From Candidatus Bathyarchaeota archaeon (GTDB taxonomy: Archaea > Thermoproteota > Bathyarchaeia > Bathyarchaeales > Bathycorpusculaceae), in contig CAWEPZ010000011.1 of the NCBI GenBank assembly GCA_963811105.1, forward strand, positions 1,344,001-1,408,000: DNA of 64,000 nt, read 5' to 3'. This document shows, one piece after another, positions 1 to 64,000 of the stretch; within the stretch, counting starts at the first letter, position 1, and the number at the start of each line of letters is the position of its first letter. The notes under the pieces are model-generated. The model did no database searches. It saw nothing but the letters and a program-made list of their open reading frames with translations, and was not told the DNA's origin. The position numbers and the translations under genes were made by a program.

Positions 1-11
1 CAAAACTAAAT

Positions 12-605
12 GTGGAAGAACGAGCTAAATTTGAGGAGATTGTCTCAAGGTTCGTTGAACTCAAAGACACATCTGAATTGATGTTAGATTTAGCTTACTC
101 GTCTCTTCTATTAAAAAGCAAAGAACTAGCTGAAGAAGTGGAACGACTTGAAGAGCGCATGGACAAACTTCACACTGACTTTGAATTGCTCGCTTTAACT
201 AGTGACTTCAAAAAAGAAGAAGCTTCAGGTTTTCTAGGTCTAATTCGATTAGGTGTAGCAACAGAAAAAATTGCTGACGCTGCTGCCGATATGGCGGAGG
301 TTGTTCTAAGAGGAATAGAACCACACCCAGTTTTGAAGCTGACAATCAAAGAAGCTGAAGAAACAGTAACCCAAGCTTGTGTCACTAAAGAGTCCCCACT
401 CTTAAATAAAACATTAAAGGAAGCACGGATTCATGAAGAAACGGGTATGTGGGTTTTAGTGATTAAAAGAGCAGACAAATGTCTACGTCCTAAAGCAGAC
501 TCAAAAATTGAACTAGGTGATGTGCTAATTGCATCAGGGTACGCTGAGGGTGCTGATGACCTAAAGAAGCTTGCTTCGCCTGCGCAAGTATGCAGCATTG
601 ATTAG
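12..605 (+). CDS. PhoU-domain + TrkA-C (RCK_C) domain protein, putative potassium channel-associated regulator
   Basis: N-terminal PhoU-like helical hairpin (KDTSELMLDLAYSSLL...TEKIADAA) and C-terminal TrkA-C (SPLLNKTLKEARIHEETGMWVLVIKR...GDVLIASG). Confidence 0.8.
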   Translation: MEERAKFEEIVSRFVELKDTSELMLDLAYSSLLLKSKELAEEVERLEERMDKLHTDFELLALTSDFKKEEASGFLGLIRLGVATEKIADAAADMAEVVLRGIEPHPVLKLTIKEAEETVTQACVTKESPLLNKTLKEARIHEETGMWVLVIKRADKCLRPKADSKIELGDVLIASGYAEGADDLKKLASPAQVCSID

Positions 606-681
606 TGAACATCCTTATTTCAGATTCATTAACACTATAAACCAGTAGTTCTCATACTTAATAATAGCAATCGTTGGTTAG

Positions 682-1035
682 ATGAGAACGAGGGATAAGA
701 AGACGCACACCTGTCCAAATACCGCGTGTAAGAGAGATTTTGAAACACCCCTTAGAACCTTAAATCTACAGCAGGAGTCAGCGGAACCATATGACGCCTG
801 CCCGTTCTGTTTGACTGAAATAGCGATACCTCAACTGGAAAAGGACAACAAGCTGGAAAAGACAACTTCAGTTTCTTCTAAAGACAAGTCAAGCAAAAAT
901 AAAGAAAAAAGCTACGCTTGCCAATATCACATGGGCTATTTAAGTGAAAGAGAGCAAAAGCAACCAATTCCCGACGAATGCATCGTTTGCAAAGACATTG
1001 TTGAATGCATGCTCAAGAAAATTAGAGCGCAATAG
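682..1035 (+). CDS. Cys/His-rich putative zinc-binding hypothetical protein
   Basis: CPNTAC...CPFC and CQYH...CIVC...C clusters separated by a low-complexity Lys/Ser linker. Confidence 0.6.
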   Translation: MRTRDKKTHTCPNTACKRDFETPLRTLNLQQESAEPYDACPFCLTEIAIPQLEKDNKLEKTTSVSSKDKSSKNKEKSYACQYHMGYLSEREQKQPIPDECIVCKDIVECMLKKIRAQ

Positions 1036-1101
1036 AATTTGAAGTTCAGATGAATATAATTAAAAAAATTAAGAATTGAAAGATAGGATAAATTAAAGTT
1101 T

Positions 1102-1470
1102 TTATTTCTTTTTCTTAGCTTTTTCTTCGGTGGCAGAAGCTTCAGCAGTTTTAATTGGCGCTGGCTCTTCAACTTTGGGCTCTTCCTTTTTCTCTTCGAT
1201 TTCAGATGTGATTTCTTCGATCGGTTTTGGAGGCGGTGTTGTTGCCATTGTCCAGCCAATCCACGCGCCGATTGCTAGAATAGCAATAAATGCTATTGAA
1301 ACAAGAATTAATACTGCGTCAAGCCTGATGTTATTGCCAGTGTTGTCTGTGACAGTACCGACGAGTCCATAGACTTGGGCTGGGAAGATTATTAATAACG
1401 CGAATACCAAAGCTACGATAACACATACTGCGAGTATTGCTCCACCTATTGCTTGATCTTTGCTAACCAT
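1102..1470 (-). CDS. Conserved archaeal 2-TM membrane protein with charged C-terminal tail
   Basis: Two hydrophobic helices followed by WIGWTMATTPPPKPIEE, a motif typical of a conserved archaeal membrane family. Confidence 0.7.
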   Translation of the reverse strand: MVSKDQAIGGAILAVCVIVALVFALLIIFPAQVYGLVGTVTDNTGNNIRLDAVLILVSIAFIAILAIGAWIGWTMATTPPPKPIEEITSEIEEKKEEPKVEEPAPIKTAEASATEEKAKKKK

Positions 1471-1544
1471 TTAAGTCACCACTTTATAGCCATGTATAAT
1501 CTCAATCAATTTAAAGTTTGTCATGGTTTTAAGCTTGCTCTTGT

Positions 1545-2801
1545 TTATGTTGTTCCCATTTCCCAAGTCGACAGGTACTTTTTCTGTTCAGCAGTTAGTT
1601 CGTCAATGTTTATGCCCATTGCTTTCAGCTTCAGCTCAGCAACCTTTTCGTCTATCTCTTTAGGCACACAGTAAACTTTGGCTTGGAGCTTTGCGGATTT
1701 AGCTATGAACTCAGAGCTAAGGGCTTGGTTTGCAAAGGACATATCCATGACTTCCGAGGGGTGCCCTTCCGCGGCAGCTAAATTTACCAGCCTGCCCTCA
1801 GCAAGTAAGTATAGTTTTCTGCCATCCTTTAGTGAATATTCCTCCATGTTTGGACGAATCGTGCGTTTGCCTGTGGAAAGAGATTCTAAGTCAGGTATGC
1901 TGATTTCTACATTGAAATGACCGCTGTTGCAAATAATAGCACCATCCTTCATCTTCTCCATGTGTTCCTTGCGGATAACGTTAAGGTCGCCGGTCGCGGT
2001 TACAAAGATATCGCCAATATCCGCTGCTTCAGACATCGGCATAACGCGAAGACCATTCATGGCTGCTTCTAATGCCCGGGTAGGTTGGACTTCGGTGACT
2101 ATGACGTTTGCACCCATACCTTGTGCCCGCATTGCTATGCCTCTACTGCACCACCCATATCCTCCGACCACAAAGTTTTTGCCTGCAATCAAAACAGAAG
2201 TTGCCCGCAGGATACCATCCATGGTGCTTTGACCTGTTCCATAGCGATTATCGAAGAGGTATTTTGTGTAAGCATCGTTAACTGCTACAATAGGATACTT
2301 AAGGCTACCATCTTGTTCCATGGCTCTCAAGCGGATAACACCCGTAGTCGTTTCTTCGGTTCCACCTTTGAGGTCTTTTATCTGGTTTTGGCGTTTGCTA
2401 TGCAAAGTTCCGACTAAATCTGCACCATCATCGAGAGTTATACTTGGCTTAAAGTCAAGAACCTTGTCGATACATTGATAGTATTCTTCTGTGTTTTGAC
2501 CCCTCCAAGCGAAAACGTGCACTCCGCTTTCTGCTAATGCAGCAGCGACATCGTCTTGGGTAGAAAGAGGATTAGAACCACAGAGTGCGATGTCTGCGCC
2601 TCCAGCGATTAATACTTTTATTAGAACTGCCGTTTCCTTGGTTACGTGGAGACAAGCCGCCAAGGTTTGGCCTTTAAGCGGTTTTTCTTTCTCAAAGCGT
2701 TTTTTGATTATGTTGAGAACGGGCATGTGTTTAGCTGCCCATTCAATTTGTAAATGACCTTGCGTTGAAAGACTCTTATCTTTAACTTGGAATTCTTCCA
2801 T
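1545..2801 (-). CDS. ahcY: S-adenosyl-L-homocysteine hydrolase
   Basis: Motifs [48 protein letters not shown] and GHPSEVMD. Confidence 0.97.
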
Positions 2802-2960
2802 GAATATTCCTTCTTTTTATGAAGAATGTGCAGTCTACCTATTTAGAATTTGCTTCATTCTTGAGGGGTAATTAATATCACCCCTCGCAAGCAAAATTTT
2901 GATTGTGGAAAAAGTTTTATTACACAACACCCAAAGCTAACTGCAAGAGAGAGTGATTGA

Positions 2961-3566
2961 ATGAAGGAACCTTTTGCCGAATATATTAGAGCCAACCTTG
3001 GATCAAAAACCTTGCTTATCACATGCGGATTACCTGGAACCTGGAAAACAGAAACTGCAGAACAAGTATCAAAAATCAAAGGATACCCAATTCTTCGAAG
3101 CGATCTAATCCGCTTAGAGGTTCTGAAAAACGAAGATGTTTTTGATCCCAAAGTCGCTGGAAACATGAGCAAACGCATGTCTGTTTATGATGAAGTTTTC
3201 CGCCGAGCAGATGATCTTGCAGACAAAAATGACACAGGGATTATTTTGGATGCTACTTTCGTAACTCAGGAATTGCGCAGGAGAGCGGCTGAAGTTGCGG
3301 CAAGACACAATATGACTTTTGTTATTATGCAAACAAGTTGCACACAGGAAGTGTCTGTTGGAAGGATTGAGAGACGAACCAAGGAGAAATATGAGTCAAA
3401 CGCTTTGACAATAGATGCTTATTTAGCTAATAAGAAAAAGTTTGAACCAGTCGACATCAACGATCTAAAAAGAAACAATAAAAAACTAAAGATTGTCCAT
3501 TTAACGGTCGACACTTGCCACGACAACGCTGAAGACTGGTACGTCATAGGAATGGAAAAAAGTTAA
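2961..3566 (+). CDS. P-loop kinase (AAA_33 / COG0645-like)
   Basis: Walker A-like GLPGTWKT, RSDLIR, ILDATF and lid R-x-x-x-R (GRIERR). Confidence 0.8.
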   Translation: MKEPFAEYIRANLGSKTLLITCGLPGTWKTETAEQVSKIKGYPILRSDLIRLEVLKNEDVFDPKVAGNMSKRMSVYDEVFRRADDLADKNDTGIILDATFVTQELRRRAAEVAARHNMTFVIMQTSCTQEVSVGRIERRTKEKYESNALTIDAYLANKKKFEPVDINDLKRNNKKLKIVHLTVDTCHDNAEDWYVIGMEKS

Positions 3567-3582
3567 CGGGACCCGCTCTATA

Positions 3583-4461
3583 ATGACAATCGACTTGCAC
3601 ATTCACTCAAGAGCTTCAGATGGAAAACTCACTATTCAAGAAATTTTCAAAGAAGCAAAAAAACGACAAATTGCCTTCATTTCAATAACAGATCATGACT
3701 CGATTAGTAATCAAATTCAAGCTATCGCAACAGCAAAACAAGAGTGCGTCCGATTCGTCACCGGCGTTGAATTAAACGTTACTTTTTCGTACCCAAAGTA
3801 CCGTGAAGGCAAAGCAATATCGCTGGATTTCTTAGGGTATCAATTCGACGCCAACAATAACACATTGAAAAAGAAACTTGAAACAATGGCAAAGTATCGA
3901 GAAGAAAGGGCAACAAAAATTCTCATTAACCTTAACATTGAATTTAAGAAAGAAAACATTCCAGCTTTAACAACTGACGACTTTAGATATATTGAAGATT
4001 CTGTAGATGGAGTGTTGGGCAGACCTCACATTGCAGATTATTTAGTCAAGAAGAAGATAGTTAAATCACGGCAGGAAGCATTTGACAAGTACCTTGTAAA
4101 GTGTGATGTGCCAAAATATCCACTGTTCTTAGAGGAAGCATCTAAGCTTATCAGAGAAGCTGGGGGAAAGCTGGTTTTGGCTCATCCAAACGACTCTCAT
4201 GGGACTTCGTTAATAACATTAACTAAATCGTTAATTGAGCAAACGAAAATCATCGAGGAAAAAATGTTACCTTACATCAACGGCGTTGAATGTTGGCACT
4301 CAAGAAACACGACTGAAACAACACAACACTATGTAGCATTTGCTAAAGAGCACGGATTAATGATGACAGGCGGAAGCGATTGTCACCAAAAACCAATTGT
4401 CATGGGGTCAGTTCAAATTCCTGATTGGGTGGCTGACCAATTTAGACAAGTTTGTTTATAG
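3583..4461 (+). CDS. PHP-domain metal-dependent phosphoesterase (TrpH/YciV-like)
   Basis: Motifs DLHIHSRASDG, ITDHD, GVE, GRPHIA, LAHP and GGSDCH. Confidence 0.9.
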   Translation: MTIDLHIHSRASDGKLTIQEIFKEAKKRQIAFISITDHDSISNQIQAIATAKQECVRFVTGVELNVTFSYPKYREGKAISLDFLGYQFDANNNTLKKKLETMAKYREERATKILINLNIEFKKENIPALTTDDFRYIEDSVDGVLGRPHIADYLVKKKIVKSRQEAFDKYLVKCDVPKYPLFLEEASKLIREAGGKLVLAHPNDSHGTSLITLTKSLIEQTKIIEEKMLPYINGVECWHSRNTTETTQHYVAFAKEHGLMMTGGSDCHQKPIVMGSVQIPDWVADQFRQVCL

Positions 4462-5463
4462 GTTCTTCGCGTAAGTCTCAGCTAGTTTGAAGTAAGCTTG
4501 TGACTCTTTGGCTGCATCATCCTTTTCTATGCTGTTTACATTGGGGTCGTCAAGTTTGAAGCTGATTACTTTGCCGCGTACATATGCGCGGTAGCACTTA
4601 TAAAATGCGAGAAGTGAGGTTAACTCCTTGTCTTTCGAGTATGCTTCGTATCTCTTGATAAAATACCTTGACAAGTCAGGTTTCTGTTGAAAATCCAAGT
4701 CCATAGCTAAAAAGGCGATGTCTGAGGCTACATCGGAATATCTAAAGCGGTCGTTGAATTCTATTGCGTCAAAAATACAAATTTTGTCTGTGAGAAAAAT
4801 GTTTCCTGAATGCATATCACCATGGCAGTCTCTAATTTTGTTGTTTTTTATTCGGTTTGAAAAAAGTACCTTTTTGTTTTCCATGAAGGCGACAACTTTG
4901 TCTTGAAGATATTGGAATTGTGCCTTTGAGATTGTTCGGCTAATATACTCTTGAGTTTGAGCGAAATTCTCTTCCCAATTAGTTTTGATGATTTTAACCG
5001 AACCAAACTCATTTATTTCAGGACTTGTGTGCGCTTTAGAGTGAAATTTTGAAATTATTTCTGCTAATTCATCAATAGTTTTACTATCCACTAGATTCTT
5101 TCTCAAAAGTGCAGTCATGATTTTTTCTTGGGGCAACCGTTTCATCTTTAAAGCATATTCAACTGTTTCGCCGCTGCCTTTTATCTGGATAGAATTGGAT
5201 TTGTTGATAGGTACAACTTCAAGGTACACATCTGAACAAAGTCTCCGGTTAAGCTCTAATTCTTTTTCGCAGAAGAATCGTCTCTTATCAAGAGTGGAAA
5301 AGTCAAGAAAGCCAAAGTTTACTGCCTTCTTCATCTTATAAACAAATTCTTTGGTTAGGAAAACAAATGATATGTGTGTTTGTATCAGCTCGACTTTTCC
5401 GGATTTTTCAGGGTATGCTTGTGAAGTAAGTAGAGCTTCAACCACTTGTTTTTGACTGTTCAT
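4456..5463 (-). CDS. Aminoglycoside phosphotransferase-like kinase (COG2187-type, stand-alone)
   Basis: Motifs IQTHISFVFL, YKMKKAVNFGFLDFSTL, ELNRRL, DCHGDMHSGNI, FDAIEFN and DIAFLAMDL. The likely start is the ATG at 5463, not 5511. Confidence 0.85.
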   Translation of the reverse strand: MNSQKQVVEALLTSQAYPEKSGKVELIQTHISFVFLTKEFVYKMKKAVNFGFLDFSTLDKRRFFCEKELELNRRLCSDVYLEVVPINKSNSIQIKGSGETVEYALKMKRLPQEKIMTALLRKNLVDSKTIDELAEIISKFHSKAHTSPEINEFGSVKIIKTNWEENFAQTQEYISRTISKAQFQYLQDKVVAFMENKKVLFSNRIKNNKIRDCHGDMHSGNIFLTDKICIFDAIEFNDRFRYSDVASDIAFLAMDLDFQQKPDLSRYFIKRYEAYSKDKELTSLLAFYKCYRAYVRGKVISFKLDDPNVNSIEKDDAAKESQAYFKLAETYAKNL

Positions 5464-5670
5464 TGGTGTACGCCTTCGTTCGAGATGTATACTCAAGTGA
5501 AGGTGGTCCAAATAAATGTAAGGTATCTTCCTGCAATATTATTGCAATACCTGATTAATTTCATGTTCAATAAGATAAAACTATTTTGAAGATAAACATG
5601 AACTCTGACTAGAAAGTAGACAAGAAGAAGTCTCTCATAAAAGAGCGCTAATGTAATCTCTCAGAAGAAA

Positions 5671-6309
5671 TTATCGAGTTGTATTCTTCAGTGTCTTGAA
5701 ATTTTTTACAAACTCTAAAACTTCATCGATTTGTCCCTTTGAAATATGTTTGTTCTGATATAGCGAATTAGCGAGGTCGCTAACTTTGGCTAAAGCATGC
5801 ACTTTGAACCCCAGTTTCTCAAGGTTTTCTTTTCCGCCTTGTTCTCGGTTTACAACAACTAGCAAGTGCCTAACATTGCCACCTAGCTCTTGCAAAGGTT
5901 TGATGCCTTCAATTTTTGATAACCCGTCGCTTATTACGTCATCGAAGAAGAGGATATTGTCACCTTTTGTGACTTCGGCGCCTGCGATTCGTCCTGTGAC
6001 ACCATAGGCTTTAGCCTCCTTTCTAACTACTATACATGGTAAATTAACCTTGCAGGCAATATTGGGCACTATCAAAGCGCCCTTTAGCTCAATAGAGGCC
6101 AGTTTATCTATCTTATTTGAAACCATTATCTGCTTAATAGCGTCAGCAGCCACTTCGGCAACAGTACATAGCGCGTTTGGTGTGGCAAGCAAACGGGCAA
6201 GATCAATATAGTATGGGCTGATTGCTCCAGACTTAATTTTGAAGCTTCCAAACTTCAGGCACCCTGAAGAGTAAAGAGCATTAGCCACCTTATCAGTAAC
6301 AGATGACAT
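5671..6309 (-). CDS. pyrE: Orotate phosphoribosyltransferase
   Basis: FGSFKIKSGAISPYYID, RKEAKAYG and PRPP motif FFDDVISDGLS. Confidence 0.88.
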   Translation of the reverse strand: MSSVTDKVANALYSSGCLKFGSFKIKSGAISPYYIDLARLLATPNALCTVAEVAADAIKQIMVSNKIDKLASIELKGALIVPNIACKVNLPCIVVRKEAKAYGVTGRIAGAEVTKGDNILFFDDVISDGLSKIEGIKPLQELGGNVRHLLVVVNREQGGKENLEKLGFKVHALAKVSDLANSLYQNKHISKGQIDEVLEFVKNFKTLKNTTR

Positions 6310-6375
6310 GTGAATTATCCCAAATGTGAATGCAAGCTACGAAATTTAACTCTTTACTACTGCAAAAAAAAGATC

Positions 6376-7347
6376 TTAAACAACCAAGTCTGCCATGTCT
6401 ACGCTGCGTTCATAAATCTGTCTGAGAAAAGATACAGCTGCCAAAAGCTGAGGCATCAAATCCACAGAAGATTCTTTCGCAACGCGTTCAATATTTGCGT
6501 AGATAAAATCCAATTTTTCTCTCAAATTACGCACATTCTCAGCTAACTCGATGTCTTTTGTTACAAATGATTTTAATGCTTGCTCGTGAGCTTCACAGCA
6601 GATATTTTGCAAATCAACCAACAACCTTTGAAGCTCACTCGACAACTTTACCCCTTTGAGCGCAATGGTTTTAGCAGCCACCTGAACACATGCATCGCCA
6701 ATTCCTTCAATTAAACTTGCTGCCAAACGGTAATCCAAACATTCTATCGGTGTAATCTCAAGCTTTTCGCTTAAACGTGGATTTTGAATTATTGTCCGCA
6801 AAATTCTTACTAACAAGAAATACAATCTGTTACTTTCATCATCTCGGGCAATTACGGTCTTTGCAAGCTGTAGATCTCCATTTATGAACGAGTTAGCGAC
6901 GTCACGAGACATCCCTGCAACAATAGCATGGTTGCGTCGCAAAATCTTCTCAGGCACAAAACCAGACGGCTCCAGCAAACACTGCAAAACCATAGATGAA
7001 GATGTCTCCTCAACAATTTCTAAACCAATAAGCGAACTTACAGTTGACTTAACTATATTTCTGACGTCGTAAGCTATTCGATCTTTTGCTTCAATACGAA
7101 TCGTGTCAAAACCGAGAAGATAACGACCAACAATTTCCCGACCCAAGTAGGGACCAACATTTAGAGAGGCAGTTTTTGGTTGCTGTTCAACATTATATTC
7201 AGAATCAACAATAAGCTTGCCATCAACAGCAACATCCAAATTCACCAAAGTACCTTTCTTTAACCCGTTTTGATTAGCCCAAGCCTTGGGTAAGCAAACA
7301 AAAAAAGTTCCCGTCGGTGTTTGTTGAACCTTGCGCAATTCACCCAT
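6376..7347 (-). CDS. phoU: Archaeal phosphate uptake regulator (AbrB N-terminal + PhoU domains)
   Basis: N-terminal RKVQQTPTGTFFVCLPKAWA (AbrB fold) followed by two PhoU repeats (RDDESNRLYFL, IEGIGDAC). Confidence 0.85.
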   Translation of the reverse strand: MGELRKVQQTPTGTFFVCLPKAWANQNGLKKGTLVNLDVAVDGKLIVDSEYNVEQQPKTASLNVGPYLGREIVGRYLLGFDTIRIEAKDRIAYDVRNIVKSTVSSLIGLEIVEETSSSMVLQCLLEPSGFVPEKILRRNHAIVAGMSRDVANSFINGDLQLAKTVIARDDESNRLYFLLVRILRTIIQNPRLSEKLEITPIECLDYRLAASLIEGIGDACVQVAAKTIALKGVKLSSELQRLLVDLQNICCEAHEQALKSFVTKDIELAENVRNLREKLDFIYANIERVAKESSVDLMPQLLAAVSFLRQIYERSVDMADLVV

Positions 7348-7562
7348 GAAAATACCCCAAGCAAGATATTACAAATCTAAACTATTTATCGATTATATAA
7401 ACTAAGTTGCTTTTGAATAATTAATAGTTAACATATAAAAAATAAGCTAAACCAGTAAACTCCAAAATTTATCCTGCAAACAAGAAACAGTAAATAACTC
7501 AAAAGCATAAGAACTTAAGGACAAAGTATACCTCCACCAATTGTTTAAGAGAATACTGCGAA

Positions 7563-9131
7563 ATGAACAGCCAAGAAAATCTTCAGAAAGCAATCGAAGC
7601 TACACTCGCAGCCGGATACCAACTAAACAGCGAAGCCTTTGAATTTTTAAGCCAAAACTCAGACACAACAAATCCACAGGACATTATGAATTTAGCACTT
7701 GAAAAGATACAGGACTTGGAGGAAAAACCATTTTTCATAGACAAAGTTTTCTTAGAACCCTTCATGCAACAGCTAACAGTAACTCAAATAAATGCACCAT
7801 TAGAGATGCAACAAAACACAGTAAAGCAACCAATACCTTCAGCTTTGAGGCAAACAAATGAAATTGAAAGCGTTTTTTATCCGTACGCAAGAGATATTAA
7901 AACAAATCTTAGCATTCTAGAAGATGCCACTGGCAAGCTTAGCTCCAACGGTACACTTGAAGAGTACTTAGAATATTTCCAAGACAGATTCAAACGAATA
8001 GAACATCTGCTTAGGCAAAGAATGGATGTTAAAGCTGCAACTTCCATCGTAGAAGCACTCAAATCACCTGCTAAAACAAAACTCAAAATTATTTGCATGG
8101 TGACAGAGAAAAGGGAATCAAAACACCAAATGATACTATCAATTGAAGACCTACAGGGAAGTGCAACTGTTCTGGTGCCTCAAAAAGCGCAAGAAGAAGT
8201 CAAGAAAAAAGCGCTCTTGCTTTTGCCGGATCAAGTAATTTGCTTGGCAGTTATAAAAACAAGAACCGCCCTTTTCCTAGTAGAAGATATTATTTTCCCA
8301 GAAATAGGTAGAAAAAGCCAACAAAGAGCCCAAGAACCTGTTTACGCAGTCTTAACATCAGACCTTCATATTGGCAGCAATAAATTTGAAAAGGAAGCAT
8401 TCAAACGCTTCATACTCTGGCTCAGGGGAAAATATGGAAACGATGAAATGAAGCAAATAGCAGGTAGAGTAAAGTACCTGCTAATCGCCGGTGACATCGT
8501 TGACGGAGTTGGAGTTTACCCCAACCAGGCAAAAGAACTGTCCATAAAAGACGTCCACAAACAATACGACTTTGCCTCAAAATATATGGGAAAAATTCCA
8601 GATTACATCGAAATAATAATTTCGCCGGGCAACCATGATGCCGCACGCAAGGCCCTGCCTCAACCGGCAATACCGGAAGGTTACTTGACTGGTATTCAAG
8701 ATAGAAAGAACATTCACTCGGTTGGAAGCCCTTGCCTATTGAGTTTGCATGGCGTAGAAGTTTTAATGTATCATGGACGAAGCTTAGATGATATAATCTC
8801 TGTTATACCGGGAATGGATCATGATCACCCAGAAAAAGCTATGAAGCTGCTCATGCAATGCCGTCACTTAGCGCCCGTTTACGGCGGGAAAACAATGTTA
8901 TCTCCCGAAAACCGCGATTACCTAGTTATAGATAGGGTCCCGGATATCTTCCATGCGGGTCACATTCATGTTTTAGGCTACCTCAATTATCGTGGAGTAC
9001 TAGTTGTAAACTCCGGCGGTTGGCAGAAACAAACGGATTACATGGAAAAACTAGGTTTAGTTCCTACACCAGGAAAAGTTCCAGTAGTAAATCTACAAAC
9101 ACTAGAGACTACTGTGCTTTCTTTTCTATAA
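7563..9131 (+). CDS. polB: DNA polymerase D small subunit DP1 (proofreading exonuclease)
   Basis: OB fold plus calcineurin-like motifs SDLHIGS, AGDIVDGVGVYP, PGNHD, YHGRSLDD, RHLAP and HAGHIH. Confidence 0.95.
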   Translation: MNSQENLQKAIEATLAAGYQLNSEAFEFLSQNSDTTNPQDIMNLALEKIQDLEEKPFFIDKVFLEPFMQQLTVTQINAPLEMQQNTVKQPIPSALRQTNEIESVFYPYARDIKTNLSILEDATGKLSSNGTLEEYLEYFQDRFKRIEHLLRQRMDVKAATSIVEALKSPAKTKLKIICMVTEKRESKHQMILSIEDLQGSATVLVPQKAQEEVKKKALLLLPDQVICLAVIKTRTALFLVEDIIFPEIGRKSQQRAQEPVYAVLTSDLHIGSNKFEKEAFKRFILWLRGKYGNDEMKQIAGRVKYLLIAGDIVDGVGVYPNQAKELSIKDVHKQYDFASKYMGKIPDYIEIIISPGNHDAARKALPQPAIPEGYLTGIQDRKNIHSVGSPCLLSLHGVEVLMYHGRSLDDIISVIPGMDHDHPEKAMKLLMQCRHLAPVYGGKTMLSPENRDYLVIDRVPDIFHAGHIHVLGYLNYRGVLVVNSGGWQKQTDYMEKLGLVPTPGKVPVVNLQTLETTVLSFL

Positions 9132-9158
9132 GGCGTGTTTGCATGTTTGAGACGCCAA

Positions 9159-10400
9159 TCAGTTAGTATCAGTCGATTTTTTGTGGACAGCTTGCTTAGA
9201 ATAGTCAACCAAGCGGCTGAAACGATTGTCATCGGCAAACACATCTTTGATGAGGTTTCGTGAAATTTCTAACCTGATTTTCTTAGTTCTGCCATACCTG
9301 CCCATGCTTACTACCCTAGCGTTAACAAGACCCATCGAATCAAGCTCGTTAATCAGGGTGCCTAAACGGCGTTGTGTTAGAAGCCCAGAACCCATTTCTC
9401 CACAAAGTTCATTGTAGACATCGTATATTTCGCCTGTAGTTGAACTTGGCTTGTTTATGTGATAAACGCTGAGTAGTACTAATTTTGAGTGTAGAGTTAA
9501 GTTTTTGAGAGCGTCCACCACTCGGTTGTGCTCAATGTGTTTTTCTGCTTGACGCACATGCTCTTCTGTAATCACCTTAGCGCCTTGTCGTTCAGCGACT
9601 TCCCCGGCAACACGCAACAAATCCAAAGCTCTCCTAGCGTCGCCATGCTCCGCAGCGGCCAAAGCCGAGCAAATACTTAGAGCAGAATCAGACAGAGCGC
9701 CATCTTGGAAAGATAGTTTTGATCTTTCGAGGAGAATGTTTCGCAGTTCAGGTGCATCATATGGTCTAAAAACTAGTTCTTCCTCGCTAAGTGAACTGAA
9801 TACTCTAGGATCCAAAAACTCCTTTAATCGCAGGTCGTTTGATATGCCGATTATCGAAACTTTGCTTTTGCTTAGAGTTTCATTAATTCTAGTCAATTCA
9901 TACATGAAAGCGTCCCCTTTGTCTTTTATTAAGGCGTCAATTTCGTCGAGAACTATTATGAAGATTATTCTGGAAGCATCTAAACTAGTTCGGAACCTAT
10001 CAAAAACTTCACCCACTGATAAACCTGTGAAGGGAATAGCCATGCCTAGGTTTTGACTTAAACTCGCGAAAACACGATATTCAGACCCCGTCATCCGGCA
10101 GTTTATGTAACAAAATCTTACTTGCGCGCCATATTCTTTGGCTTTAGACTCTAGATGGCTTAAAACGTATTTTGTTACAGCTGTTTTTCCAGTTCCAGTT
10201 TTTCCGTAAATAAAAATGTTAGAGCATCGTGCATCTTTGAGAACTGGAGCAACAGTCTGTCCTAACAATTTTATTTGGTCTTCTCTATGGGGTAATCTTT
10301 CTGGAAGGTAATCATGCCTTAAGACTTCTCTATCTTTAAACAGCTTAATTCCGTTAACGAAACTTTCGAATACGTCATCTAGTGCATTTGGATTTCCCAT
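9159..10400 (-). CDS. cdc6: Orc1/Cdc6 replication initiator
   Basis: LPHRE, Walker A GKTGTGKT, Walker B VLDEID, GDARRALDLLR and C-terminal wHTH (GRYGRT). Confidence 0.96.
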   Translation of the reverse strand: MGNPNALDDVFESFVNGIKLFKDREVLRHDYLPERLPHREDQIKLLGQTVAPVLKDARCSNIFIYGKTGTGKTAVTKYVLSHLESKAKEYGAQVRFCYINCRMTGSEYRVFASLSQNLGMAIPFTGLSVGEVFDRFRTSLDASRIIFIIVLDEIDALIKDKGDAFMYELTRINETLSKSKVSIIGISNDLRLKEFLDPRVFSSLSEEELVFRPYDAPELRNILLERSKLSFQDGALSDSALSICSALAAAEHGDARRALDLLRVAGEVAERQGAKVITEEHVRQAEKHIEHNRVVDALKNLTLHSKLVLLSVYHINKPSSTTGEIYDVYNELCGEMGSGLLTQRRLGTLINELDSMGLVNARVVSMGRYGRTKKIRLEISRNLIKDVFADDNRFSRLVDYSKQAVHKKSTDTN

Positions 10401-10428
10401 ATATTCATCCCCATATTCCCAGAGGTAG

Positions 10429-10449
10429 CACCGTTATTTCGTGTGGAAC
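10429..10449 (-). promoter_or_regulatory. ORB-like element (degenerate), possible cdc6 autoregulatory site
   Basis: Minus strand reads GTTCCACACGAAATAACGGTG, 29 bp upstream of the cdc6 start. Confidence 0.6.
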
Positions 10450-10548
10450 AGATAAAGCATACAGTACAAAAAACTGGTTCTATAGCACAATAATTCTAAA
10501 AAACCATGGAAAGAGAAGATAATAAGTAAGCTAACTAAGAGCAAGACA

Positions 10549-10570
10549 CACCCCAAAGTTTCTACTGGAG
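10549..10570 (-). promoter_or_regulatory. ORB element
   Basis: Minus strand reads CTCCAGTAGAAACTTTGGGGTG, matching the ORB consensus TTCCAGTGGAAAC-N-GGGG. Confidence 0.85.
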
Positions 10571-10599
10571 AAAAATTGAGGATTACCGCAAAAACCACT

Positions 10600-10690
10600 T
10601 ATTACAATTAACCTAAATATACTCTAAGTACTTAATAATAATTTTATATATTAATAATTATTATTCAAAAATTTAGATAAAAAAACTGCA
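10600..10690. other. AT-rich DNA unwinding element
   Basis: Includes TTAATAATAATTTTATATATTAATAATTATTATT and lies between inverted ORBs. Confidence 0.75.
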
Positions 10691-10733
10691 AATGTTTTTC
10701 CAGCATTTTCTTAGCTTCTTTTTGCCTGAAGAC

Positions 10734-10755
10734 TTCGAGAGGAAACATAGGGGTG
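10734..10755 (+). promoter_or_regulatory. ORB element
   Basis: TTCGAGAGGAAACATAGGGGTG, inverted relative to the ORB at 10549. Confidence 0.8.
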
Positions 10756-10886
10756 CCTCTCCTAACTGATTGCAACGACAAATTCTTAAAAATAAGCTGC
10801 GATTAATCCCTTTTTAACCATAAACTTTCCAAGATTTAGTACCTGAAATCTTTAATGTTCTCTTTAATATTTTTGCCAATTTTTGG

Positions 10887-11186
10887 TTCACAAAATTGTG
10901 AATACATGTGAATTGGCATTAATTTTGTAGCTTATTTAGTTCCCATTTCTTTTAAATTACCTTGTTCTTGTCTCTTGACAGTGAATGAGGCACCCCTACG
11001 CTTCTACTGGAAAAGCGAAAGCAGGCAGTAACAGCAATTTTCTTGCTGTTCTGATTTCTTGTGAAGTCGGTTATAGTGAACAGAATGATAATTGTGCCGA
11101 TTCTTATGAAATAAGCTTGCTATTTAGCTTTACAGTTTTCCTATTTCACCATAACAGCTATAAGCTGTGAAGTGTAAACCTGTGAA
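10887..11186. repeat. GTGAA/TTCAC repeat array A
   Basis: 9 copies counted by eye (10887, 10898, 10908, 10981, 11061, 11076, 11145, 11167, 11182), including the inverted repeat TTCACA-AAAT-TGTGAA at 10887-10902. Confidence 0.7.
10991..11012 (-). promoter_or_regulatory. ORB element
   Basis: Minus strand reads TTCCAGTAGAAGCGTAGGGGTG and shares the extended flank TAGGGGTGCCTC with the ORB at 10734. Confidence 0.85.
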
Positions 11187-11204
11187 CACCGCCTAAGGTG
11201 CACA

Positions 11205-11636
11205 TTGATGCCAGCTCGTAAAATACGTGTGGAGCTGTTCGATAGCGATGGCAATCGATACACTATTGCTTTTGAGGGACAAGTGACGCGCGATAAAGCT
11301 TTACGGCTTTTAGATCTTGTCGAATTACTAGGCGGAGTACCGGGTGAGGAATCAAATTCAGGAATAATGTCTTCTTTGCCGAATCGTGTTCTTACACGCT
11401 TCGAGAAGGTTCAGCTTGTGATTCAGAAAAGTTTTCCATTAATTTGGTTCTCTTCAAAAGATATTCAGTCAATTTATGAGCAGGACCTTAAAGAACCAGT
11501 TAGCCTTAGCACAGTTTCCACTTATCTTTCGAGGATGGCAACCAAAGGGCTGCTTTTAAGGACAGGTGGCTCAAACAATTTAAGATATAAAACCATAAAC
11601 ATTCCTCAAGCTACAATTAAACAAAGCACAAAGTAG
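11205..11636 (+). CDS. Uncharacterised origin-adjacent winged-helix protein
   Basis: N-terminal beta/alpha domain (RKIRVELFDSDGNRYTIAFEG), a linker, and a C-terminal wHTH (FSSKDIQSIYEQDLKEPVSLSTVSTYLSRMATKGLLLR...YK). Confidence 0.75.
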   Translation: MMPARKIRVELFDSDGNRYTIAFEGQVTRDKALRLLDLVELLGGVPGEESNSGIMSSLPNRVLTRFEKVQLVIQKSFPLIWFSSKDIQSIYEQDLKEPVSLSTVSTYLSRMATKGLLLRTGGSNNLRYKTINIPQATIKQSTK

Positions 11637-11690
11637 ATTGCTTTACTATGTTGCGAAGCATTGGCCATCCATTTACGTTTCCGTATCCGA

Positions 11691-12425
11691 TTAGGTTGGC
11701 TGGCTGTTTTCCGGCTTCCTTAATAGTTTTTCCATTTCTTTCTTTATGCTATATCTGAATGGTATTTTACCTATTTCTCTTTCCAAGTAGCCCTTTTCAT
11801 AAAGTTTCTTCATTAGTCTTGCCGTGTGTTCCCTGCTAAGATGCACTCTGTCTTTAATTTCAGGTGCTGTCTTTGGACCCTCTGAAGATAACATTTCCAA
11901 TACTGCAATTTCGGTATCTGTTAATGCAGCCATTGCTTTATCACGTTTGATTGGCATGACGGGTTCAATTTTAATTTCAGGGGCAGCAACAAACTTTTGA
12001 ATTTGTTCTTCAAAACCTATAACTTTAACTCTCAACGTTTCCTGCGAACCTTCAATATCTTTAATTTTAGATTCCAAACCCGTTAAACTCGAAAGAATAG
12101 TCGTCATGCTATTGGATAAGTCAAGTTTACCTTGAGAAAAAGAGTTAACTTGATCCCCTATTGGCGCCATCTTCTTTTCAACGGCTTCTATTTTTTTGAG
12201 GCTTGTGTCAACTTTAGCCGAGTTTCCTTCAACTTCAAATGCTATTAGCTCTATTCTGTCTGCATCACGCCTAAGCTCTCTGTTAAAACTTAATACAATA
12301 TCCTCCACAATATTCTTCGATTTCTCATATTCTTTCTGTGCTCTACGTACTATTCTATAATACTCAACTGATGATGCAACAGTCACAACGAGCAAGGAAC
12401 CTAATAGGATATCTATAAAGTCAAT
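11691..12425 (-). CDS. Membrane-anchored coiled-coil protein with C-terminal winged-helix DNA-binding domain
   Basis: N-terminal hydrophobic helix, long heptad-rich region and C-terminal wHTH (LTDTEIAVLEMLSSEGPKTAPEIKDRVHLSREHTARLMKKLYEKGYLER...PFRY). The first canonical start is TTG 12395, but the frame is open to ~12443 and the full TM needs a start near ATT 12425. Confidence 0.72.
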   Translation of the reverse strand: MDFIDILLGSLLVVTVASSVEYYRIVRRAQKEYEKSKNIVEDIVLSFNRELRRDADRIELIAFEVEGNSAKVDTSLKKIEAVEKKMAPIGDQVNSFSQGKLDLSNSMTTILSSLTGLESKIKDIEGSQETLRVKVIGFEEQIQKFVAAPEIKIEPVMPIKRDKAMAALTDTEIAVLEMLSSEGPKTAPEIKDRVHLSREHTARLMKKLYEKGYLEREIGKIPFRYSIKKEMEKLLRKPENSQPT

Positions 12426-12426
12426 C

Positions 12427-12716
12427 GTGATTTTCGCCCCTGTGATTCATGCGTGATACGATGCGTTGCATCACACATCACAGTTCCCATGGACTTTTTA
12501 AGGTTTGCGGTGACATCAATTCACGTTAGCCATGATATCACACATCACATCAATAAACATTTTATTTGACCTATAAGAATGAGCCTTCTGATACTCTTTG
12601 ATTTAGGCTTATTTTGTAAATTGAAGCTCATATATGACATACCAACTATCGTGTTTGATGCTTCCAATTCATGGTAATGAACAGACCGATTATAGTGTGA
12701 TTTGTGACATCACAAA
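12427..12716. repeat. GTGAT/ATCAC repeat array B
   Basis: 9 GTGAT/ATCAC plus 2 GTGAC. Includes the 13-bp direct repeat ATCACACATCACA (12470-12482, 12537-12549) and the inverted repeat TTTGTGA-CA-TCACAAA (12701-12716). Confidence 0.8.
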
Positions 12717-13189
12717 CTCTCATCCGATGGGCTGGAAAGTCGTTTTAAGCTTGTTTCAAGCTCCTCTCGAATGATTTCTATGACCTTTACACGGTCTTTT
12801 AGCTCTCCTTCCCTTTCAGGTATATCGTGGTGTGCCTCCACATATTCGTGCAATTTATTGGCTATTTCGAGATACGGGTCAAGAGTTGTACTGTCGAACA
12901 CACCTAAATAGCCAAGAAGTAGTACTGTATAAATGGATTTTATTACGTTTTCTTTAGACTGTCTTAACGTCCTATTAAAGGCTCCGCGGCTTATTTTAGC
13001 CTTGGTTAGCCGCAAATTGGCTTTTTCATCATATTTAAGCTGTTTGCCTGCCATGCTCTCAGCTAAAACGTCAATTAACAATGTTTCAAGCTGTGTTTTT
13101 GTTAATTGGCTATTTTTTGAGAGTATTTTCACAATGGGGTCGCTTAAAGCTCTATTTAGCCAAGCTTGAACACTGTCTTTAAGCTTCAA
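12710..13189 (-). CDS. Uncharacterised HTH protein (HTH_10/sigma region-4-like)
   Basis: LTKTQLETLL...YDEKANLRLTKAKISRGAFNRTLRQSKENV resembles the LTxxQ...ISRxAxxxxLRxA HTH pattern. The likely start is TTG 13189 after GGAG (the ORF track gives 13273). Confidence 0.65.
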   Translation of the reverse strand: MKLKDSVQAWLNRALSDPIVKILSKNSQLTKTQLETLLIDVLAESMAGKQLKYDEKANLRLTKAKISRGAFNRTLRQSKENVIKSIYTVLLLGYLGVFDSTTLDPYLEIANKLHEYVEAHHDIPEREGELKDRVKVIEIIREELETSLKRLSSPSDESL

Positions 13190-13566
13190 ATCGCTCGGTT
13201 CTCCGTTATACAGAATGGATACGGTTTTGTATACTGACCCTATGTTTTTAAGCCTTTTCCAAGCAAATATCACTCTTTCACAAGTAATTAAAACCTGTTG
13301 CCTTTGTCAGAGACGGAAAAGAGGGTAGAATCTGATTCCTTTCAGCCTTTGGGCAGAGAAGAGGCCGATTTACAATTATCTATCAAACGCATTGAACCTC
13401 CACACATGACCTTCGTAAAGACTTTAAATAAATAGTTAAACTTCAGCAAGCTATTTTACCTTCTATGATATTACGTTAGTGTAGTTTTCTTGATATATGG
13501 CTTTAAACAAACTTTTTGAGGTTTAATGCTATTCTTTTGCTTTAAATAATGAAGCAGGATTCATTA

Positions 13567-13670
13567 ATATCATAGTTTTGTGATATCACTTGTCACGGAA
13601 AAATCACGGTAATTCATTAGAAAAACCTTGATATCACAGTTTTGTGACCAACTTGTGATCCTTATGTGAT
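13567..13670. repeat. GTGAT/GTGAC repeat array C
   Basis: 8 copies in ~90 bp, the palindrome GTGATATCAC (13580-13589), and a 16/17 direct repeat ATATCAYAGTTTTGTGA (13567-13583, 13631-13647). Confidence 0.8.
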
Positions 13671-13692
13671 ATGAGTTTTTATGCAGTGGTAT

Positions 13693-14526
13693 TCAAAGTT
13701 GCTCCGAGTACTCTTTTAGTTTATCATAGAGTTCAGGTCGTAAATCCCTTAATGTTGGAATGAAAGTCTCTGCGGTTCTAAGATCGTTGTAGTCCACTTC
13801 ACAAATTAGAAAGTCCTCTTCATCGTATTTACCTTTGGCAAGGACATCTCCATTAGGGTTGACCAGCCTGCTACCTCCCCAGAACTGCAAGCCATCCTGA
13901 ACCCCGGCAAGATTAACGTAGGCTACATACGTTGTATTTTCTATCGCTCTGGCACAAGTTAAAGTTTCAAAATAGCTCCTACGCACTGCAGGAGATGCTG
14001 ATATACAGACGATTAATTGTGCACCCTTCAAGCGCGTGAGCCTGAGCACTTCTGGGAAAAATATGTCATAGCAAATGCATAGACCAATGCTACCAATACT
14101 CGTTTGGAAAGAGGCTACTTCATATCCTGGACGGAAATACCTTTTTTCTTCAAACACGCTATGGGTTGGCAAAAACATTTTACGGTATTTACCAATAAAC
14201 CCTTGAGGTCCGACAAAGACAGCTGTATTAAAGACAGTTGCCTTGGTTTTCTGGCTTAACTCAGGCATTCCAAAAATAATATGCATCCCAGTTCTCTTTG
14301 CTAGAGACTCTACTCTTTCAACTGTTGGTCCAGGCACAGTTTCTGCCAACTCATAGAATTGATCTCTTATCAAATAACCTGTTAATGCCATTTCAGGAAA
14401 AATAGCTAGATCTGCTCCCTGCTCCTTAGCTTTTAAAGTTAAGTTCTCAATTTTCTGCAGATTTGCCTCTTTTTTTTCTCGTTTACTGCTTATTTGGGCA
14501 AGTGCAAGTATGATCCTATCTTTCAT
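13693..14526 (-). CDS. Carbon-nitrogen hydrolase (nitrilase family), probable glutaminase partner of NadE
   Basis: E-K-C triad in FPEMAL, YRKMFL and ICYDIFFPE. Likely start is ATG 14526, directly downstream of nadE. Confidence 0.88.
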   Translation of the reverse strand: MKDRIILALAQISSKREKKEANLQKIENLTLKAKEQGADLAIFPEMALTGYLIRDQFYELAETVPGPTVERVESLAKRTGMHIIFGMPELSQKTKATVFNTAVFVGPQGFIGKYRKMFLPTHSVFEEKRYFRPGYEVASFQTSIGSIGLCICYDIFFPEVLRLTRLKGAQLIVCISASPAVRRSYFETLTCARAIENTTYVAYVNLAGVQDGLQFWGGSRLVNPNGDVLAKGKYDEEDFLICEVDYNDLRTAETFIPTLRDLRPELYDKLKEYSEQL

Positions 14527-14539
14527 CTTTTTTCCCACT

Positions 14540-15400
14540 TTAATAGGCATGCCTTGGAAGCCTAAAATCATTTCCTACGGTTCGGAAGCCAATTTTAGGC
14601 GCAAGTGGCATTCGTCTTTTGTGCTCATTTGCGAGCCACCTATTTTTAACTTTGTCAACAATAGGCATCTTAATGCTTAGTTGGTAGGCAATTTCTTGAG
14701 TGGTCATAAACCGCTCTAATCCATAAAGAATCAGGTCCAAAGTTTCGTACTTAATGCCTAACTCGTTCTCTGCCATCTGGTTAGGCCAAAGAGCCGGTGT
14801 TGACGGTTTTAATGCAAGCGCTTCTGGGATTCCTAGATGGAGTGCAAGTTTCCGAACCTGAGTTTTGTATAAATCCATGATTGGGGTAATGTCTGCGGCG
14901 GCGTCTCCCCATTTGGTGAAGTAACCCATCATTGTTTCTGACTTGTCTGAGCTTCCGCAAACGATTCGGTTAAGTTTGTTGGCATAATAATAGAGGTAAA
15001 TCATTCGTGTTCTCGCTTTAATATTTCCTTTGCAAAGCCTGTTTGAAGACTCAAAAACTGGAATTGACTTGTATATGGCTTCTAATGAAGTTGACATGTC
15101 GCAGATTTGGGTTTTGAGTTTGAATTTGTCAGCGACTAATTTTGCATCATCAATATCTTTTTGGCTGAAGTTTTCTTCTTCTGGAAGCATAAGACCTATT
15201 ACGTTATCTCCTCCTATAGCGAGGCTTGAAAGTGCTGCAGTTGTTCCGCTGTCGATTCCTCCAGATAGTCCTAGCACAATTCCTTTTGCCCCTGCATTTT
15301 CAACGTATTCTTTAATGAAACGGCTAATTCTTTTTTCGGCTTCAGAAAAATCTATGTTTAACACAGAGGGCGTTAAATTCACTTGGCTCACGAGCTTCAT
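14540..15400 (-). CDS. nadE: NAD+ synthetase (single-domain)
   Basis: Motifs GLSGGIDS, GNIKARTRM, GYFTKWGD, DLYKTQV and KPSTPAL. Confidence 0.93.
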   Translation of the reverse strand: MKLVSQVNLTPSVLNIDFSEAEKRISRFIKEYVENAGAKGIVLGLSGGIDSGTTAALSSLAIGGDNVIGLMLPEEENFSQKDIDDAKLVADKFKLKTQICDMSTSLEAIYKSIPVFESSNRLCKGNIKARTRMIYLYYYANKLNRIVCGSSDKSETMMGYFTKWGDAAADITPIMDLYKTQVRKLALHLGIPEALALKPSTPALWPNQMAENELGIKYETLDLILYGLERFMTTQEIAYQLSIKMPIVDKVKNRWLANEHKRRMPLAPKIGFRTVGNDFRLPRHAY

Positions 15401-15480
15401 ATTCTTGGTTTGTAGGCAAGTATTTAAGGACAAGGATAAATATTAAATGAACATTACCATCGTTTAGAAGGTTGTTATGA

Positions 15481-15747
15481 TTGGGGCGAAGAAGGAAGAA
15501 AGTTGTTCATATTCCTAAGAAACGTTTACCTAAGTTCTTCTCTTGCCCTAGATGTGGAAAAGAAACAATAAAAGTTGAAATATTCAGAGATGATGGTCAT
15601 GCCCTTGCGCAATGCAGTAGCTGCGGTCTTAAGGAAGAATTTCCAATTAGACCTGCTCAGGGCGAAGTCGACATTTACTGCATGCTAACTGACCGAGTTT
15701 ATGGTTCCACGAAAAGAACGCCTGTAACAAACGTTAAAAAAGAGTAA
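15481..15747 (+). CDS. elf1: Transcription elongation factor Elf1-like
   Basis: Basic N-terminus MGRRRKK, FSCPRCG and CSSCG zinc ribbon, VDIYC. Confidence 0.85.
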   Translation: MGRRRKKVVHIPKKRLPKFFSCPRCGKETIKVEIFRDDGHALAQCSSCGLKEEFPIRPAQGEVDIYCMLTDRVYGSTKRTPVTNVKKE

Positions 15748-15763
15748 TCGAAGGATATTTGCC

Positions 15764-16516
15764 ATGCAAGGGCCTACAGAAAAGTACTTACTTGAGAAAA
15801 TAAAAACCGAAGGTTCCATCCACTTAACTCTGATAGACCCCGAAGAAGTATCAGTTACTCAAGCTTCTCGGATTGCTGAAAACTCTCAAAAAAGTGGAAC
15901 AGCAGCCATAATGATTGGAGGCTCAACTTTTGCATCTCAAGCTCACCTTGATGACGTGGTAAAAGCCATCAAGTTTTCAGTAAGAATTCCTACAATATTA
16001 TTTCCAAATAATATAACTGGTATAAGCAGTTATGCAGATGCTATATGGTTCATGTCGCTTCTGAATTCTGTGGATCCCTATTTTCTTATGGGCGCTCAAA
16101 TTCTTGGAGCCCCTCTAGTCAAAAAGTATGGCATAGAACCGATTTCTATGGGCTATATAATTGTTGGTGAAGGTGGCACTGCAGGCATTGTCGGGAAAGC
16201 GATTTCAGTGCCTTATACTAAGCCTGAACTTGCAGCTGCTCATGCCCTTGCTGGTCAATATCTTGGGATGCGCTTCATTTATTTGGAAGGCGGTTCTGGC
16301 GCCACAAATCCAGTGCCGCCTGAAATGATTCGAGCAGTCAAACATTTGCTTGATATTCCGCTTATCGTAGGTGGCGGAATTAGAACTAAAGAGCAAGCTT
16401 TAGCTGCAGTATCTGCAGGAGCCGACATAATCGTTACTGGTAACGTTACAGAAAATAATGATGCAAAACAACGGATTACTGAAATCGTTGAAGCAATAAG
16501 AAGCATTAAGGCTTAA
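15764..16516 (+). CDS. Geranylgeranylglyceryl phosphate synthase
   Basis: Motifs HLTLIDP, IMIGGS, LFP, YLEGGSGA and VGGGIR. Confidence 0.92.
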   Translation: MQGPTEKYLLEKIKTEGSIHLTLIDPEEVSVTQASRIAENSQKSGTAAIMIGGSTFASQAHLDDVVKAIKFSVRIPTILFPNNITGISSYADAIWFMSLLNSVDPYFLMGAQILGAPLVKKYGIEPISMGYIIVGEGGTAGIVGKAISVPYTKPELAAAHALAGQYLGMRFIYLEGGSGATNPVPPEMIRAVKHLLDIPLIVGGGIRTKEQALAAVSAGADIIVTGNVTENNDAKQRITEIVEAIRSIKA

Positions 16517-16605
16517 TGCTATCTATTTTTGCTCGCCATTTCTGTTTGTTTTCTAGAAAGCCAAAATAACCTATTACTCTATATCTTGTCAAGGGAAGTT
16601 GCGCT

Positions 16606-19600
16606 TTGAACATCAGCAAAGGCTATCAAAAATACGTGGAAACAATGGAAAACACGCTGAAGCAATTGTATGCCATAAGCGACAGCGCAAGGTCAGAAGG
16701 CTTGGATCCAGCTTTAAAAACAGAATGCATTATCGCTCAAGACATTGCTGACTTAGTTGAAGGCCTTGTGGGTCCAAAGGAAGTGGCACACAGCATCAGG
16801 GAATTGAGCACTAAAATTCAGAGAGAAGAAATCGCTTTTAAAGTTGCTGAAGAAATTGTTTTAGGCAAATTCGGTTCTCTGGATCCTGAAAGGGCTGCTG
16901 AACAGGCGATTCGGACTGCTCTTGCTATTTTCACTGAAGGTTTAACCGCAGCGCCAATACAGGGCATAGCTCAGGTCAAAATAAAAACTAATGCTGACCG
17001 AACCCGCTATTTGGCTATTTATTTTGCTGGACCGATACGTTCGGCAGGTGGAACAGACCAAGCTTTGACGCTTGTCGTGGGTGATTTCGTTCGCAAGCAG
17101 TTAGGTTTAGATAGATATAAGCCGACAGATGAAGAGGTTTCTCGTTTTATCGAGGAATTAAGGTTATATGAGCGGTCTGTTGGCCGTTTTCAATATCACA
17201 TTCCCGATGAAGAATTAAAAAAGGCGCTTAATCTAATTCCAGTCGAATGCACTGGTACAGAATCCGATCCCGTGGAAGTTTCCTCGTACAGGAACCTGCC
17301 TAGGGTAGAAACTAACCGTGTAAGGGGTGGAGCGCTCCGAGTAGTTAATGATGGCATCGTTGGACGGGCACAAAAAGTCTATGTAATTATTGACAAAATT
17401 GGTTTCCAAGGTTGGGATTGGTTAAGAGATTTCAAAAAGAAATCTGAAAAGAAATCGGGCGGCTTTATGGATGATGTTATTGCTGGGCGACCAATTTTCG
17501 CTTTCCCTTCAAGGCGTGGGGGCTTCAGGTTAAGGTATGGTAGATCACGGAATACGGGTTTATCAGCAGTCGGTATTCATCCTGCTACAATGTATGTGCT
17601 TGAAAGTTTTCTTGCGGCTGGAACCCAAATGCGTTTGGAGCTTCCAGGAAAAGGCTGTGTTACCCTCCCTGTGGATAGTATTGAGCCCCCTGTTGTTCTG
17701 CTAAAGGATAACTCAGTTGTCAAGGTAACCCTTGAAAATTTTAGTGAAGTTAAAGGCAAAATTCAAAAAATTCTTTTCTTAGGTGACATTCTAATTAGTT
17801 TTGGCGACTTTCTTTACTCTAACAAAACTCTTCCACCATCGGGATACGTTGAAGAATGGTGGGCTAAAGACCTTCAGGTTGCGCTTAATGAGAAATTTGG
17901 GTTAGATTACCAGAAAGCAGCAGAGACCATTAAAGTTTCTTTTGAAAGCCTCCTAGGGTTCTTGAATAATCCTTTTAGCAATAAGCCTACATTTAAAGAA
18001 GCTCTGCTTCTAAGCCAGTATTTAGCTGTTCCTTTACACCCGAATTTTACATTCTTTTGGTCTAGCTTATCCTCTGTCCAAGAGCTTGAGATTCTGCAAC
18101 AATGGTTGGCCTCTTGCAAAGTTCATACTGAAGGAGATCTCGTTTTCAAGATTTCAGGCCAAAACAATGAAGAGGCGGTAAAGTTACTTAGGCGAATTCT
18201 GGCGCCACATAAGCTTGCTGATAACAAGGTTTTGCTTGAAGGTCAAGACGCTGCCGCTTTGGCTTATTGTCTTGGTTACAATGGTACAAAAACAGTTGAT
18301 TGCGTTGCGGCTCCTAATGTATTGGCTGCAGTTAGTTTGATTTCTGGAGTGCAAATTAAAGATAAAGCCCCAACCTTTGTTGGCGGTCGCATGGGAAGAC
18401 CCGAGAAGGCTAAACATAGGGAAATGAAGCCTCTTGTACACGTCCTTTTTCCAGTGTCCCTGGCAGGTGGCACACATAGGGATCTTTTAGAGGCGGCAAA
18501 ACAAGGTCCTGTGTTTGTCCAGATGGTTAAGAGGAAGTGTCCTAACTGCAAAAACTTCACTTCAAAGGTAAAATGCTCCGTTTGTGGCTGTGATACAATT
18601 ACAGAAAAAAGTTGTCCCCGTTGCGGTAGGACTCTTAAGGATATTAGTTGTCCAACTTGTAAAACAGACGCTGTTCAATATCAGCGACAACCAGTGAACT
18701 TCAAAGAAATGGTTGATACCGCATGTAAGTTACTATGTTATCCTCCTCCAAAAATGCTGAGGGGTGTTAAAGGCTTAACCAACCTCGATAAAACTCCTGA
18801 AATTGTGGAAAAAGGGATTTTGCGAGCTAAATATGGTTTATCGGTTTATAAAGATGGTACAATTCGCTTTGATGCCACAAATGCTCCGTTAACCCATTTT
18901 ACGCCAATTGAGATCGGAGTATCGGTTGAAAAAATAAGGCAGCTAGGCTACTGTTGCGATACGCACGGAGTAAAACTTACTGATTCCACACAGGTTTGTG
19001 AGTTAAAAGTTCAAGACATTGTTATTCCGTGGAAAGCAGGAGAATACTTTATTCAAATAGCAGCTTTCATCGACGATTTGCTTGTAAGAGTTTACAAACT
19101 TCCAGCTTACTATAACGTTAAGAGACCTGAGGATCTTGTTGGCCATTTAGTTTTTGGTTTAGCTCCCCACACTTGCGCTTGCATTTTAGGGCGTGTGGTC
19201 GGTTATACAGACCGTAACGTGATTTATGCTCATCCTATTTGGCACTCAGCTAAACGCAGAGACTGTGACGGTGACGAAGATGCTATCATGCTGGCTTTGG
19301 ATACACTTCTAAACTTTTCCCGAGTGTTCTTGCCAGCCCAAATAGGGGGAATCATGGACGCTCCAATCCTCTTAATTCCTTTTGTTAACACCAAGGAAGT
19401 ACAAAGGCAAGCCCATGATTTTGACGTTGACGCAACTTACCCACTTGAGTTTTACCAGAAAACCTGCGATAAGGGAGAGGCTAGAATCGTTAGCTCAATA
19501 ATGGATGTCATCAGTCACAGGCTTGGAACAGAAGCACAGTTTGAAGGCTTCCAATACACCACTCCTGTGACGAACATTAACCTCGGCAACGCTAACAGCT

Positions 19601-20016
19601 CGTATAAAGAATTCAAATCTATGATTGAGAAGCTCAATATGCAGCTCGAATTAGGTTCCCGAATTGATGCTGTAGATGTCGAGCGCGTCGCCCTAAAGGT
19701 TTTAACAACCCACTTTATCAGAGACATTGCGGGGAATTTGCGGGCTTTTTCCACACAAGGGTTTAGGTGTAAATCATGCAACAAGAAGTTTCGTCGTCTC
19801 CCTCTTAAAGGGAAATGTTCTTTCTGTGGGGGAAAATTAACTCTCACTGTCTATCGTGGTGGTATAGAGAAGTATTTGGTGGCTGCACAGCAGCTTGTGG
19901 ACAAATATGGATTACCTAACTATTACACGCAGCGAATGGATTTGATAAAAGAGGAGATAGCTTCTATGTTTGATAACAAAAAACCTAGACAAGCTAAACT
20001 TTTTGATTTTCATTAG
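16606..20016 (+). CDS. polC: DNA polymerase D large subunit DP2
   Basis: AGPIRSAGGT, GGFRLRYGRSRNTG, GRMGRPEKA, catalytic KRRDCDGDED and C-terminal Zn finger. No intein seen. Confidence 0.97.
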   Translation: MNISKGYQKYVETMENTLKQLYAISDSARSEGLDPALKTECIIAQDIADLVEGLVGPKEVAHSIRELSTKIQREEIAFKVAEEIVLGKFGSLDPERAAEQAIRTALAIFTEGLTAAPIQGIAQVKIKTNADRTRYLAIYFAGPIRSAGGTDQALTLVVGDFVRKQLGLDRYKPTDEEVSRFIEELRLYERSVGRFQYHIPDEELKKALNLIPVECTGTESDPVEVSSYRNLPRVETNRVRGGALRVVNDGIVGRAQKVYVIIDKIGFQGWDWLRDFKKKSEKKSGGFMDDVIAGRPIFAFPSRRGGFRLRYGRSRNTGLSAVGIHPATMYVLESFLAAGTQMRLELPGKGCVTLPVDSIEPPVVLLKDNSVVKVTLENFSEVKGKIQKILFLGDILISFGDFLYSNKTLPPSGYVEEWWAKDLQVALNEKFGLDYQKAAETIKVSFESLLGFLNNPFSNKPTFKEALLLSQYLAVPLHPNFTFFWSSLSSVQELEILQQWLASCKVHTEGDLVFKISGQNNEEAVKLLRRILAPHKLADNKVLLEGQDAAALAYCLGYNGTKTVDCVAAPNVLAAVSLISGVQIKDKAPTFVGGRMGRPEKAKHREMKPLVHVLFPVSLAGGTHRDLLEAAKQGPVFVQMVKRKCPNCKNFTSKVKCSVCGCDTITEKSCPRCGRTLKDISCPTCKTDAVQYQRQPVNFKEMVDTACKLLCYPPPKMLRGVKGLTNLDKTPEIVEKGILRAKYGLSVYKDGTIRFDATNAPLTHFTPIEIGVSVEKIRQLGYCCDTHGVKLTDSTQVCELKVQDIVIPWKAGEYFIQIAAFIDDLLVRVYKLPAYYNVKRPEDLVGHLVFGLAPHTCACILGRVVGYTDRNVIYAHPIWHSAKRRDCDGDEDAIMLALDTLLNFSRVFLPAQIGGIMDAPILLIPFVNTKEVQRQAHDFDVDATYPLEFYQKTCDKGEARIVSSIMDVISHRLGTEAQFEGFQYTTPVTNINLGNANSSYKEFKSMIEKLNMQLELGSRIDAVDVERVALKVLTTHFIRDIAGNLRAFSTQGFRCKSCNKKFRRLPLKGKCSFCGGKLTLTVYRGGIEKYLVAAQQLVDKYGLPNYYTQRMDLIKEEIASMFDNKKPRQAKLFDFH

Positions 20017-20078
20017 GCTAAAGTTTTTCAATGTAAACCTCTTGATTATCTGTTGGTGAAAAAAAAATAAAGGACTCT

Positions 20079-20330
20079 TTGCATCCTAACGCTCACTTGA
20101 AGAATGTGAGAAATGTAAGTAGCGGTCTTAGAGCCCGAACCAAGATATTGCAAACGCTTGAGCATAACCCATCTGCAGCTGCGAGGATAGCAGAAGAAAA
20201 CTCTTTGTCCTACAGCGTTGTGCGGCATCACTTGCGGCTTCTTGAAGACGATGGTATTGTTCACCGCAAAGGGGGTAGACCATATTGTTGGATGTCTACT
20301 GGTTTAGGACAGAAACGCCTAGTCACTTAG
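20079..20330 (+). CDS. ArsR-like winged-helix protein
   Basis: RTKILQTL...IAEENSLSYSVVRHHLRLLEDDGIV. Confidence 0.75.
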   Translation: MHPNAHLKNVRNVSSGLRARTKILQTLEHNPSAAARIAEENSLSYSVVRHHLRLLEDDGIVHRKGGRPYCWMSTGLGQKRLVT

Positions 20331-20623
20331 AAAGTGCATTGACAGGGTGACTGCTGGCATTTTGGGCATTTGTAATTGTATTTGTTGATGGCTGCTTTTT
20401 CAAGGTCAATTCCCATTATGTTAGCAAGAGAGGCAAGCCAGGCAATTACATCTGCAAACTCCTTCTCAGTAGACTCTCCATCGGTTCCTTTCTCCAATTC
20501 TTCTCCTAACTCTGCGACCTCATCAACAAGCCAGTTGTAAGTTCCACTTATTCCACGGTTTCTGTCCCTCTTGAAATAGAGGGTTCGCATCATTTGTTGA
20601 AATTCTTTTATGTCCACAACCAA
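20327..20623 (-). CDS. MazG-like nucleotide pyrophosphohydrolase
   Basis: WLVDEVAELGE...EFADVIAWLASLAN and C-terminal CPKC..PCQC. Confidence 0.85.
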   Translation of the reverse strand: MVVDIKEFQQMMRTLYFKRDRNRGISGTYNWLVDEVAELGEELEKGTDGESTEKEFADVIAWLASLANIMGIDLEKAAINKYNYKCPKCQQSPCQCTF

Positions 20624-20754
20624 TCATCTCTTTGGTTTTCGACAGTTGCATGTTGAATATTATTGAATAACTGCGAGAATTCAAGTTTTATACTTTCCGT
20701 TTCTGCGTAAGATTAATTAAATGCATGCAATACATGAGAGGAACAGGGATATTA

Positions 20755-20925
20755 GTGAGCAGAAAGAAAAAGAAAGAAGCTGGTCCAATGCCTGCAGCAA
20801 GTGCAGGTCTGCTACGTTTCTTTGAGGAAGAGACTGAAGGAATCAAAATTAGACCTGAGCTTCTTGTGGTCTTTTCGGTTTCGTTGATAGTTATTTCTGT
20901 TTTAGCAAAAGTTTTCTTCATTTAA
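20755..20925 (+). CDS. secG: Preprotein translocase subunit Sec61beta
   Basis: SAGLLRFFEEETEGIKIRPE followed by a C-terminal TM. Likely start is GTG 20755. Confidence 0.85.
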   Translation: MSRKKKKEAGPMPAASAGLLRFFEEETEGIKIRPELLVVFSVSLIVISVLAKVFFI

Positions 20926-20933
20926 CGCTTGCT

Positions 20934-21224
20934 CTATCGTCTCGGTGGAGTAGCGTGTAACACTTCTATTCTTTGAACAGAATTCAAATGGAGAAACAAC
21001 TCACTTCTTTCTTCACGACTCGTCACTTGTGGAATAGGCTGGGCCATGGTTGATCTCAAAACGATTGCTTCTGCTTCTGAAAGCCAGATTCCTGTCGGTT
21101 CGAGCGTTACAGCAGCTAGTAACCCTTCAAAACCGTAAGCTGGATCGATAATGACTCTGATTTTCTTGCCCACATTTCTCTCCAGCATATGAAATATTGA
21201 AAGGGGCACTTCTTGATCTGGCAT
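20934..21224 (-). CDS. Divergent Sm/Lsm-fold-like protein
   Basis: MLERNVGKKIRV...FEGLL...IWLSEA (Sm1-like) and LFLHLNSVQRIEV (Sm2-like). Confidence 0.5.
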   Translation of the reverse strand: MPDQEVPLSIFHMLERNVGKKIRVIIDPAYGFEGLLAAVTLEPTGIWLSEAEAIVLRSTMAQPIPQVTSREERSELFLHLNSVQRIEVLHATPPRR

Positions 21225-21478
21225 AGACTTCGCAAATTAGTATGATTGTCATTTTAAAGATAAAACAGTTCCCATCCAGGACACATGTTACTCTTTGTTG
21301 TGACTTGCTAAATTGGGATCTTGTTCCTTGGATTTTATATTCTTTTGTGCTAAATGCGTTTCTCTTGAATCGTTGGTTGTTAAGAAATTTGTATTTAATG
21401 TCTAAAACTCAGGCTTTAATTTAGCTAATTTTAATAAGCATCACCAATTTCAATAGGAAGCCATGCTGAGTTGAAAAG

Positions 21479-23296
21479 ATGGAGGATAACCGTTCGCTTA
21501 GTAGCTCAATGGATGATGCAAAGAAACATTATTCCTCACTGTTTTCCTTGCCTTCACTAAACGAAGCGTTGATTATTGTTGCGCTGCTTTGCGTTGTTAT
21601 CGGTGTTTCAACTTTTTTTGTTGCTCCTTCTCAGGGTTTAGTTGGCGCTTTGTTTCTTGGTCTTTCGCTTTTTGTTTTATCACTCACATCAGACCTTTTG
21701 ATGAGTAAAGTGCTTCTCAAGGGTGACCCAATTTTTTCATTACGACGAACTTCAGTTTTGTCTCTTGCCAGTTTTGTTTTCTGGCTAGTCTTTATCGTAA
21801 TAGGTGTTGGCTTAAGTTTTCAATTTGGATGGATACTTTGGGTTAAACTTTCCCTGCTGGGGTACGCTGTTATTGTGACTTTAAGGATTGTTGTGCTTAT
21901 GGCAACCTCAATGGCAGTAGGCTGGCGAAAAGGGCTGTCTGTTCTTCTTCAACCGACGTTTTGCGTGGGGGCTTTTCTGATTTTTTGGGTTGGCCTTTCA
22001 AGCGCCATAATCTTGCAAGTTTTGGCTTTCATAATTGTTTCTCCAATAATTAGTTTAATCGTTGTTTTGTTGTTTTTCTGGTCTTTGGAACGGGTAAGTA
22101 AAAAGTTTTCTTCACTGGCTTCTGTGCCGCTGTTTAGGGCGTTTATTGTTGACTGGGTATCCAATGTCAACGCCCCTCTTGAGAAATTCCTTGAAGAAAT
22201 GGGGGAATACAAAGATATTGAAGTTAGCCTTCTAAGGTTTGATTCTTCAAAACCCTTAGCTGCTATCATTGTTCCTCTTGTGCATCCAGGTCCTTTTAAG
22301 AATATAGGCAGCAGTCTTCTGCCTTCTCTGCTCAAGAGTGGATTTGAAAGAGAATATGCCTGTGACACTTGTACTCCGCTTGGCATTTTGGGGCATGAGC
22401 TTGACTTAGCATCACAAGGTCAGAACCAAAAAATAATTTCGCACGTTGTAGCTTCTGCAAAGTTTCAGGCATCAGCAGGTTTAGCCTCTCCTTTTGTTAG
22501 AGCGACTGAAGGTCCAGCTTCCGTTTCCTGCCAAATTTTCGGCGACACGGCTCTTCTTTCTTTTACCCTTGCTCCAAAAACAACCGAAGATTTACCTCAA
22601 GAGTTAGGTCGAATTGTAAGGGAGCAAGCAGCAAACTATGGATTAAAAGATACCCTAGTGATTAATGCTCACAACAGCTTAGCCGATTTAATTGACACAG
22701 ACAGGTATATAGATGAATTACGCACAGCTGCTTCCAAATGCCTCCAACAAGCAGCGCTTCAACCAACTAAACCCTTCATGGTTGGCGGCGCAAGTGTGTT
22801 TCCGAAAGAGTTTTCTCTAAAGCAGGGGATGGGAACTGGCGGCATCACAGCAATTGTAGTTCAAGTAGAGAACCAGAAAACCGCCTATATTACAATTGAC
22901 GGAAACAACATGATTCCTCATTTAAGAGAAAAAATCCTCGCAACTTTATCATCTGCAGGTTTTTCTGAAAGTGAAGTATTCACAACAGATACTCATGCAG
23001 TCACCGGCATGGTTACTGGAAAACAAGGTTACAACTCCGTTGGAAAAGCAATAGATAATGAAACTTTGATTCGATATATTCTTGAAGCTGCAAAAACCGC
23101 AGAATCTAAACTTGAAAGGGCCAAAGCTGGAAGTATACATTTAGTTGTGCCTCACGTCAGGGTAATTGGGGAGGAACGTTTGAAATCTGTAACTACGCTT
23201 GTTGACAAGGCAATTGGAAAAGCAAAGCAAACGTTAGTTCCCATCTTTGGGTTAGAAGGGGTGCTTCTACTTTTGCTCTTATGGTTCTTGATATAG
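21479..23296 (+). CDS. DUF2070-family membrane protein (neutral ceramidase-like)
   Basis: N-terminal TM bundle plus VHPGPF, GHELDL, NAHN, IDGNN and TTDTH. Confidence 0.82.
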   Translation: MEDNRSLSSSMDDAKKHYSSLFSLPSLNEALIIVALLCVVIGVSTFFVAPSQGLVGALFLGLSLFVLSLTSDLLMSKVLLKGDPIFSLRRTSVLSLASFVFWLVFIVIGVGLSFQFGWILWVKLSLLGYAVIVTLRIVVLMATSMAVGWRKGLSVLLQPTFCVGAFLIFWVGLSSAIILQVLAFIIVSPIISLIVVLLFFWSLERVSKKFSSLASVPLFRAFIVDWVSNVNAPLEKFLEEMGEYKDIEVSLLRFDSSKPLAAIIVPLVHPGPFKNIGSSLLPSLLKSGFEREYACDTCTPLGILGHELDLASQGQNQKIISHVVASAKFQASAGLASPFVRATEGPASVSCQIFGDTALLSFTLAPKTTEDLPQELGRIVREQAANYGLKDTLVINAHNSLADLIDTDRYIDELRTAASKCLQQAALQPTKPFMVGGASVFPKEFSLKQGMGTGGITAIVVQVENQKTAYITIDGNNMIPHLREKILATLSSAGFSESEVFTTDTHAVTGMVTGKQGYNSVGKAIDNETLIRYILEAAKTAESKLERAKAGSIHLVVPHVRVIGEERLKSVTTLVDKAIGKAKQTLVPIFGLEGVLLLLLLWFLI

Positions 23297-23366
23297 GCTG
23301 GCTGTTTTTCTGGATTCATAAAGGTTAATATTGCTTCTTACCTTCGCTTTTGTTGGAGTTTATCAA

Positions 23367-24704
23367 ATGTTTGCTTATCCAAAAATTGTTGTTTCTCCGC
23401 CTGGACCCAAAGCCAGAGAGCTTGTTATGAAGGATGAACAACTTGTTTCTCCATCGTACCAGCGATATTATCCGTTTGTAGTTGAGTCAGCAAACGACTG
23501 CATAGTTAAAGATGTAGATGATAACGAGTATATTGACTTAAATTCAGGCATAGCCTGCATGAACGTTGGGCACAATCATCCTCGTGTAGTTGAGGCGATA
23601 AAGAGTCAATGTGACAGGTTCCTGCATTATTCTACCGCTGACTTCTACTCCAAAGAAGTTATCAACCTAGCTCAAAAATTAGCAACCATAACTCCCGGCG
23701 AATTTGGAAAAAAAACATATTTCGGAAACAGTGGAACCGAAGCCGTTGAAGCAGCAGTCAAACTTGCCCGATGGCACACACGCAAACAATTATTCATAGG
23801 GTTCACAGGAGCCTTTCATGGACGTACGATGGGTTCCTTAGCTTTCACTGCCAGCAAGCCTGTGCAAAGAAGCCATTTTTCCCCTTTTATGCCTGGTGTA
23901 ACCCATGTTCCTTATCCTTACTGCTACCGCTGCCCATTCAAACTTGAAACTTCAAGTTGCGATTGTTGGTGCGCAGATTTTATCGAAGAAGAAGTACTGC
24001 AGAAATATTTGCCAGCTGAAGATGTGGCAGCCGTTCTTTTTGAACCAATTCAAGGCGAAGGCGGCTACGTGGTTCCTCCGCCAGAGTTTTTTCCAAAGCT
24101 GAAGAAAATCGCTGACAAGTACGGTCTACTTCTTATCGATGATGAAGTTCAGTCTGGTGTAGGGCGAACCGGTAAATGGTTCGCTATCGAACATTGGGAC
24201 ATTGAACCAGACATTATTTGTACTGCAAAAGCCTTGGCTTCAGGCTTACCTCTGGGTGCAACAATTGCCAAAACAAAAATTATGGATTGGACTGGAGGCT
24301 CGCAATCAAGTACTTTTGGCGGAAATCCATTATCATGCGTTGCTGCATCCGCAGTTTTAGACATTATTAAGGAGCAGCAGTTGCTGGATAACACTAACAA
24401 ACAGGGCGCTTATGCAATGAAACGGCTGGATAGACTGCAAGAGACCAATAGCATAGTTGGCGATGTACGTGGTAAGGGTTTGATGATTGGGGTGGAACTT
24501 GTTGAAGATAAGGAATCAAAGAAGCCTGCCGTGCAAAAAACAGCTAAAGTTGTTTTGCGTTCTTGGAAACGAGGGGTGGCCCTTATTAGTTGTGGTGTTT
24601 CAACGCTTAGGATAGCGCCGCCGCTTACTATTCAAACTGATATGCTTGAAGCCGCTTTGGATATTGTTGAAGATACGATTAATGACGTAGCAAAAGAAAT
24701 CTAA
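23367..24704 (+). CDS. Class III PLP aminotransferase (4-aminobutyrate/ornithine type)
   Basis: Motifs NSGTEAVEAA, FHGRT, EPIQGEGG, DEVQSG.GRTG, AKALASG and STFGGNP. Likely start is ATG 23367. Confidence 0.9.
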   Translation: MFAYPKIVVSPPGPKARELVMKDEQLVSPSYQRYYPFVVESANDCIVKDVDDNEYIDLNSGIACMNVGHNHPRVVEAIKSQCDRFLHYSTADFYSKEVINLAQKLATITPGEFGKKTYFGNSGTEAVEAAVKLARWHTRKQLFIGFTGAFHGRTMGSLAFTASKPVQRSHFSPFMPGVTHVPYPYCYRCPFKLETSSCDCWCADFIEEEVLQKYLPAEDVAAVLFEPIQGEGGYVVPPPEFFPKLKKIADKYGLLLIDDEVQSGVGRTGKWFAIEHWDIEPDIICTAKALASGLPLGATIAKTKIMDWTGGSQSSTFGGNPLSCVAASAVLDIIKEQQLLDNTNKQGAYAMKRLDRLQETNSIVGDVRGKGLMIGVELVEDKESKKPAVQKTAKVVLRSWKRGVALISCGVSTLRIAPPLTIQTDMLEAALDIVEDTINDVAKEI

Positions 24705-24705
24705 A

Positions 24706-25260
24706 CTATTTTGCCTTCAGACTTTTTAATGTTCTATGCGGCTTTCGCTTGAGCTCTGTACCGCAAATCTGGCACTCTTTGTATGAGCAGTTTACGGGGT
24801 ATTGTCTGTGGCATGCTGGGCAATATCTTATCCATTCTAAGAGTCGTTTGATGCCGAATGTGGCGAGTGCTAGGAATTCTATTCGTAAATGTGTGGCAAC
24901 ATTCTGGATTGAATAGTCGTCCGTGATAATTTGGGCTGTATACCCTTCAGCTTTCAATTCTGAGGCTAAGGCAAGAAGTTGAACGTCAGTGCCTGATAGC
25001 TTAAATGAGTCGCCAACTTTGCCTGCTGACTTTTTTACACTGTTCAAAAATATTTCTGAGGGAACTTTAACCTTCAACTTTCCGCTTTCGAGCGCAGCGT
25101 CAAAACGCACCTTAATCATTGAGTTCCTTATTATTTCCTGTTCAACCTTAGGAACAGTTACTTGCTCCTCACCTAAAGAGAAAGGATCAAAACCAGCCAG
25201 AAAAGCAGACGTATCTAAAATAATGATTCTTTTACATTGGCTGTTTGTCTGAGTATTCAT
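24706..25260 (-). CDS. nob1: Nob1-like PIN endonuclease with zinc ribbon
   Basis: ILDTSAF, LSGTDVQLLALA, TDDYSIQNVA and CPAC...CQICG. Confidence 0.88.
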   Translation of the reverse strand: MNTQTNSQCKRIIILDTSAFLAGFDPFSLGEEQVTVPKVEQEIIRNSMIKVRFDAALESGKLKVKVPSEIFLNSVKKSAGKVGDSFKLSGTDVQLLALASELKAEGYTAQIITDDYSIQNVATHLRIEFLALATFGIKRLLEWIRYCPACHRQYPVNCSYKECQICGTELKRKPHRTLKSLKAK

Positions 25261-26105
25261 TCTGTTCCCTTAAACAGCAATCGGCTTTTCAATCGGTCGT
25301 AAAAATCGGTTTCAAACCGAATGAAAGAAGTTACATTTTTGGATACTGAAACCTCTGCGGTAGGCTCTTTACTATTTATCATTTTACGGTACTTTCCATC
25401 AATCAGGACAAGGATTTTCTCTGCCTTAGTTACTTTGATTGCAATTTTGCAGTTAGCTGGAAAAACAATTGAATGGAAAACTGTTAAAGAGCAGATGGGA
25501 GTAATCACGAAAGCGCCAACCGCCGGGTCTAAAACTGGACCCCCTGCTGAAAAAGAATAGCCAGTAGAGCCTGTTTCGGTTGCTACAATTAGGCCGTCTG
25601 CTTGGCTATTGATAATAGGTTTGCCTTCCTTGCATATTTGAGTATAAAGTATTTTTGAGGGTTCACCTGCAGAAATTACAACGTCATTCAAGGCATCAGG
25701 CATGTCTTCTTCGCCTGCTTTTACACATAGCTTTGCGCATTTTTCTATCTTGTATTTACCCTCAAGAATTTTGTTTACTGCTTCAAAAGCGTTTTTCGGT
25801 TCAGCTTCAGTTAGAAATCCTCGAAGCCCCATGTTTATCGCTAAAATTGGCGGTTCAGGCTTAGCTATTCCGATGCATGTGCGCAAAATTGTTCCGTCGC
25901 CGCCGATAGTTATTATAAAATCGGTTTTCATTTTTGAAAGAGGAACCATCTGCGCTTGGGTGGTGACTTTATCCGATAAGGTATCTTCTACGTAAACTTT
26001 CAATCCTTTGCCACTCAGATACTCAGCTAGCTCTTCTGTAAGCTTCAGAGCAGGTTTTTTGTCGTAGCGGGCAACTAATCCCACGCTTCTAAACACTAAA
26101 TCCAC
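25257..26105 (-). CDS. nadK: NAD kinase
   Basis: Motifs GGDGT, GFL, LND, DGLIVAT.TGSTGYSFSAGGP. Confidence 0.93.
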   Translation of the reverse strand: MDLVFRSVGLVARYDKKPALKLTEELAEYLSGKGLKVYVEDTLSDKVTTQAQMVPLSKMKTDFIITIGGDGTILRTCIGIAKPEPPILAINMGLRGFLTEAEPKNAFEAVNKILEGKYKIEKCAKLCVKAGEEDMPDALNDVVISAGEPSKILYTQICKEGKPIINSQADGLIVATETGSTGYSFSAGGPVLDPAVGAFVITPICSLTVFHSIVFPANCKIAIKVTKAEKILVLIDGKYRKMINSKEPTAEVSVSKNVTSFIRFETDFYDRLKSRLLFKGTE

Positions 26106-26361
26106 CGTTCAGTAAATACCGTTATCCTATCTTATATTAAGCTTTTAATGGGCATTTTCAGATTTTTTCACACTTTTTCTATTAGAAGTTTCGTAAATCT
26201 ATATAGATTACTCAATTGTGAGCAAGAATGGGGTACACCCTCTTTGGCAAATATCGCGGATTAGGAATCAATGGCTTTTCTGATTGCGGGTAGGGTCAAT
26301 TTTGTATATTTTAGCTTGCAACCGATGGAAAATGTACTTGTTGCTGTAAGATGGTTACAAC

Positions 26362-26553
26362 ATGGTTTCATATACAATGATTGACCATATTTGCAAAGTT
26401 GATTCTGTGATTTCCTGTTACAAGGTTAACTGTCCGAAATGTGGAAATGAGCTTGCTAAGGCTGACAAAAAATTAGAGAATTCTGTGTTCAGCATTGCGA
26501 TTTATACTTGTGAAGCGTGTGGTTCTAAATTTAAGCATACTCGGTCATTTTGA
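26362..26553 (+). CDS. Small zinc-ribbon protein
   Basis: CPKCG and CEACG pair. Start uncertain (possibly GTG ~26407). Confidence 0.45.
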   Translation: MVSYTMIDHICKVDSVISCYKVNCPKCGNELAKADKKLENSVFSIAIYTCEACGSKFKHTRSF

Positions 26554-26775
26554 TTATTTTGGCTTCTTCTTGACGGATATATCTCGCAAAAGTCAGAATC
26601 TTAATTTGTAAAGCTTACAAGTAGCTTTGAGGTCTTAGATCTAATAAAATTGCGTTTTATACGGTTCTATTGGCCGGGCAGTTGTTGTTTCATTTTGTGA
26701 CAACATTATTTTATATCATTTAGAATCGTAACAGATTAACAGGAAAGAAGAAGGATTAAACTAGGAGCCACGTTT

Positions 26776-27003
26776 GTTGAGCGGGTCTGGCTGCTAAATG
26801 CGGTAAGGTGCCCCCTCTTAACTTCTACACCTTATCCATCTTAGCGCTTGGCTAAATCCGCTTAACTCTGCTTTTACCCCTCCCAAATAGATTAAATTGC
26901 ACCAGATTCTTTTTTCTATTAGGAGTTTTATTTTTTGGCAAAGTATTATGTATTTTAATGCAAGTCAGAAGCAGAGGGGGCTTACGCACGCTTGGGAGCA
27001 AGC
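26776..27003 (+). ncRNA. Candidate structured RNA (long hairpin with potential pseudoknot)
   Basis: Interrupted stem 26776-26866 with several G-U pairs. Its loop is complementary to 26967-26981, followed by the GCTTG-GGAG-CAAGC hairpin at 26990-27003. Confidence 0.4.
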
Positions 27004-27386
27004 AGTCGCTTTAGTGAAGGAGCTATTAACGAATAATTTGATTTCAAAAAAAAAACTTTGAGATAAAAGAAGATAAAGGAGAAGAATCTTATGTCATATA
27101 CAAAAAACAAGAACCAGAAAAATTATAAGTTATAAAGAAGTCCATTTTGGACTTTTCATCTTTGAGGTTGTTCTTCCCCTCCTGCTATTTAATAAAAGAC
27201 ACGGGAACTAAAAAAATCGTTTAAGGTTGCGGTGTCTCTTCAAATTATGATTATTACACAAATGCCCCAATTGAAATATGAAAAATTTGTCCATGCAACA
27301 CAATTTGATTGTTTATCCAATTCCTGATGTTTGCCAAATTATATAAGCAAAACGATTGCATACTACAAACCACTATCTAAAAAATT

Positions 27387-30029
27387 ATGGAGAAAAAGAA
27401 AATGCAAAATTCAAGAATTAAAGGAAAGACTCTCGTAATCGCTATTGTTGTTCTTTTGATGACTTCCGCTATCTTAATGGATGTCAAAGTTCAAACCGTT
27501 CAAGCACAACTTGCAGCGAAGCAGCCGTACAGTGGACCACTAAAAACCGGCGATATCGCGGACGGAACCTTCCACAGTGAAATTTCAATCAGCGCTCGAC
27601 CCAAACTCGTAGGCCTTGGCCAAGAAGTCCTAGTCAACATGTGGGTCACACCCGCAGCCGCAGCAGGTCGCAAACTTCTGGGTTACCATGTGACAATCAC
27701 CAAACCAGACGGAACTACAGACCAAATGACGCTGGATTCCGAAAGAGATACCGCAGCTACATGGTTTGACTACTATCCAGACCAAGTTGGCGAATACAAG
27801 TACAAAGTCGATTTCCCAGGAACGTTCCTACCACCTGGCGTCTACAATGACGGAAAAATCTACGTCGACACAGCAGCAGCAGGTGCAGGCTATCAAGGAG
27901 TACCAACAATCTATACAGGCTCAAGCTACTATCTACCCGACTCTAGCCCAGAATACAGCTTCACTGTTCAAAAAGATATGGTAGCATCTTGGGGTGCAGC
28001 CTCGCTACCAACTGACTACTGGACGCGACCTGTGGCGCCAGAACTTAGAGAATGGCTCCCAATCATAGGAGACTGGCCTTGGTATGGACCTGCAGGCGCT
28101 GACTACGCACAACTTTACCCTAACACTAGCCCTGCCTGGAGTCCACGAACTGACTTCTATCCATATGTCCAAGGACCGAGTACCGCGCACATAGCATGGA
28201 AACTAGTGCAAAACATAGCAGGCATTACTGGCTCTGGCAGATATGCCACCTACGGCGCTGAAGGATGGAGCTATGACGTTCCAGCCGCAACCACATCATC
28301 ATCTCCAAGCCAAATTACAATGGTCATTGCAGGACGAGGTTACATGACAGTTCCAAGAGTAAGGTCAGAAATGATCAATGGCACTATTCAGCAAATGGCA
28401 ACGACCGCTTTGGACTGTGTTGACATTCGCACTGGAGAAGTGCTCTGGGAAGTAGACGGATTCACACATTCACAAGGCTTGGCTAGTTTCGGAAGCTGGA
28501 TATTTGGTGGTGCAATCGAGTACCCATCCACGATCGTTTACCTAGACGGCAGCAGACTCTGCAAGTACAATGCAAATACTGGCGCCCAGACACTAAACAT
28601 GTCGATTTCACCGTTAACATCAGCTATTCACTACAAGAATGGATACGCCTTAGGCGTACAAACATTAGGCTCTGGAGCAACAGCAACATACCGACTGATC
28701 AACTTCACCACAGCTGGAACTTCCACCAACTTCACGACTAGAATAGCGGGGAACATTACCTGGCCGATGAGCAGTTTTCCAGCTACTACCGATTTCGATT
28801 TAGGCATAGCTGCTTCGTTTGGACGTGGCTTGATTGGCAATAACGGCAACACTCCTGAAATGAGGCTAATATCCGTGAGCATAACCACAGGCCAAGTGAT
28901 AGTGAACAAATCATTCGCACCAGTAGGCTCAGATGAATTAATGGGCTACAGCGGCGCATCTGACGTTTGCGATCATGGAATATACGCGTTCCTTACGGCT
29001 TGGGGACAATTCAAGGGATTAGACATCAGAACAGGAAATCTAGCGTGGACGACACCTAGAATGGACGCTCCTTGGGATGTAAACGGTTTCGGCGCTTATG
29101 ATACAACATCAGCCTACGGAATGTTCTACAGAGCTGCATACTCGGGTATCTACGCTTTCGACTGGACAAACGGCAACCTAGTGTGGAAATACGAAGCCCC
29201 AGCTATCAGCCCATACGAAACCCCTTACATTGACTCGAACGGAACCACAGTGTACTCTTTCAACGGTGACTGCTATGCTGCAGACGGAAAAATCTACAGT
29301 ATCAACACTGAACACACGCCTACTCAACCCATCACAAGAGGATGGCAACTTCACTGCATTAACGCCACTACTGGCAAAGGGATATTCAAAACAATACTAA
29401 CAGGAAGCATGGGCGCTATCGCTGACGGATACATGGCAATTTCAGAATCGTATACTGGCACATTGTATGTTTTAGGCAAGGGCAAAACCCAGACAACTGT
29501 TAGTGCACCAGACACTGCAGTGTCGCTTGGAACTCCATTGGTAATCAAAGGCTCTGTCATAGACCAATCACCTGCTCAGCCAAACACTCCGTGCGTTTCT
29601 GCAGACTCAATGTCCACTCAGATGGAACACATACACCGACAACTGCCAATCGACGGTATATGGCACAACATAACTCTAACCGGCGTCCCAGTGACATTAA
29701 CAGCAGTTGACTCAAACGGCAACTACCAAGCCATTGGCACAGTAACATCCGACGGCTATTATGGCACATTCAGCAAGACCTGGACTCCACCAATTCAAGG
29801 CGACTATAAGATCATAGCTTCCTTTGCAGGCGACGATTCCTACGGAAGCTCAGGAGCATCAACTTATGTTACAGTGAGCGCGGCCCAATCAACAGCAACC
29901 CAAACACCACAAAATGTACAAGCAGCACCAGATTACACGATGACAATCATAGCCGCAGCAATCGGAATAGCAATAGTAGTAGTAATCTCCGCAATAGCTA
30001 TCGTGCTATTACTCAGAAAACGACCATAA
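27387..30029 (+). CDS. Secreted, C-terminally anchored PQQ-like beta-propeller / Ig-like surface protein
   Basis: Signal peptide, Ig-like N-domain (ITKPDG...YPDQVGEY), repeated D..TG..LW propeller motifs, C-terminal Ig-like domain, T/Q linker, TM and RKRP tail. Confidence 0.82.
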   Translation: MEKKKMQNSRIKGKTLVIAIVVLLMTSAILMDVKVQTVQAQLAAKQPYSGPLKTGDIADGTFHSEISISARPKLVGLGQEVLVNMWVTPAAAAGRKLLGYHVTITKPDGTTDQMTLDSERDTAATWFDYYPDQVGEYKYKVDFPGTFLPPGVYNDGKIYVDTAAAGAGYQGVPTIYTGSSYYLPDSSPEYSFTVQKDMVASWGAASLPTDYWTRPVAPELREWLPIIGDWPWYGPAGADYAQLYPNTSPAWSPRTDFYPYVQGPSTAHIAWKLVQNIAGITGSGRYATYGAEGWSYDVPAATTSSSPSQITMVIAGRGYMTVPRVRSEMINGTIQQMATTALDCVDIRTGEVLWEVDGFTHSQGLASFGSWIFGGAIEYPSTIVYLDGSRLCKYNANTGAQTLNMSISPLTSAIHYKNGYALGVQTLGSGATATYRLINFTTAGTSTNFTTRIAGNITWPMSSFPATTDFDLGIAASFGRGLIGNNGNTPEMRLISVSITTGQVIVNKSFAPVGSDELMGYSGASDVCDHGIYAFLTAWGQFKGLDIRTGNLAWTTPRMDAPWDVNGFGAYDTTSAYGMFYRAAYSGIYAFDWTNGNLVWKYEAPAISPYETPYIDSNGTTVYSFNGDCYAADGKIYSINTEHTPTQPITRGWQLHCINATTGKGIFKTILTGSMGAIADGYMAISESYTGTLYVLGKGKTQTTVSAPDTAVSLGTPLVIKGSVIDQSPAQPNTPCVSADSMSTQMEHIHRQLPIDGIWHNITLTGVPVTLTAVDSNGNYQAIGTVTSDGYYGTFSKTWTPPIQGDYKIIASFAGDDSYGSSGASTYVTVSAAQSTATQTPQNVQAAPDYTMTIIAAAIGIAIVVVISAIAIVLLLRKRP

Positions 30030-30070
30030 AAAAGAGAGAACATAAACAACATCCTCTTCTTTTTTTGTTT
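30028..30070 (+). terminator. Putative terminator
   Basis: AAAAAAGAGAG...CTCTTCTTTTTTTT weak stem plus U-tract immediately after the stop. Confidence 0.5.
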
Positions 30071-30567
30071 TAAACTTAAAATGATTATTTCTGCCTTTGA
30101 TGTTACTATACCTTATGTCATCTGTGGACAACTAACCCGCTTTTGCGCTTAGTGATTCTTTGATATTTGTTTCTTCATTCATTTTTAATGCCCATGTTTC
30201 TATTTGTTGTAGTCTAGTTATTACTCTTTCAGAGGTTTGTTTTTTGACTAACGGCAGCGCTGGCCTCACAATTTTTCAAAAAAAATTTGCCTCAATTCTC
30301 ATCAATCTCATACGACGGTGGTACCATATGATTTTGAATGTAGAAAACAATGTCAATTAAGATTAACTTCAAATCATGTATCTAAATACCCGATTTCCAT
30401 AGGCATCTCTACCCAAGCTTCTGAAGTCGATGGACATAAACCCTTTAGAAAGCGTAAATGGTGAAAGGAAACTCTACATGTTTTCCTTTACTTTGAAAAT
30501 TTAATAAATATTATATATGGCTGTTATTCAGAATGTTTGGATTAGAACTAGTACTGTTGGTGAGTGT

Positions 30568-30963
30568 ATGAGTAAACCAGTTGATGTCGGAGAATTACGC
30601 GTTGGCGGCTACATGATGATTGAAGGCGAACCGTGCCGCATAGTCGATATTGCAAAATCTAAACCTGGTAAACACGGATCAGCCAAAGCAAGAATCGTTG
30701 CAATCGGCGTCTTCGATAAACAAAAAAGACAATTTGTTAAGCCAGTCGATCTTGGCGCCGAAGTTCCCCTAATTGATAAAAGAGCAGGCCAAGTTTTTGC
30801 TATTAACCCAACTGGAATACAAATAATGGATCTTGAAACCTACGAATATTTAGATGCTCCATATCCTGAGGAGGACGAAGTCCCTAAAGCCAAGCTTACC
30901 CCAGGCACCGAAATCGAATACTGGAAAATATTGGGTAGAGTAAAAATCGTTAGAGCAAAATAA
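30568..30963 (+). CDS. eif5a: Translation factor aIF5A
   Basis: Hypusine motif SKPGKHGSAK. Likely start is ATG 30568 after GGTGA. Confidence 0.95.
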   Translation: MSKPVDVGELRVGGYMMIEGEPCRIVDIAKSKPGKHGSAKARIVAIGVFDKQKRQFVKPVDLGAEVPLIDKRAGQVFAINPTGIQIMDLETYEYLDAPYPEEDEVPKAKLTPGTEIEYWKILGRVKIVRAK

Positions 30964-31064
30964 TCAAGCATTATCCTGAAAGATCTTTCCCTCTATCATT
31001 ATTTTACATTTGGTTTTCTGCCAATTTAGTTCTCATTTCTGTTCTTAATGTTGGTTTACAGTTT

Positions 31065-31270
31065 TAGCTCCACCAGTTCAAGCCTAATATCTTGAAGATA
31101 AGATATACTGCTGAAAGAATTACCCCCCAAATTATTGCAATGGTTGCGATAACAAGTATAAGGTTACTTTGTAAGTTAACGTAAAAAGCCCAGTACTTAA
31201 AATACCTAAACCTATAAGCAACAAAAAGAAAATGCTTGCATGGATTACACGTTCTGCTGATATTTAGTAA
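31065..31270 (-). pseudogene. Possible frameshifted small 2-TM membrane protein remnant
   Basis: Hydrophobic helices in two frames (IFFLLLIGLGILSTGLF; LILVIATIAIIWGVILSAVYLIFKILGLNWWS*) with no usable start codon. Confidence 0.3.
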
Positions 31271-31351
31271 GCCTAATTACTCATGTTTATTTACGTGTAT
31301 TGTTAACAGATTTTCTATCAATGTTTATTTTCTAGTTGGAGCCTTCTGTGG

Positions 31352-31420
31352 TGAAGCCAATGATGCATGAAGAGCCGTCTGAATTGTGAAGAATAAATTT
31401 AATGGGGAACTGAGGCTTCA
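31352..31420 (+). ncRNA. Box C/D sRNA (2'-O-methylation guide)
   Basis: Perfect 7-bp terminal stem TGAAGCC/GGCTTCA, C box ATGATGC (31360), D' CTGA (31379), C' GTGAAGA (31386) and D CTGA (31410). Intergenic. Confidence 0.72.
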
Positions 31421-31534
31421 ACCAACAAAAAAAAGCTTCACAAAAAATAGTTGTTTAAAATTAGGTTTATTTCGATGTTTTTTAGCTTAATCTTTATTTA
31501 AAAGGATTATAGACTGTTTAGGCTGGAGACTCTG

Positions 31535-32881
31535 ATGGCGCTAGACAAGTTAGGTTCTTCTCTAACAGATGCTATAAAGAAACTGTTTAAGGTTGGCGTA
31601 GTGGACGAAGCCGCAGTGAAGGAACTTGTCCGCGACATACAAAGAGCGTTGCTCCAATCAGATGTTAATGTTAACCTTGTCCTCGAAATATCAAAGCGCA
31701 TAGAAGAACGAGCCCTAAAAGAAAAAGTTCCCCCAGGCATTTCAAGACGAGAGCATGTGATAAAAGTTGTTTACGAAGAACTAACTCGCTTTGTAGGTGA
31801 TAAGCCTGTTCCACTCAAAGCGGAGCCAGGCAAAAGAAAAATCATAATGCTTGTCGGAATCCAAGGCTCAGGAAAAACCACCCACGCGGCAAAACTCGCA
31901 CGGTACTTCCAAAAGAGAGGGCTAAAGCCCGCTTTAATTTGCGCTGACACTTTTCGCCCAGGCGCATATGCTCAGCTCCAGCAATTAGCCGCTAGAATAA
32001 ACATTCCTATTTACGGCGACGTAAAGGCGAAAGACCCAGTTAAGGTCGTCAGGGAAGGGTTGAAACAATTCGCCGATAAGGACCTATTAATTGTTGACAC
32101 ATCAGGCAGGCACAAAGAAGAGAAAGATCTGATCAAAGAGATGAAAGATCTTGAAAAGAACATCAAGCCTGACGAAGTCATCCTGGTTATTGACGGAACC
32201 ATTGGCCAACAAGCCCTTATCCAAGCCAAAGCATTCCATGAAGCAACACCAATAGGGGCAATAATCGTTACGAAACTTGACGGTTCTTCTCGTGGAGGAG
32301 GCGCACTCTCAGCAGTCGCAGCAACCGGCGCACCAATAAAGTTTATTGGCACTGGCGAAAAAATCGAAGATATCGAATCATTTATTCCCTCACGCTTTGT
32401 TGGCCGACTCTTAGGCATGGGCGATTTGGAAACCCTTTTGGAAAAAGTTCATGACGCCGAAATTAAGGTTCCACAGAAGAAAGCTAAAGAAATACTCAGC
32501 GGCAACTTTACTCTAACAGATATGTATGAACAATTTGCAGCTGTCAAAGGGATGGGTCCATTTAAAAAAGTGCTTCAGATGTTGCCAGGGATGTCCTCTA
32601 ATGTGCCAGACGAAATGTTGAATTCCGCTGAAGGTCGCTTGGATAAATGGCAAGTAATAATTCAGTCCATGACACCTAAGGAAAAAGAAAACCCGAAGCT
32701 ATTGAACTCCTCCAGAGCAAGACGAATAGCACACGGCTCCGGAACAACAGAAAAAGACGTCAAAGAATTAGTAAAACAGTATTTTCTGATGCGTAAAATG
32801 CTCAAGACGTTTAAACGTAGAAAGAAACTGCCCTTCGGGCTTGGCGGAAAAGGAATGCCCGCGAATTTTCCAGTAGGCTAA
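31535..32881 (+). CDS. srp54: Signal recognition particle protein SRP54
   Basis: GIQGSGKTT, DTFRPGA, DTSGRH, TKLDG..RGGGALS and M-domain (IIQSMT.KE, SRARRIAHGSG). Confidence 0.96.
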   Translation: MALDKLGSSLTDAIKKLFKVGVVDEAAVKELVRDIQRALLQSDVNVNLVLEISKRIEERALKEKVPPGISRREHVIKVVYEELTRFVGDKPVPLKAEPGKRKIIMLVGIQGSGKTTHAAKLARYFQKRGLKPALICADTFRPGAYAQLQQLAARINIPIYGDVKAKDPVKVVREGLKQFADKDLLIVDTSGRHKEEKDLIKEMKDLEKNIKPDEVILVIDGTIGQQALIQAKAFHEATPIGAIIVTKLDGSSRGGGALSAVAATGAPIKFIGTGEKIEDIESFIPSRFVGRLLGMGDLETLLEKVHDAEIKVPQKKAKEILSGNFTLTDMYEQFAAVKGMGPFKKVLQMLPGMSSNVPDEMLNSAEGRLDKWQVIIQSMTPKEKENPKLLNSSRARRIAHGSGTTEKDVKELVKQYFLMRKMLKTFKRRKKLPFGLGGKGMPANFPVG

Positions 32882-32886
32882 AAGAC

Positions 32887-34218
32887 ATGGATATTTTAGA
32901 AAAAGCGTTTGAACTTCTTAGCAAATACCCCCTTTGTAACCATTGTCTTGGACGACAATTTGCCTTGCTTGGTTACAGCATGGAAAACAACGTACGAGGT
33001 TCTTCATTAAAAATCAATTTAACCTTACAAGCAAACGACCTTGTAAAAGAAAAGAAAATAGAAGGCATTGAACAGCTTAAAATTTTGGCGACAAATGGTT
33101 TTTCAAGAGAAGCCCAAGAAACCTTAAAACACCTAAAAAAACGCGTTCCAAAAGCCCTAGAAACAAAATGTTATCTTTGTGAAGGCAAATTTGAGCTTGT
33201 TAGCAGCTTAACCGATAAAGCATTAGCTGCAATTGAGGGCTATGAATATTCCACATTTCTAATCGGTATTGAATTGCCACTTAAGATTGAGGAAAGTGAA
33301 GACGAGTTTAAAGCCGTCTTCAACCTTGGCTACAGCGAAAGTATCAAACATGAGTTCGGACGACTACTTGGCAAAGCCCTCGCCGAACGCAGCGGCAAAG
33401 AGGCAAATTACTTAATCCCTGACATAGTCCCAGTAATAAACCCCTTTCAAGAGAAAGTGCACATTCAAGTTAACCCGCTTTTTGTCGCAGGCAGATACCG
33501 CAAGCTAGTGCGTACAATTCCACAATCAAAATGGTTCTGTTCAACCTGCCGTGGAAGAGGCTGCGAAAAATGCGGTGGAACAGGAAAAATGTATCCTGAA
33601 TCGGTTGAGGAGTTATCTTCAAAACCACTGTTAGAAGCAACTTTAGGCGAAAAATCCTCATTTCATGCTTCTGGCCGCGAAGACATCGACGCACGCATGT
33701 TGGGCACAGGGCGACCTTTTGTTATCGAGGTTTCTAAACCCAAGAAACGATTTATCGACTTAAAAGAAATTGAAGCCAAAATCAACGCCGATGCAATGGG
33801 AAAAGTTCAAGTTTCAAAGTTGCATTTTACCAATAAGGACGTTGTTAGACGGCTCAAAAAGGGCGAAGGCTCCCAGAAGGAATACCGTTTACTAGCTGAG
33901 TTTGAGAAGCCAATTTCCGACGAGAACTTGCATTTGTTGGAAGAAAAGCTCAGCGGCGCTTCAATAAACCAGCAAACGCCTATTCGTGTCATGCATAGAA
34001 GGGCGGATTTGACCCGAGAAAGGTACATATATAAGGTTAAAGTTAAGAAGGTGTCGCTTAAGAGGGCTCTGATGCAAATTCACTGTCAAGGCGGCCTTTA
34101 TGTCAAAGAATTGGTGTCTGGAGATGAAGGAAGAACAATACCGAACGTTTCAGATTTGCTCGGAAACAGAGCGAAGACGCTTAAGCTTGACGTTCTAAAA
34201 GTAATTATGGATGATTAA
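32887..34218 (+). CDS. pus10: tRNA pseudouridine(54/55) synthase Pus10
   Basis: LCNHCLGRQFA, GRYRKLVRTIPQ, FHASGREDIDARMLG.GRPF and GGLYVKEL. Confidence 0.93.
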   Translation: MDILEKAFELLSKYPLCNHCLGRQFALLGYSMENNVRGSSLKINLTLQANDLVKEKKIEGIEQLKILATNGFSREAQETLKHLKKRVPKALETKCYLCEGKFELVSSLTDKALAAIEGYEYSTFLIGIELPLKIEESEDEFKAVFNLGYSESIKHEFGRLLGKALAERSGKEANYLIPDIVPVINPFQEKVHIQVNPLFVAGRYRKLVRTIPQSKWFCSTCRGRGCEKCGGTGKMYPESVEELSSKPLLEATLGEKSSFHASGREDIDARMLGTGRPFVIEVSKPKKRFIDLKEIEAKINADAMGKVQVSKLHFTNKDVVRRLKKGEGSQKEYRLLAEFEKPISDENLHLLEEKLSGASINQQTPIRVMHRRADLTRERYIYKVKVKKVSLKRALMQIHCQGGLYVKELVSGDEGRTIPNVSDLLGNRAKTLKLDVLKVIMDD

Positions 34219-34236
34219 GGAAAAGGTGAAAATTAG

Positions 34237-34539
34237 ATGAAAGGTTCAAAAGGATATTATACTGGCACTCGCAGCTTACTAAAAAAGCAAACCAGGGAAA
34301 AAGGTAAACCAAAAATTGGCAAGATACTTCAAGACTACGCGCCTGGTTCTCAAGTGATAATAAGGATGGACTCTAGCACGCAGAAAAGCATGCCTCACAA
34401 ACGATTCCATGGTAAGATAGGAACAATCATAGCGAAACGAGGACGCGGCTACGTGATTAGCGTTCCACAAGGAAACAGTGTTAAGCAAATCATTACTCGC
34501 TCTGAACATATAGAAGGGTACATGGGTAGTGGAGAATAA
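34237..34539 (+). CDS. rpl21e: 50S ribosomal protein L21e
   Basis: SKGYYTGTRSLL and MPHKRFHGKIG, in the pus10-rpl21e-rpo4-DUF655-ksgA order. Confidence 0.93.
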   Translation: MKGSKGYYTGTRSLLKKQTREKGKPKIGKILQDYAPGSQVIIRMDSSTQKSMPHKRFHGKIGTIIAKRGRGYVISVPQGNSVKQIITRSEHIEGYMGSGE

Positions 34540-34877
34540 TGAGTAAGCGAGAAGTAAGCGAAAACCGTTTGACACTACCACAGGTTAAGAAAGTATTGGA
34601 AACTATTGGCGAAGAAAACCTTGACCAATTCCAACGACGAACATTAGATTATGTAAACAAATTCTCTAAAGTTGATCCTGAAAAAGCCGAAGAGCTTTTG
34701 CAGACTCTAGTAAAGGAATATGAAATTGATGAGGCGGAAGCAATTCAAATAATAAATTGCATGCCTGAAACTGTTGATGAGTTGAGAGTCTTCTTAGCTG
34801 GCGGACGCAAGATCATTGAGACAGCAAAATTACACTCTATAGTTGCACTTCTGAATGAGAATAGGACTTTGAAGTAG
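34539..34877 (+). CDS. rpo4: RNA polymerase subunit Rpo4 (RpoF)
   Basis: FQRRTLDYVNKFSK and AIQIINCMPETVDELR, plus conserved context. Confidence 0.9.
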   Translation: MSKREVSENRLTLPQVKKVLETIGEENLDQFQRRTLDYVNKFSKVDPEKAEELLQTLVKEYEIDEAEAIQIINCMPETVDELRVFLAGGRKIIETAKLHSIVALLNENRTLK

Positions 34878-34930
34878 AGGAAGCAACTAAGTATTTTTAA
34901 GCAGTAATCCTCAATAGACTGTAAGGCTTA

Positions 34931-35506
34931 GTGACTATTATGGAAAAGCGGTATGAAGAGTACGCCTACGTCTTAGACTTTTTGTCGCATGGAAAGCCAG
35001 GGTTCCGTCCAACTGGACGAGCTGGTTACAGAGCAGGAGCTCTAATTCAATGCGTCGGTGAAGAGTTCTTTACGCTTTTGGAGGCCTTGGTAAAGGAGGA
35101 TTTGCTACTTAAGCCAGGCGACCGCGTTTACGTTGGAAAAGAATCTCGAGAAGAAGTTACATACATTATCGGGCGCATTGGCTATGAAGAATTAACCGCT
35201 TCTGCAAAAGCCGAGCTTCCAAGTGTAGTAAGCAAAATAGTGTCGAACAAGGAGAATTGGTTCGTAAATTTCTTCAATACGGCACGAGCAATTACTCCTC
35301 GAATGCATGCTTTGGAACTTGTTCCAGGTATCGGCAAGAAGTACATGTGGCAGGTTATTAACGATCGTGAACGAAAGCCATTTGAAAGCTTTGCCGACTT
35401 GCAAAAACGAACTGAATTGCCTAATCCTGTTAAGTTGATTACTAAGCGAGTTATGGAAGAACTTGAGGGCGACAGCAAGTACCGTTTGTTCACTCGCTCG
35501 CAATAA
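34931..35506 (+). CDS. DUF655 predicted RNA-binding protein
   Basis: EEYAYVLDFL, GEEFFTLLE and HhH motif ITPRMHALELVPGIGKK. Confidence 0.9.
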   Translation: MTIMEKRYEEYAYVLDFLSHGKPGFRPTGRAGYRAGALIQCVGEEFFTLLEALVKEDLLLKPGDRVYVGKESREEVTYIIGRIGYEELTASAKAELPSVVSKIVSNKENWFVNFFNTARAITPRMHALELVPGIGKKYMWQVINDRERKPFESFADLQKRTELPNPVKLITKRVMEELEGDSKYRLFTRSQ

Positions 35507-35517
35507 GGCGTCAAGCG

Positions 35518-36336
35518 ATGAGCCTTGAGGAAACGAAGCGGTTGCTTCGAACCCATCGAATTACCCCGAACAAGCTTTTAGGGCAAAACTTCATGATTAA
35601 GCCTTCATTTTACGAAAAGATGTGCATTTATGCTGATCTTAAGGCTTCAGATGTAGTGTTGGATGTTGGCGCAGGCTTCGGTTTTCTAAGCTGTTTTTTG
35701 GCTGATAAATGCAAGAGCGTAATTGCTGTTGAGAAGGACCCGCAGGTTGCAGGAGTTCTTCGTGAACAAGTCCAAGGCATCGACAATGTGACTGTAATTC
35801 AGGGCGATGTGCTTAAGGTAGTTTTGCCTGAGTTTAACAAGGTCATAGCAATCCCCCCTTACTACCTCTCCTCTCATCTACTAACGTGGCTTTTTGAACA
35901 CAGATTAGACTGTGCAGTGTTGATTCTGCAGAAAGAATTTGCAAATCGATTAATAGCACTTGCAGGCAGTGAGGATTATAGTTGGTTAACAGTTATTACA
36001 TGTCAGCATGCTGAGGCTGAAGTTTTGGACGCGGTTCCTAAAGAAATGTTTTATCCCCCACCAAAAGTGGATTCACTAATTGCTAAACTAAAGCCTTTCA
36101 GTAAAAGTTCATTTGAAGTTAAAGACGAACTTTTTTTTAAGCAAATGGTAAAGTGGCTTTTTACTGAACGAAACAGAAAGTTAGGCAAAGCACTAACGCC
36201 TTTCTTGAAGGCCACATTTAAGCTATGCAAACAAGATGCAGAAAAGCTTTCCCTTGCAGTGCCATTTCTCGAAAGGCGCGCCCGAGAACTATCGCCTAAA
36301 GATTTTGGAGCAATAGCAAATGCAATTTGCAATTAA
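35518..36336 (+). CDS. rsmA: 16S rRNA adenine dimethyltransferase
   Basis: LGQNF, VLDVGAGFG, VEKD, IPPYYLSS, LQKEFA.RL and FYPPPKVDS. Confidence 0.92.
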   Translation: MSLEETKRLLRTHRITPNKLLGQNFMIKPSFYEKMCIYADLKASDVVLDVGAGFGFLSCFLADKCKSVIAVEKDPQVAGVLREQVQGIDNVTVIQGDVLKVVLPEFNKVIAIPPYYLSSHLLTWLFEHRLDCAVLILQKEFANRLIALAGSEDYSWLTVITCQHAEAEVLDAVPKEMFYPPPKVDSLIAKLKPFSKSSFEVKDELFFKQMVKWLFTERNRKLGKALTPFLKATFKLCKQDAEKLSLAVPFLERRARELSPKDFGAIANAICN

Positions 36337-36934
36337 GCGAGTAACATTTGGCAATTATGCCTTTAACATTTGGGAGAATGTTTACGAGCCAGCCGAGGAC
36401 TCATTTCTCTTCGCTGAAAATCTAGATGTTGTGAAAGACTCACAAGTATTAGATTTGGGTACCGGTTGTGGCATGCTTGGCATATTGGCTGCAGAAATAG
36501 CTACGGGTGTGATCGCAGTTGATCTAAATCCATATGCTGTTCGATGTGCCAAGGAGAATTCAGCGCTCAACAATGTACGCGGCAAAATGGCTTTCATACA
36601 AGCTGACCTATTAACCGCTTTTAATGAGAACGATAATTTTGACCTGATTCTTTTTAATGCTCCCTACCTGCCTGCAGCTGAGAATGAAACTGAATCTTGG
36701 ATTGGACGATCATGGGCAGGAGGAATAAATGGACGCCAAGTAATTGACCGCTTTATCACCCAGGCACCTTCACATTTGAAACCCAACGGTCGGATTCTCT
36801 TAATGCAATCGACGCTAACAAACTTGGAAGAAACGTTACGTAAACTTGACCAACTGGGTCTTAAGGCAAGCCAAAAAGCTGAACAAAAACTGCCTTTTTT
36901 TGAGACTATAACACTTATAGAAGCCAGAAGTTAA
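36320..36934 (+). CDS. HemK2/PrmC-like release factor glutamine methyltransferase
   Basis: VYEPAEDSFL, LDLGTGCG, FNAPYLP and WAGG.NGR.VI. Confidence 0.88.
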   Translation: MQFAIKRVTFGNYAFNIWENVYEPAEDSFLFAENLDVVKDSQVLDLGTGCGMLGILAAEIATGVIAVDLNPYAVRCAKENSALNNVRGKMAFIQADLLTAFNENDNFDLILFNAPYLPAAENETESWIGRSWAGGINGRQVIDRFITQAPSHLKPNGRILLMQSTLTNLEETLRKLDQLGLKASQKAEQKLPFFETITLIEARS

Positions 36935-37012
36935 CATTGTGGAGGTATATGATGCCTGTGGGTTTTGAAAAGCAAATAAAGGTAAGTATCATTGGTTATT
37001 GTGGTGAGTAAG

Positions 37013-37342
37013 ATGACGCTTTGGTTTTATGTTAAAACACAAGATGAACCGAACGCTGTTGGAGAAATTGTTTGCAGCTTCAACGTAACGGAAGGGAAGC
37101 ATCCTGGAGATAAGTACTCTTGGATTATGGAACCGGGAAAAGATGAGCCTGGTTACTGGGAAATTAAAGGCAAATATGCTCGCCTAAAAGACCTCACAGA
37201 AATAGGTATCGTTTACCGAATAGGCGACACCGTGGTTTTGGCGGAAATTGATGATGACTTAGCTCCAGACTTAATAGACCCATTAATAACCAAGTATGGG
37301 TTTGATAACGTTAAGTGGATTGCTGTTCCAAAAATGGAATAG
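37013..37342 (+). CDS. Hypothetical protein
   Basis: Plausible globular ORF with ATG at 37013. No recognisable motif. Confidence 0.6.
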   Translation: MTLWFYVKTQDEPNAVGEIVCSFNVTEGKHPGDKYSWIMEPGKDEPGYWEIKGKYARLKDLTEIGIVYRIGDTVVLAEIDDDLAPDLIDPLITKYGFDNVKWIAVPKME

Positions 37343-37805
37343 TTAAAAACTTAAAGGCCCCAGCAAGCATAGAGATACGCACAGGAATTTTTGCCTGCAT
37401 AAGTTTCTAACGACTACTTTGTTTTTAAAAGTTGTTAAGTGTTGCTGGAGTGGCTATTCACATGGGATGAGCCTAATTATTTAAGAGAAACCCGGCTAGT
37501 TGGGAACAAACCTCTCTTCTCAATAAGCGAGTCGGACCGAACTTACATACAAAAGGGTATGAGTATTTAAGAGCTAAGACTTACTATATACCGTTATTAT
37601 CATTCCCTGCGGACCAAGTTTGAGGCTTTCCGTCTCTTAAGATAAACGGTATCAAAAGTCGTTTCCACAAATAGGATAAATCCGCGTTTCAAACGTTCGG
37701 AAGTATCTTCAACGTGTTATTGGAGATAATTCAACTGGTGTTGAGCGGGGGTGATTCTAGCCCCAGTTTTACGAGCAAAAACCTTTTGATGAATATTTAA
37801 AGAAA

Positions 37806-37857
37806 TGGGTTCGATGGAATTTGAACCATGCCTTCTAGCTTAGAAGTCTGCGGGTCT
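37806..37857 (-). pseudogene. Degenerate tRNA-Arg(TCT)-like remnant
   Basis: Minus strand AGACCCG-CAGA-CTTCTAA-GCTAGAAGGCAT-GGTTCAAATTCC-ATCGAACCCA: anticodon loop CT-TCT-AA, T-loop and acceptor-like 3' end, D-arm missing. Confidence 0.45.
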
Positions 37858-37858
37858 T

Positions 37859-38344
37859 CTATTGTTTGTCGTACTTTTCGACTTCATCATTTACTATCGT
37901 TAGTTCAATACATGCCTGCTTGAACATCTCTCTCGTATCTGCATCAGCATGATACCGCTTGTCACAAACCACCCTTTTAATGCCAGCGTTGATTATCATC
38001 ATGGCACAGGTTCGGCAGGGGGTCATTTTACAAAAAAGAGTAGCTCCCTCAAGTGATATTCCAAACCTAGCGGCTTGAATTATGGCGTTTTGTTCTGCAT
38101 GAAGAGTTCGTACACAGTGCTGCGTTACATTTCCGTTGTTGTCAAATACTTTGCGCATGTCGTGTCCTGCTTCGTCGCAATGAGGTAAACCAGAGGGAGC
38201 GCCAACATAACCAGTCGTCATTATTCGTTTATCCTTAACGATTACGCAGCCACTTCTTCCTCGATCACAAGTCGCACGCTTTGCCACAGCTTCACATAAA
38301 TCTAAAAAGTACTTGTCCCAATTGGGTCTTGAATTGTTCTCCAA
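37859..38344 (-). CDS. dCMP deaminase (ComEB-like)
   Basis: RATC.R, TGY.GAP, HAEQNA and PCRTC. Confidence 0.92.
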   Translation of the reverse strand: MENNSRPNWDKYFLDLCEAVAKRATCDRGRSGCVIVKDKRIMTTGYVGAPSGLPHCDEAGHDMRKVFDNNGNVTQHCVRTLHAEQNAIIQAARFGISLEGATLFCKMTPCRTCAMMIINAGIKRVVCDKRYHADADTREMFKQACIELTIVNDEVEKYDKQ

Positions 38345-38412
38345 CAGTGTTCCGCCTCAAGCTTAGATGGATACTTCAATAAAACAAATTAATAAATCAT
38401 ATCGAACAACCA

Positions 38413-39705
38413 TTATTTCTGATAGATGTGAATTTCTCTGCCTGTAATGTGCCGTTCATCAATCTCAACTAGGGACCGCATGCAAACAAACTCTTCAAAT
38501 ACCCTGGCCTTCTCGGAAAACATATCTCTAGAAAAAGCCTGTACAAGCTTAAAGCCGCAATTCAAAAGTTTTTCTTCAATAGGCATAGTCACTGCTTGTC
38601 CTGAACGAACTTTAAAATAGGGTGTCACAAGCACCAATCGTCCATTACTTTTTAGCACTCGATAGGCTTCTTCAACAAAACCAAAATAAAGAGGCTCAAG
38701 CTTCTGAATAATTTTCAACGCATAAGGTCTGGTAGGTACCTGACGCAAAGCGGGTCCCAAATCTGGCTCTGAAACAATACAATCAACCGTTTCTTGCCCA
38801 ACCTTCTGGGATAGCCTACTCACATCGCCCTGTACAACCCGAAAATCCGCATCGCTAAGGTTGTATTCGTTTGCAAGCCACTCAAGATTCTCATTCGCGG
38901 CTTTAACGCACCAAGGATTGACATCCACCCCAACAACTTTCGCTTTCTCAAGTATTGCTTCCTGAAGGATTGTGCCAACTCCGCAAAAGGGGTCAAGTAA
39001 AGTTTTTCCAGAGGTGCAGGCCGATAAATTAACCATTATCCGAGCTAACCTTGGGGGGATAGCAAAAATTGTGCGTTGATTAGGCTTGTAGATGTCTCTT
39101 TTTTGAAATTCAAAAGGGTTATGCACGCCTACGGTTGTTGCAACCCAGGTGTCTTCTTTATCGATAAATACCAATACTTCCGTTTTGTTTTCAACTAGAT
39201 TCTTCTTTAATACTTCAACATGGGTTAACTGAGCTTGTCTTCTGTCTTTAGAAAAACCCATGAACTTTGATTTCCTTCCAGAATCTGCCAACTCATCTTT
39301 TACAGTGCTTCCGATAAACCGCTGAATAACTCCCGATAATTGGTGTAGCTTGTTTTCAGCACAATACACGCTTACTCCAAAAAGCATTTTCTCAGACGAT
39401 TTAGCCATCTCATTAACTAATCCACTTGAAGCGATAGATTGGGCTATTCGAGATTGGGATTGTTTGTTTTTGTCAAGAAATGCTACCTTCACAATTTGAG
39501 TAGCAAACCTTGTTTTTTCTTCGCCAATTTTTATTGTTCCGCCTAAATCATCGATAGCGACAGAGCCTTCTTCAATGTTAAGTGCAAAAAACTCACTTGA
39601 AAAAAATTCTACTTCAAATTTGATTTCTCTTGCTTTTAGGTAAGAGATAATCTCTGCTAAGGAAATCTTCCAGTTTTTTCCTGAAACAAACAACTTTGTT
39701 GGCAT
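38413..39705 (-). CDS. RNA (guanine-N2) methyltransferase, Trm11/TrmG10-like
   Basis: PPRLARIMVNL, LLDPFCGVGTIL.EA and a variant motif IV (VSEPDLG). Confidence 0.75.
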   Translation of the reverse strand: MPTKLFVSGKNWKISLAEIISYLKAREIKFEVEFFSSEFFALNIEEGSVAIDDLGGTIKIGEEKTRFATQIVKVAFLDKNKQSQSRIAQSIASSGLVNEMAKSSEKMLFGVSVYCAENKLHQLSGVIQRFIGSTVKDELADSGRKSKFMGFSKDRRQAQLTHVEVLKKNLVENKTEVLVFIDKEDTWVATTVGVHNPFEFQKRDIYKPNQRTIFAIPPRLARIMVNLSACTSGKTLLDPFCGVGTILQEAILEKAKVVGVDVNPWCVKAANENLEWLANEYNLSDADFRVVQGDVSRLSQKVGQETVDCIVSEPDLGPALRQVPTRPYALKIIQKLEPLYFGFVEEAYRVLKSNGRLVLVTPYFKVRSGQAVTMPIEEKLLNCGFKLVQAFSRDMFSEKARVFEEFVCMRSLVEIDERHITGREIHIYQK

Positions 39706-39869
39706 ATGGAAAATGAAAAGTTAACTAAGTATATAAGATGACGCGCCTATCGACCTGAAAAAAAGCATGATTGCAAAAAAAAGAATTGAAAAATTGACAC
39801 GATGCTTTGGTGCAACGTTACAAATCGTTTAAATACCGCTAAATCAGTAATGCTAAAAAGGGACGTTTC

Positions 39870-40412
39870 ATGCACGCAAAGAACTACAGGCACGTTAAGA
39901 ATCGAGCCTATACAAGAAAAGAATACGCCAGAGGGTTCCCTCCACCAAAAATAGTAAAGTTCACTATGGGTGATACAAAGGGTACCTTTGACGTCGAAGC
40001 TAGATTAGTGGCTTTAGAACGAGCTCAAATACGTCACAGTGCGCTTGAAGCAATGCGTGTGGCCGCGAACCGTATTTTAATGGATAAACTCGTGAATGAT
40101 TACCTAATGGTTGTTAATGTTTACCCTCACATTATCCTAAGAGAAAACAAAATGATTTTCGGCGCCCATGCTGACCGACTCCAACAAGGAATGAGACGTT
40201 CCTTCGGAACAGCTATTGGTACTGCCGCAAAAGTAGAAGTAGACCAAACCATAATAACCGTAAGAGTGAAAGCTGCTGCAGCTGAAATAGCCAAAGAATC
40301 ACTCAAAAGAGGAAGCGCAAAACTTCCCATCCCCTGCAAAGTAGTTGTTTCCAAAATTGAAGCTTCTCCAGAAGTAGCTGAAACGGCTGAACCGGAGTCG
40401 GAGACAAGTTGA
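39870..40412 (+). CDS. rpl10e: 50S ribosomal protein L10e (uL16)
   Basis: AYTRKEY, QIRHSALEA.R and RENKM..GAHADRLQQGMR.SFG. Confidence 0.95.
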   Translation: MHAKNYRHVKNRAYTRKEYARGFPPPKIVKFTMGDTKGTFDVEARLVALERAQIRHSALEAMRVAANRILMDKLVNDYLMVVNVYPHIILRENKMIFGAHADRLQQGMRRSFGTAIGTAAKVEVDQTIITVRVKAAAAEIAKESLKRGSAKLPIPCKVVVSKIEASPEVAETAEPESETS

Positions 40413-42838
40413 GCGCAAAAGAGAAAGAACTGGTTTTATGGTTTGAAGATGTAAGAAATACTGATGTTCCTTTGGTTGGCGGCAAAAATGCCAGCCTTGG
40501 AGAAATGATTAATGCCGGTTTACCTGTTCCACCAGGTTTTGCCGTAACTGCTTATTCTTATGAAAAATATATTCAAGAAAAAAGTATAGCTGAAAAAATT
40601 TATAAAATAATTTCGGAAACAGTCACAGATCTAAATGACCCCAAGCAATATGATACAGCTTCTAAGAAAATCCGTGAATTAATCGAAAAGACTCCGATGC
40701 CCAAACAAATCGAAACTGCCGTAAGAACAGCTTACAAAGAACTTAACCAACGTCTTGAGCTAGAGGACACTTTTGTTGCGGTGCGTTCAAGTGCTACTGC
40801 AGAGGATTTGCCCGACGCATCTTTTGCAGGTCAACAAGAAACTTACCTGAACGTTAAAGGCGCCGACGACTTAATTGACAAAGTAAGAAAATGCTGGTCA
40901 AGCCTATTTACGCCACGAGCCATCTTTTATCGCAATGAAAAAGGCTTCCCACACGAGAAAGTCTTCATAAGTGTTGGCGTCCAAAAAATGGTTAATTCCG
41001 GATGCGCTGGAGTCATGTTTACCATAAACCCAGTTACCGGCAACCATGACGAAATTGTTATCGAAGGCAATTACGGCTTAGGAGAAACCGTAGTTTCAGG
41101 CGTTGTTAACCCTGACGACTTTGTTATTGATAAGATTACAAACACAATTAAGGAGAGAAGGATAGCTCGCAAAACAATAGAGTTCATCCGAGATCCCATC
41201 ACAGGTAAAACAGTGCACTTAGAAGTGCCAGCTGAAAAACAGAAGATAACCTGTATGGAAGACCGAGAACTCTTGACCCTTGCAGAACTTGCAAATCGGA
41301 TCGAAGCGCATTATCACAAACCCATGGATATCGAATGGGCAATTGACCAAGACCTATCATATCCACAGAACATGTTCATAGTTCAAGCTAGGCCAGAAAC
41401 GGTTTTTGGTACAAAAGCTATGGAAGCGCCTAAAATGGAAGAATCGAAACATGAACAATTAAAAGTAATTGTAAGAGGCATCTCTGCTGGACGAAGGGGC
41501 TACGGTATAGGAAAAGCGACAATTGTCCTCAACCCTGACGACGCACATAGAGATATGAAAAAGGGAGATATTCTTGTTACAGGAATGACTGATCCCGACT
41601 TTGTACCATTTATGAAAATGGCAAGTGCTATAGTTACTGACAAAGGCGGAATCACCTCTCACGCAGCAATCGTTAGCCGAGAACTTAACATTCCGTGCGT
41701 TGTTGGGACGGAAATAGGAACTCAGGTAATGAAAACGGGCCAAGATTACACTGTTGACTCAAGAAACGGCGTAATTTACGAAGGGATAATGGAGCAAGCT
41801 CTTCAACCAACAGCCGCCACAAACGGATCCGGTGCAGTAATGCAAATTGAAGATTCCGGTCCAGTAACAGGCACAAAAATTTATATGAATTTGGGAACGC
41901 CTGAGATGATTGAACAATACAAGAATCTGCCGTTTGAAGGCATCGGCTTAATGCGCACCGAATTCATCTTAGCTAGCGCAATAGGACAGCACCCAATGGC
42001 ATTTGTTGACGCAGGTCAAAGTCAACAGTTCGTTGACAAACTAGCTGAAGGCGTTGCAACCGTAGCACGCGCAATTCAGCCGAAACCAGTCGTTGTACGC
42101 TTAAGTGACTTCAAAACTAACGAGTACAGAGGCTTAAAAGGCGGAGAAAAATACGAAATAGTTGAAGAAAACCCCATGTTGGGTTGGAGAGGATGCAGCC
42201 GCTACATAAGCAAATGGTATATCCAAGCCTTCAGACTTGAATGCCAAGCCATAAAGAAATGCCGCACCGAATGGGGTCTTAAAAACGTTTACGTAATGCT
42301 TCCAATGGTTCGCACTCTTTGGGAAGCCAAGAAAGTTCTTGAAATAATGAAAGAAGAAGGCTTAGAGCGTAGTCGAGACTTCAAAGTTTGGTTTATGGCT
42401 GAAACACCGTCAATCGGAATAATGGCTGACGAATTCTCGAAGCTAGTTGATGGGTTCTCGATAGGATCAAACGACATGACTCAAGGCGTATTAATGATTG
42501 ATCGCGACTCTGAACGCTTAGGACAAATGGGATACTTCGACGAAAGAGACCCCGCAGTAAAAAGAATCATCGCCCACCTCATCAAAGCAGCACACGAAAA
42601 CGGATGTACAGTATCCATCTGCGGTGAAGGACCCTCAAATCTTCCAGACTTCGCAGAATTCCTCGTCCGAGTAGGAATCGACAGCATTTCGGTAAACAAC
42701 GACACCGTAATAACCACGAGAAAGAACGTTGCCGCTATAGAACAAAAAATAATTCTTGAACGCTTAGCTGAACAAGCAGCGATAATCCGCGGGCAACCAC
42801 TTAAAAAACCAACCCAAGACTGGGAATGGAACCCGTAA
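40409..42838 (+). CDS. ppsA: Phosphoenolpyruvate synthase
   Basis: VGGKNASLGEM, AVRSSATAED...SFAGQQET, phospho-His GGITSHAAIVSRE, ENPMLGWRG and SIGSND. Confidence 0.96.
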   Translation: MSAKEKELVLWFEDVRNTDVPLVGGKNASLGEMINAGLPVPPGFAVTAYSYEKYIQEKSIAEKIYKIISETVTDLNDPKQYDTASKKIRELIEKTPMPKQIETAVRTAYKELNQRLELEDTFVAVRSSATAEDLPDASFAGQQETYLNVKGADDLIDKVRKCWSSLFTPRAIFYRNEKGFPHEKVFISVGVQKMVNSGCAGVMFTINPVTGNHDEIVIEGNYGLGETVVSGVVNPDDFVIDKITNTIKERRIARKTIEFIRDPITGKTVHLEVPAEKQKITCMEDRELLTLAELANRIEAHYHKPMDIEWAIDQDLSYPQNMFIVQARPETVFGTKAMEAPKMEESKHEQLKVIVRGISAGRRGYGIGKATIVLNPDDAHRDMKKGDILVTGMTDPDFVPFMKMASAIVTDKGGITSHAAIVSRELNIPCVVGTEIGTQVMKTGQDYTVDSRNGVIYEGIMEQALQPTAATNGSGAVMQIEDSGPVTGTKIYMNLGTPEMIEQYKNLPFEGIGLMRTEFILASAIGQHPMAFVDAGQSQQFVDKLAEGVATVARAIQPKPVVVRLSDFKTNEYRGLKGGEKYEIVEENPMLGWRGCSRYISKWYIQAFRLECQAIKKCRTEWGLKNVYVMLPMVRTLWEAKKVLEIMKEEGLERSRDFKVWFMAETPSIGIMADEFSKLVDGFSIGSNDMTQGVLMIDRDSERLGQMGYFDERDPAVKRIIAHLIKAAHENGCTVSICGEGPSNLPDFAEFLVRVGIDSISVNNDTVITTRKNVAAIEQKIILERLAEQAAIIRGQPLKKPTQDWEWNP

Positions 42839-42966
42839 AACAAAGCTAACAATCAAGACAGCATCGTTATACAGAAGACTCATTAAAACTCCAATAGGTG
42901 ACTTTGCGTACCTCCAAATGAGAAAAAACAACAATAGAAGTTAAGAAAAGGAGAGAATGAGAAAAA

Positions 42967-43365
42967 ATGGCAGAACCATTTGAGCGAGATATACGCAACC
43001 ACCCTCTAGTTCGCACATTCCTTCATACTAATCAAGCTGACTTAGCCAACCCAGATCCAGATATTGAATTGATGAAACGAGTGTTTGCATGGATAAGTAA
43101 TGAAGGAGAATGCGTAACAGGGGAACCTTCAAAAAGGTTGGATGCTATTCAAGTTTTATCCAAAATAAGATTTTGGACAGAAAGGCATTTTTCGAATTTT
43201 ACCAATCTTTGCATTGAAACACGACGAGAATCCAAGAAAGTTGGAAAAGATTTGCGGAAAGATGAAGACAACATGAGTTCGTGGCACTCACGTTACAAGT
43301 TCCATTTTGGCCCTGTAGGCGCAGAGGGCGAGCGTGAAAAACGTGGGCCTCCAGATTCTTTCTAA
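42967..43365 (+). CDS. Hypothetical protein (orphan-like)
   Basis: 132-aa ORF with upstream GGAG. No recognisable motif. Confidence 0.5.
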   Translation: MAEPFERDIRNHPLVRTFLHTNQADLANPDPDIELMKRVFAWISNEGECVTGEPSKRLDAIQVLSKIRFWTERHFSNFTNLCIETRRESKKVGKDLRKDEDNMSSWHSRYKFHFGPVGAEGEREKRGPPDSF

Positions 43366-43457
43366 TCCTGTTCGCTATCTGCAATAAGTCGGGCAATTTT
43401 TTGCACGCTGTTCACTACTGTAGTAATCTTTTTCTTTGCTGACAAACATTATGTAAA

Positions 43458-44474
43458 ATGATGACGAGAGATTGTATGTTAAAGTTTGATTTTGAAGAAG
43501 AAAGAATAAAGCAAGAGATAACTAAATTTGGAGCCAAACGAGTATTACTGCAATTTCCCGAAGGGTTAAAACCTGAAGGACCTCGAATAGCCCAGATTGT
43601 TGAGGAGGCAGGTGCACTTCCAATAATTTCTGCTGATCCATGCTACGGTGCCTGCGACATAGCGGTGAATGAAGCCGAAAGTTTAGGCGTTGATTTGATA
43701 GTGCATTTTGGACATGCGAAACTTATGATTTCCAAGATTCCGACAATTTATGTTGAAGCACGATCAACAGTACCGGTTAAAGAGGCTGTCGAGAAAGCTT
43801 TACCGCTCCTGAGTAACTACATTAAAATCGGTTTAGCTACCACAGTGCAACATCTAGATACGCTAAAACAGGCAAGAACCATATTGCTAAAAGCTGGAAA
43901 AACAGTAATCATTGGTACTTGTGAACAAATGAGTTATCCAGGTCAAGTCACTGGCTGCAATTACGGCAACGTAAAATCTATCGCAGATCAAGTTGATGTT
44001 TTTCTTTTCATCGGCGGCGGAATGTTTCATGCCTTAGGTATTGCTTTAAGCACTTCAAAACCGACTTTTATAGCAGACCCCTATGATAATAGGGCTTTCT
44101 CAATTGATGATGAAGCCCAAAAAATCATTAAGCAACGTTGGGCATGCGTTCAAGAAGCGCTAAACGCCAAAACTTTAGGAGTTCTCATTGGTTCTAAACC
44201 AGGCCAAAAACACCTTGAGGAAGCATTAGTCATCAAAGAGATTGCGAAGCAACATGAGAAAACAGCTTATTTGTTGACTGTTAAAGAAATTATTCCTGAA
44301 ACTCTTTTGGAGTTTCCATCCATCGACGCATATGTCAATACAGCATGCCCCAGAATTTCTCTGGAAGCTCCACAAAAGTTTTCAAAGCCTATTCTAACTA
44401 TTAACGAGTTTATGGTAGCTATTGGCGAATACTCATGGGAGAACATGCTCAAAAAAGGATTATTCGAAAACTAG
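43458..44474 (+). CDS. dph2: Diphthamide biosynthesis radical SAM enzyme Dph2
   Basis: LQFPEGLK, PCYGACD, HFGH, GQVTGC, GGGMFH and TACPR. Confidence 0.93.
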   Translation: MMTRDCMLKFDFEEERIKQEITKFGAKRVLLQFPEGLKPEGPRIAQIVEEAGALPIISADPCYGACDIAVNEAESLGVDLIVHFGHAKLMISKIPTIYVEARSTVPVKEAVEKALPLLSNYIKIGLATTVQHLDTLKQARTILLKAGKTVIIGTCEQMSYPGQVTGCNYGNVKSIADQVDVFLFIGGGMFHALGIALSTSKPTFIADPYDNRAFSIDDEAQKIIKQRWACVQEALNAKTLGVLIGSKPGQKHLEEALVIKEIAKQHEKTAYLLTVKEIIPETLLEFPSIDAYVNTACPRISLEAPQKFSKPILTINEFMVAIGEYSWENMLKKGLFEN

Positions 44475-45139
44475 ATTTAGAGCTGCTTATCTCAAAAATT
44501 TGTCCCCAGCCTTCTCCTCAGGCACAACTTGAACAGTACACTCTCTCCCCGTCAATTGCCGCCACCATGTTGTATATAGCTGCTTATTCCAATAACAACA
44601 TTGTTGGCAAAACAGTTTTAGATTTAGGTTGTGGAACAGGTAGGCTGGCTTTAGGTGCCTCTTATCTTGGTGCCAAAGAAGTTGTAGCAGTTGACGTTGA
44701 TAGATTAGCTATTAAAACCGCGGTTGAAAACTCATCGAAACTGGGTTTGACAAAAAACATTCAATGGGTAATCAGTGACATTAATGCTGTCGCGGGCAAA
44801 TTTGATACTGTTCTGCAGAATCCGCCATTTGGAGTCCAGACACGTGAAGCTGACAGAGCTTTTTTAGTCAAAGCCTTGGAAGTAGGCAACTCCATTTACT
44901 CTATTCATAATCATCCCGAAGTCGATAGGCAATTAATCAAGCAGCTTAAAGCGAACCGTGATTTTTTGCAGGTGTTGCCTTCTCCCTTTTTAGAGGGCCT
45001 CATCTCTCAACATCATGGCATCGTTAAGGCCGTCTACGCCATGCTCATGACTATTCCCAAAATATTCGATTTTCACACGAAACTTAAGCACGACTTTGTC
45101 ATCGATTTATATGTAATTAAGAAAGATGCAGGCAAATAG
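44435..45139 (+). CDS. METTL5-family RNA methyltransferase
   Basis: LEQY, VLDLGCGTGRLA and NPPFG. Confidence 0.88.
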   Translation: MGEHAQKRIIRKLDLELLISKICPQPSPQAQLEQYTLSPSIAATMLYIAAYSNNNIVGKTVLDLGCGTGRLALGASYLGAKEVVAVDVDRLAIKTAVENSSKLGLTKNIQWVISDINAVAGKFDTVLQNPPFGVQTREADRAFLVKALEVGNSIYSIHNHPEVDRQLIKQLKANRDFLQVLPSPFLEGLISQHHGIVKAVYAMLMTIPKIFDFHTKLKHDFVIDLYVIKKDAGK

Positions 45140-45266
45140 TTTCTCTGTGGTCTGTAGGTTCATTTTTGCATATTCAACAAAAGGTTTATTGATAGGATAG
45201 GAAAATAAGCATATGCATTTATCAATCTAGGCTATTTAGCTTATTTAAGACATAAAGTGAACTAAC

Positions 45267-45851
45267 ATGAGTCTAAAATCACCTGAACAAAAAAGTAGCG
45301 GCCATTTAGTTGTTCCTGGCGAACGCTTAGGTGTTATTGAAGAATTTATTCCAGACGCAGGAACATACGTTAAAGACGGCGTCATCTACTCGAAAATAAT
45401 CGGTCGAGAATTACTTGATTTACTTAACAAACGTGTTTCTGTTTACCCACTAGTTAACGGCGCAGTCGTTCCAAAGCTTTCAACCGTGGTAGTGGGTCAA
45501 ATAGGTAACGCTCAATCTGACAACGTTTTGGTTAAAATTTTTAGGATAGGAAACAAAAAGCTCTCTGGAGAATTCAGCGGTATATTGCACATATCCGATG
45601 TTTCAGACAGGTACATCGATTCAATGAATGATGTGTGCAAACCTGGCGATATTGTGAGAGCTAAAGTAATCAGTGAAAAAAACCGAATCTACCACCTATC
45701 AACCGACGACAATAACTTAGGAATATTGTATGCTTTCTGTTCCAGATGCGGGAATATGTTGGAAACTCAACGTTACGAAATGCATTGTCCAAAATGCGGT
45801 AATGCAGAAAAACGAAAAACCGCACCAGATTATGGAAAAGAACCAATTTAG
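45267..45851 (+). CDS. csl4: Exosome subunit Csl4
   Basis: VVPGERLG..EEF, S1 domain (GDIVRAKV) and CSRCG...CPKCG..EKRK. Confidence 0.92.
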   Translation: MSLKSPEQKSSGHLVVPGERLGVIEEFIPDAGTYVKDGVIYSKIIGRELLDLLNKRVSVYPLVNGAVVPKLSTVVVGQIGNAQSDNVLVKIFRIGNKKLSGEFSGILHISDVSDRYIDSMNDVCKPGDIVRAKVISEKNRIYHLSTDDNNLGILYAFCSRCGNMLETQRYEMHCPKCGNAEKRKTAPDYGKEPI

Positions 45852-45870
45852 CCAAGAGGAGAAATAGCAA

Positions 45871-46152
45871 ATGAAAATTAATATCCAAAAAAAATCAGGT
45901 AACGAGCTTAAGATAGAAATTGAAGGCGCAACCCACGGAATCTGCAACTTAATGGCTAAGAGGCTTCTAGAGGACAAAACAGTAGAATTTGCAGGCTACG
46001 ATGTTCCACACCCTTTAGCGTCGAGCCCAATTATTTACGTCAGAATGAAGGGGGATGCTAAACCCGAAGATGCCTTACTTAAGGCTGTTGAAAAAATTAA
46101 GCAAACAAACAATGCCTTTAGTGAAGAACTAGAGCGTGCTCTAAAAGCTTAA
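45871..46152 (+). CDS. rpo11: RNA polymerase subunit Rpo11 (RpoL)
   Basis: EGATHGICNL...FAGYDVPHPL, in the csl4-rpoL context. Confidence 0.9.
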   Translation: MKINIQKKSGNELKIEIEGATHGICNLMAKRLLEDKTVEFAGYDVPHPLASSPIIYVRMKGDAKPEDALLKAVEKIKQTNNAFSEELERALKA

Positions 46153-46233
46153 TCTATTATCTCTTAAGGTCCAATTCATTTTAGGTTCTTCAGTTAAATA
46201 AAGAATAAAATTTGTTAAGATTCACCTTAAAAG

Positions 46234-46845
46234 GTGAAACATGATTATACGTTTTCAGGGAAAACTTTGGAAGCTAACGACTTTCGAGTGATAAAATCTG
46301 AAATCCGCATACTCGGTGTAGACGACGGCAAATTTGTACCTCACAAGGAAGGTGTAGTAAATGTTGTCGGAGTCGTTTTCAGAGGCGGCTTATGGCTTGA
46401 CGGAGTAATGCACACTGCTATTGCAATTGATGGTTTTGATGCCACTGAACAAATAGCTTCCATGATTAACAGTTCGCCCCATTGTAAACAGTTGCGTATA
46501 GTAATGCTAAGCGGAATAACGTTCGGCGGCTTCAACATAGTAGACCTCAAAAAGCTTAATTCAGCAACTAAACTTCCAGTTATTGCTTTAACCCGTGACA
46601 AGCCGGATTTAGAAGCAGTACGCAAAGCACTTAGCAACTTGTCTAAACCTGGCGAGCGTTGGAATACGATTCTTGCAGCCGGAGACATCCATGAAGTCCT
46701 ATGCAGGGGCAAAAAGATTTACATGGAGTTGGCTGGGCTTTCTGAATCCGATGCGAGAGAAATTGTTGTTTTGGCTTCAACGAGGAGCAGTTTTCCTGAG
46801 CCTTTGCGGGTTGCCCATCTTATTGCGTCAGGCACCAGTCCATGA
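46234..46845 (+). CDS. DUF99 / endonuclease V-like protein
   Basis: RILGVDDG, DGFDAT, GITFGGFNIVD and PEPLRVAHLIA. Confidence 0.85.
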   Translation: MKHDYTFSGKTLEANDFRVIKSEIRILGVDDGKFVPHKEGVVNVVGVVFRGGLWLDGVMHTAIAIDGFDATEQIASMINSSPHCKQLRIVMLSGITFGGFNIVDLKKLNSATKLPVIALTRDKPDLEAVRKALSNLSKPGERWNTILAAGDIHEVLCRGKKIYMELAGLSESDAREIVVLASTRSSFPEPLRVAHLIASGTSP

Positions 46846-46918
46846 TTCAGCTTGAATTAGAAAAAGTTTAAAAGATACAATGCTAAGGGAATCAAAACCG
46901 ATAATGAAGTGACGGTAT

Positions 46919-47275
46919 ATGGAATTCTGCCCTAAATGTGGATCTCGTCTAGAACCAAAGAAATCAAAGAGTGGTAAAGATGCTTCTTTAGTTCTTGCGT
47001 GCGCCAAATGTGGCTATAAGAAACCTGAAGCAGGCGGAAAAGGTGAACCTAAAGTGTCACCTAAAGTTATTCAGCATAGTCCACAACAATTTGTCGCCGT
47101 CATAGGCAAAGAAGAGCAGAAACTAAGCACGTTGCCAACCGTAAGGATTGAATGCCCCAGATGTGGAAACAACACAGCTTATGTGTGGCAAGTTCAAACA
47201 CGGGGGGCCGATGAATCTTCAACTCAATTTCTGCGCTGTACCAAATGCAATTACACATTCAGAGAGTACAGCTAG
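46919..47275 (+). CDS. tfs: Transcription factor S
   Basis: FCPKCG, CPRCG and the acidic hairpin QTRGADE. Confidence 0.93.
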   Translation: MEFCPKCGSRLEPKKSKSGKDASLVLACAKCGYKKPEAGGKGEPKVSPKVIQHSPQQFVAVIGKEEQKLSTLPTVRIECPRCGNNTAYVWQVQTRGADESSTQFLRCTKCNYTFREYS

Positions 47276-47487
47276 ACGCAGTTTTCTAATTTTTAGCTCT
47301 GCTGTTTCTTAATAATTACTTTTTTAGTTTCGTTTTTAGTAAAAGAATTATCTTCGCTTCTTTGAAATAATTTTTTGCCAAGCGTTCAGTTTTTGGATTT
47401 GATTAGAACAATTTATTTATTAGCATAGAGAGTAATCATAAGCTATATAACTTTATAATAATATGCAATAGCAAGGAAGAAAATAAC

Positions 47488-48243
47488 ATGTTTAAGCTTA
47501 AAGTGTCTGACGCTAAACTCCTAAGAGACATGGCGACAGCCATATCAATCCTAGTTGACGAAGCCACATTCAAAATTGACTCTGAAGGCTTGAAACTACG
47601 AGCTATGGATCCATCACGTGTTGCCATGATCGATTTTGAATGGCCCAAAACCATTTTCCAAGAATACATATCCACAGAGCCAACAAAAATGTGCATAAAC
47701 ATCAGCGAACTGCTTAAACTCCTCAAACGTGCAGGCAGAGATGAGGCAGTCGAGCTATCACTCGATGACAAAACTGGGCGATTACAAGTAGCGATTACTG
47801 GAAAATACAGCCGAAACTTCACTATGCCAACTCTCGAAGCCTCAGAAGAAGAAGTTCCAACTCCAAAAATAACCTTCAACGTAAAAGCCAAAACCACAAC
47901 CCAAGGCCTAAGTCAAGCAATAGAAGATGCCCAACTAGTAAGCGATCATGTGCGAATTGAAGCGGAACCAGAAAAATTAACCCTCACTGCCTCAGGCGAT
48001 TTGATGGGTGCAACCATAACTCTGCAGAAAGGCAGCGATGCATTGCTTGACTTGGAAGTTAAAGAAAACGCTAAAGCAACATTTAGCTTAAGCTACCTCT
48101 CAGAAATCATAAAAGCGGCATCAGCAACATCAGACATTGCCACTCTTGAATTCTCAAGCGACATGCCCGTGAAAATAGACTTCCAACAGACAAAAGAGGG
48201 AAAGCTAACCTTCTTCCTGGCGCCAAGAATCGAAACAGAATAA
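47488..48243 (+). CDS. pcn: Sliding clamp PCNA
   Basis: LVDEATF, RAMDPSRVAM, FSLSYL and FFLAPRIE. Confidence 0.95.
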   Translation: MFKLKVSDAKLLRDMATAISILVDEATFKIDSEGLKLRAMDPSRVAMIDFEWPKTIFQEYISTEPTKMCINISELLKLLKRAGRDEAVELSLDDKTGRLQVAITGKYSRNFTMPTLEASEEEVPTPKITFNVKAKTTTQGLSQAIEDAQLVSDHVRIEAEPEKLTLTASGDLMGATITLQKGSDALLDLEVKENAKATFSLSYLSEIIKAASATSDIATLEFSSDMPVKIDFQQTKEGKLTFFLAPRIETE

Positions 48244-48244
48244 C

Positions 48245-49303
48245 GTGGCTAAATTGCAAATGGAATCGGCGGGATTCACGAACAACGATTTGGCGAAATA
48301 CCCCTTTTTAAAAGAAACCGCCGAATACATTAAGCCCTTAGACCTGCAAATAGACGATTTAACCACCATTGGCATGGATCAAATTCTAAAACGTGCCGAA
48401 GAAAGGGTTAACGAAGCAATAATAAACAGAGCCATCACTCGAAACATGAAAAATCCAGGTATTGAAATACCGTCTTTTCCTTATGCACTACTTATTGTGA
48501 TAGCCACTGAAAATTCTTTTATCAAGAAAAGGTACGCTTTAGCTGAAGCCAAACAAGCTTCCCGAGATTTAAATGATGAATCGGAGGAAAAAATCTTAAA
48601 AATAGCCAGAGATTTTGATTGGAAAATTAAGCTAACGGGTAGGGAAAGATGTGATTCACCTTTAGAGTTTACCATTAGCTTTAGCGATTATTTAAGGAAC
48701 GCATCCCATTTGCATGATAAGAAATGGAAACTAACAAATAGTATCCTGTCCCACGGCAGCATTTACTTAAACAAGAAAGATGTCGCTCGATTGTTGGAAG
48801 AGGAAATTCGCAGGCGAGTGGAAAAAAGACTTGACGTAAAGCTGCCAAAATATCCTCTCGAACTTTCTGCCATTGCTGGAAGAGTGAAAACGCTTGCTTC
48901 TGAAATAATTGGGCAAATGGAAAATGAGAAAATGCCAAAAGTCATCGTTCAAACGGCTTTTCCACCATGCATAAACGCGCTTTACGAAGCAGCATCAACC
49001 AGTCACCAACTTTCTCACATTGGACGCTTCACTTTAACATCTTTTCTAGTCAATATTGGAATGACAGCAGAAAACCTAAATGACCTGTTCAAAACTTTCT
49101 CAGATTATAATGAAAGATTAACCCGATACCAAATCGAACATATAGCTGGTGAACGAGGTTCTGGAACACACTACATTCCTCCTCAATGTTCAGTCTTGCA
49201 AACACATGGAGTATGCAAGAACAGAGACGATTTATGCCGACGAATCTATCATCCACTTGGATATTATAAACGCAAACAAAAGCTTGCTCAAAGACAAACA
49301 TGA
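48245..49303 (+). CDS. priL: DNA primase large subunit
   Basis: AKYPFL, RYALAEA, FPPCI, H.GRF, TRYQIEHIAG and Fe-S cysteines. Confidence 0.92.
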   Translation: MAKLQMESAGFTNNDLAKYPFLKETAEYIKPLDLQIDDLTTIGMDQILKRAEERVNEAIINRAITRNMKNPGIEIPSFPYALLIVIATENSFIKKRYALAEAKQASRDLNDESEEKILKIARDFDWKIKLTGRERCDSPLEFTISFSDYLRNASHLHDKKWKLTNSILSHGSIYLNKKDVARLLEEEIRRRVEKRLDVKLPKYPLELSAIAGRVKTLASEIIGQMENEKMPKVIVQTAFPPCINALYEAASTSHQLSHIGRFTLTSFLVNIGMTAENLNDLFKTFSDYNERLTRYQIEHIAGERGSGTHYIPPQCSVLQTHGVCKNRDDLCRRIYHPLGYYKRKQKLAQRQT

Positions 49304-49355
49304 TATTTGCCTAAGATTTATTAATTCACTGTGGTGTAAACTAAGCGAGAGTCCT

Positions 49356-50099
49356 ATGAATTACCACCTAATAGGAAGAGAATTGGGTGCTTCGGAAGTT
49401 GGGATTTTGCTTCCTACATATCGGGAAGCAGATAACATTTCAAAACTAATTGACGATATTGAGAACCTAAAATTAAACGCTTCAATTCTGGTTATTGACG
49501 ATTCAAGCCCAGACAAGACTGCGGAAATCGTACAAGAGAAACAAAACAAATACAACAACATCCTTCTTTGCATTAGACCTGGGAAAAGCGGTTTAGGCAC
49601 AGCCATAACAGATGGCTTCAAGTTTTTCTTGTCCCAAAAAAAACCTCCAAAATACATTATCACTATGGACGCAGATTACTCACATAACCCCCAAGAAATT
49701 CCACAGCTTCTATCGCGCATGAACGAGGGTGAATGTGCAATAGTAATCGGCAGCAGATACGTCAAAGGTGGCAAAATACAGGGTTGGCCTTTCACTAGAA
49801 AAATAATCAGCAGAACCGCCAACTCCATAGCTAAACTCTCGCTTGGCTTAAAGCTTAAAGACTGCACAAGCGGATTTCGCTGCTACTCAACAAAGTTTCT
49901 AAAAGCCACCATCAACAACCTTCACAGTCACACTTATGAAATTCAAATCGAAACAATAAGGCAAGCATCTTTAAGAAGTTTTATCGTAAAAGAAACCCCA
50001 GTATTTTTTGTCAACAGGAAACAAGGAAAATCCAAGCTCACAAGAACTGAAATCCGAAGTTTCATAACCTATACTTTAAAGGCAATCACGCGATCATGA
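49356..50099 (+). CDS. GT2 polyprenol-phosphate mannose synthase-like glycosyltransferase
   Basis: LPTYRE, IDDSSPDKT, GLGTA, MDADYSH.P, GSRY and DCTSGFR. The ORF track extension to 49149 overlaps priL and is probably not used. Confidence 0.88.
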   Translation: MNYHLIGRELGASEVGILLPTYREADNISKLIDDIENLKLNASILVIDDSSPDKTAEIVQEKQNKYNNILLCIRPGKSGLGTAITDGFKFFLSQKKPPKYIITMDADYSHNPQEIPQLLSRMNEGECAIVIGSRYVKGGKIQGWPFTRKIISRTANSIAKLSLGLKLKDCTSGFRCYSTKFLKATINNLHSHTYEIQIETIRQASLRSFIVKETPVFFVNRKQGKSKLTRTEIRSFITYTLKAITRS

Positions 50100-50183
50100 T
50101 CCTTAGTTTTTCAAGCATTTCCGATCTATTTCCATAGACAATTAAATACCTCTTGCTCTATTTTTCGGTAGGACGATCCATAT

Positions 50184-51864
50184 TTGATAAAACGACTTGG
50201 CGCAACTAAAATTGTTCTCTCTGCAGCTATTCTAGTCTTGATACTAAGCGTAGTTCTTGCTGTTGTTAGTATTTTTCCGCGTATACACGGGTGAAGAACA
50301 ATCGCATATTTTGATTAACGTAACTTTCAATCTAAGCCCAAACGAAACATACCGACAAGGCTTAGGCTCTTTTCATGGCGGAGAAAACATTTCAGTTCTA
50401 GTCCAAAGTCCAAAGGCTTTTGTCAAGAATTTTTCAATCATTACCTATAATGGATCACACTTTAATGTTTCTTCTGAATCTGATGTTGGGTACTTGTTTA
50501 CTGCAGGTGCAGATTATTATGATGCAGTATTTTTCTCTGATTCTTCTAGCCCCGGCATAATTCATTTTCAAGCTTCCGTACAAAAACCAGCAGTTCTCTT
50601 CCCTTATTCATGGCTCACTGAACCAGTAAAAATCATGTTTCTGCTAAGTTTAGTAGCTGTCATGGTTGTGACGTTAAAACTAGTTCTCATTAACTTCTCC
50701 AACTTCAAACCAAAAACGCCTGCTATCCCTTCTTTCGGCAACAGCAGCTGGCGATACGTCGTGGCCTTAATTATCATCTCGCTCGTGATTTGGTTTATCC
50801 TTCTTGCGGTAAGTGTAAGTCCACTTGCAACATTTGAAAATTGGTACACTGATCATGCCAGGCACACTTATACGTCTAGCTTATTCATTAAAGACGGTTT
50901 TTCAGTTTTTAGTCAACCTTTAGGCAAACTAGCAGATTTTGACAATTCAACCTACAAGTTTGTGACATGGCCCGAAATGCCCCATCTATACCCTCTTGGA
51001 AGCATTTTCCTGTTTTTACCTTTTGGCGTTCTCGTCCAGAACGGCTTTGACCCATCTTTGACTTACAAAATTGAGATAGCTCTGTTTTTGGTATTCGCTC
51101 ACATTTGCATTTATTTTTTCCTTAAGAGTTTCTTGAAAAAAGATTTAATGGGGCTTCTGAAAGCCGGAGGCGTTTACATTATCTATGTTTCTTTGGTGAT
51201 ATATGCAGCTGATGGCATGTTTGATTCGGTTGCCTTCGTTTTTTCTCTATTCGCTTTGACCATGTTTTTGACGGAGCGTTATGACTACTTCTTTTTGTTA
51301 GTTGTGCTTTCCATATTTTTCAAATACCAAGCAGGCATTTTCCTTCTACCCCTAATTGTAGTTGGTTTAATCAAGCTTTTCGAGAAAAACAAGTTAAATG
51401 GTTTACTGAGAAATAAAGCAGTGCTAGTTGGCTGTGCATTGGGAGGTACTAGTATTTTTACCGCTTATTTGAGTGCCCCTTACTTGTTGGCGGCTGGACC
51501 CCAACTAATTATGAATGGTATCAACGCTTTTTCATCTAACACGCAAATTGCTTGGCCACTGCAGACTTTTTCCATTTTGTTAACACTTGTGGTGACCCTC
51601 GTTTACGCTCTTTATATGCTTAACAAAAATAGTTTGCTTTCTTTGTCGGCGTTTTTCCTGCTACTGCCAAGCTTTGTGTTGCCTTACTTTCAAAATTGGT
51701 ACTTGCCCTTCGTTTTCATCTATGCTCTGATTCCTCAGCGCAAAAAAGAGTTAGAGGTAACTATAGTATGGTTAATTTTTATGATTTTTGTGCTCTCTTT
51801 TGGTGGAGTTTCATTTAATCCACTGCAAATTTTTGGAGCCTTGAAGACTTTGGTCAATCTTTAG
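50184..51864 (+). CDS. Multi-pass membrane protein, putative GT-C glycosyltransferase (apparent 5' frameshift)
   Basis: Extracellular domain, then WYTDH loop, HLYPLG, GMFD, KYQ and ~10 TMs. A signal-like peptide starts at TTG 50184 in a different frame from the main ORF (50257-51864). Confidence 0.6.
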
Positions 51865-51929
51865 GACACAACATAGTTTTATAATTAGTCGGCTAAAGTT
51901 AAATTTAAGAAGAATAATCGTATAACGGG

Positions 51930-53168
51930 GTGTTAAAGAGATTGGAGGCTTCTCGAGACTTTGTTTACCAAAAATTCAGCGAATATTATCGAGATTCTTC
52001 AACCATTATTCCTGAACCAATTTCGCCTGGCCAAAGAGAATTCGCATATTTACTTTTTAAAGAGCGATTTATGGTTAGACATAAAAGGTTTGATGGAATT
52101 AGCAATCTGAAATTAGTACTAAAAGACACTGTTATGTCAGATGTTTATCACTCGTGCGCTTACTATGAAAACCCAGATTTTGACATGGACAAAAAAGGTT
52201 GGTTGGGAGCCGACTTAGTCTTCGACATAGACGCCGACCACATTCCCACATCTTGCGATAAAATCCATGATGAATTCACCTGCGTCAAATGCGGTTTTAG
52301 CGGAAGGGGAATAACTCCCGAAGTTTGTCCAGCGTGTGAAGCGACGAAATTTGAAACCAAAACCTGGCCCTGTGAGCTTTGCATAAAATCTGCCCGTGAC
52401 GAGACTGCCAAACTCATTGATATGCTGGATAATGATTTTGGTTTTTCTTTAGATGAGCTGCATGTGTTTTTTTCTGGGCACCGCGGGTACCACGTCCATG
52501 TCGAAGATGAAGCTGTGCGATCTCTAGATGCGATGGCAAGGAAAGAGATCGTTGATTATATAATTGGGCTTGGAATAAAATTATTTGAAAAAAAGCCAAA
52601 AAAAATAACCGCAAATACCAAGTTTCGATTGCATAATTTTGGATGGAACAGACGTTTGAAAATGGGTATGAAGACATTTCTTTCGAGTGCCAGACGAGAC
52701 GACTTTATAAGAATAGGGTTTAAGGACAAGAAGAAACTAGACCTTATGGTGGAAAAAAAGAATACCCTAATAGATCGGTGTTTCGACGAGGGCTATTGGT
52801 ATGGTTTTTTCGGTGTTGGTGACGGGACATGGCTGAAGATAGCTGAATACATAAAGGACCAGGAGTCCGCTAAGATCGATACGGTTGTAACTACCGATAT
52901 CCACCGTTTAATCAGAATGAACGGCACCTTGCATGGCAAAACAGGCTTGAAAAAAGTTGAGTTTCCAGCGAAGAATCTGGAGGATTTTGATCCATTTTCT
53001 GGAGCAGTAGCTTTTAAAAAGGGTGCGGTGAAAGTGTTGGTCTCTGATGCGCCAGAATTTAAGTTGGGTGGAGAAACATTGGGTCCATATAGAAATGAAA
53101 CAAAAGAGTTGCCTGTTGCTGCAGCAGTTATGCTTATTTGCAAAGGAAGAGCCAAGGTGGCAAACTAG
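51930..53168 (+). CDS. priS: DNA primase small subunit with zinc-ribbon insert
   Basis: REFAY, DLVFDIDADH, CVKCG...CPAC insert, FSGHRGYHVH and IDTVVTTDIHRLIR. Confidence 0.94.
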   Translation: MLKRLEASRDFVYQKFSEYYRDSSTIIPEPISPGQREFAYLLFKERFMVRHKRFDGISNLKLVLKDTVMSDVYHSCAYYENPDFDMDKKGWLGADLVFDIDADHIPTSCDKIHDEFTCVKCGFSGRGITPEVCPACEATKFETKTWPCELCIKSARDETAKLIDMLDNDFGFSLDELHVFFSGHRGYHVHVEDEAVRSLDAMARKEIVDYIIGLGIKLFEKKPKKITANTKFRLHNFGWNRRLKMGMKTFLSSARRDDFIRIGFKDKKKLDLMVEKKNTLIDRCFDEGYWYGFFGVGDGTWLKIAEYIKDQESAKIDTVVTTDIHRLIRMNGTLHGKTGLKKVEFPAKNLEDFDPFSGAVAFKKGAVKVLVSDAPEFKLGGETLGPYRNETKELPVAAAVMLICKGRAKVAN

Positions 53169-53768
53169 ATGTACAATGAACTTTATGTCGCATGGAAAAG
53201 GGAAATTGAAGAATCATCGCTCGGAGGGTTACCGCCAGACTTCTACCACAAAATAGCAGATTACTTGCTTCGCATAAACGAAGATAATAAGGCACTTGAT
53301 AAAAAATCTGTCAAAGTAAACCTTCTAGACCGTGAAGCAAAAAACGTTATGCGAATGCTTGAGGAACTGCTTAGAGCAAGATACAAGAAAATAGTTAAAA
53401 CCATCACTCAAAGCCAAAAAGTTCCGTCTGAATTATTAACGGTCGAAGAAGCCAAGATGAGTGAAAGCTTTGTTGCTTTCGCGGATGCTTACCAAAGATT
53501 CACTAAAGAACTTATGGACGGCCAAATTCAAGTTCAAAGTTTAGCCGCCCCCGGGCAGGTTCAGGCAACCCCAATAATCGTTAAGGTGGTAACTGAACCA
53601 GGTCATAAACGAGTTGCTGTAAGATTTGTAAAGGCTATTCCGGCGATAATCGGCGCAGATATGAAGACTTATGGACCGTTTAAGGTTGAGGATTTAGCTT
53701 CTTTGCCTGCTGACAACGCCAAAATGCTTGTTAGACAAGGCTTAGCGGTGCAGGTTGAGGTTTCGTAG
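53169..53768 (+). CDS. GINS subunit Gins51 (Gins15)
   Basis: A-domain (LPPDFY, LLRARYKKI, LTVEE) then B-domain (IIGADMKTYGPF..EDLASLP). Directly follows priS. Confidence 0.85.
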   Translation: MYNELYVAWKREIEESSLGGLPPDFYHKIADYLLRINEDNKALDKKSVKVNLLDREAKNVMRMLEELLRARYKKIVKTITQSQKVPSELLTVEEAKMSESFVAFADAYQRFTKELMDGQIQVQSLAAPGQVQATPIIVKVVTEPGHKRVAVRFVKAIPAIIGADMKTYGPFKVEDLASLPADNAKMLVRQGLAVQVEVS

Positions 53769-54822
53769 GTTCTGTAGAAGCTAATTTTTGTGTTTTGAAT
53801 TTGCGCCATAGTGCGTGGCTTAGCATAATAATCAGCGGGTAAGATACTATCCATGCGATCGAGTAGAGAGGTCCATAATAAAAGTGGAACATTTGAACTT
53901 GGTTTGAAGTCTCACCGAATTGCAGACCGATTGTGAAGATGGTGTCTATTCTCAAGATGTTTATGAAGTAGGTGATGGCTGCGCCAATAGCGAAATATCC
54001 GATTTTTGCTCTCCAAGACATAGGCATTCGCTGCAAAAACAACAATGCAACTGCCATAAAGATTAGAAGGCTTTCAATGCCCGCGCAAGGCCATGCTATT
54101 GCAAACTTTGCGGTGCCCAGTGAGCTTGACACTTGCAAGGTTGGCATTCCGTTCTCTTTCCCAAGCAAAGTTCCATATCCCATTAAGCTCAACGTTTTGG
54201 CAGCCAGCATAGCAGTTGTAGGAACCAAAAGTTGGAAAGGAGTAAATTCACCATAGGGAAAAACATTGTCAATAGTGTATAAAACTCCAATTAGTCCAAC
54301 GAAGAGGGCGGGTAAAGCAAAACCTTTCAAACCCTTTTTCCCAAAATACAAGAAAGCAATTAAGCAAAAGAGAGCTGAGAAAACAATGTATTCGATTGCC
54401 AGCGGCATAGAACCATAAAAGCTGATTCCACTTTGCGCTGCCCAGTTTGCTATAGCACCGTTTAACCCAAAATAATTCTCCGATACTACGTACACTGTAG
54501 GAAGCACTGAGGCTATGGCAACCGCACAGAGGCTGACAGTTTTTTGATTGCTTATTTTTGCCCTGATTGTTTCCCAACTGAGAATAAACTCCAGGGCAAT
54601 TAACCAAATGAAAAATAACTGAAAAGTTCTGCCCTTCCACATCAACTGAAAAGAATCCTGGGCAGTTAAGCTAAGATATGGGTCCCACGGGTTCAGCAAA
54701 TAGAGCAACGCTAATGGAATAACGAAAGCAAACAGCGGCATTAGCTTAACTATTAATTCAAGGTGCCACTTGTTTTTTGGAACAACGTTTAACATGACTG
54801 CTTCATACCCGAGATTAATCAT
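53731..54822 (-). CDS. Archaeosortase/exosortase-family protein
   Basis: Multi-TM protein with catalytic C (IAWPCAGIES), R (INILRI) and H (MFH). Confidence 0.85.
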   Translation of the reverse strand: MINLGYEAVMLNVVPKNKWHLELIVKLMPLFAFVIPLALLYLLNPWDPYLSLTAQDSFQLMWKGRTFQLFFIWLIALEFILSWETIRAKISNQKTVSLCAVAIASVLPTVYVVSENYFGLNGAIANWAAQSGISFYGSMPLAIEYIVFSALFCLIAFLYFGKKGLKGFALPALFVGLIGVLYTIDNVFPYGEFTPFQLLVPTTAMLAAKTLSLMGYGTLLGKENGMPTLQVSSSLGTAKFAIAWPCAGIESLLIFMAVALLFLQRMPMSWRAKIGYFAIGAAITYFINILRIDTIFTIGLQFGETSNQVQMFHFYYGPLYSIAWIVSYPLIIMLSHALWRKFKTQKLASTEPTKPQPAPLSLV

Positions 54823-55000
54823 AATGAACTCGTGCTCAATCTAAAAAAGAATATGCACCAACGCCAACAATTGCCCAAAAAACACCTTGACCAACAATTA
54901 AAACTAAAGAGCCCTACCCCAATTGCCAGAAAACTCATTTTTGTGACGGATAGGTAAAAAAGTATAAGAATGCGGATGTTTCTCTAATGCAAAGCTGGTA

Positions 55001-55285
55001 GTGAATTACGTGAACGTTCCTAAAGAAGTTAAAACTTACTGCCCAAAATGCAAAGCTCATCAAATTCACAGTGTAACCCTCTACAAGCCTGGAAAGCGAA
55101 GAGCCTCAGCTCACGGTGAACGTCACCACGCGAGAGAAAAGTTGGGTTACGGTGGACAAAAATATCCTCTTCAAAGAGAATTCGCTAAAACAACCAAAAA
55201 ACAGACCCTGCGCCTGAAATGCAAAGTTTGCAATTTCATGAGGCACAAGGATGGAATTCGACTAAGAAAATTAGTTATACAGTAA
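55001..55285 (+). CDS. rpl44e: 50S ribosomal protein L44e
   Basis: TYCPKC..H, GYGGQK and KTTKK..LRLKC..C. Confidence 0.95.
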   Translation: MNYVNVPKEVKTYCPKCKAHQIHSVTLYKPGKRRASAHGERHHAREKLGYGGQKYPLQREFAKTTKKQTLRLKCKVCNFMRHKDGIRLRKLVIQ

Positions 55286-55289
55286 ATTA

Positions 55290-55502
55290 ATGGAGAAAAA
55301 AATTATGTCTGAATGGAGTAAACTTATCCCAAAACCAAGCAGCGTTTTCCTCAGAGTTAAGTGTTCAAAATGCGGAAACGAACAATTAGTCTACAGCAAC
55401 GCCGTTAACAAGATAACCTGCAACGTATGCGGAGACATATTGGCTGAGCCATCTGGCGGAAGAGCAAAAATCAAAGGCGAAGTACAAGCAGTTCTTGAAT
55501 AA
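55290..55502 (+). CDS. rps27e: 30S ribosomal protein S27e
   Basis: P.S.FLRVKC.KCGNEQ and C.VCG..LAEPSGG. Confidence 0.95.
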   Translation: MEKKIMSEWSKLIPKPSSVFLRVKCSKCGNEQLVYSNAVNKITCNVCGDILAEPSGGRAKIKGEVQAVLE

Positions 55503-55516
55503 GGGATGACACTAAA

Positions 55517-55657
55517 ATGGCTGAGCGTAAGCCCGAATCTGGCGACATGTCAATCGCCACGGGTTATAGCGCTTACGCGAAACCTGATCAATACTATAAA
55601 CACAATCTATTTTATTTTTCTGACAAAATAATTGGCGCTTTTAGAGGGGGAAAATAA
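55517..55657 (+). pseudogene. eif2a: Internally deleted remnant of translation initiation factor aIF2-alpha (46 codons, in frame)
   Basis: Translates MAERKPESGDMSIATGYSAYAKPDQYYKHNLFYFSDKIIGAFRGGK*, resembling the S1 start (PE.GD..IAT...YGAY..LDEY...GLLH.SE). Occupies the rps27e-[aIF2a]-nop10 slot. Confidence 0.8.
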
Positions 55658-55825
55658 TTGGTTTGGCAATTACGCAAATGCGTAAACTGTGAAAAATATA
55701 CGTTAAACAAAACTAGTTGTCCTTACTGCGGTGGCCCTGTCAGGACTCCGCATCCACCTAAGTTTTCCCCAGATGATAAATATCTAAAGTACCGAATGGC
55801 AATGAAGAGGAGCAATACCGAATGA
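55658..55825 (+). CDS. nop10: H/ACA RNP protein Nop10
   Basis: Not in the ORF track. TTG start, MVWQLRKCVNCEKYTLNKTSCPYCGGPVRTPHPPKFSPDDKYLKYR. Confidence 0.92.
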   Translation: MVWQLRKCVNCEKYTLNKTSCPYCGGPVRTPHPPKFSPDDKYLKYRMAMKRSNTE

Positions 55826-56592
55826 AAGAAACCTACATTAAACAATTTATGGAAATCGAACCAAACAACCCCGTTCTTATTGAAGGTCTTCCAGGTTTAG
55901 GACTTGTAGGTAAAATCGCCCTTCGCTACTTAATTAAACAGTTAAAAGCCAAAAAAGTTGCCTATCTTTACTCTCCTCACTTTCCATACTTTGTATTAGT
56001 TAACAAAAAAGGAAACGTTCGCCTGTTAAGAGGGGCGTTCTACTACTACAAAAACCCAAACGGAAACGACTTGATTCTATTTACTGGTGACAGCCAATCC
56101 CAAACAATCGAAGGACAATACGAAATCGCCGATCAAATACTTGCATTCTCAGAAAAACACAAAGTAAAAACCATTGCGACAATAGGTGGTTATCGCATGG
56201 AACCCAATGAAAAACCCAAAGTTTTCATCGCCGCAACTTCACAAGAAATCCTTGACAAAGCAATACAAGCTGGCGCAACTCTTAGCACCTCAGGAAGCCC
56301 CATTGTTGGAACAGCAGGACTAATACTTGGACTAGCAAAATTCAAAAAAATAAACGCTCTGTGTCTGCTGGGAGAAACACGCGGTTATCTGCCTGATCCT
56401 CTTGCTGCAAAAAGCGTGCTGGAAGTTTTAAAGTCAACCTTCAACTTTGACTTGGACCTCACAGGATTGAATGAGGAGATAGCTCGAGCGGAAACAATGG
56501 TAACTAAGCTGCAGCAAATTGAAGAAAAACGAGCAGTACAAGCAGAAGAAACACGAAAAGAAGAGGATAAAAAAACTACTTACATATCCTAA
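55822..56592 (+). CDS. Proteasome assembly chaperone PAC2-family protein
   Basis: EGLPGLGLVGKIA, GDSQ, TIGGY, LLGET.GY..DP.AA, plus conserved context. Confidence 0.9.
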   Translation: MKETYIKQFMEIEPNNPVLIEGLPGLGLVGKIALRYLIKQLKAKKVAYLYSPHFPYFVLVNKKGNVRLLRGAFYYYKNPNGNDLILFTGDSQSQTIEGQYEIADQILAFSEKHKVKTIATIGGYRMEPNEKPKVFIAATSQEILDKAIQAGATLSTSGSPIVGTAGLILGLAKFKKINALCLLGETRGYLPDPLAAKSVLEVLKSTFNFDLDLTGLNEEIARAETMVTKLQQIEEKRAVQAEETRKEEDKKTTYIS

Positions 56593-57157
56593 GTAAAGTT
56601 TTTCTTTAATATGTCAACAGTTTTCTGGCTTGCTGTCCCATCGCCGGACGGTGAAGAATGAGGCAACTCAACTTCATTTTTAACTGCTTCTTTCATAGTC
56701 GCCAAAATGTTTTTCTTGTCTGTTCCAACGACTTTAGCAAGTCCTGCTTATGCTGCTTCAGGTCGCTCTGTTGACAAACGCATTACCCATAGGGGTTTTC
56801 TTATGCCAGGAGCGGTCCCTTCTTCCTGAATGTCGCCTGAATCAGTAATTGTCAACGTGCATTTACTCATGAGAACCAGAAAATCCAAGTTTCCCAATGG
56901 CGGAAGAATCAACACGTTCCTTAGTGTTTGCATCTTGGCAAGCATATTATTTTCTTGAAGTCTCTTTTCTGTGCGAGGATGCATTGGGTGTTGGCAACTC
57001 AAGTTCTTCGATGAATTTCTGTGCCATGTTGTAATCGTTATGTTGACCGCAATGGACAAATCTGAATGGCATTTTGGTTTTGTATAAGGGCTCTAATTAT
57101 TGGAGCCATCTTTATTATTTCAGGTCTAGTTCCCGCAACAACTACTACTGACTTCAT
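56589..57157 (-). pseudogene. wecB: UDP-N-acetylglucosamine 2-epimerase pseudogene
   Basis: MKSVVVVAGTRPEIIKMAP, frameshift, HCGQHNDYNM, large internal deletion, PMHPRT...TDSGDIQEE...TERPEAA*, then in-frame continuation VVGTD...GDGTASQKTV. Confidence 0.85.
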
Positions 57158-57176
57158 ATGGTTTGTCTTGTTTTGT

Positions 57177-59210
57177 TTAGGTTTTCTTTAGGCATCCTTC
57201 TCTGGGTTCGTAAATTGTGCCTTCACGTAGCAATTGGCTTATCATACGTTCAACTTCAGCTCTAGGAATCTTTGCTTTGGTTTCCAACTCGTTGACAAGA
57301 GCATCTTTCTCCACTATGCCAGTCACTTTCTCCATATTCATCAGCGTTGATAGCACAATTGACAGTCTGTCTCGCAGAGTTTTGGGTCTTCCAGTCATGA
57401 TTAAGTCAATATCAACCTTATAATTCGACAAGTCAATTCCCACCTCTTCCAACGACCGCTTCATTATAGCTATGGCTGCACCTGCATCTTCACCTGTAAC
57501 CTCCTTGCGCAAAGCCACACGCGCTCGAGCTTCCGATATGCGAACCAGAGATTCAAGTTGGCGGGCTGTTATTGCAACCGGTGAGCCTTCAGTTTCGCTT
57601 GCCGAACGCATGGCTAAATAGAAATCGCTTAGAGCCTTTAATGCTTCATTGCCAAGCACCGGTTTAATGCCTTTAGCATAGCTAACGTATTTCCGCAGTA
57701 GCTCTGCATCTACCTGCGCTTCTATGGGGCTTGATCCCCTACGATGGATTTCCAAGATATGCTGAGTCATCTTATAATCTGCATCTTTGTTGGGTACATC
57801 TCGCAGGACGAAGATTAGGTCAAAACGGGAAAGGATAGTAACTGGTAATGGGACGTTTTCGGCGACGGTTCTGTTTGGTTCATATCTACCTAAGGTTGGG
57901 TTGGCTGCTGCAAGCACCGCAGTTCTAGCGTTCAGAGTGGCGACAATTCCACCTTTTGCGACCGAGACTGTGTGCTGCTCCATAGCTTCGTGAATGGCGA
58001 CTCGGTCCTCCGGTCGCATCTTGTCCATTTCGTCAATGCATGCGATTCCTTTGTCCGCCAGCACGAGTGCGCCTGCTTCAAGGCTCATGCTTCCACCTTT
58101 CTCTCTTACCACTGCAGCAGTTAAGCCTGCAGCGGTTGTTCCTCTACCCGAAGTATAGAGTCCTCTTGGAGCAATTCGTGCAACGTACTGAAGCAGTTGT
58201 GATTTGGCTGTACCAGGATCACCAATTAGTAAGGCATTCATTTCTCCTCTGACGTTTACGTCTGGGAGGCTTTTTGAGACTCCGCCGAAGAGCAGGTACA
58301 TTATTGCTTCCTTAATGTGTTCATAGCCAAAGATTGAGGGTGCAATAGAACTCATGATTTTTTTGTGTACCCATGGGTCTTGTGAGAGGGCATGAATTTT
58401 TGCTTCCTCTTCAGGCGTAGCCGGCGACGTTTCTGGTTCTTTGCCTAACACCTCTACAGAGTTAGCATCTAGTTGCAGAATGAATGTTCGGAGTTTTCCC
58501 ATACCCATCAGGGAAGGCGCAAAAGCTCGAACGATTCCAACTATGCTTATATGGTCGCCGGGTCTAGCGACATCAACTATATCGTCACCGACAAGTTTCA
58601 CGGCTAATGTTCGCGGTAATTGCCCTGGCGGTAAATCCTCAGGTTTTTCCTGTAGGCGAAGATCCTGAGAATCTATAAAACTGGATTCTTCTTGAGCGAA
58701 CTCAAATGGTCCGTCTCTGCCACAGTCAGGGGCTTGGCAAATGGCTGGCGCTTTTAGGAATTGCCCGGTTTGTTCGACCATGTTCATAGTTCCACATCGT
58801 TTGCATTTGAATGCTCCCTGCAAAACCATTGGGCGGACTGGTGTGGCTCTAACTATTATGCCTTCAACCATGATAAGCTTAGCCATTTGTTTTGAGCCTA
58901 ATTTTCTAAGCTGCTCTTTCCCCAGAAGCTGCACGATTCTGACGTTGATTTTTTCTATTTTTTCTGCGTATTCAGCGTCTTCAATTCGGAGTTGTTCGTA
59001 AGCTCCTTTTCCTGCATGCTGCAGGTATTCTTCTGGTTTGTTTAATAGTAACTCGGCAAGTTCTTGGTCAAAACCATAAAGCTCTTCAAAATCTATTACT
59101 ATCGAGTTCTTTCCTGAGATGGCTAACTGCGCGATTCTCTGACGATATTTTTCTTTCTTAAAGAACTCTTGAAAAAGTTGCTGCGGATCAACAGTTACTT
59201 CACTAGCCAT
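57177..59210 (-). CDS. mcm: MCM replicative helicase
   Basis: Zn finger, PPGQLPR, GDPGTAKSQ, CIDEMDKM, LSRFDL, ITARQLESL and C-terminal wH. Likely start is ATG 59210. No intein. Confidence 0.97.
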   Translation of the reverse strand: MASEVTVDPQQLFQEFFKKEKYRQRIAQLAISGKNSIVIDFEELYGFDQELAELLLNKPEEYLQHAGKGAYEQLRIEDAEYAEKIEKINVRIVQLLGKEQLRKLGSKQMAKLIMVEGIIVRATPVRPMVLQGAFKCKRCGTMNMVEQTGQFLKAPAICQAPDCGRDGPFEFAQEESSFIDSQDLRLQEKPEDLPPGQLPRTLAVKLVGDDIVDVARPGDHISIVGIVRAFAPSLMGMGKLRTFILQLDANSVEVLGKEPETSPATPEEEAKIHALSQDPWVHKKIMSSIAPSIFGYEHIKEAIMYLLFGGVSKSLPDVNVRGEMNALLIGDPGTAKSQLLQYVARIAPRGLYTSGRGTTAAGLTAAVVREKGGSMSLEAGALVLADKGIACIDEMDKMRPEDRVAIHEAMEQHTVSVAKGGIVATLNARTAVLAAANPTLGRYEPNRTVAENVPLPVTILSRFDLIFVLRDVPNKDADYKMTQHILEIHRRGSSPIEAQVDAELLRKYVSYAKGIKPVLGNEALKALSDFYLAMRSASETEGSPVAITARQLESLVRISEARARVALRKEVTGEDAGAAIAIMKRSLEEVGIDLSNYKVDIDLIMTGRPKTLRDRLSIVLSTLMNMEKVTGIVEKDALVNELETKAKIPRAEVERMISQLLREGTIYEPREGCLKKT

Positions 59211-59211
59211 C

Positions 59212-59766
59212 TTACTTTTCTCCTTCATTTTCTAAAATATTTGTTTTCCATTGAGAGATTAGTTTTACCAGTTGACCGTAGAGAATTTTTTCTTCGTTTG
59301 AGAGTTTTTTTGTGACTTGCTCACTTTGGCTGGGTGCCGTTGAAAGGGAGACTATTTTTTTGAGCCTTGAATTGACAATGTCTTTGGCCAAATGCTTGGT
59401 TTTTTCGTATTCATTTATTCGCTCAGGTTGTCTTGAAATTTCTTCTTTTAAGGTGGCAAGGTAACGTCTAAGTTTAGGATAAAAATCATCCGGTAACTCA
59501 GAAATCTGTCCGGGAATTTGCACGCCCTCTTTCCACTGCACCTTGAAAAGTCTCGTGGCATCCAAAATGTCGTCTTCGCGGAAATGAACCATTCCAGAAC
59601 TCGCGAGCTCTTTTGCAACCCAAAAATAAGCTTCATATTCGTTTCCCTCATCAAAAGGACCGACTGTTAAACCGGAAAGCTTGATTTCTGGGCAGTTTTT
59701 GTTAGCAACAATCTTAACCAGCGAATTCTCGTAAGAGAAATCTAACGTGCTAATTTTGGTTGCCAA
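59212..59766 (-). CDS. GINS subunit Gins23
   Basis: B-A domain order (FWVAKEL...ISELPDDFY...RLKKI...LSNEEKILY), immediately upstream of mcm. Confidence 0.82.
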   Translation of the reverse strand: MATKISTLDFSYENSLVKIVANKNCPEIKLSGLTVGPFDEGNEYEAYFWVAKELASSGMVHFREDDILDATRLFKVQWKEGVQIPGQISELPDDFYPKLRRYLATLKEEISRQPERINEYEKTKHLAKDIVNSRLKKIVSLSTAPSQSEQVTKKLSNEEKILYGQLVKLISQWKTNILENEGEK

Positions 59767-59897
59767 TTCTCTTTTTCCCTCTCAAGTCCTTTTGCTTTTC
59801 CTTTTGTGGGGTTCAACAGATAAGGCGATTACCGTTTTAAGGGTTTGCACTAGAAAAAAATGCAAAATATAACTGAGACTTAGCAAAGTTTATGTGT

Positions 59898-61148
59898 TTA
59901 AGGCCATAAGCCCAATGTCTTTATGGCGTTTGCCACTCTTCCTACACCCAGCATTAAGGCGCCCGTGCGCATATCGCTCTCTTCCTTCTGAGCAATAGAT
60001 ACTACGTCATTGAAAGCTTTGGTCATTTTAATTTCAAGTTTCCGGTTTACCTTTTCCAGTGGCCACTGCTCGCGAGTTAGGTTTTGTACCCATTCATAAT
60101 AGCTAACTGTTACTCCGCCGCTGTTGGCAAGAATGTCTGGGATTATACAGATTTCTTTCTCATTCAATATCTTATCTGCTTCAGGTGTTGTTGGTCCGTT
60201 TGCGGCTTCAGCAACCATTTTTGCTTTGATTTTGTTCGCGTTTTTGCTAGTGATTTGGTTCTCCAGTGCTGCAGGAATCAGTACATCACAGGGTAATTCG
60301 AGGAGTTCTTCGTTGGTGATGTTTTTGCAGCCCTTGTAGTTCTGTAGGATTTTGGTTTTTCCTTTTTGTGCAAAAACGTCCACAGGGTTTAAGCCGTCTG
60401 CGCAGAAAATTCCTCCTGTAGAGTCGCTTATGGCTATTATTTTGCAGCCTTCTTCTTGCGCTGCCACCGCCGCATTGTAGCCTACATTACCGAAGCCTTG
60501 AATGGCTACGGTAGCGTTTTTGAGTTTAAGCTGATTATTTTCTGCCGCTTGCTTAACACAGTGAATAACTCCTCTTCCGGTGGCTTCCGCTCTGCCCCAA
60601 GAACCTCCGATTTCAACGGGTTTACCAGTGACGCTTTCGGGGATGCTATAGCCTTTTAGTTGGCTGTAGGTGTCCATTATCCAAGCCATGGTTTGTGCGT
60701 CTGTGTACATGTCTGGTGCGGGAATGTCGCGGTGCGGTCCAAGGTAATCTACGATTAAGCTTACGTATCTTCTAGTTAATCGTTCAAGTTCGTGTTTGCT
60801 CATCTTTTTAGAATCAACACATACGCCGCCTTTTGCCCCGCCAAACGGGATGTCAGCTATCGCACATTTCCAAGTCATCAACATTGCTAATGCCGTAACG
60901 TTGTCAAGGGTAACGTTTGGGCTGTAGCGGATTCCGCCTTTGAATGGTCCGCGTGCATCCCAATGTTGAACTCGAACTCCGTTGAATACGCCAACTGTTC
61001 CGTTATCCATTCGAATGTCTATGCTGACGCTCATCGAACGTTTTGCCTGGCTTAGCATTTTGTAAATACTAGAATCTAACTCCAGCTTCTTAGTTGCAAG
61101 TTTAAGTTGACATAGGGCGTCAGTTAATGTTGTGTGATCTTCCGCCAT
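59898..61148 (-). CDS. gdhA: Glutamate dehydrogenase
   Basis: RVQH, GPFKGGIRY, MTWKCA, GGAKGG, DIPAPD, IQGFGNVG, EAANGP and GGVTVSYYEW. Confidence 0.95.
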   Translation of the reverse strand: MAEDHTTLTDALCQLKLATKKLELDSSIYKMLSQAKRSMSVSIDIRMDNGTVGVFNGVRVQHWDARGPFKGGIRYSPNVTLDNVTALAMLMTWKCAIADIPFGGAKGGVCVDSKKMSKHELERLTRRYVSLIVDYLGPHRDIPAPDMYTDAQTMAWIMDTYSQLKGYSIPESVTGKPVEIGGSWGRAEATGRGVIHCVKQAAENNQLKLKNATVAIQGFGNVGYNAAVAAQEEGCKIIAISDSTGGIFCADGLNPVDVFAQKGKTKILQNYKGCKNITNEELLELPCDVLIPAALENQITSKNANKIKAKMVAEAANGPTTPEADKILNEKEICIIPDILANSGGVTVSYYEWVQNLTREQWPLEKVNRKLEIKMTKAFNDVVSIAQKEESDMRTGALMLGVGRVANAIKTLGLWP

Positions 61149-61264
61149 AATAGTTCCTTCTAACAAGATTGTTAATCAGTGGTAGGTAGATAAGATTTAC
61201 TTTACGCGTTTTCCATGTGTTTGGTTGATGCTTTTGTATACCGATATTTCCATATGGTTAATGG

Positions 61265-61280
61265 TATGACAATTGTCATA
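61265..61280. promoter_or_regulatory. Perfect 16-bp palindrome, putative operator
   Basis: TATGACAATTGTCATA between gdhA and the divergent pseudogene start at 61309. Confidence 0.5.
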
Positions 61281-61308
61281 TTAGTGCTTAACCTGGTGAA
61301 GAAATCTG

Positions 61309-62089
61309 ATGAAGAAGAAACTACTCCAAATCTGCTTTTTCATTTTCCTATTTGGGCTGCTATTAATAACTCCAGTAGGCAAGTCTTGGCTGGCACTGAA
61401 TGGAATTTGCAAGTAACCAATATTGCAAATACTTCTGTTAGTTATGGTTACAATCAGCTTTTGGCTGTGCCTAAAACTACTGTAAGCGCTAATCTATTCT
61501 GTTACGGCGATCTGTTTACTAATGATGACTGGGGTGGAGTAAGCCTCAGCTATATACTTCAACAAGTAGGCTTGGATCTTGCAATTGATTCTGTCAATTT
61601 TTTTGGCTCAAGACGGATACACAGTAAGTCTTCCCTTGAAGGAGGCCATCGGATGTAATCATAGCTTACCAGCTAAATGACGTAGCTCTGCCTGAAACAC
61701 TACGTTTGGTATTTCCTGAAGCAATGGGACATGGGGATTTCAATGATCACTTCAATAACCCTGAGTACTTCAGCAGCTCAATCTGGAACTATTGATGGAG
61801 CGTCCCTTAACACCGCAAATTGGCACTCTTCTACTCAGCAACAAGAACCTATCCAAAAGCAAAATACTGCTCATATAAATGAGACAAGAACTGAACCAGC
61901 AGCGCCTAAAACAAACTCAACCTTACCTACCAGACAGCATCTGTGCAGCAGGAATCAAACCCTGAAAGCTAAAGCTTTCCATTTGTGGTTATCATTGGAA
62001 TCACGCTTGGGGCAACTTCTGCTTTAATGCTAGCCTCACTGGCTCTGATCAGAAGGCGCAATATCCGAGAGACCTATTCCTCCTCTTGA
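61309..62089 (+). pseudogene. Secreted molybdopterin-dependent oxidoreductase (sulfite oxidase/MsrP-like) pseudogene
   Basis: Signal peptide MKKKLLQICFF..., WNLQV...LFCYG...WGGVSL, AQDGY, IIAYQLND..L.ETLRLVFP and C-terminal TM+RRR, spread over several frames. Confidence 0.75.
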
Positions 62090-62175
62090 CCAGTTTTTAT
62101 CAATCTCATTAGTCTCTTCTATTTCTAAAAAGAGAGAAGTTTCATAGCGAGCAGAATGAAAAATAAGGGTTAGCG

Positions 62176-62502
62176 CTAGATTTTTTCGAGATATTCTTCA
62201 AACTGCTTTCTATCCCTTAAGCATTGAGGGCAAACGCAACTGAAGGGCAGATTTTTTGTGGTACATAACTCATTGTATTTGCAGTCTTTGCATGAGAACT
62301 CTTTTGCACAGCGGGTGCATTTTTGTAGAAAAACAACTTCAGAGTTTAAAATGCTACCTACTGTTTCTATGAGTTTCTCAATATTATTATAACTTTTAAC
62401 GGAATAGAGGGCTACATCTCGTTCATACTCCAACCCGAGCCGTATTAGGAGAAGGAACTTTTCTTTTTCAACCCTTGGAAGCTTGAAACCCTTTGGATTC
62501 AA
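62176..62502 (-). CDS. Cys-rich hypothetical protein
   Basis: CTRC...CKDC...C...CVCPQC, 25 bp downstream of rfcL on the same strand. Confidence 0.65.
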   Translation of the reverse strand: MNPKGFKLPRVEKEKFLLLIRLGLEYERDVALYSVKSYNNIEKLIETVGSILNSEVVFLQKCTRCAKEFSCKDCKYNELCTTKNLPFSCVCPQCLRDRKQFEEYLEKI

Positions 62503-62526
62503 AACTATTACCGTTGGCGTTTTCTC

Positions 62527-63759
62527 CTAGTACTTGTTCATTTTTGTTAGGAAATCTACCTCTTCAGGTGTGAATTTGAACCAGTCTATTAATGGTTCTG
62601 ATTTTTGCTTTTGTAGCATTATTTTGATGAAGGGGACAAAATCGTGCTTAGCTATTGAGTGGGAAACGTGGCATTGGGCTCCAATTTTGCCGCAGATATT
62701 ATTAAGCGTGGCTCTTTTGCCTTTAGTCCAAAACAAAGTTATGATCCTAATCGGCGGAGAAATAAACTCGAAAGGCTTGTAAGATTCAGGTGCAACTGCC
62801 GCTGCTTGAGATAGGGAGTTGAAGAAGTACTTTAGAAGATGCCAATACTCTGTTCCGATTCTTCCCCGAAATACATCTGCTTGAGAAACAAAATCATATG
62901 CGGCTGCTAGTTCATCTAAGTTTGTATATCGTCTTGGAAGGTTATCTGCAACTGACATGATAAACTCGTCATAGTCTATGCTTGAGCGGCTAAGTAAGCT
63001 GGATGCTTCGGCAACAGATTTTGCACTGAAAAAGCCACTCATTGTTTCATCCATGTTAATGTCTTTGTTTCTTGACGACAGCACCATGGTGTCTTGGTAG
63101 GTAAGGATACGTTTTTCTTCGCTGAGGCTTTGCAAATCATTTATGGCTGATCGTACGTCGCCCCTGCTGTTTTGCGCTATCCTTTCAAGCGCTTCGAACT
63201 CTGCTTTCACATGCTCCAGCAAACAAATCTTCTGCAAGAGTGCAATGAGAAGTGGAATTCGTATTTGGTGAAAACGTATTAGCAAACAAACTTTTTTTAG
63301 CGGTCTAAGTTTGTCTATATCTGGGTCGTTTGCTGCCATTATTACTGGCACTCGCGATTTTTCAACGATATCTATTATTGCGCTTACTCCGCCTCTATCC
63401 TCGTTGCCTGCAATGCCATCAACCTCATCGAGAAAAAGAATGTTACCTTTGCTCTTAGCAGTGAAAGTATCTAAGGCGAGATATGACGTCGCTGGTTTTG
63501 CAATCGCGTTGACAGCTTTTTCGGATCTTGTATCGCTTGCATTCATTTCAATAATTGTAGAGCCGAACTCTTTTGCGGCGGCATTAACAAGCGCGGTTTT
63601 GCCAACACCTGGTGGGCCATAGAGAAGAACTGCTTTTTTTGCTGTTTTACGCTTGCCGTTTAGCCATTCAAGAAAGGTAGCTTTCGCTTCTTCATTTCCA
63701 ACAATATCCTCTATCTTTTTTGGGCGATACTTCTCAACCCATAAAAGATCATTTCTCAA
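62527..63759 (-). CDS. rfcL: Replication factor C large subunit
   Basis: WVEKYRPK, GPPGVGKT, EMNASD, LDEVDG and GDVRSAINDL. Confidence 0.94.
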   Translation of the reverse strand: MRNDLLWVEKYRPKKIEDIVGNEEAKATFLEWLNGKRKTAKKAVLLYGPPGVGKTALVNAAAKEFGSTIIEMNASDTRSEKAVNAIAKPATSYLALDTFTAKSKGNILFLDEVDGIAGNEDRGGVSAIIDIVEKSRVPVIMAANDPDIDKLRPLKKVCLLIRFHQIRIPLLIALLQKICLLEHVKAEFEALERIAQNSRGDVRSAINDLQSLSEEKRILTYQDTMVLSSRNKDINMDETMSGFFSAKSVAEASSLLSRSSIDYDEFIMSVADNLPRRYTNLDELAAAYDFVSQADVFRGRIGTEYWHLLKYFFNSLSQAAAVAPESYKPFEFISPPIRIITLFWTKGKRATLNNICGKIGAQCHVSHSIAKHDFVPFIKIMLQKQKSEPLIDWFKFTPEEVDFLTKMNKY

Positions 63760-64000
63760 TAGTTTTCCCCTAAGGCTTTACCGAATTTTGCGAATTGAGC
63801 AAGTAAAGCGCTTAACTGGATATCGCTATTGGCTCCTTGTGTTAAGCGGTAATCATATTCACCAATGACATTTGATAGTTCAGCTTTTTGTTCAGGCGTG
63901 AGATCAGACATTTTGAAGATTTCCCGCTGTACTTGACGTATTATTTCGGAACCTGAAAAACCATAAGACCCCATTATTTCATACATTGTCTTTCTTGCCT
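63756..64000 (-). CDS. rfcS: Replication factor C small subunit (C-terminal part; runs off the window)
   Basis: GEYDYRLTQGANSDIQLSALLA, overlapping the rfcL start by 4 nt. Confidence 0.88.
   Translation of the reverse strand, partial: ARKTMYEIMGSYGFSGSEIIRQVQREIFKMSDLTPEQKAELSNVIGEYDYRLTQGANSDIQLSALLAQFAKFGKALGENY

Follow-up and report, generated by a model that had tools for sequence, protein, structure and literature searches.

The window, a 64,000-nt stretch of a Bathyarchaeia genome (G000), carries rpl44e, rps27e, a short open frame, nop10 and a PAC2-family gene in a single orientation (Table 1). This is the order and orientation of the archaeal LSIN cluster, L44E-S27E-aIF-2alpha-Nop10, in the excerpted text of Berthon et al. 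2008 (PMC2643942), where a PAC2/COG2047-type gene likewise follows nop10 in euryarchaea; GINS and MCM genes are also near in the window. The locus departs from the cluster in that excerpt at the aIF2-alpha slot, which here holds a 46-codon remnant while the working gene lies ~311 kb away. Three of the four LSIN genes are intact and in order, and contiguity fails at this slot. The remnant ends with TAA at 55655-55657 and nop10 starts with TTG at 55658, a spacing of 0 nt that confirms the abutting stop and start of the preliminary description. The ATG of the PAC2-family gene in turn overlaps the nop10 TGA (ATGA). The true start of rps27e may be ATG 55305, which is preceded by GGAG. The operon is flanked by genes for Gins51 (53169-53768), an exosortase-family (EpsH) membrane protein (53731-54822, minus strand) and an MCM helicase (57177-59228, minus strand). 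The Gins51 and MCM flanks are consistent with the published replication–translation supercluster, with an archaeal exosortase homologue sitting between.

Table 1 Features of the rpl44e–PAC2 region, in window coordinates.
Feature	Position	Strand	Basis or remark
rpl44e, first LSIN-cluster gene	55001..55285	+	Pfam Ribosomal_L44, E 4.7e-24
rps27e, stop TAA 55500-55502	55290..55502	+	Pfam Ribosomal_S27e, E 1e-19
Shine-Dalgarno-like GGGATGA	55503..55509	+	ends 8 nt 5′ of the remnant ATG
46-codon remnant ORF of the syntenic aIF2-alpha, ATG to TAA	55517..55657	+	sequence, BLASTP, tblastn, DNA alignment
Homology block, aIF2-alpha codons 1 to about 36	55517..55600	+	alignment to four full-length syntenic genes
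Predicted stem, 5′ arm AGCGTAAGC	55524..55532	+	folding; 8/9 pairs in G000
Predicted stem, 3′ arm GCTTACGCG, from the G-A-Y-A codons of the S1 domain	55571..55579	+	folding, arm survey
AT-rich middle, ~30 bases	55601..55633	+	no consistent alignment to full-length genes
Last ~8 codons and stop of the old gene; contains GAGGGGG	55634..55657	+	3′-end alignment
nop10, TTG start	55658..55825	+	Pfam Nop10p, E 2e-23, profile positions 1-50
PAC2-family gene	55822..56592	+	Pfam PAC2, E 2.2e-45

The last of the three remnant blocks constitutes the nop10 translation initiation region. Because the 16S rRNA 3′ end is GATCACCTCCT, both the motif upstream of the remnant and the motif at the junction are partial Shine-Dalgarno matches, with putative pairing. 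The upstream motif (consensus GAGATGA/GGGATGA, 9-15 nt 5′ of the ATG) has a per-position retention of about 50-80% across the 56 remnants surveyed below. A scan with a bacterial-type promoter and terminator tool, which lacks archaeal promoter coverage, returned counts within shuffle expectation.

The preliminary description had read the 141-nt frame between rps27e and nop10 as an in-frame 46-codon relic of aIF2-alpha, with the start of the S1 domain joined to the last residues of the protein. Its frame, its neighbours and the homology of both termini confirm this. The product aligns with the genome's own intact aIF2-alpha over 44 residues (17 identities, E 6e-7, BLASTP) and with the N-termini of relatives' syntenic aIF2-alpha over 36-46 residues (41-52% identity, tblastn). 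In the DNA alignment with four full-length syntenic genes, the 5′ spacer and about 28 N-terminal codons are recognisable, and the last 27-31 nt show 23-24 identities to the 3′ ends of those genes. Two micro-deletions, both in frame, interrupt the 5′ homology block: one removes 9 nt near 55538/55539 and the other 15 nt near 55557/55558. Their exact positions vary by a few bases with the reference gene. In total the syntenic gene has been shortened by 645 nt, a multiple of three. By sequence homology and by position between rps27e and nop10, the remnant descends from the aIF2-alpha/eIF2-alpha family, from which its first ~28 and last ~8 codons derive. Lacking both domains of the family, it cannot act as a subunit; a Pfam search with its 46-aa product gives no hit at E <= 1, be it to S1 (PF00575), to EIF_2_alpha (PF07541, which takes in the gamma-binding C-terminal domain) or to any other family. 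An open frame by itself is weak evidence, because the remnant interior (102 nt) is also free of stops in 10% of nucleotide shuffles; its standing beyond chance comes from the homology and from the comparative series described below.

The same architecture is found in the closest relative, G087, an independent assembly with an identical 141-nt frame and 7 substitutions. The preliminary description had proposed looking at the locus in sister genomes; a remnant is present in G087 and 55 other genomes of the genus, as well as in G143, a member of another genus. The two micro-deletions, shared with G087, are unlike the product of a collapse and uphold the earlier argument for several deletions over one assembly event. 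Contigs from public runs, labelled as soil, peat, wetland and sediment metagenomes, agree with both halves of the remnant: those of one run cover 55460-55608 (1 difference) and 55640-55847 (6 differences). No single contig among the short assembled contigs of these runs spans 55608-55640, which is the one point in favour of an assembly artefact or of a true loss of aIF2-alpha from the organism. Given the shared architecture, and an intact paralogue on the same contig, we regard either as next to impossible. Two metatranscriptome contigs come from relatives (4 and 6 differences), and a DNA origin is possible for them. A further contig, from public metagenome run X1, departs from the window sequence at position 55533; it has the remnant's first 17 nt and then runs straight to the junction motif. 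Its layout is like that of the 59-nt remnants in G052 and G062, and it too would be in frame (about 14 codons).

A PF07541 search of the whole assembly returns one gene, G000:C11:1087313-1088098, which shares a contig with the remnant and lies ~311 kb away from it. It encodes an open 262-aa protein with S1 (E 4.4e-12) and EIF_2_alpha (E 9.6e-25) matches, both above the Pfam curated cut-offs, and is a full family member by domains and length. The genes for aIF2-beta and aIF2-gamma, whose status the preliminary description had raised, are each found once. An archaeon without aIF2-alpha is excluded by the intact paralogue. The earlier alternative of a second copy or a lineage loss is resolved in favour of the second copy, and the case is one of relocation or replacement, which is how the preliminary description had said an intact paralogue elsewhere should be read. 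That the remnant is what is left of a gene replaced by this paralogue is, in our judgement, hardly in doubt. In every respect that could be checked, the preliminary description of the locus is correct.

We located aIF2-alpha, nop10 and rps27e and computed the rps27e–nop10 spacer in 101 genomes of the same soil/peat Bathyarchaeia genus, drawn evenly from a larger group. The spacer has full-gene size (795-812 nt) in 45 of them and remnant size (59-300 nt) in the other 56, so that the LSIN cluster known from the excerpt of PMC2643942 is broken in 56/101 genomes of one genus. The full-size class comprises 18 genomes with a full syntenic gene and no second copy found, 26 with a full syntenic gene and a second copy, and one (G068) with a second copy beside a full-length syntenic pseudogene bearing 7 stops. 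Among the remnant genomes, 46 have an intact second copy, four have a second copy with 1-nt insertions or a contig split, and six, all 52-75% complete, have none that we could find. At completeness of at least 90%, every remnant genome (32/32) has the second copy. Among 75 genomes from elsewhere in the order, 71 give one aIF2-alpha hit, 4 give none and not one gives two.

The pseudogene of G068 (L064, G068:C1:665500-669300) is 801 nt long, and its 7 stops or frameshifts all fall in the first half; an open stretch of ~135 codons begins at an internal ATG and reaches the nop10 junction. This pseudogene stands near the beginning of the decay series. G143, of the same family and another genus, has only an aIF2-alpha of the second-copy type, and a 159-nt remnant at the syntenic locus. 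There (L183 1645-1825), CTG stands at the usual nop10 start position and the old stop is missing; a TAG in the frame of nop10, 12 nt upstream, closes the remnant frame. The CTG and the missing stop may reflect a sequencing error or an unusual start.

In a quick tree of 71 proteins, from which rows with internal stops and the MAG duplicates L084-L115 were omitted, the second copies form one clade (SH-aLRT 99, stem 0.22). A more careful tree of 84 proteins, including nine same-family outgroups, recovers this clade at 100/100. Its nearest neighbours there, with weak support (85/77, 95/54), are syntenic genes from two other genera, and the genus's own syntenic copies form a separate clade (97/86). 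A single clade for all copies of the genus is not rejected by the AU test (p 0.208). These trees indicate that the second copy arose within the family, by duplication or by intra-family transfer. Three genomes that are 95-98% complete (G020, G086 and G099) have the syntenic copy only and fall among two-copy relatives in the syntenic-gene tree, which suggests that the second copy has been lost there.

Loss of the syntenic copy appears to have recurred. On a tree of the flanking genes (1,467 aligned bases, 72 genus loci, quick search, 20/69 inner branches unresolved), at least 9 changes separate full from remnant or pseudogene states. The window genome and G087 form a pair with support 100, and share their two micro-deletions with no other genome. 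As this pair falls outside two well-supported clades that mix remnant and full-length species (G109 with 7 remnants; G003/G071/G042/G098 with 9 remnants), its loss is independent of at least those two. As a general evolutionary pattern, duplication can be followed by reciprocal loss. In this genus some lineages keep both copies, some have lost the syntenic one and at least three retain only the syntenic one; the differences from the general pattern are a strong bias against the syntenic copy and an outcome short of clean deletion, namely a remnant that is constrained and looks translated.

We then read each of the 56 remnants from its ancestral start. In 43 the ATG is kept and the stop lies -2 to +1 nt from the nop10 start, and in two more the frame is kept with ATA in place of ATG. 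Seven stop at a TAG 12-13 nt upstream of the nop10 start, one stops 5 nt upstream and three read 28 nt into nop10. The start codon is kept in 51/56 remnants and the stop falls at the junction (-2 to +1 nt) in 45/56; one of the off-junction states is common to G004, G019 and G046. Grouping by length and status gives 30 classes, 21 of them in frame (binomial P = 4.4e-5, with one third as the expectation under unconstrained indels, a value made optimistic by relatedness). The in-frame classes hold up to 11 species; all but one of the nine out-of-frame classes consist of a single genome, which usually adjoins an in-frame sister. The G004 group passes from an out-of-frame state to the in-frame derivatives G106, G084 and G016. 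Conservation is concentrated at both ends: the first 16 nt of the remnant and the motif TTTTAGAAGGGA at -19 to -9 before nop10 are each 80-99% conserved across the 56 remnants. The nop10 start is TTG in 49/56 of these loci. None of the 56 genomes has a spacer below 59 nt.

Substitution rates, calculated on equal-length pairs only, with 66 rps27e codons and 50 nop10 codons as flanks, differ with remnant length. Between the window genome and G087 the remnant shows 0.050 differences per site against 0.069 at flanking silent sites, and in the 120-nt class 0.159 against 0.226. The corresponding values are 0.086 and 0.457 in the 72-nt class and 0.021 and 0.426 in the 63-nt pair. Long remnants and the remnant interior drift at close to the flanking silent rate, and in the shortest remnants conservation exceeds that of flanking silent sites about 5- to 20-fold. 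This comparison indicates that erosion strips a neutral interior until constrained ends remain.

The remnant could be a young pseudogene fragment heading for loss, in frame by chance or descent and of no use to nop10. The near-silent drift of long remnants fits such neutral decay, as do the continuous range of remnant lengths from 300 down to 59 nt, the stop-free shuffles of the window genome's interior and the tolerance of 7 stops in G068. It does not predict the excess of in-frame length classes, the start codon retained in most remnants, a spacer that never shrinks below 59 nt, the strong conservation of the shortest remnants or the return to frame in the G004 group. We consider it improbable.

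A functional micro-protein derived from the S1-domain N-terminus would account for the open frame, the start codon and the Shine-Dalgarno-like motif, and pN/pS is below 1 in most groups (0.3-0.7, against 0.01-0.23 in the flanks). Because of these pN/pS values, and because the products (14 to 94 aa) have only their ~5 first and ~5 last residues in common, a conserved peptide function is unlikely. In the 72-nt class, silent sites in the nominal frame hardly vary (pS 0.006) and replacement sites do, so that replacement changes far exceed silent ones. No Pfam family is matched, and to our knowledge an S1 fold cannot form from about 28 residues. The micro-protein is accordingly the reading to which we give very little credence, and the peptide itself is probably without function.

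The near-invariance of silent sites in the 72-nt class is better suited to a third reading, in which an RNA or DNA signal is conserved and translation is irrelevant. Two candidates are the nop10 ribosome-binding region, whose junction motif is conserved at the nucleotide level across families, and a stem-loop 3′ of rps27e that would stabilise or attenuate the transcript. In the syntenic genes of the genus, pairing is possible between codons 3-6 (AGCGUAAGC) and the G-A-Y-A codons (GCUUACGCU), and the 201-nt region of the window genome has a predicted fold z-score of -2.3. Most of the 60 loci that carry both arms (16 full-size, 44 remnant) have 7-9/9 pairs in this stem. G020, G104, G107 and the G010/G108/G111 group carry changes that preserve the structure. 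The 59-63 nt remnants have no stem, however, and 12/56 remnants have no recognisable 3′ arm. The stem is absent from the second copies. In other genera and families the arms pair at only 1-6/9 same-register positions (the anchor failed in about half of these rows), and single-sequence folds of outgroups are inconsistent. We treat the predicted stem as genus-specific and as only moderately supported; it may help to keep the first ~30 codons in place. An Rfam scan of 54900-56000 at E <= 1 gave no match. Signals alone would predict neither the in-frame bias nor the kept ATG and Shine-Dalgarno-like motif, and we judge it quite unlikely that they explain the series, whether the signal is the ribosome-binding region or the stem-loop.

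We favour paralogue replacement followed by deletional decay that is constrained by coupling to nop10, which on the comparative evidence is the probable explanation overall. The 141-nt frame would be the remains of the ancestral aIF2-alpha of the L44E-S27E-aIF2alpha-Nop10 operon. A second aIF2-alpha copy would have arisen in the genus and made the syntenic copy dispensable, and in the lineage of the window genome internal deletions would have whittled the latter down. With its weak TTG directly after the old stop, nop10 would depend on ribosomes that terminate on the upstream frame, either by termination-reinitiation or by upstream translation that holds the initiation region open. The deletions that persist would be those that spare the Shine-Dalgarno-like motif, the start codon, the frame, and the stop with the nop10 initiation region, because nop10 appears to need ribosomes from the upstream frame. 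On this reading the remnant would be translated, and nop10 translation would depend on it.

The observed pattern is the one that termination-reinitiation predicts: the start is kept, the frame is kept, the stop is at the junction and the next start is a weak TTG. The co-oriented remnant and nop10 show the stop–start proximity of termination-reinitiation pairs. In 9 loci read from other families within the order, the stop of aIF2-alpha overlaps or adjoins the start of nop10, usually as TAATG, a 1-nt overlap where the remnant has none, and the junction motif at nop10 is kept there too. The stop/start junction is older than the genus.

Published measurements offer a scale for this arrangement. 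In the excerpted text of Huber et al. 2019 (PMC6728339), termination-reinitiation coupling is strict in 13/14 overlapping gene pairs of H. volcanii and E. coli. According to the corresponding excerpt of Huber et al. 2023 (PMC10666635), the last 15 nt of the upstream gene suffice for coupling and a distance of ~20 nt almost abolishes it; the 12-13 nt class of our remnants lies within the range of gene-specific partial coupling reported in that excerpt. As in the pairs of those two excerpts (PMC6728339, PMC10666635), the frames here are co-oriented with the stop directly at the start, and a partial Shine-Dalgarno motif lies inside the upstream frame. The pairs described there typically overlap by 4 or 1 nt. 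The upstream partner here is a decayed remnant and no working gene; coupling was measured in those pairs and is deduced here from comparative data.

Several observations argue against strict coupling. G068, with its 7 stops, indicates that a fully open frame from the ancestral start is not strictly required, and 11/56 remnants terminate off the nop10 junction. The GAGG in the initiation region of the window genome could permit some de novo initiation of nop10, and the conserved 5′ part of the remnant also belongs to the predicted RNA stem, which offers a possible explanation free of translation. Protection of the mRNA, or an initiation region kept unfolded by upstream translation, may be involved as equally compatible variants. 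On balance we find it somewhat probable that the remnant serves to couple nop10. The earlier suggestion that the mini-ORF was kept for this purpose receives comparative support from the frame bias and the conserved ends, which stops short of a demonstration.

If coupling does constrain decay, a dying redundant gene in a tightly coupled operon could not vanish and would become a minimal leader that delivers ribosomes, a generalisation to which we give an even chance. On this view the natural deletion series of 56 genomes would converge on a floor of about 45-60 nt that comprises a Shine-Dalgarno-like motif and a start codon, followed by a few codons and the stop/start junction. That reinitiation after such a leader would make Nop10 and PAC2 synthesis sensitive to aIF2 availability is a long shot.

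Paralogue replacement with a constrained remnant is a variant of known phenomena that supplies a natural deletion series on archaeal coupling. Among literature listings and abstracts we found no report of aIF2-alpha paralogues in Bathyarchaeia or of coupling leaders derived from gene remnants, and a term search in a 2025 review (PMC12548453) returned none of 'pseudogene', 'remnant' or 'relic'. A core initiation-factor subunit has gained a second gene copy in a large soil/peat Bathyarchaeia genus. The redundancy has been resolved either way, in most cases at the expense of the copy that belongs to one of the best-conserved gene clusters of Archaea. With lengths of 59-300 nt, the remnants provide a mutational series that is already at hand, points to nop10 coupling and marks the parts of a dead gene which selection would still protect. 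If this reading holds, they provide comparative evidence from nature for obligatory termination-reinitiation in an uncultured archaeal class, and a general rule for the short conserved ORFs that precede some archaeal genes. Annotation pipelines will overlook such mini-ORFs or call aIF2-alpha absent from the LSIN cluster, and marker-gene or synteny inference in this group should expect two aIF2-alpha paralogues.

Single-base insertions occur in the second copies of L167 (G087), L168 (G114) and L169 (G085), and each creates AAAGCTC. The insertion is at the same gene position in G085 and G114, two unrelated species, and these changes are probably systematic assembly or base-calling errors. Because they look systematic, some of the 1-nt frame differences among remnants are possibly artefacts as well; removing them would mostly delete out-of-frame cases. 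The insertions call for caution with every 1-nt indel in these MAGs.

The second copy is followed immediately by a 112-aa ORF that matches no Pfam family (L032 1147-1485, minus strand) and is kept in 28/46 second-copy loci. It may be a co-transcribed partner; the synteny of the second copy gave no functional lead for it. In G040 (L180), from another family of the order, the LSIN cluster is broken differently: rpl44e, rps27e and aIF2-alpha remain together, and nop10 (G040:C1:73662-73814) is located ~11 kb away on the opposite strand.
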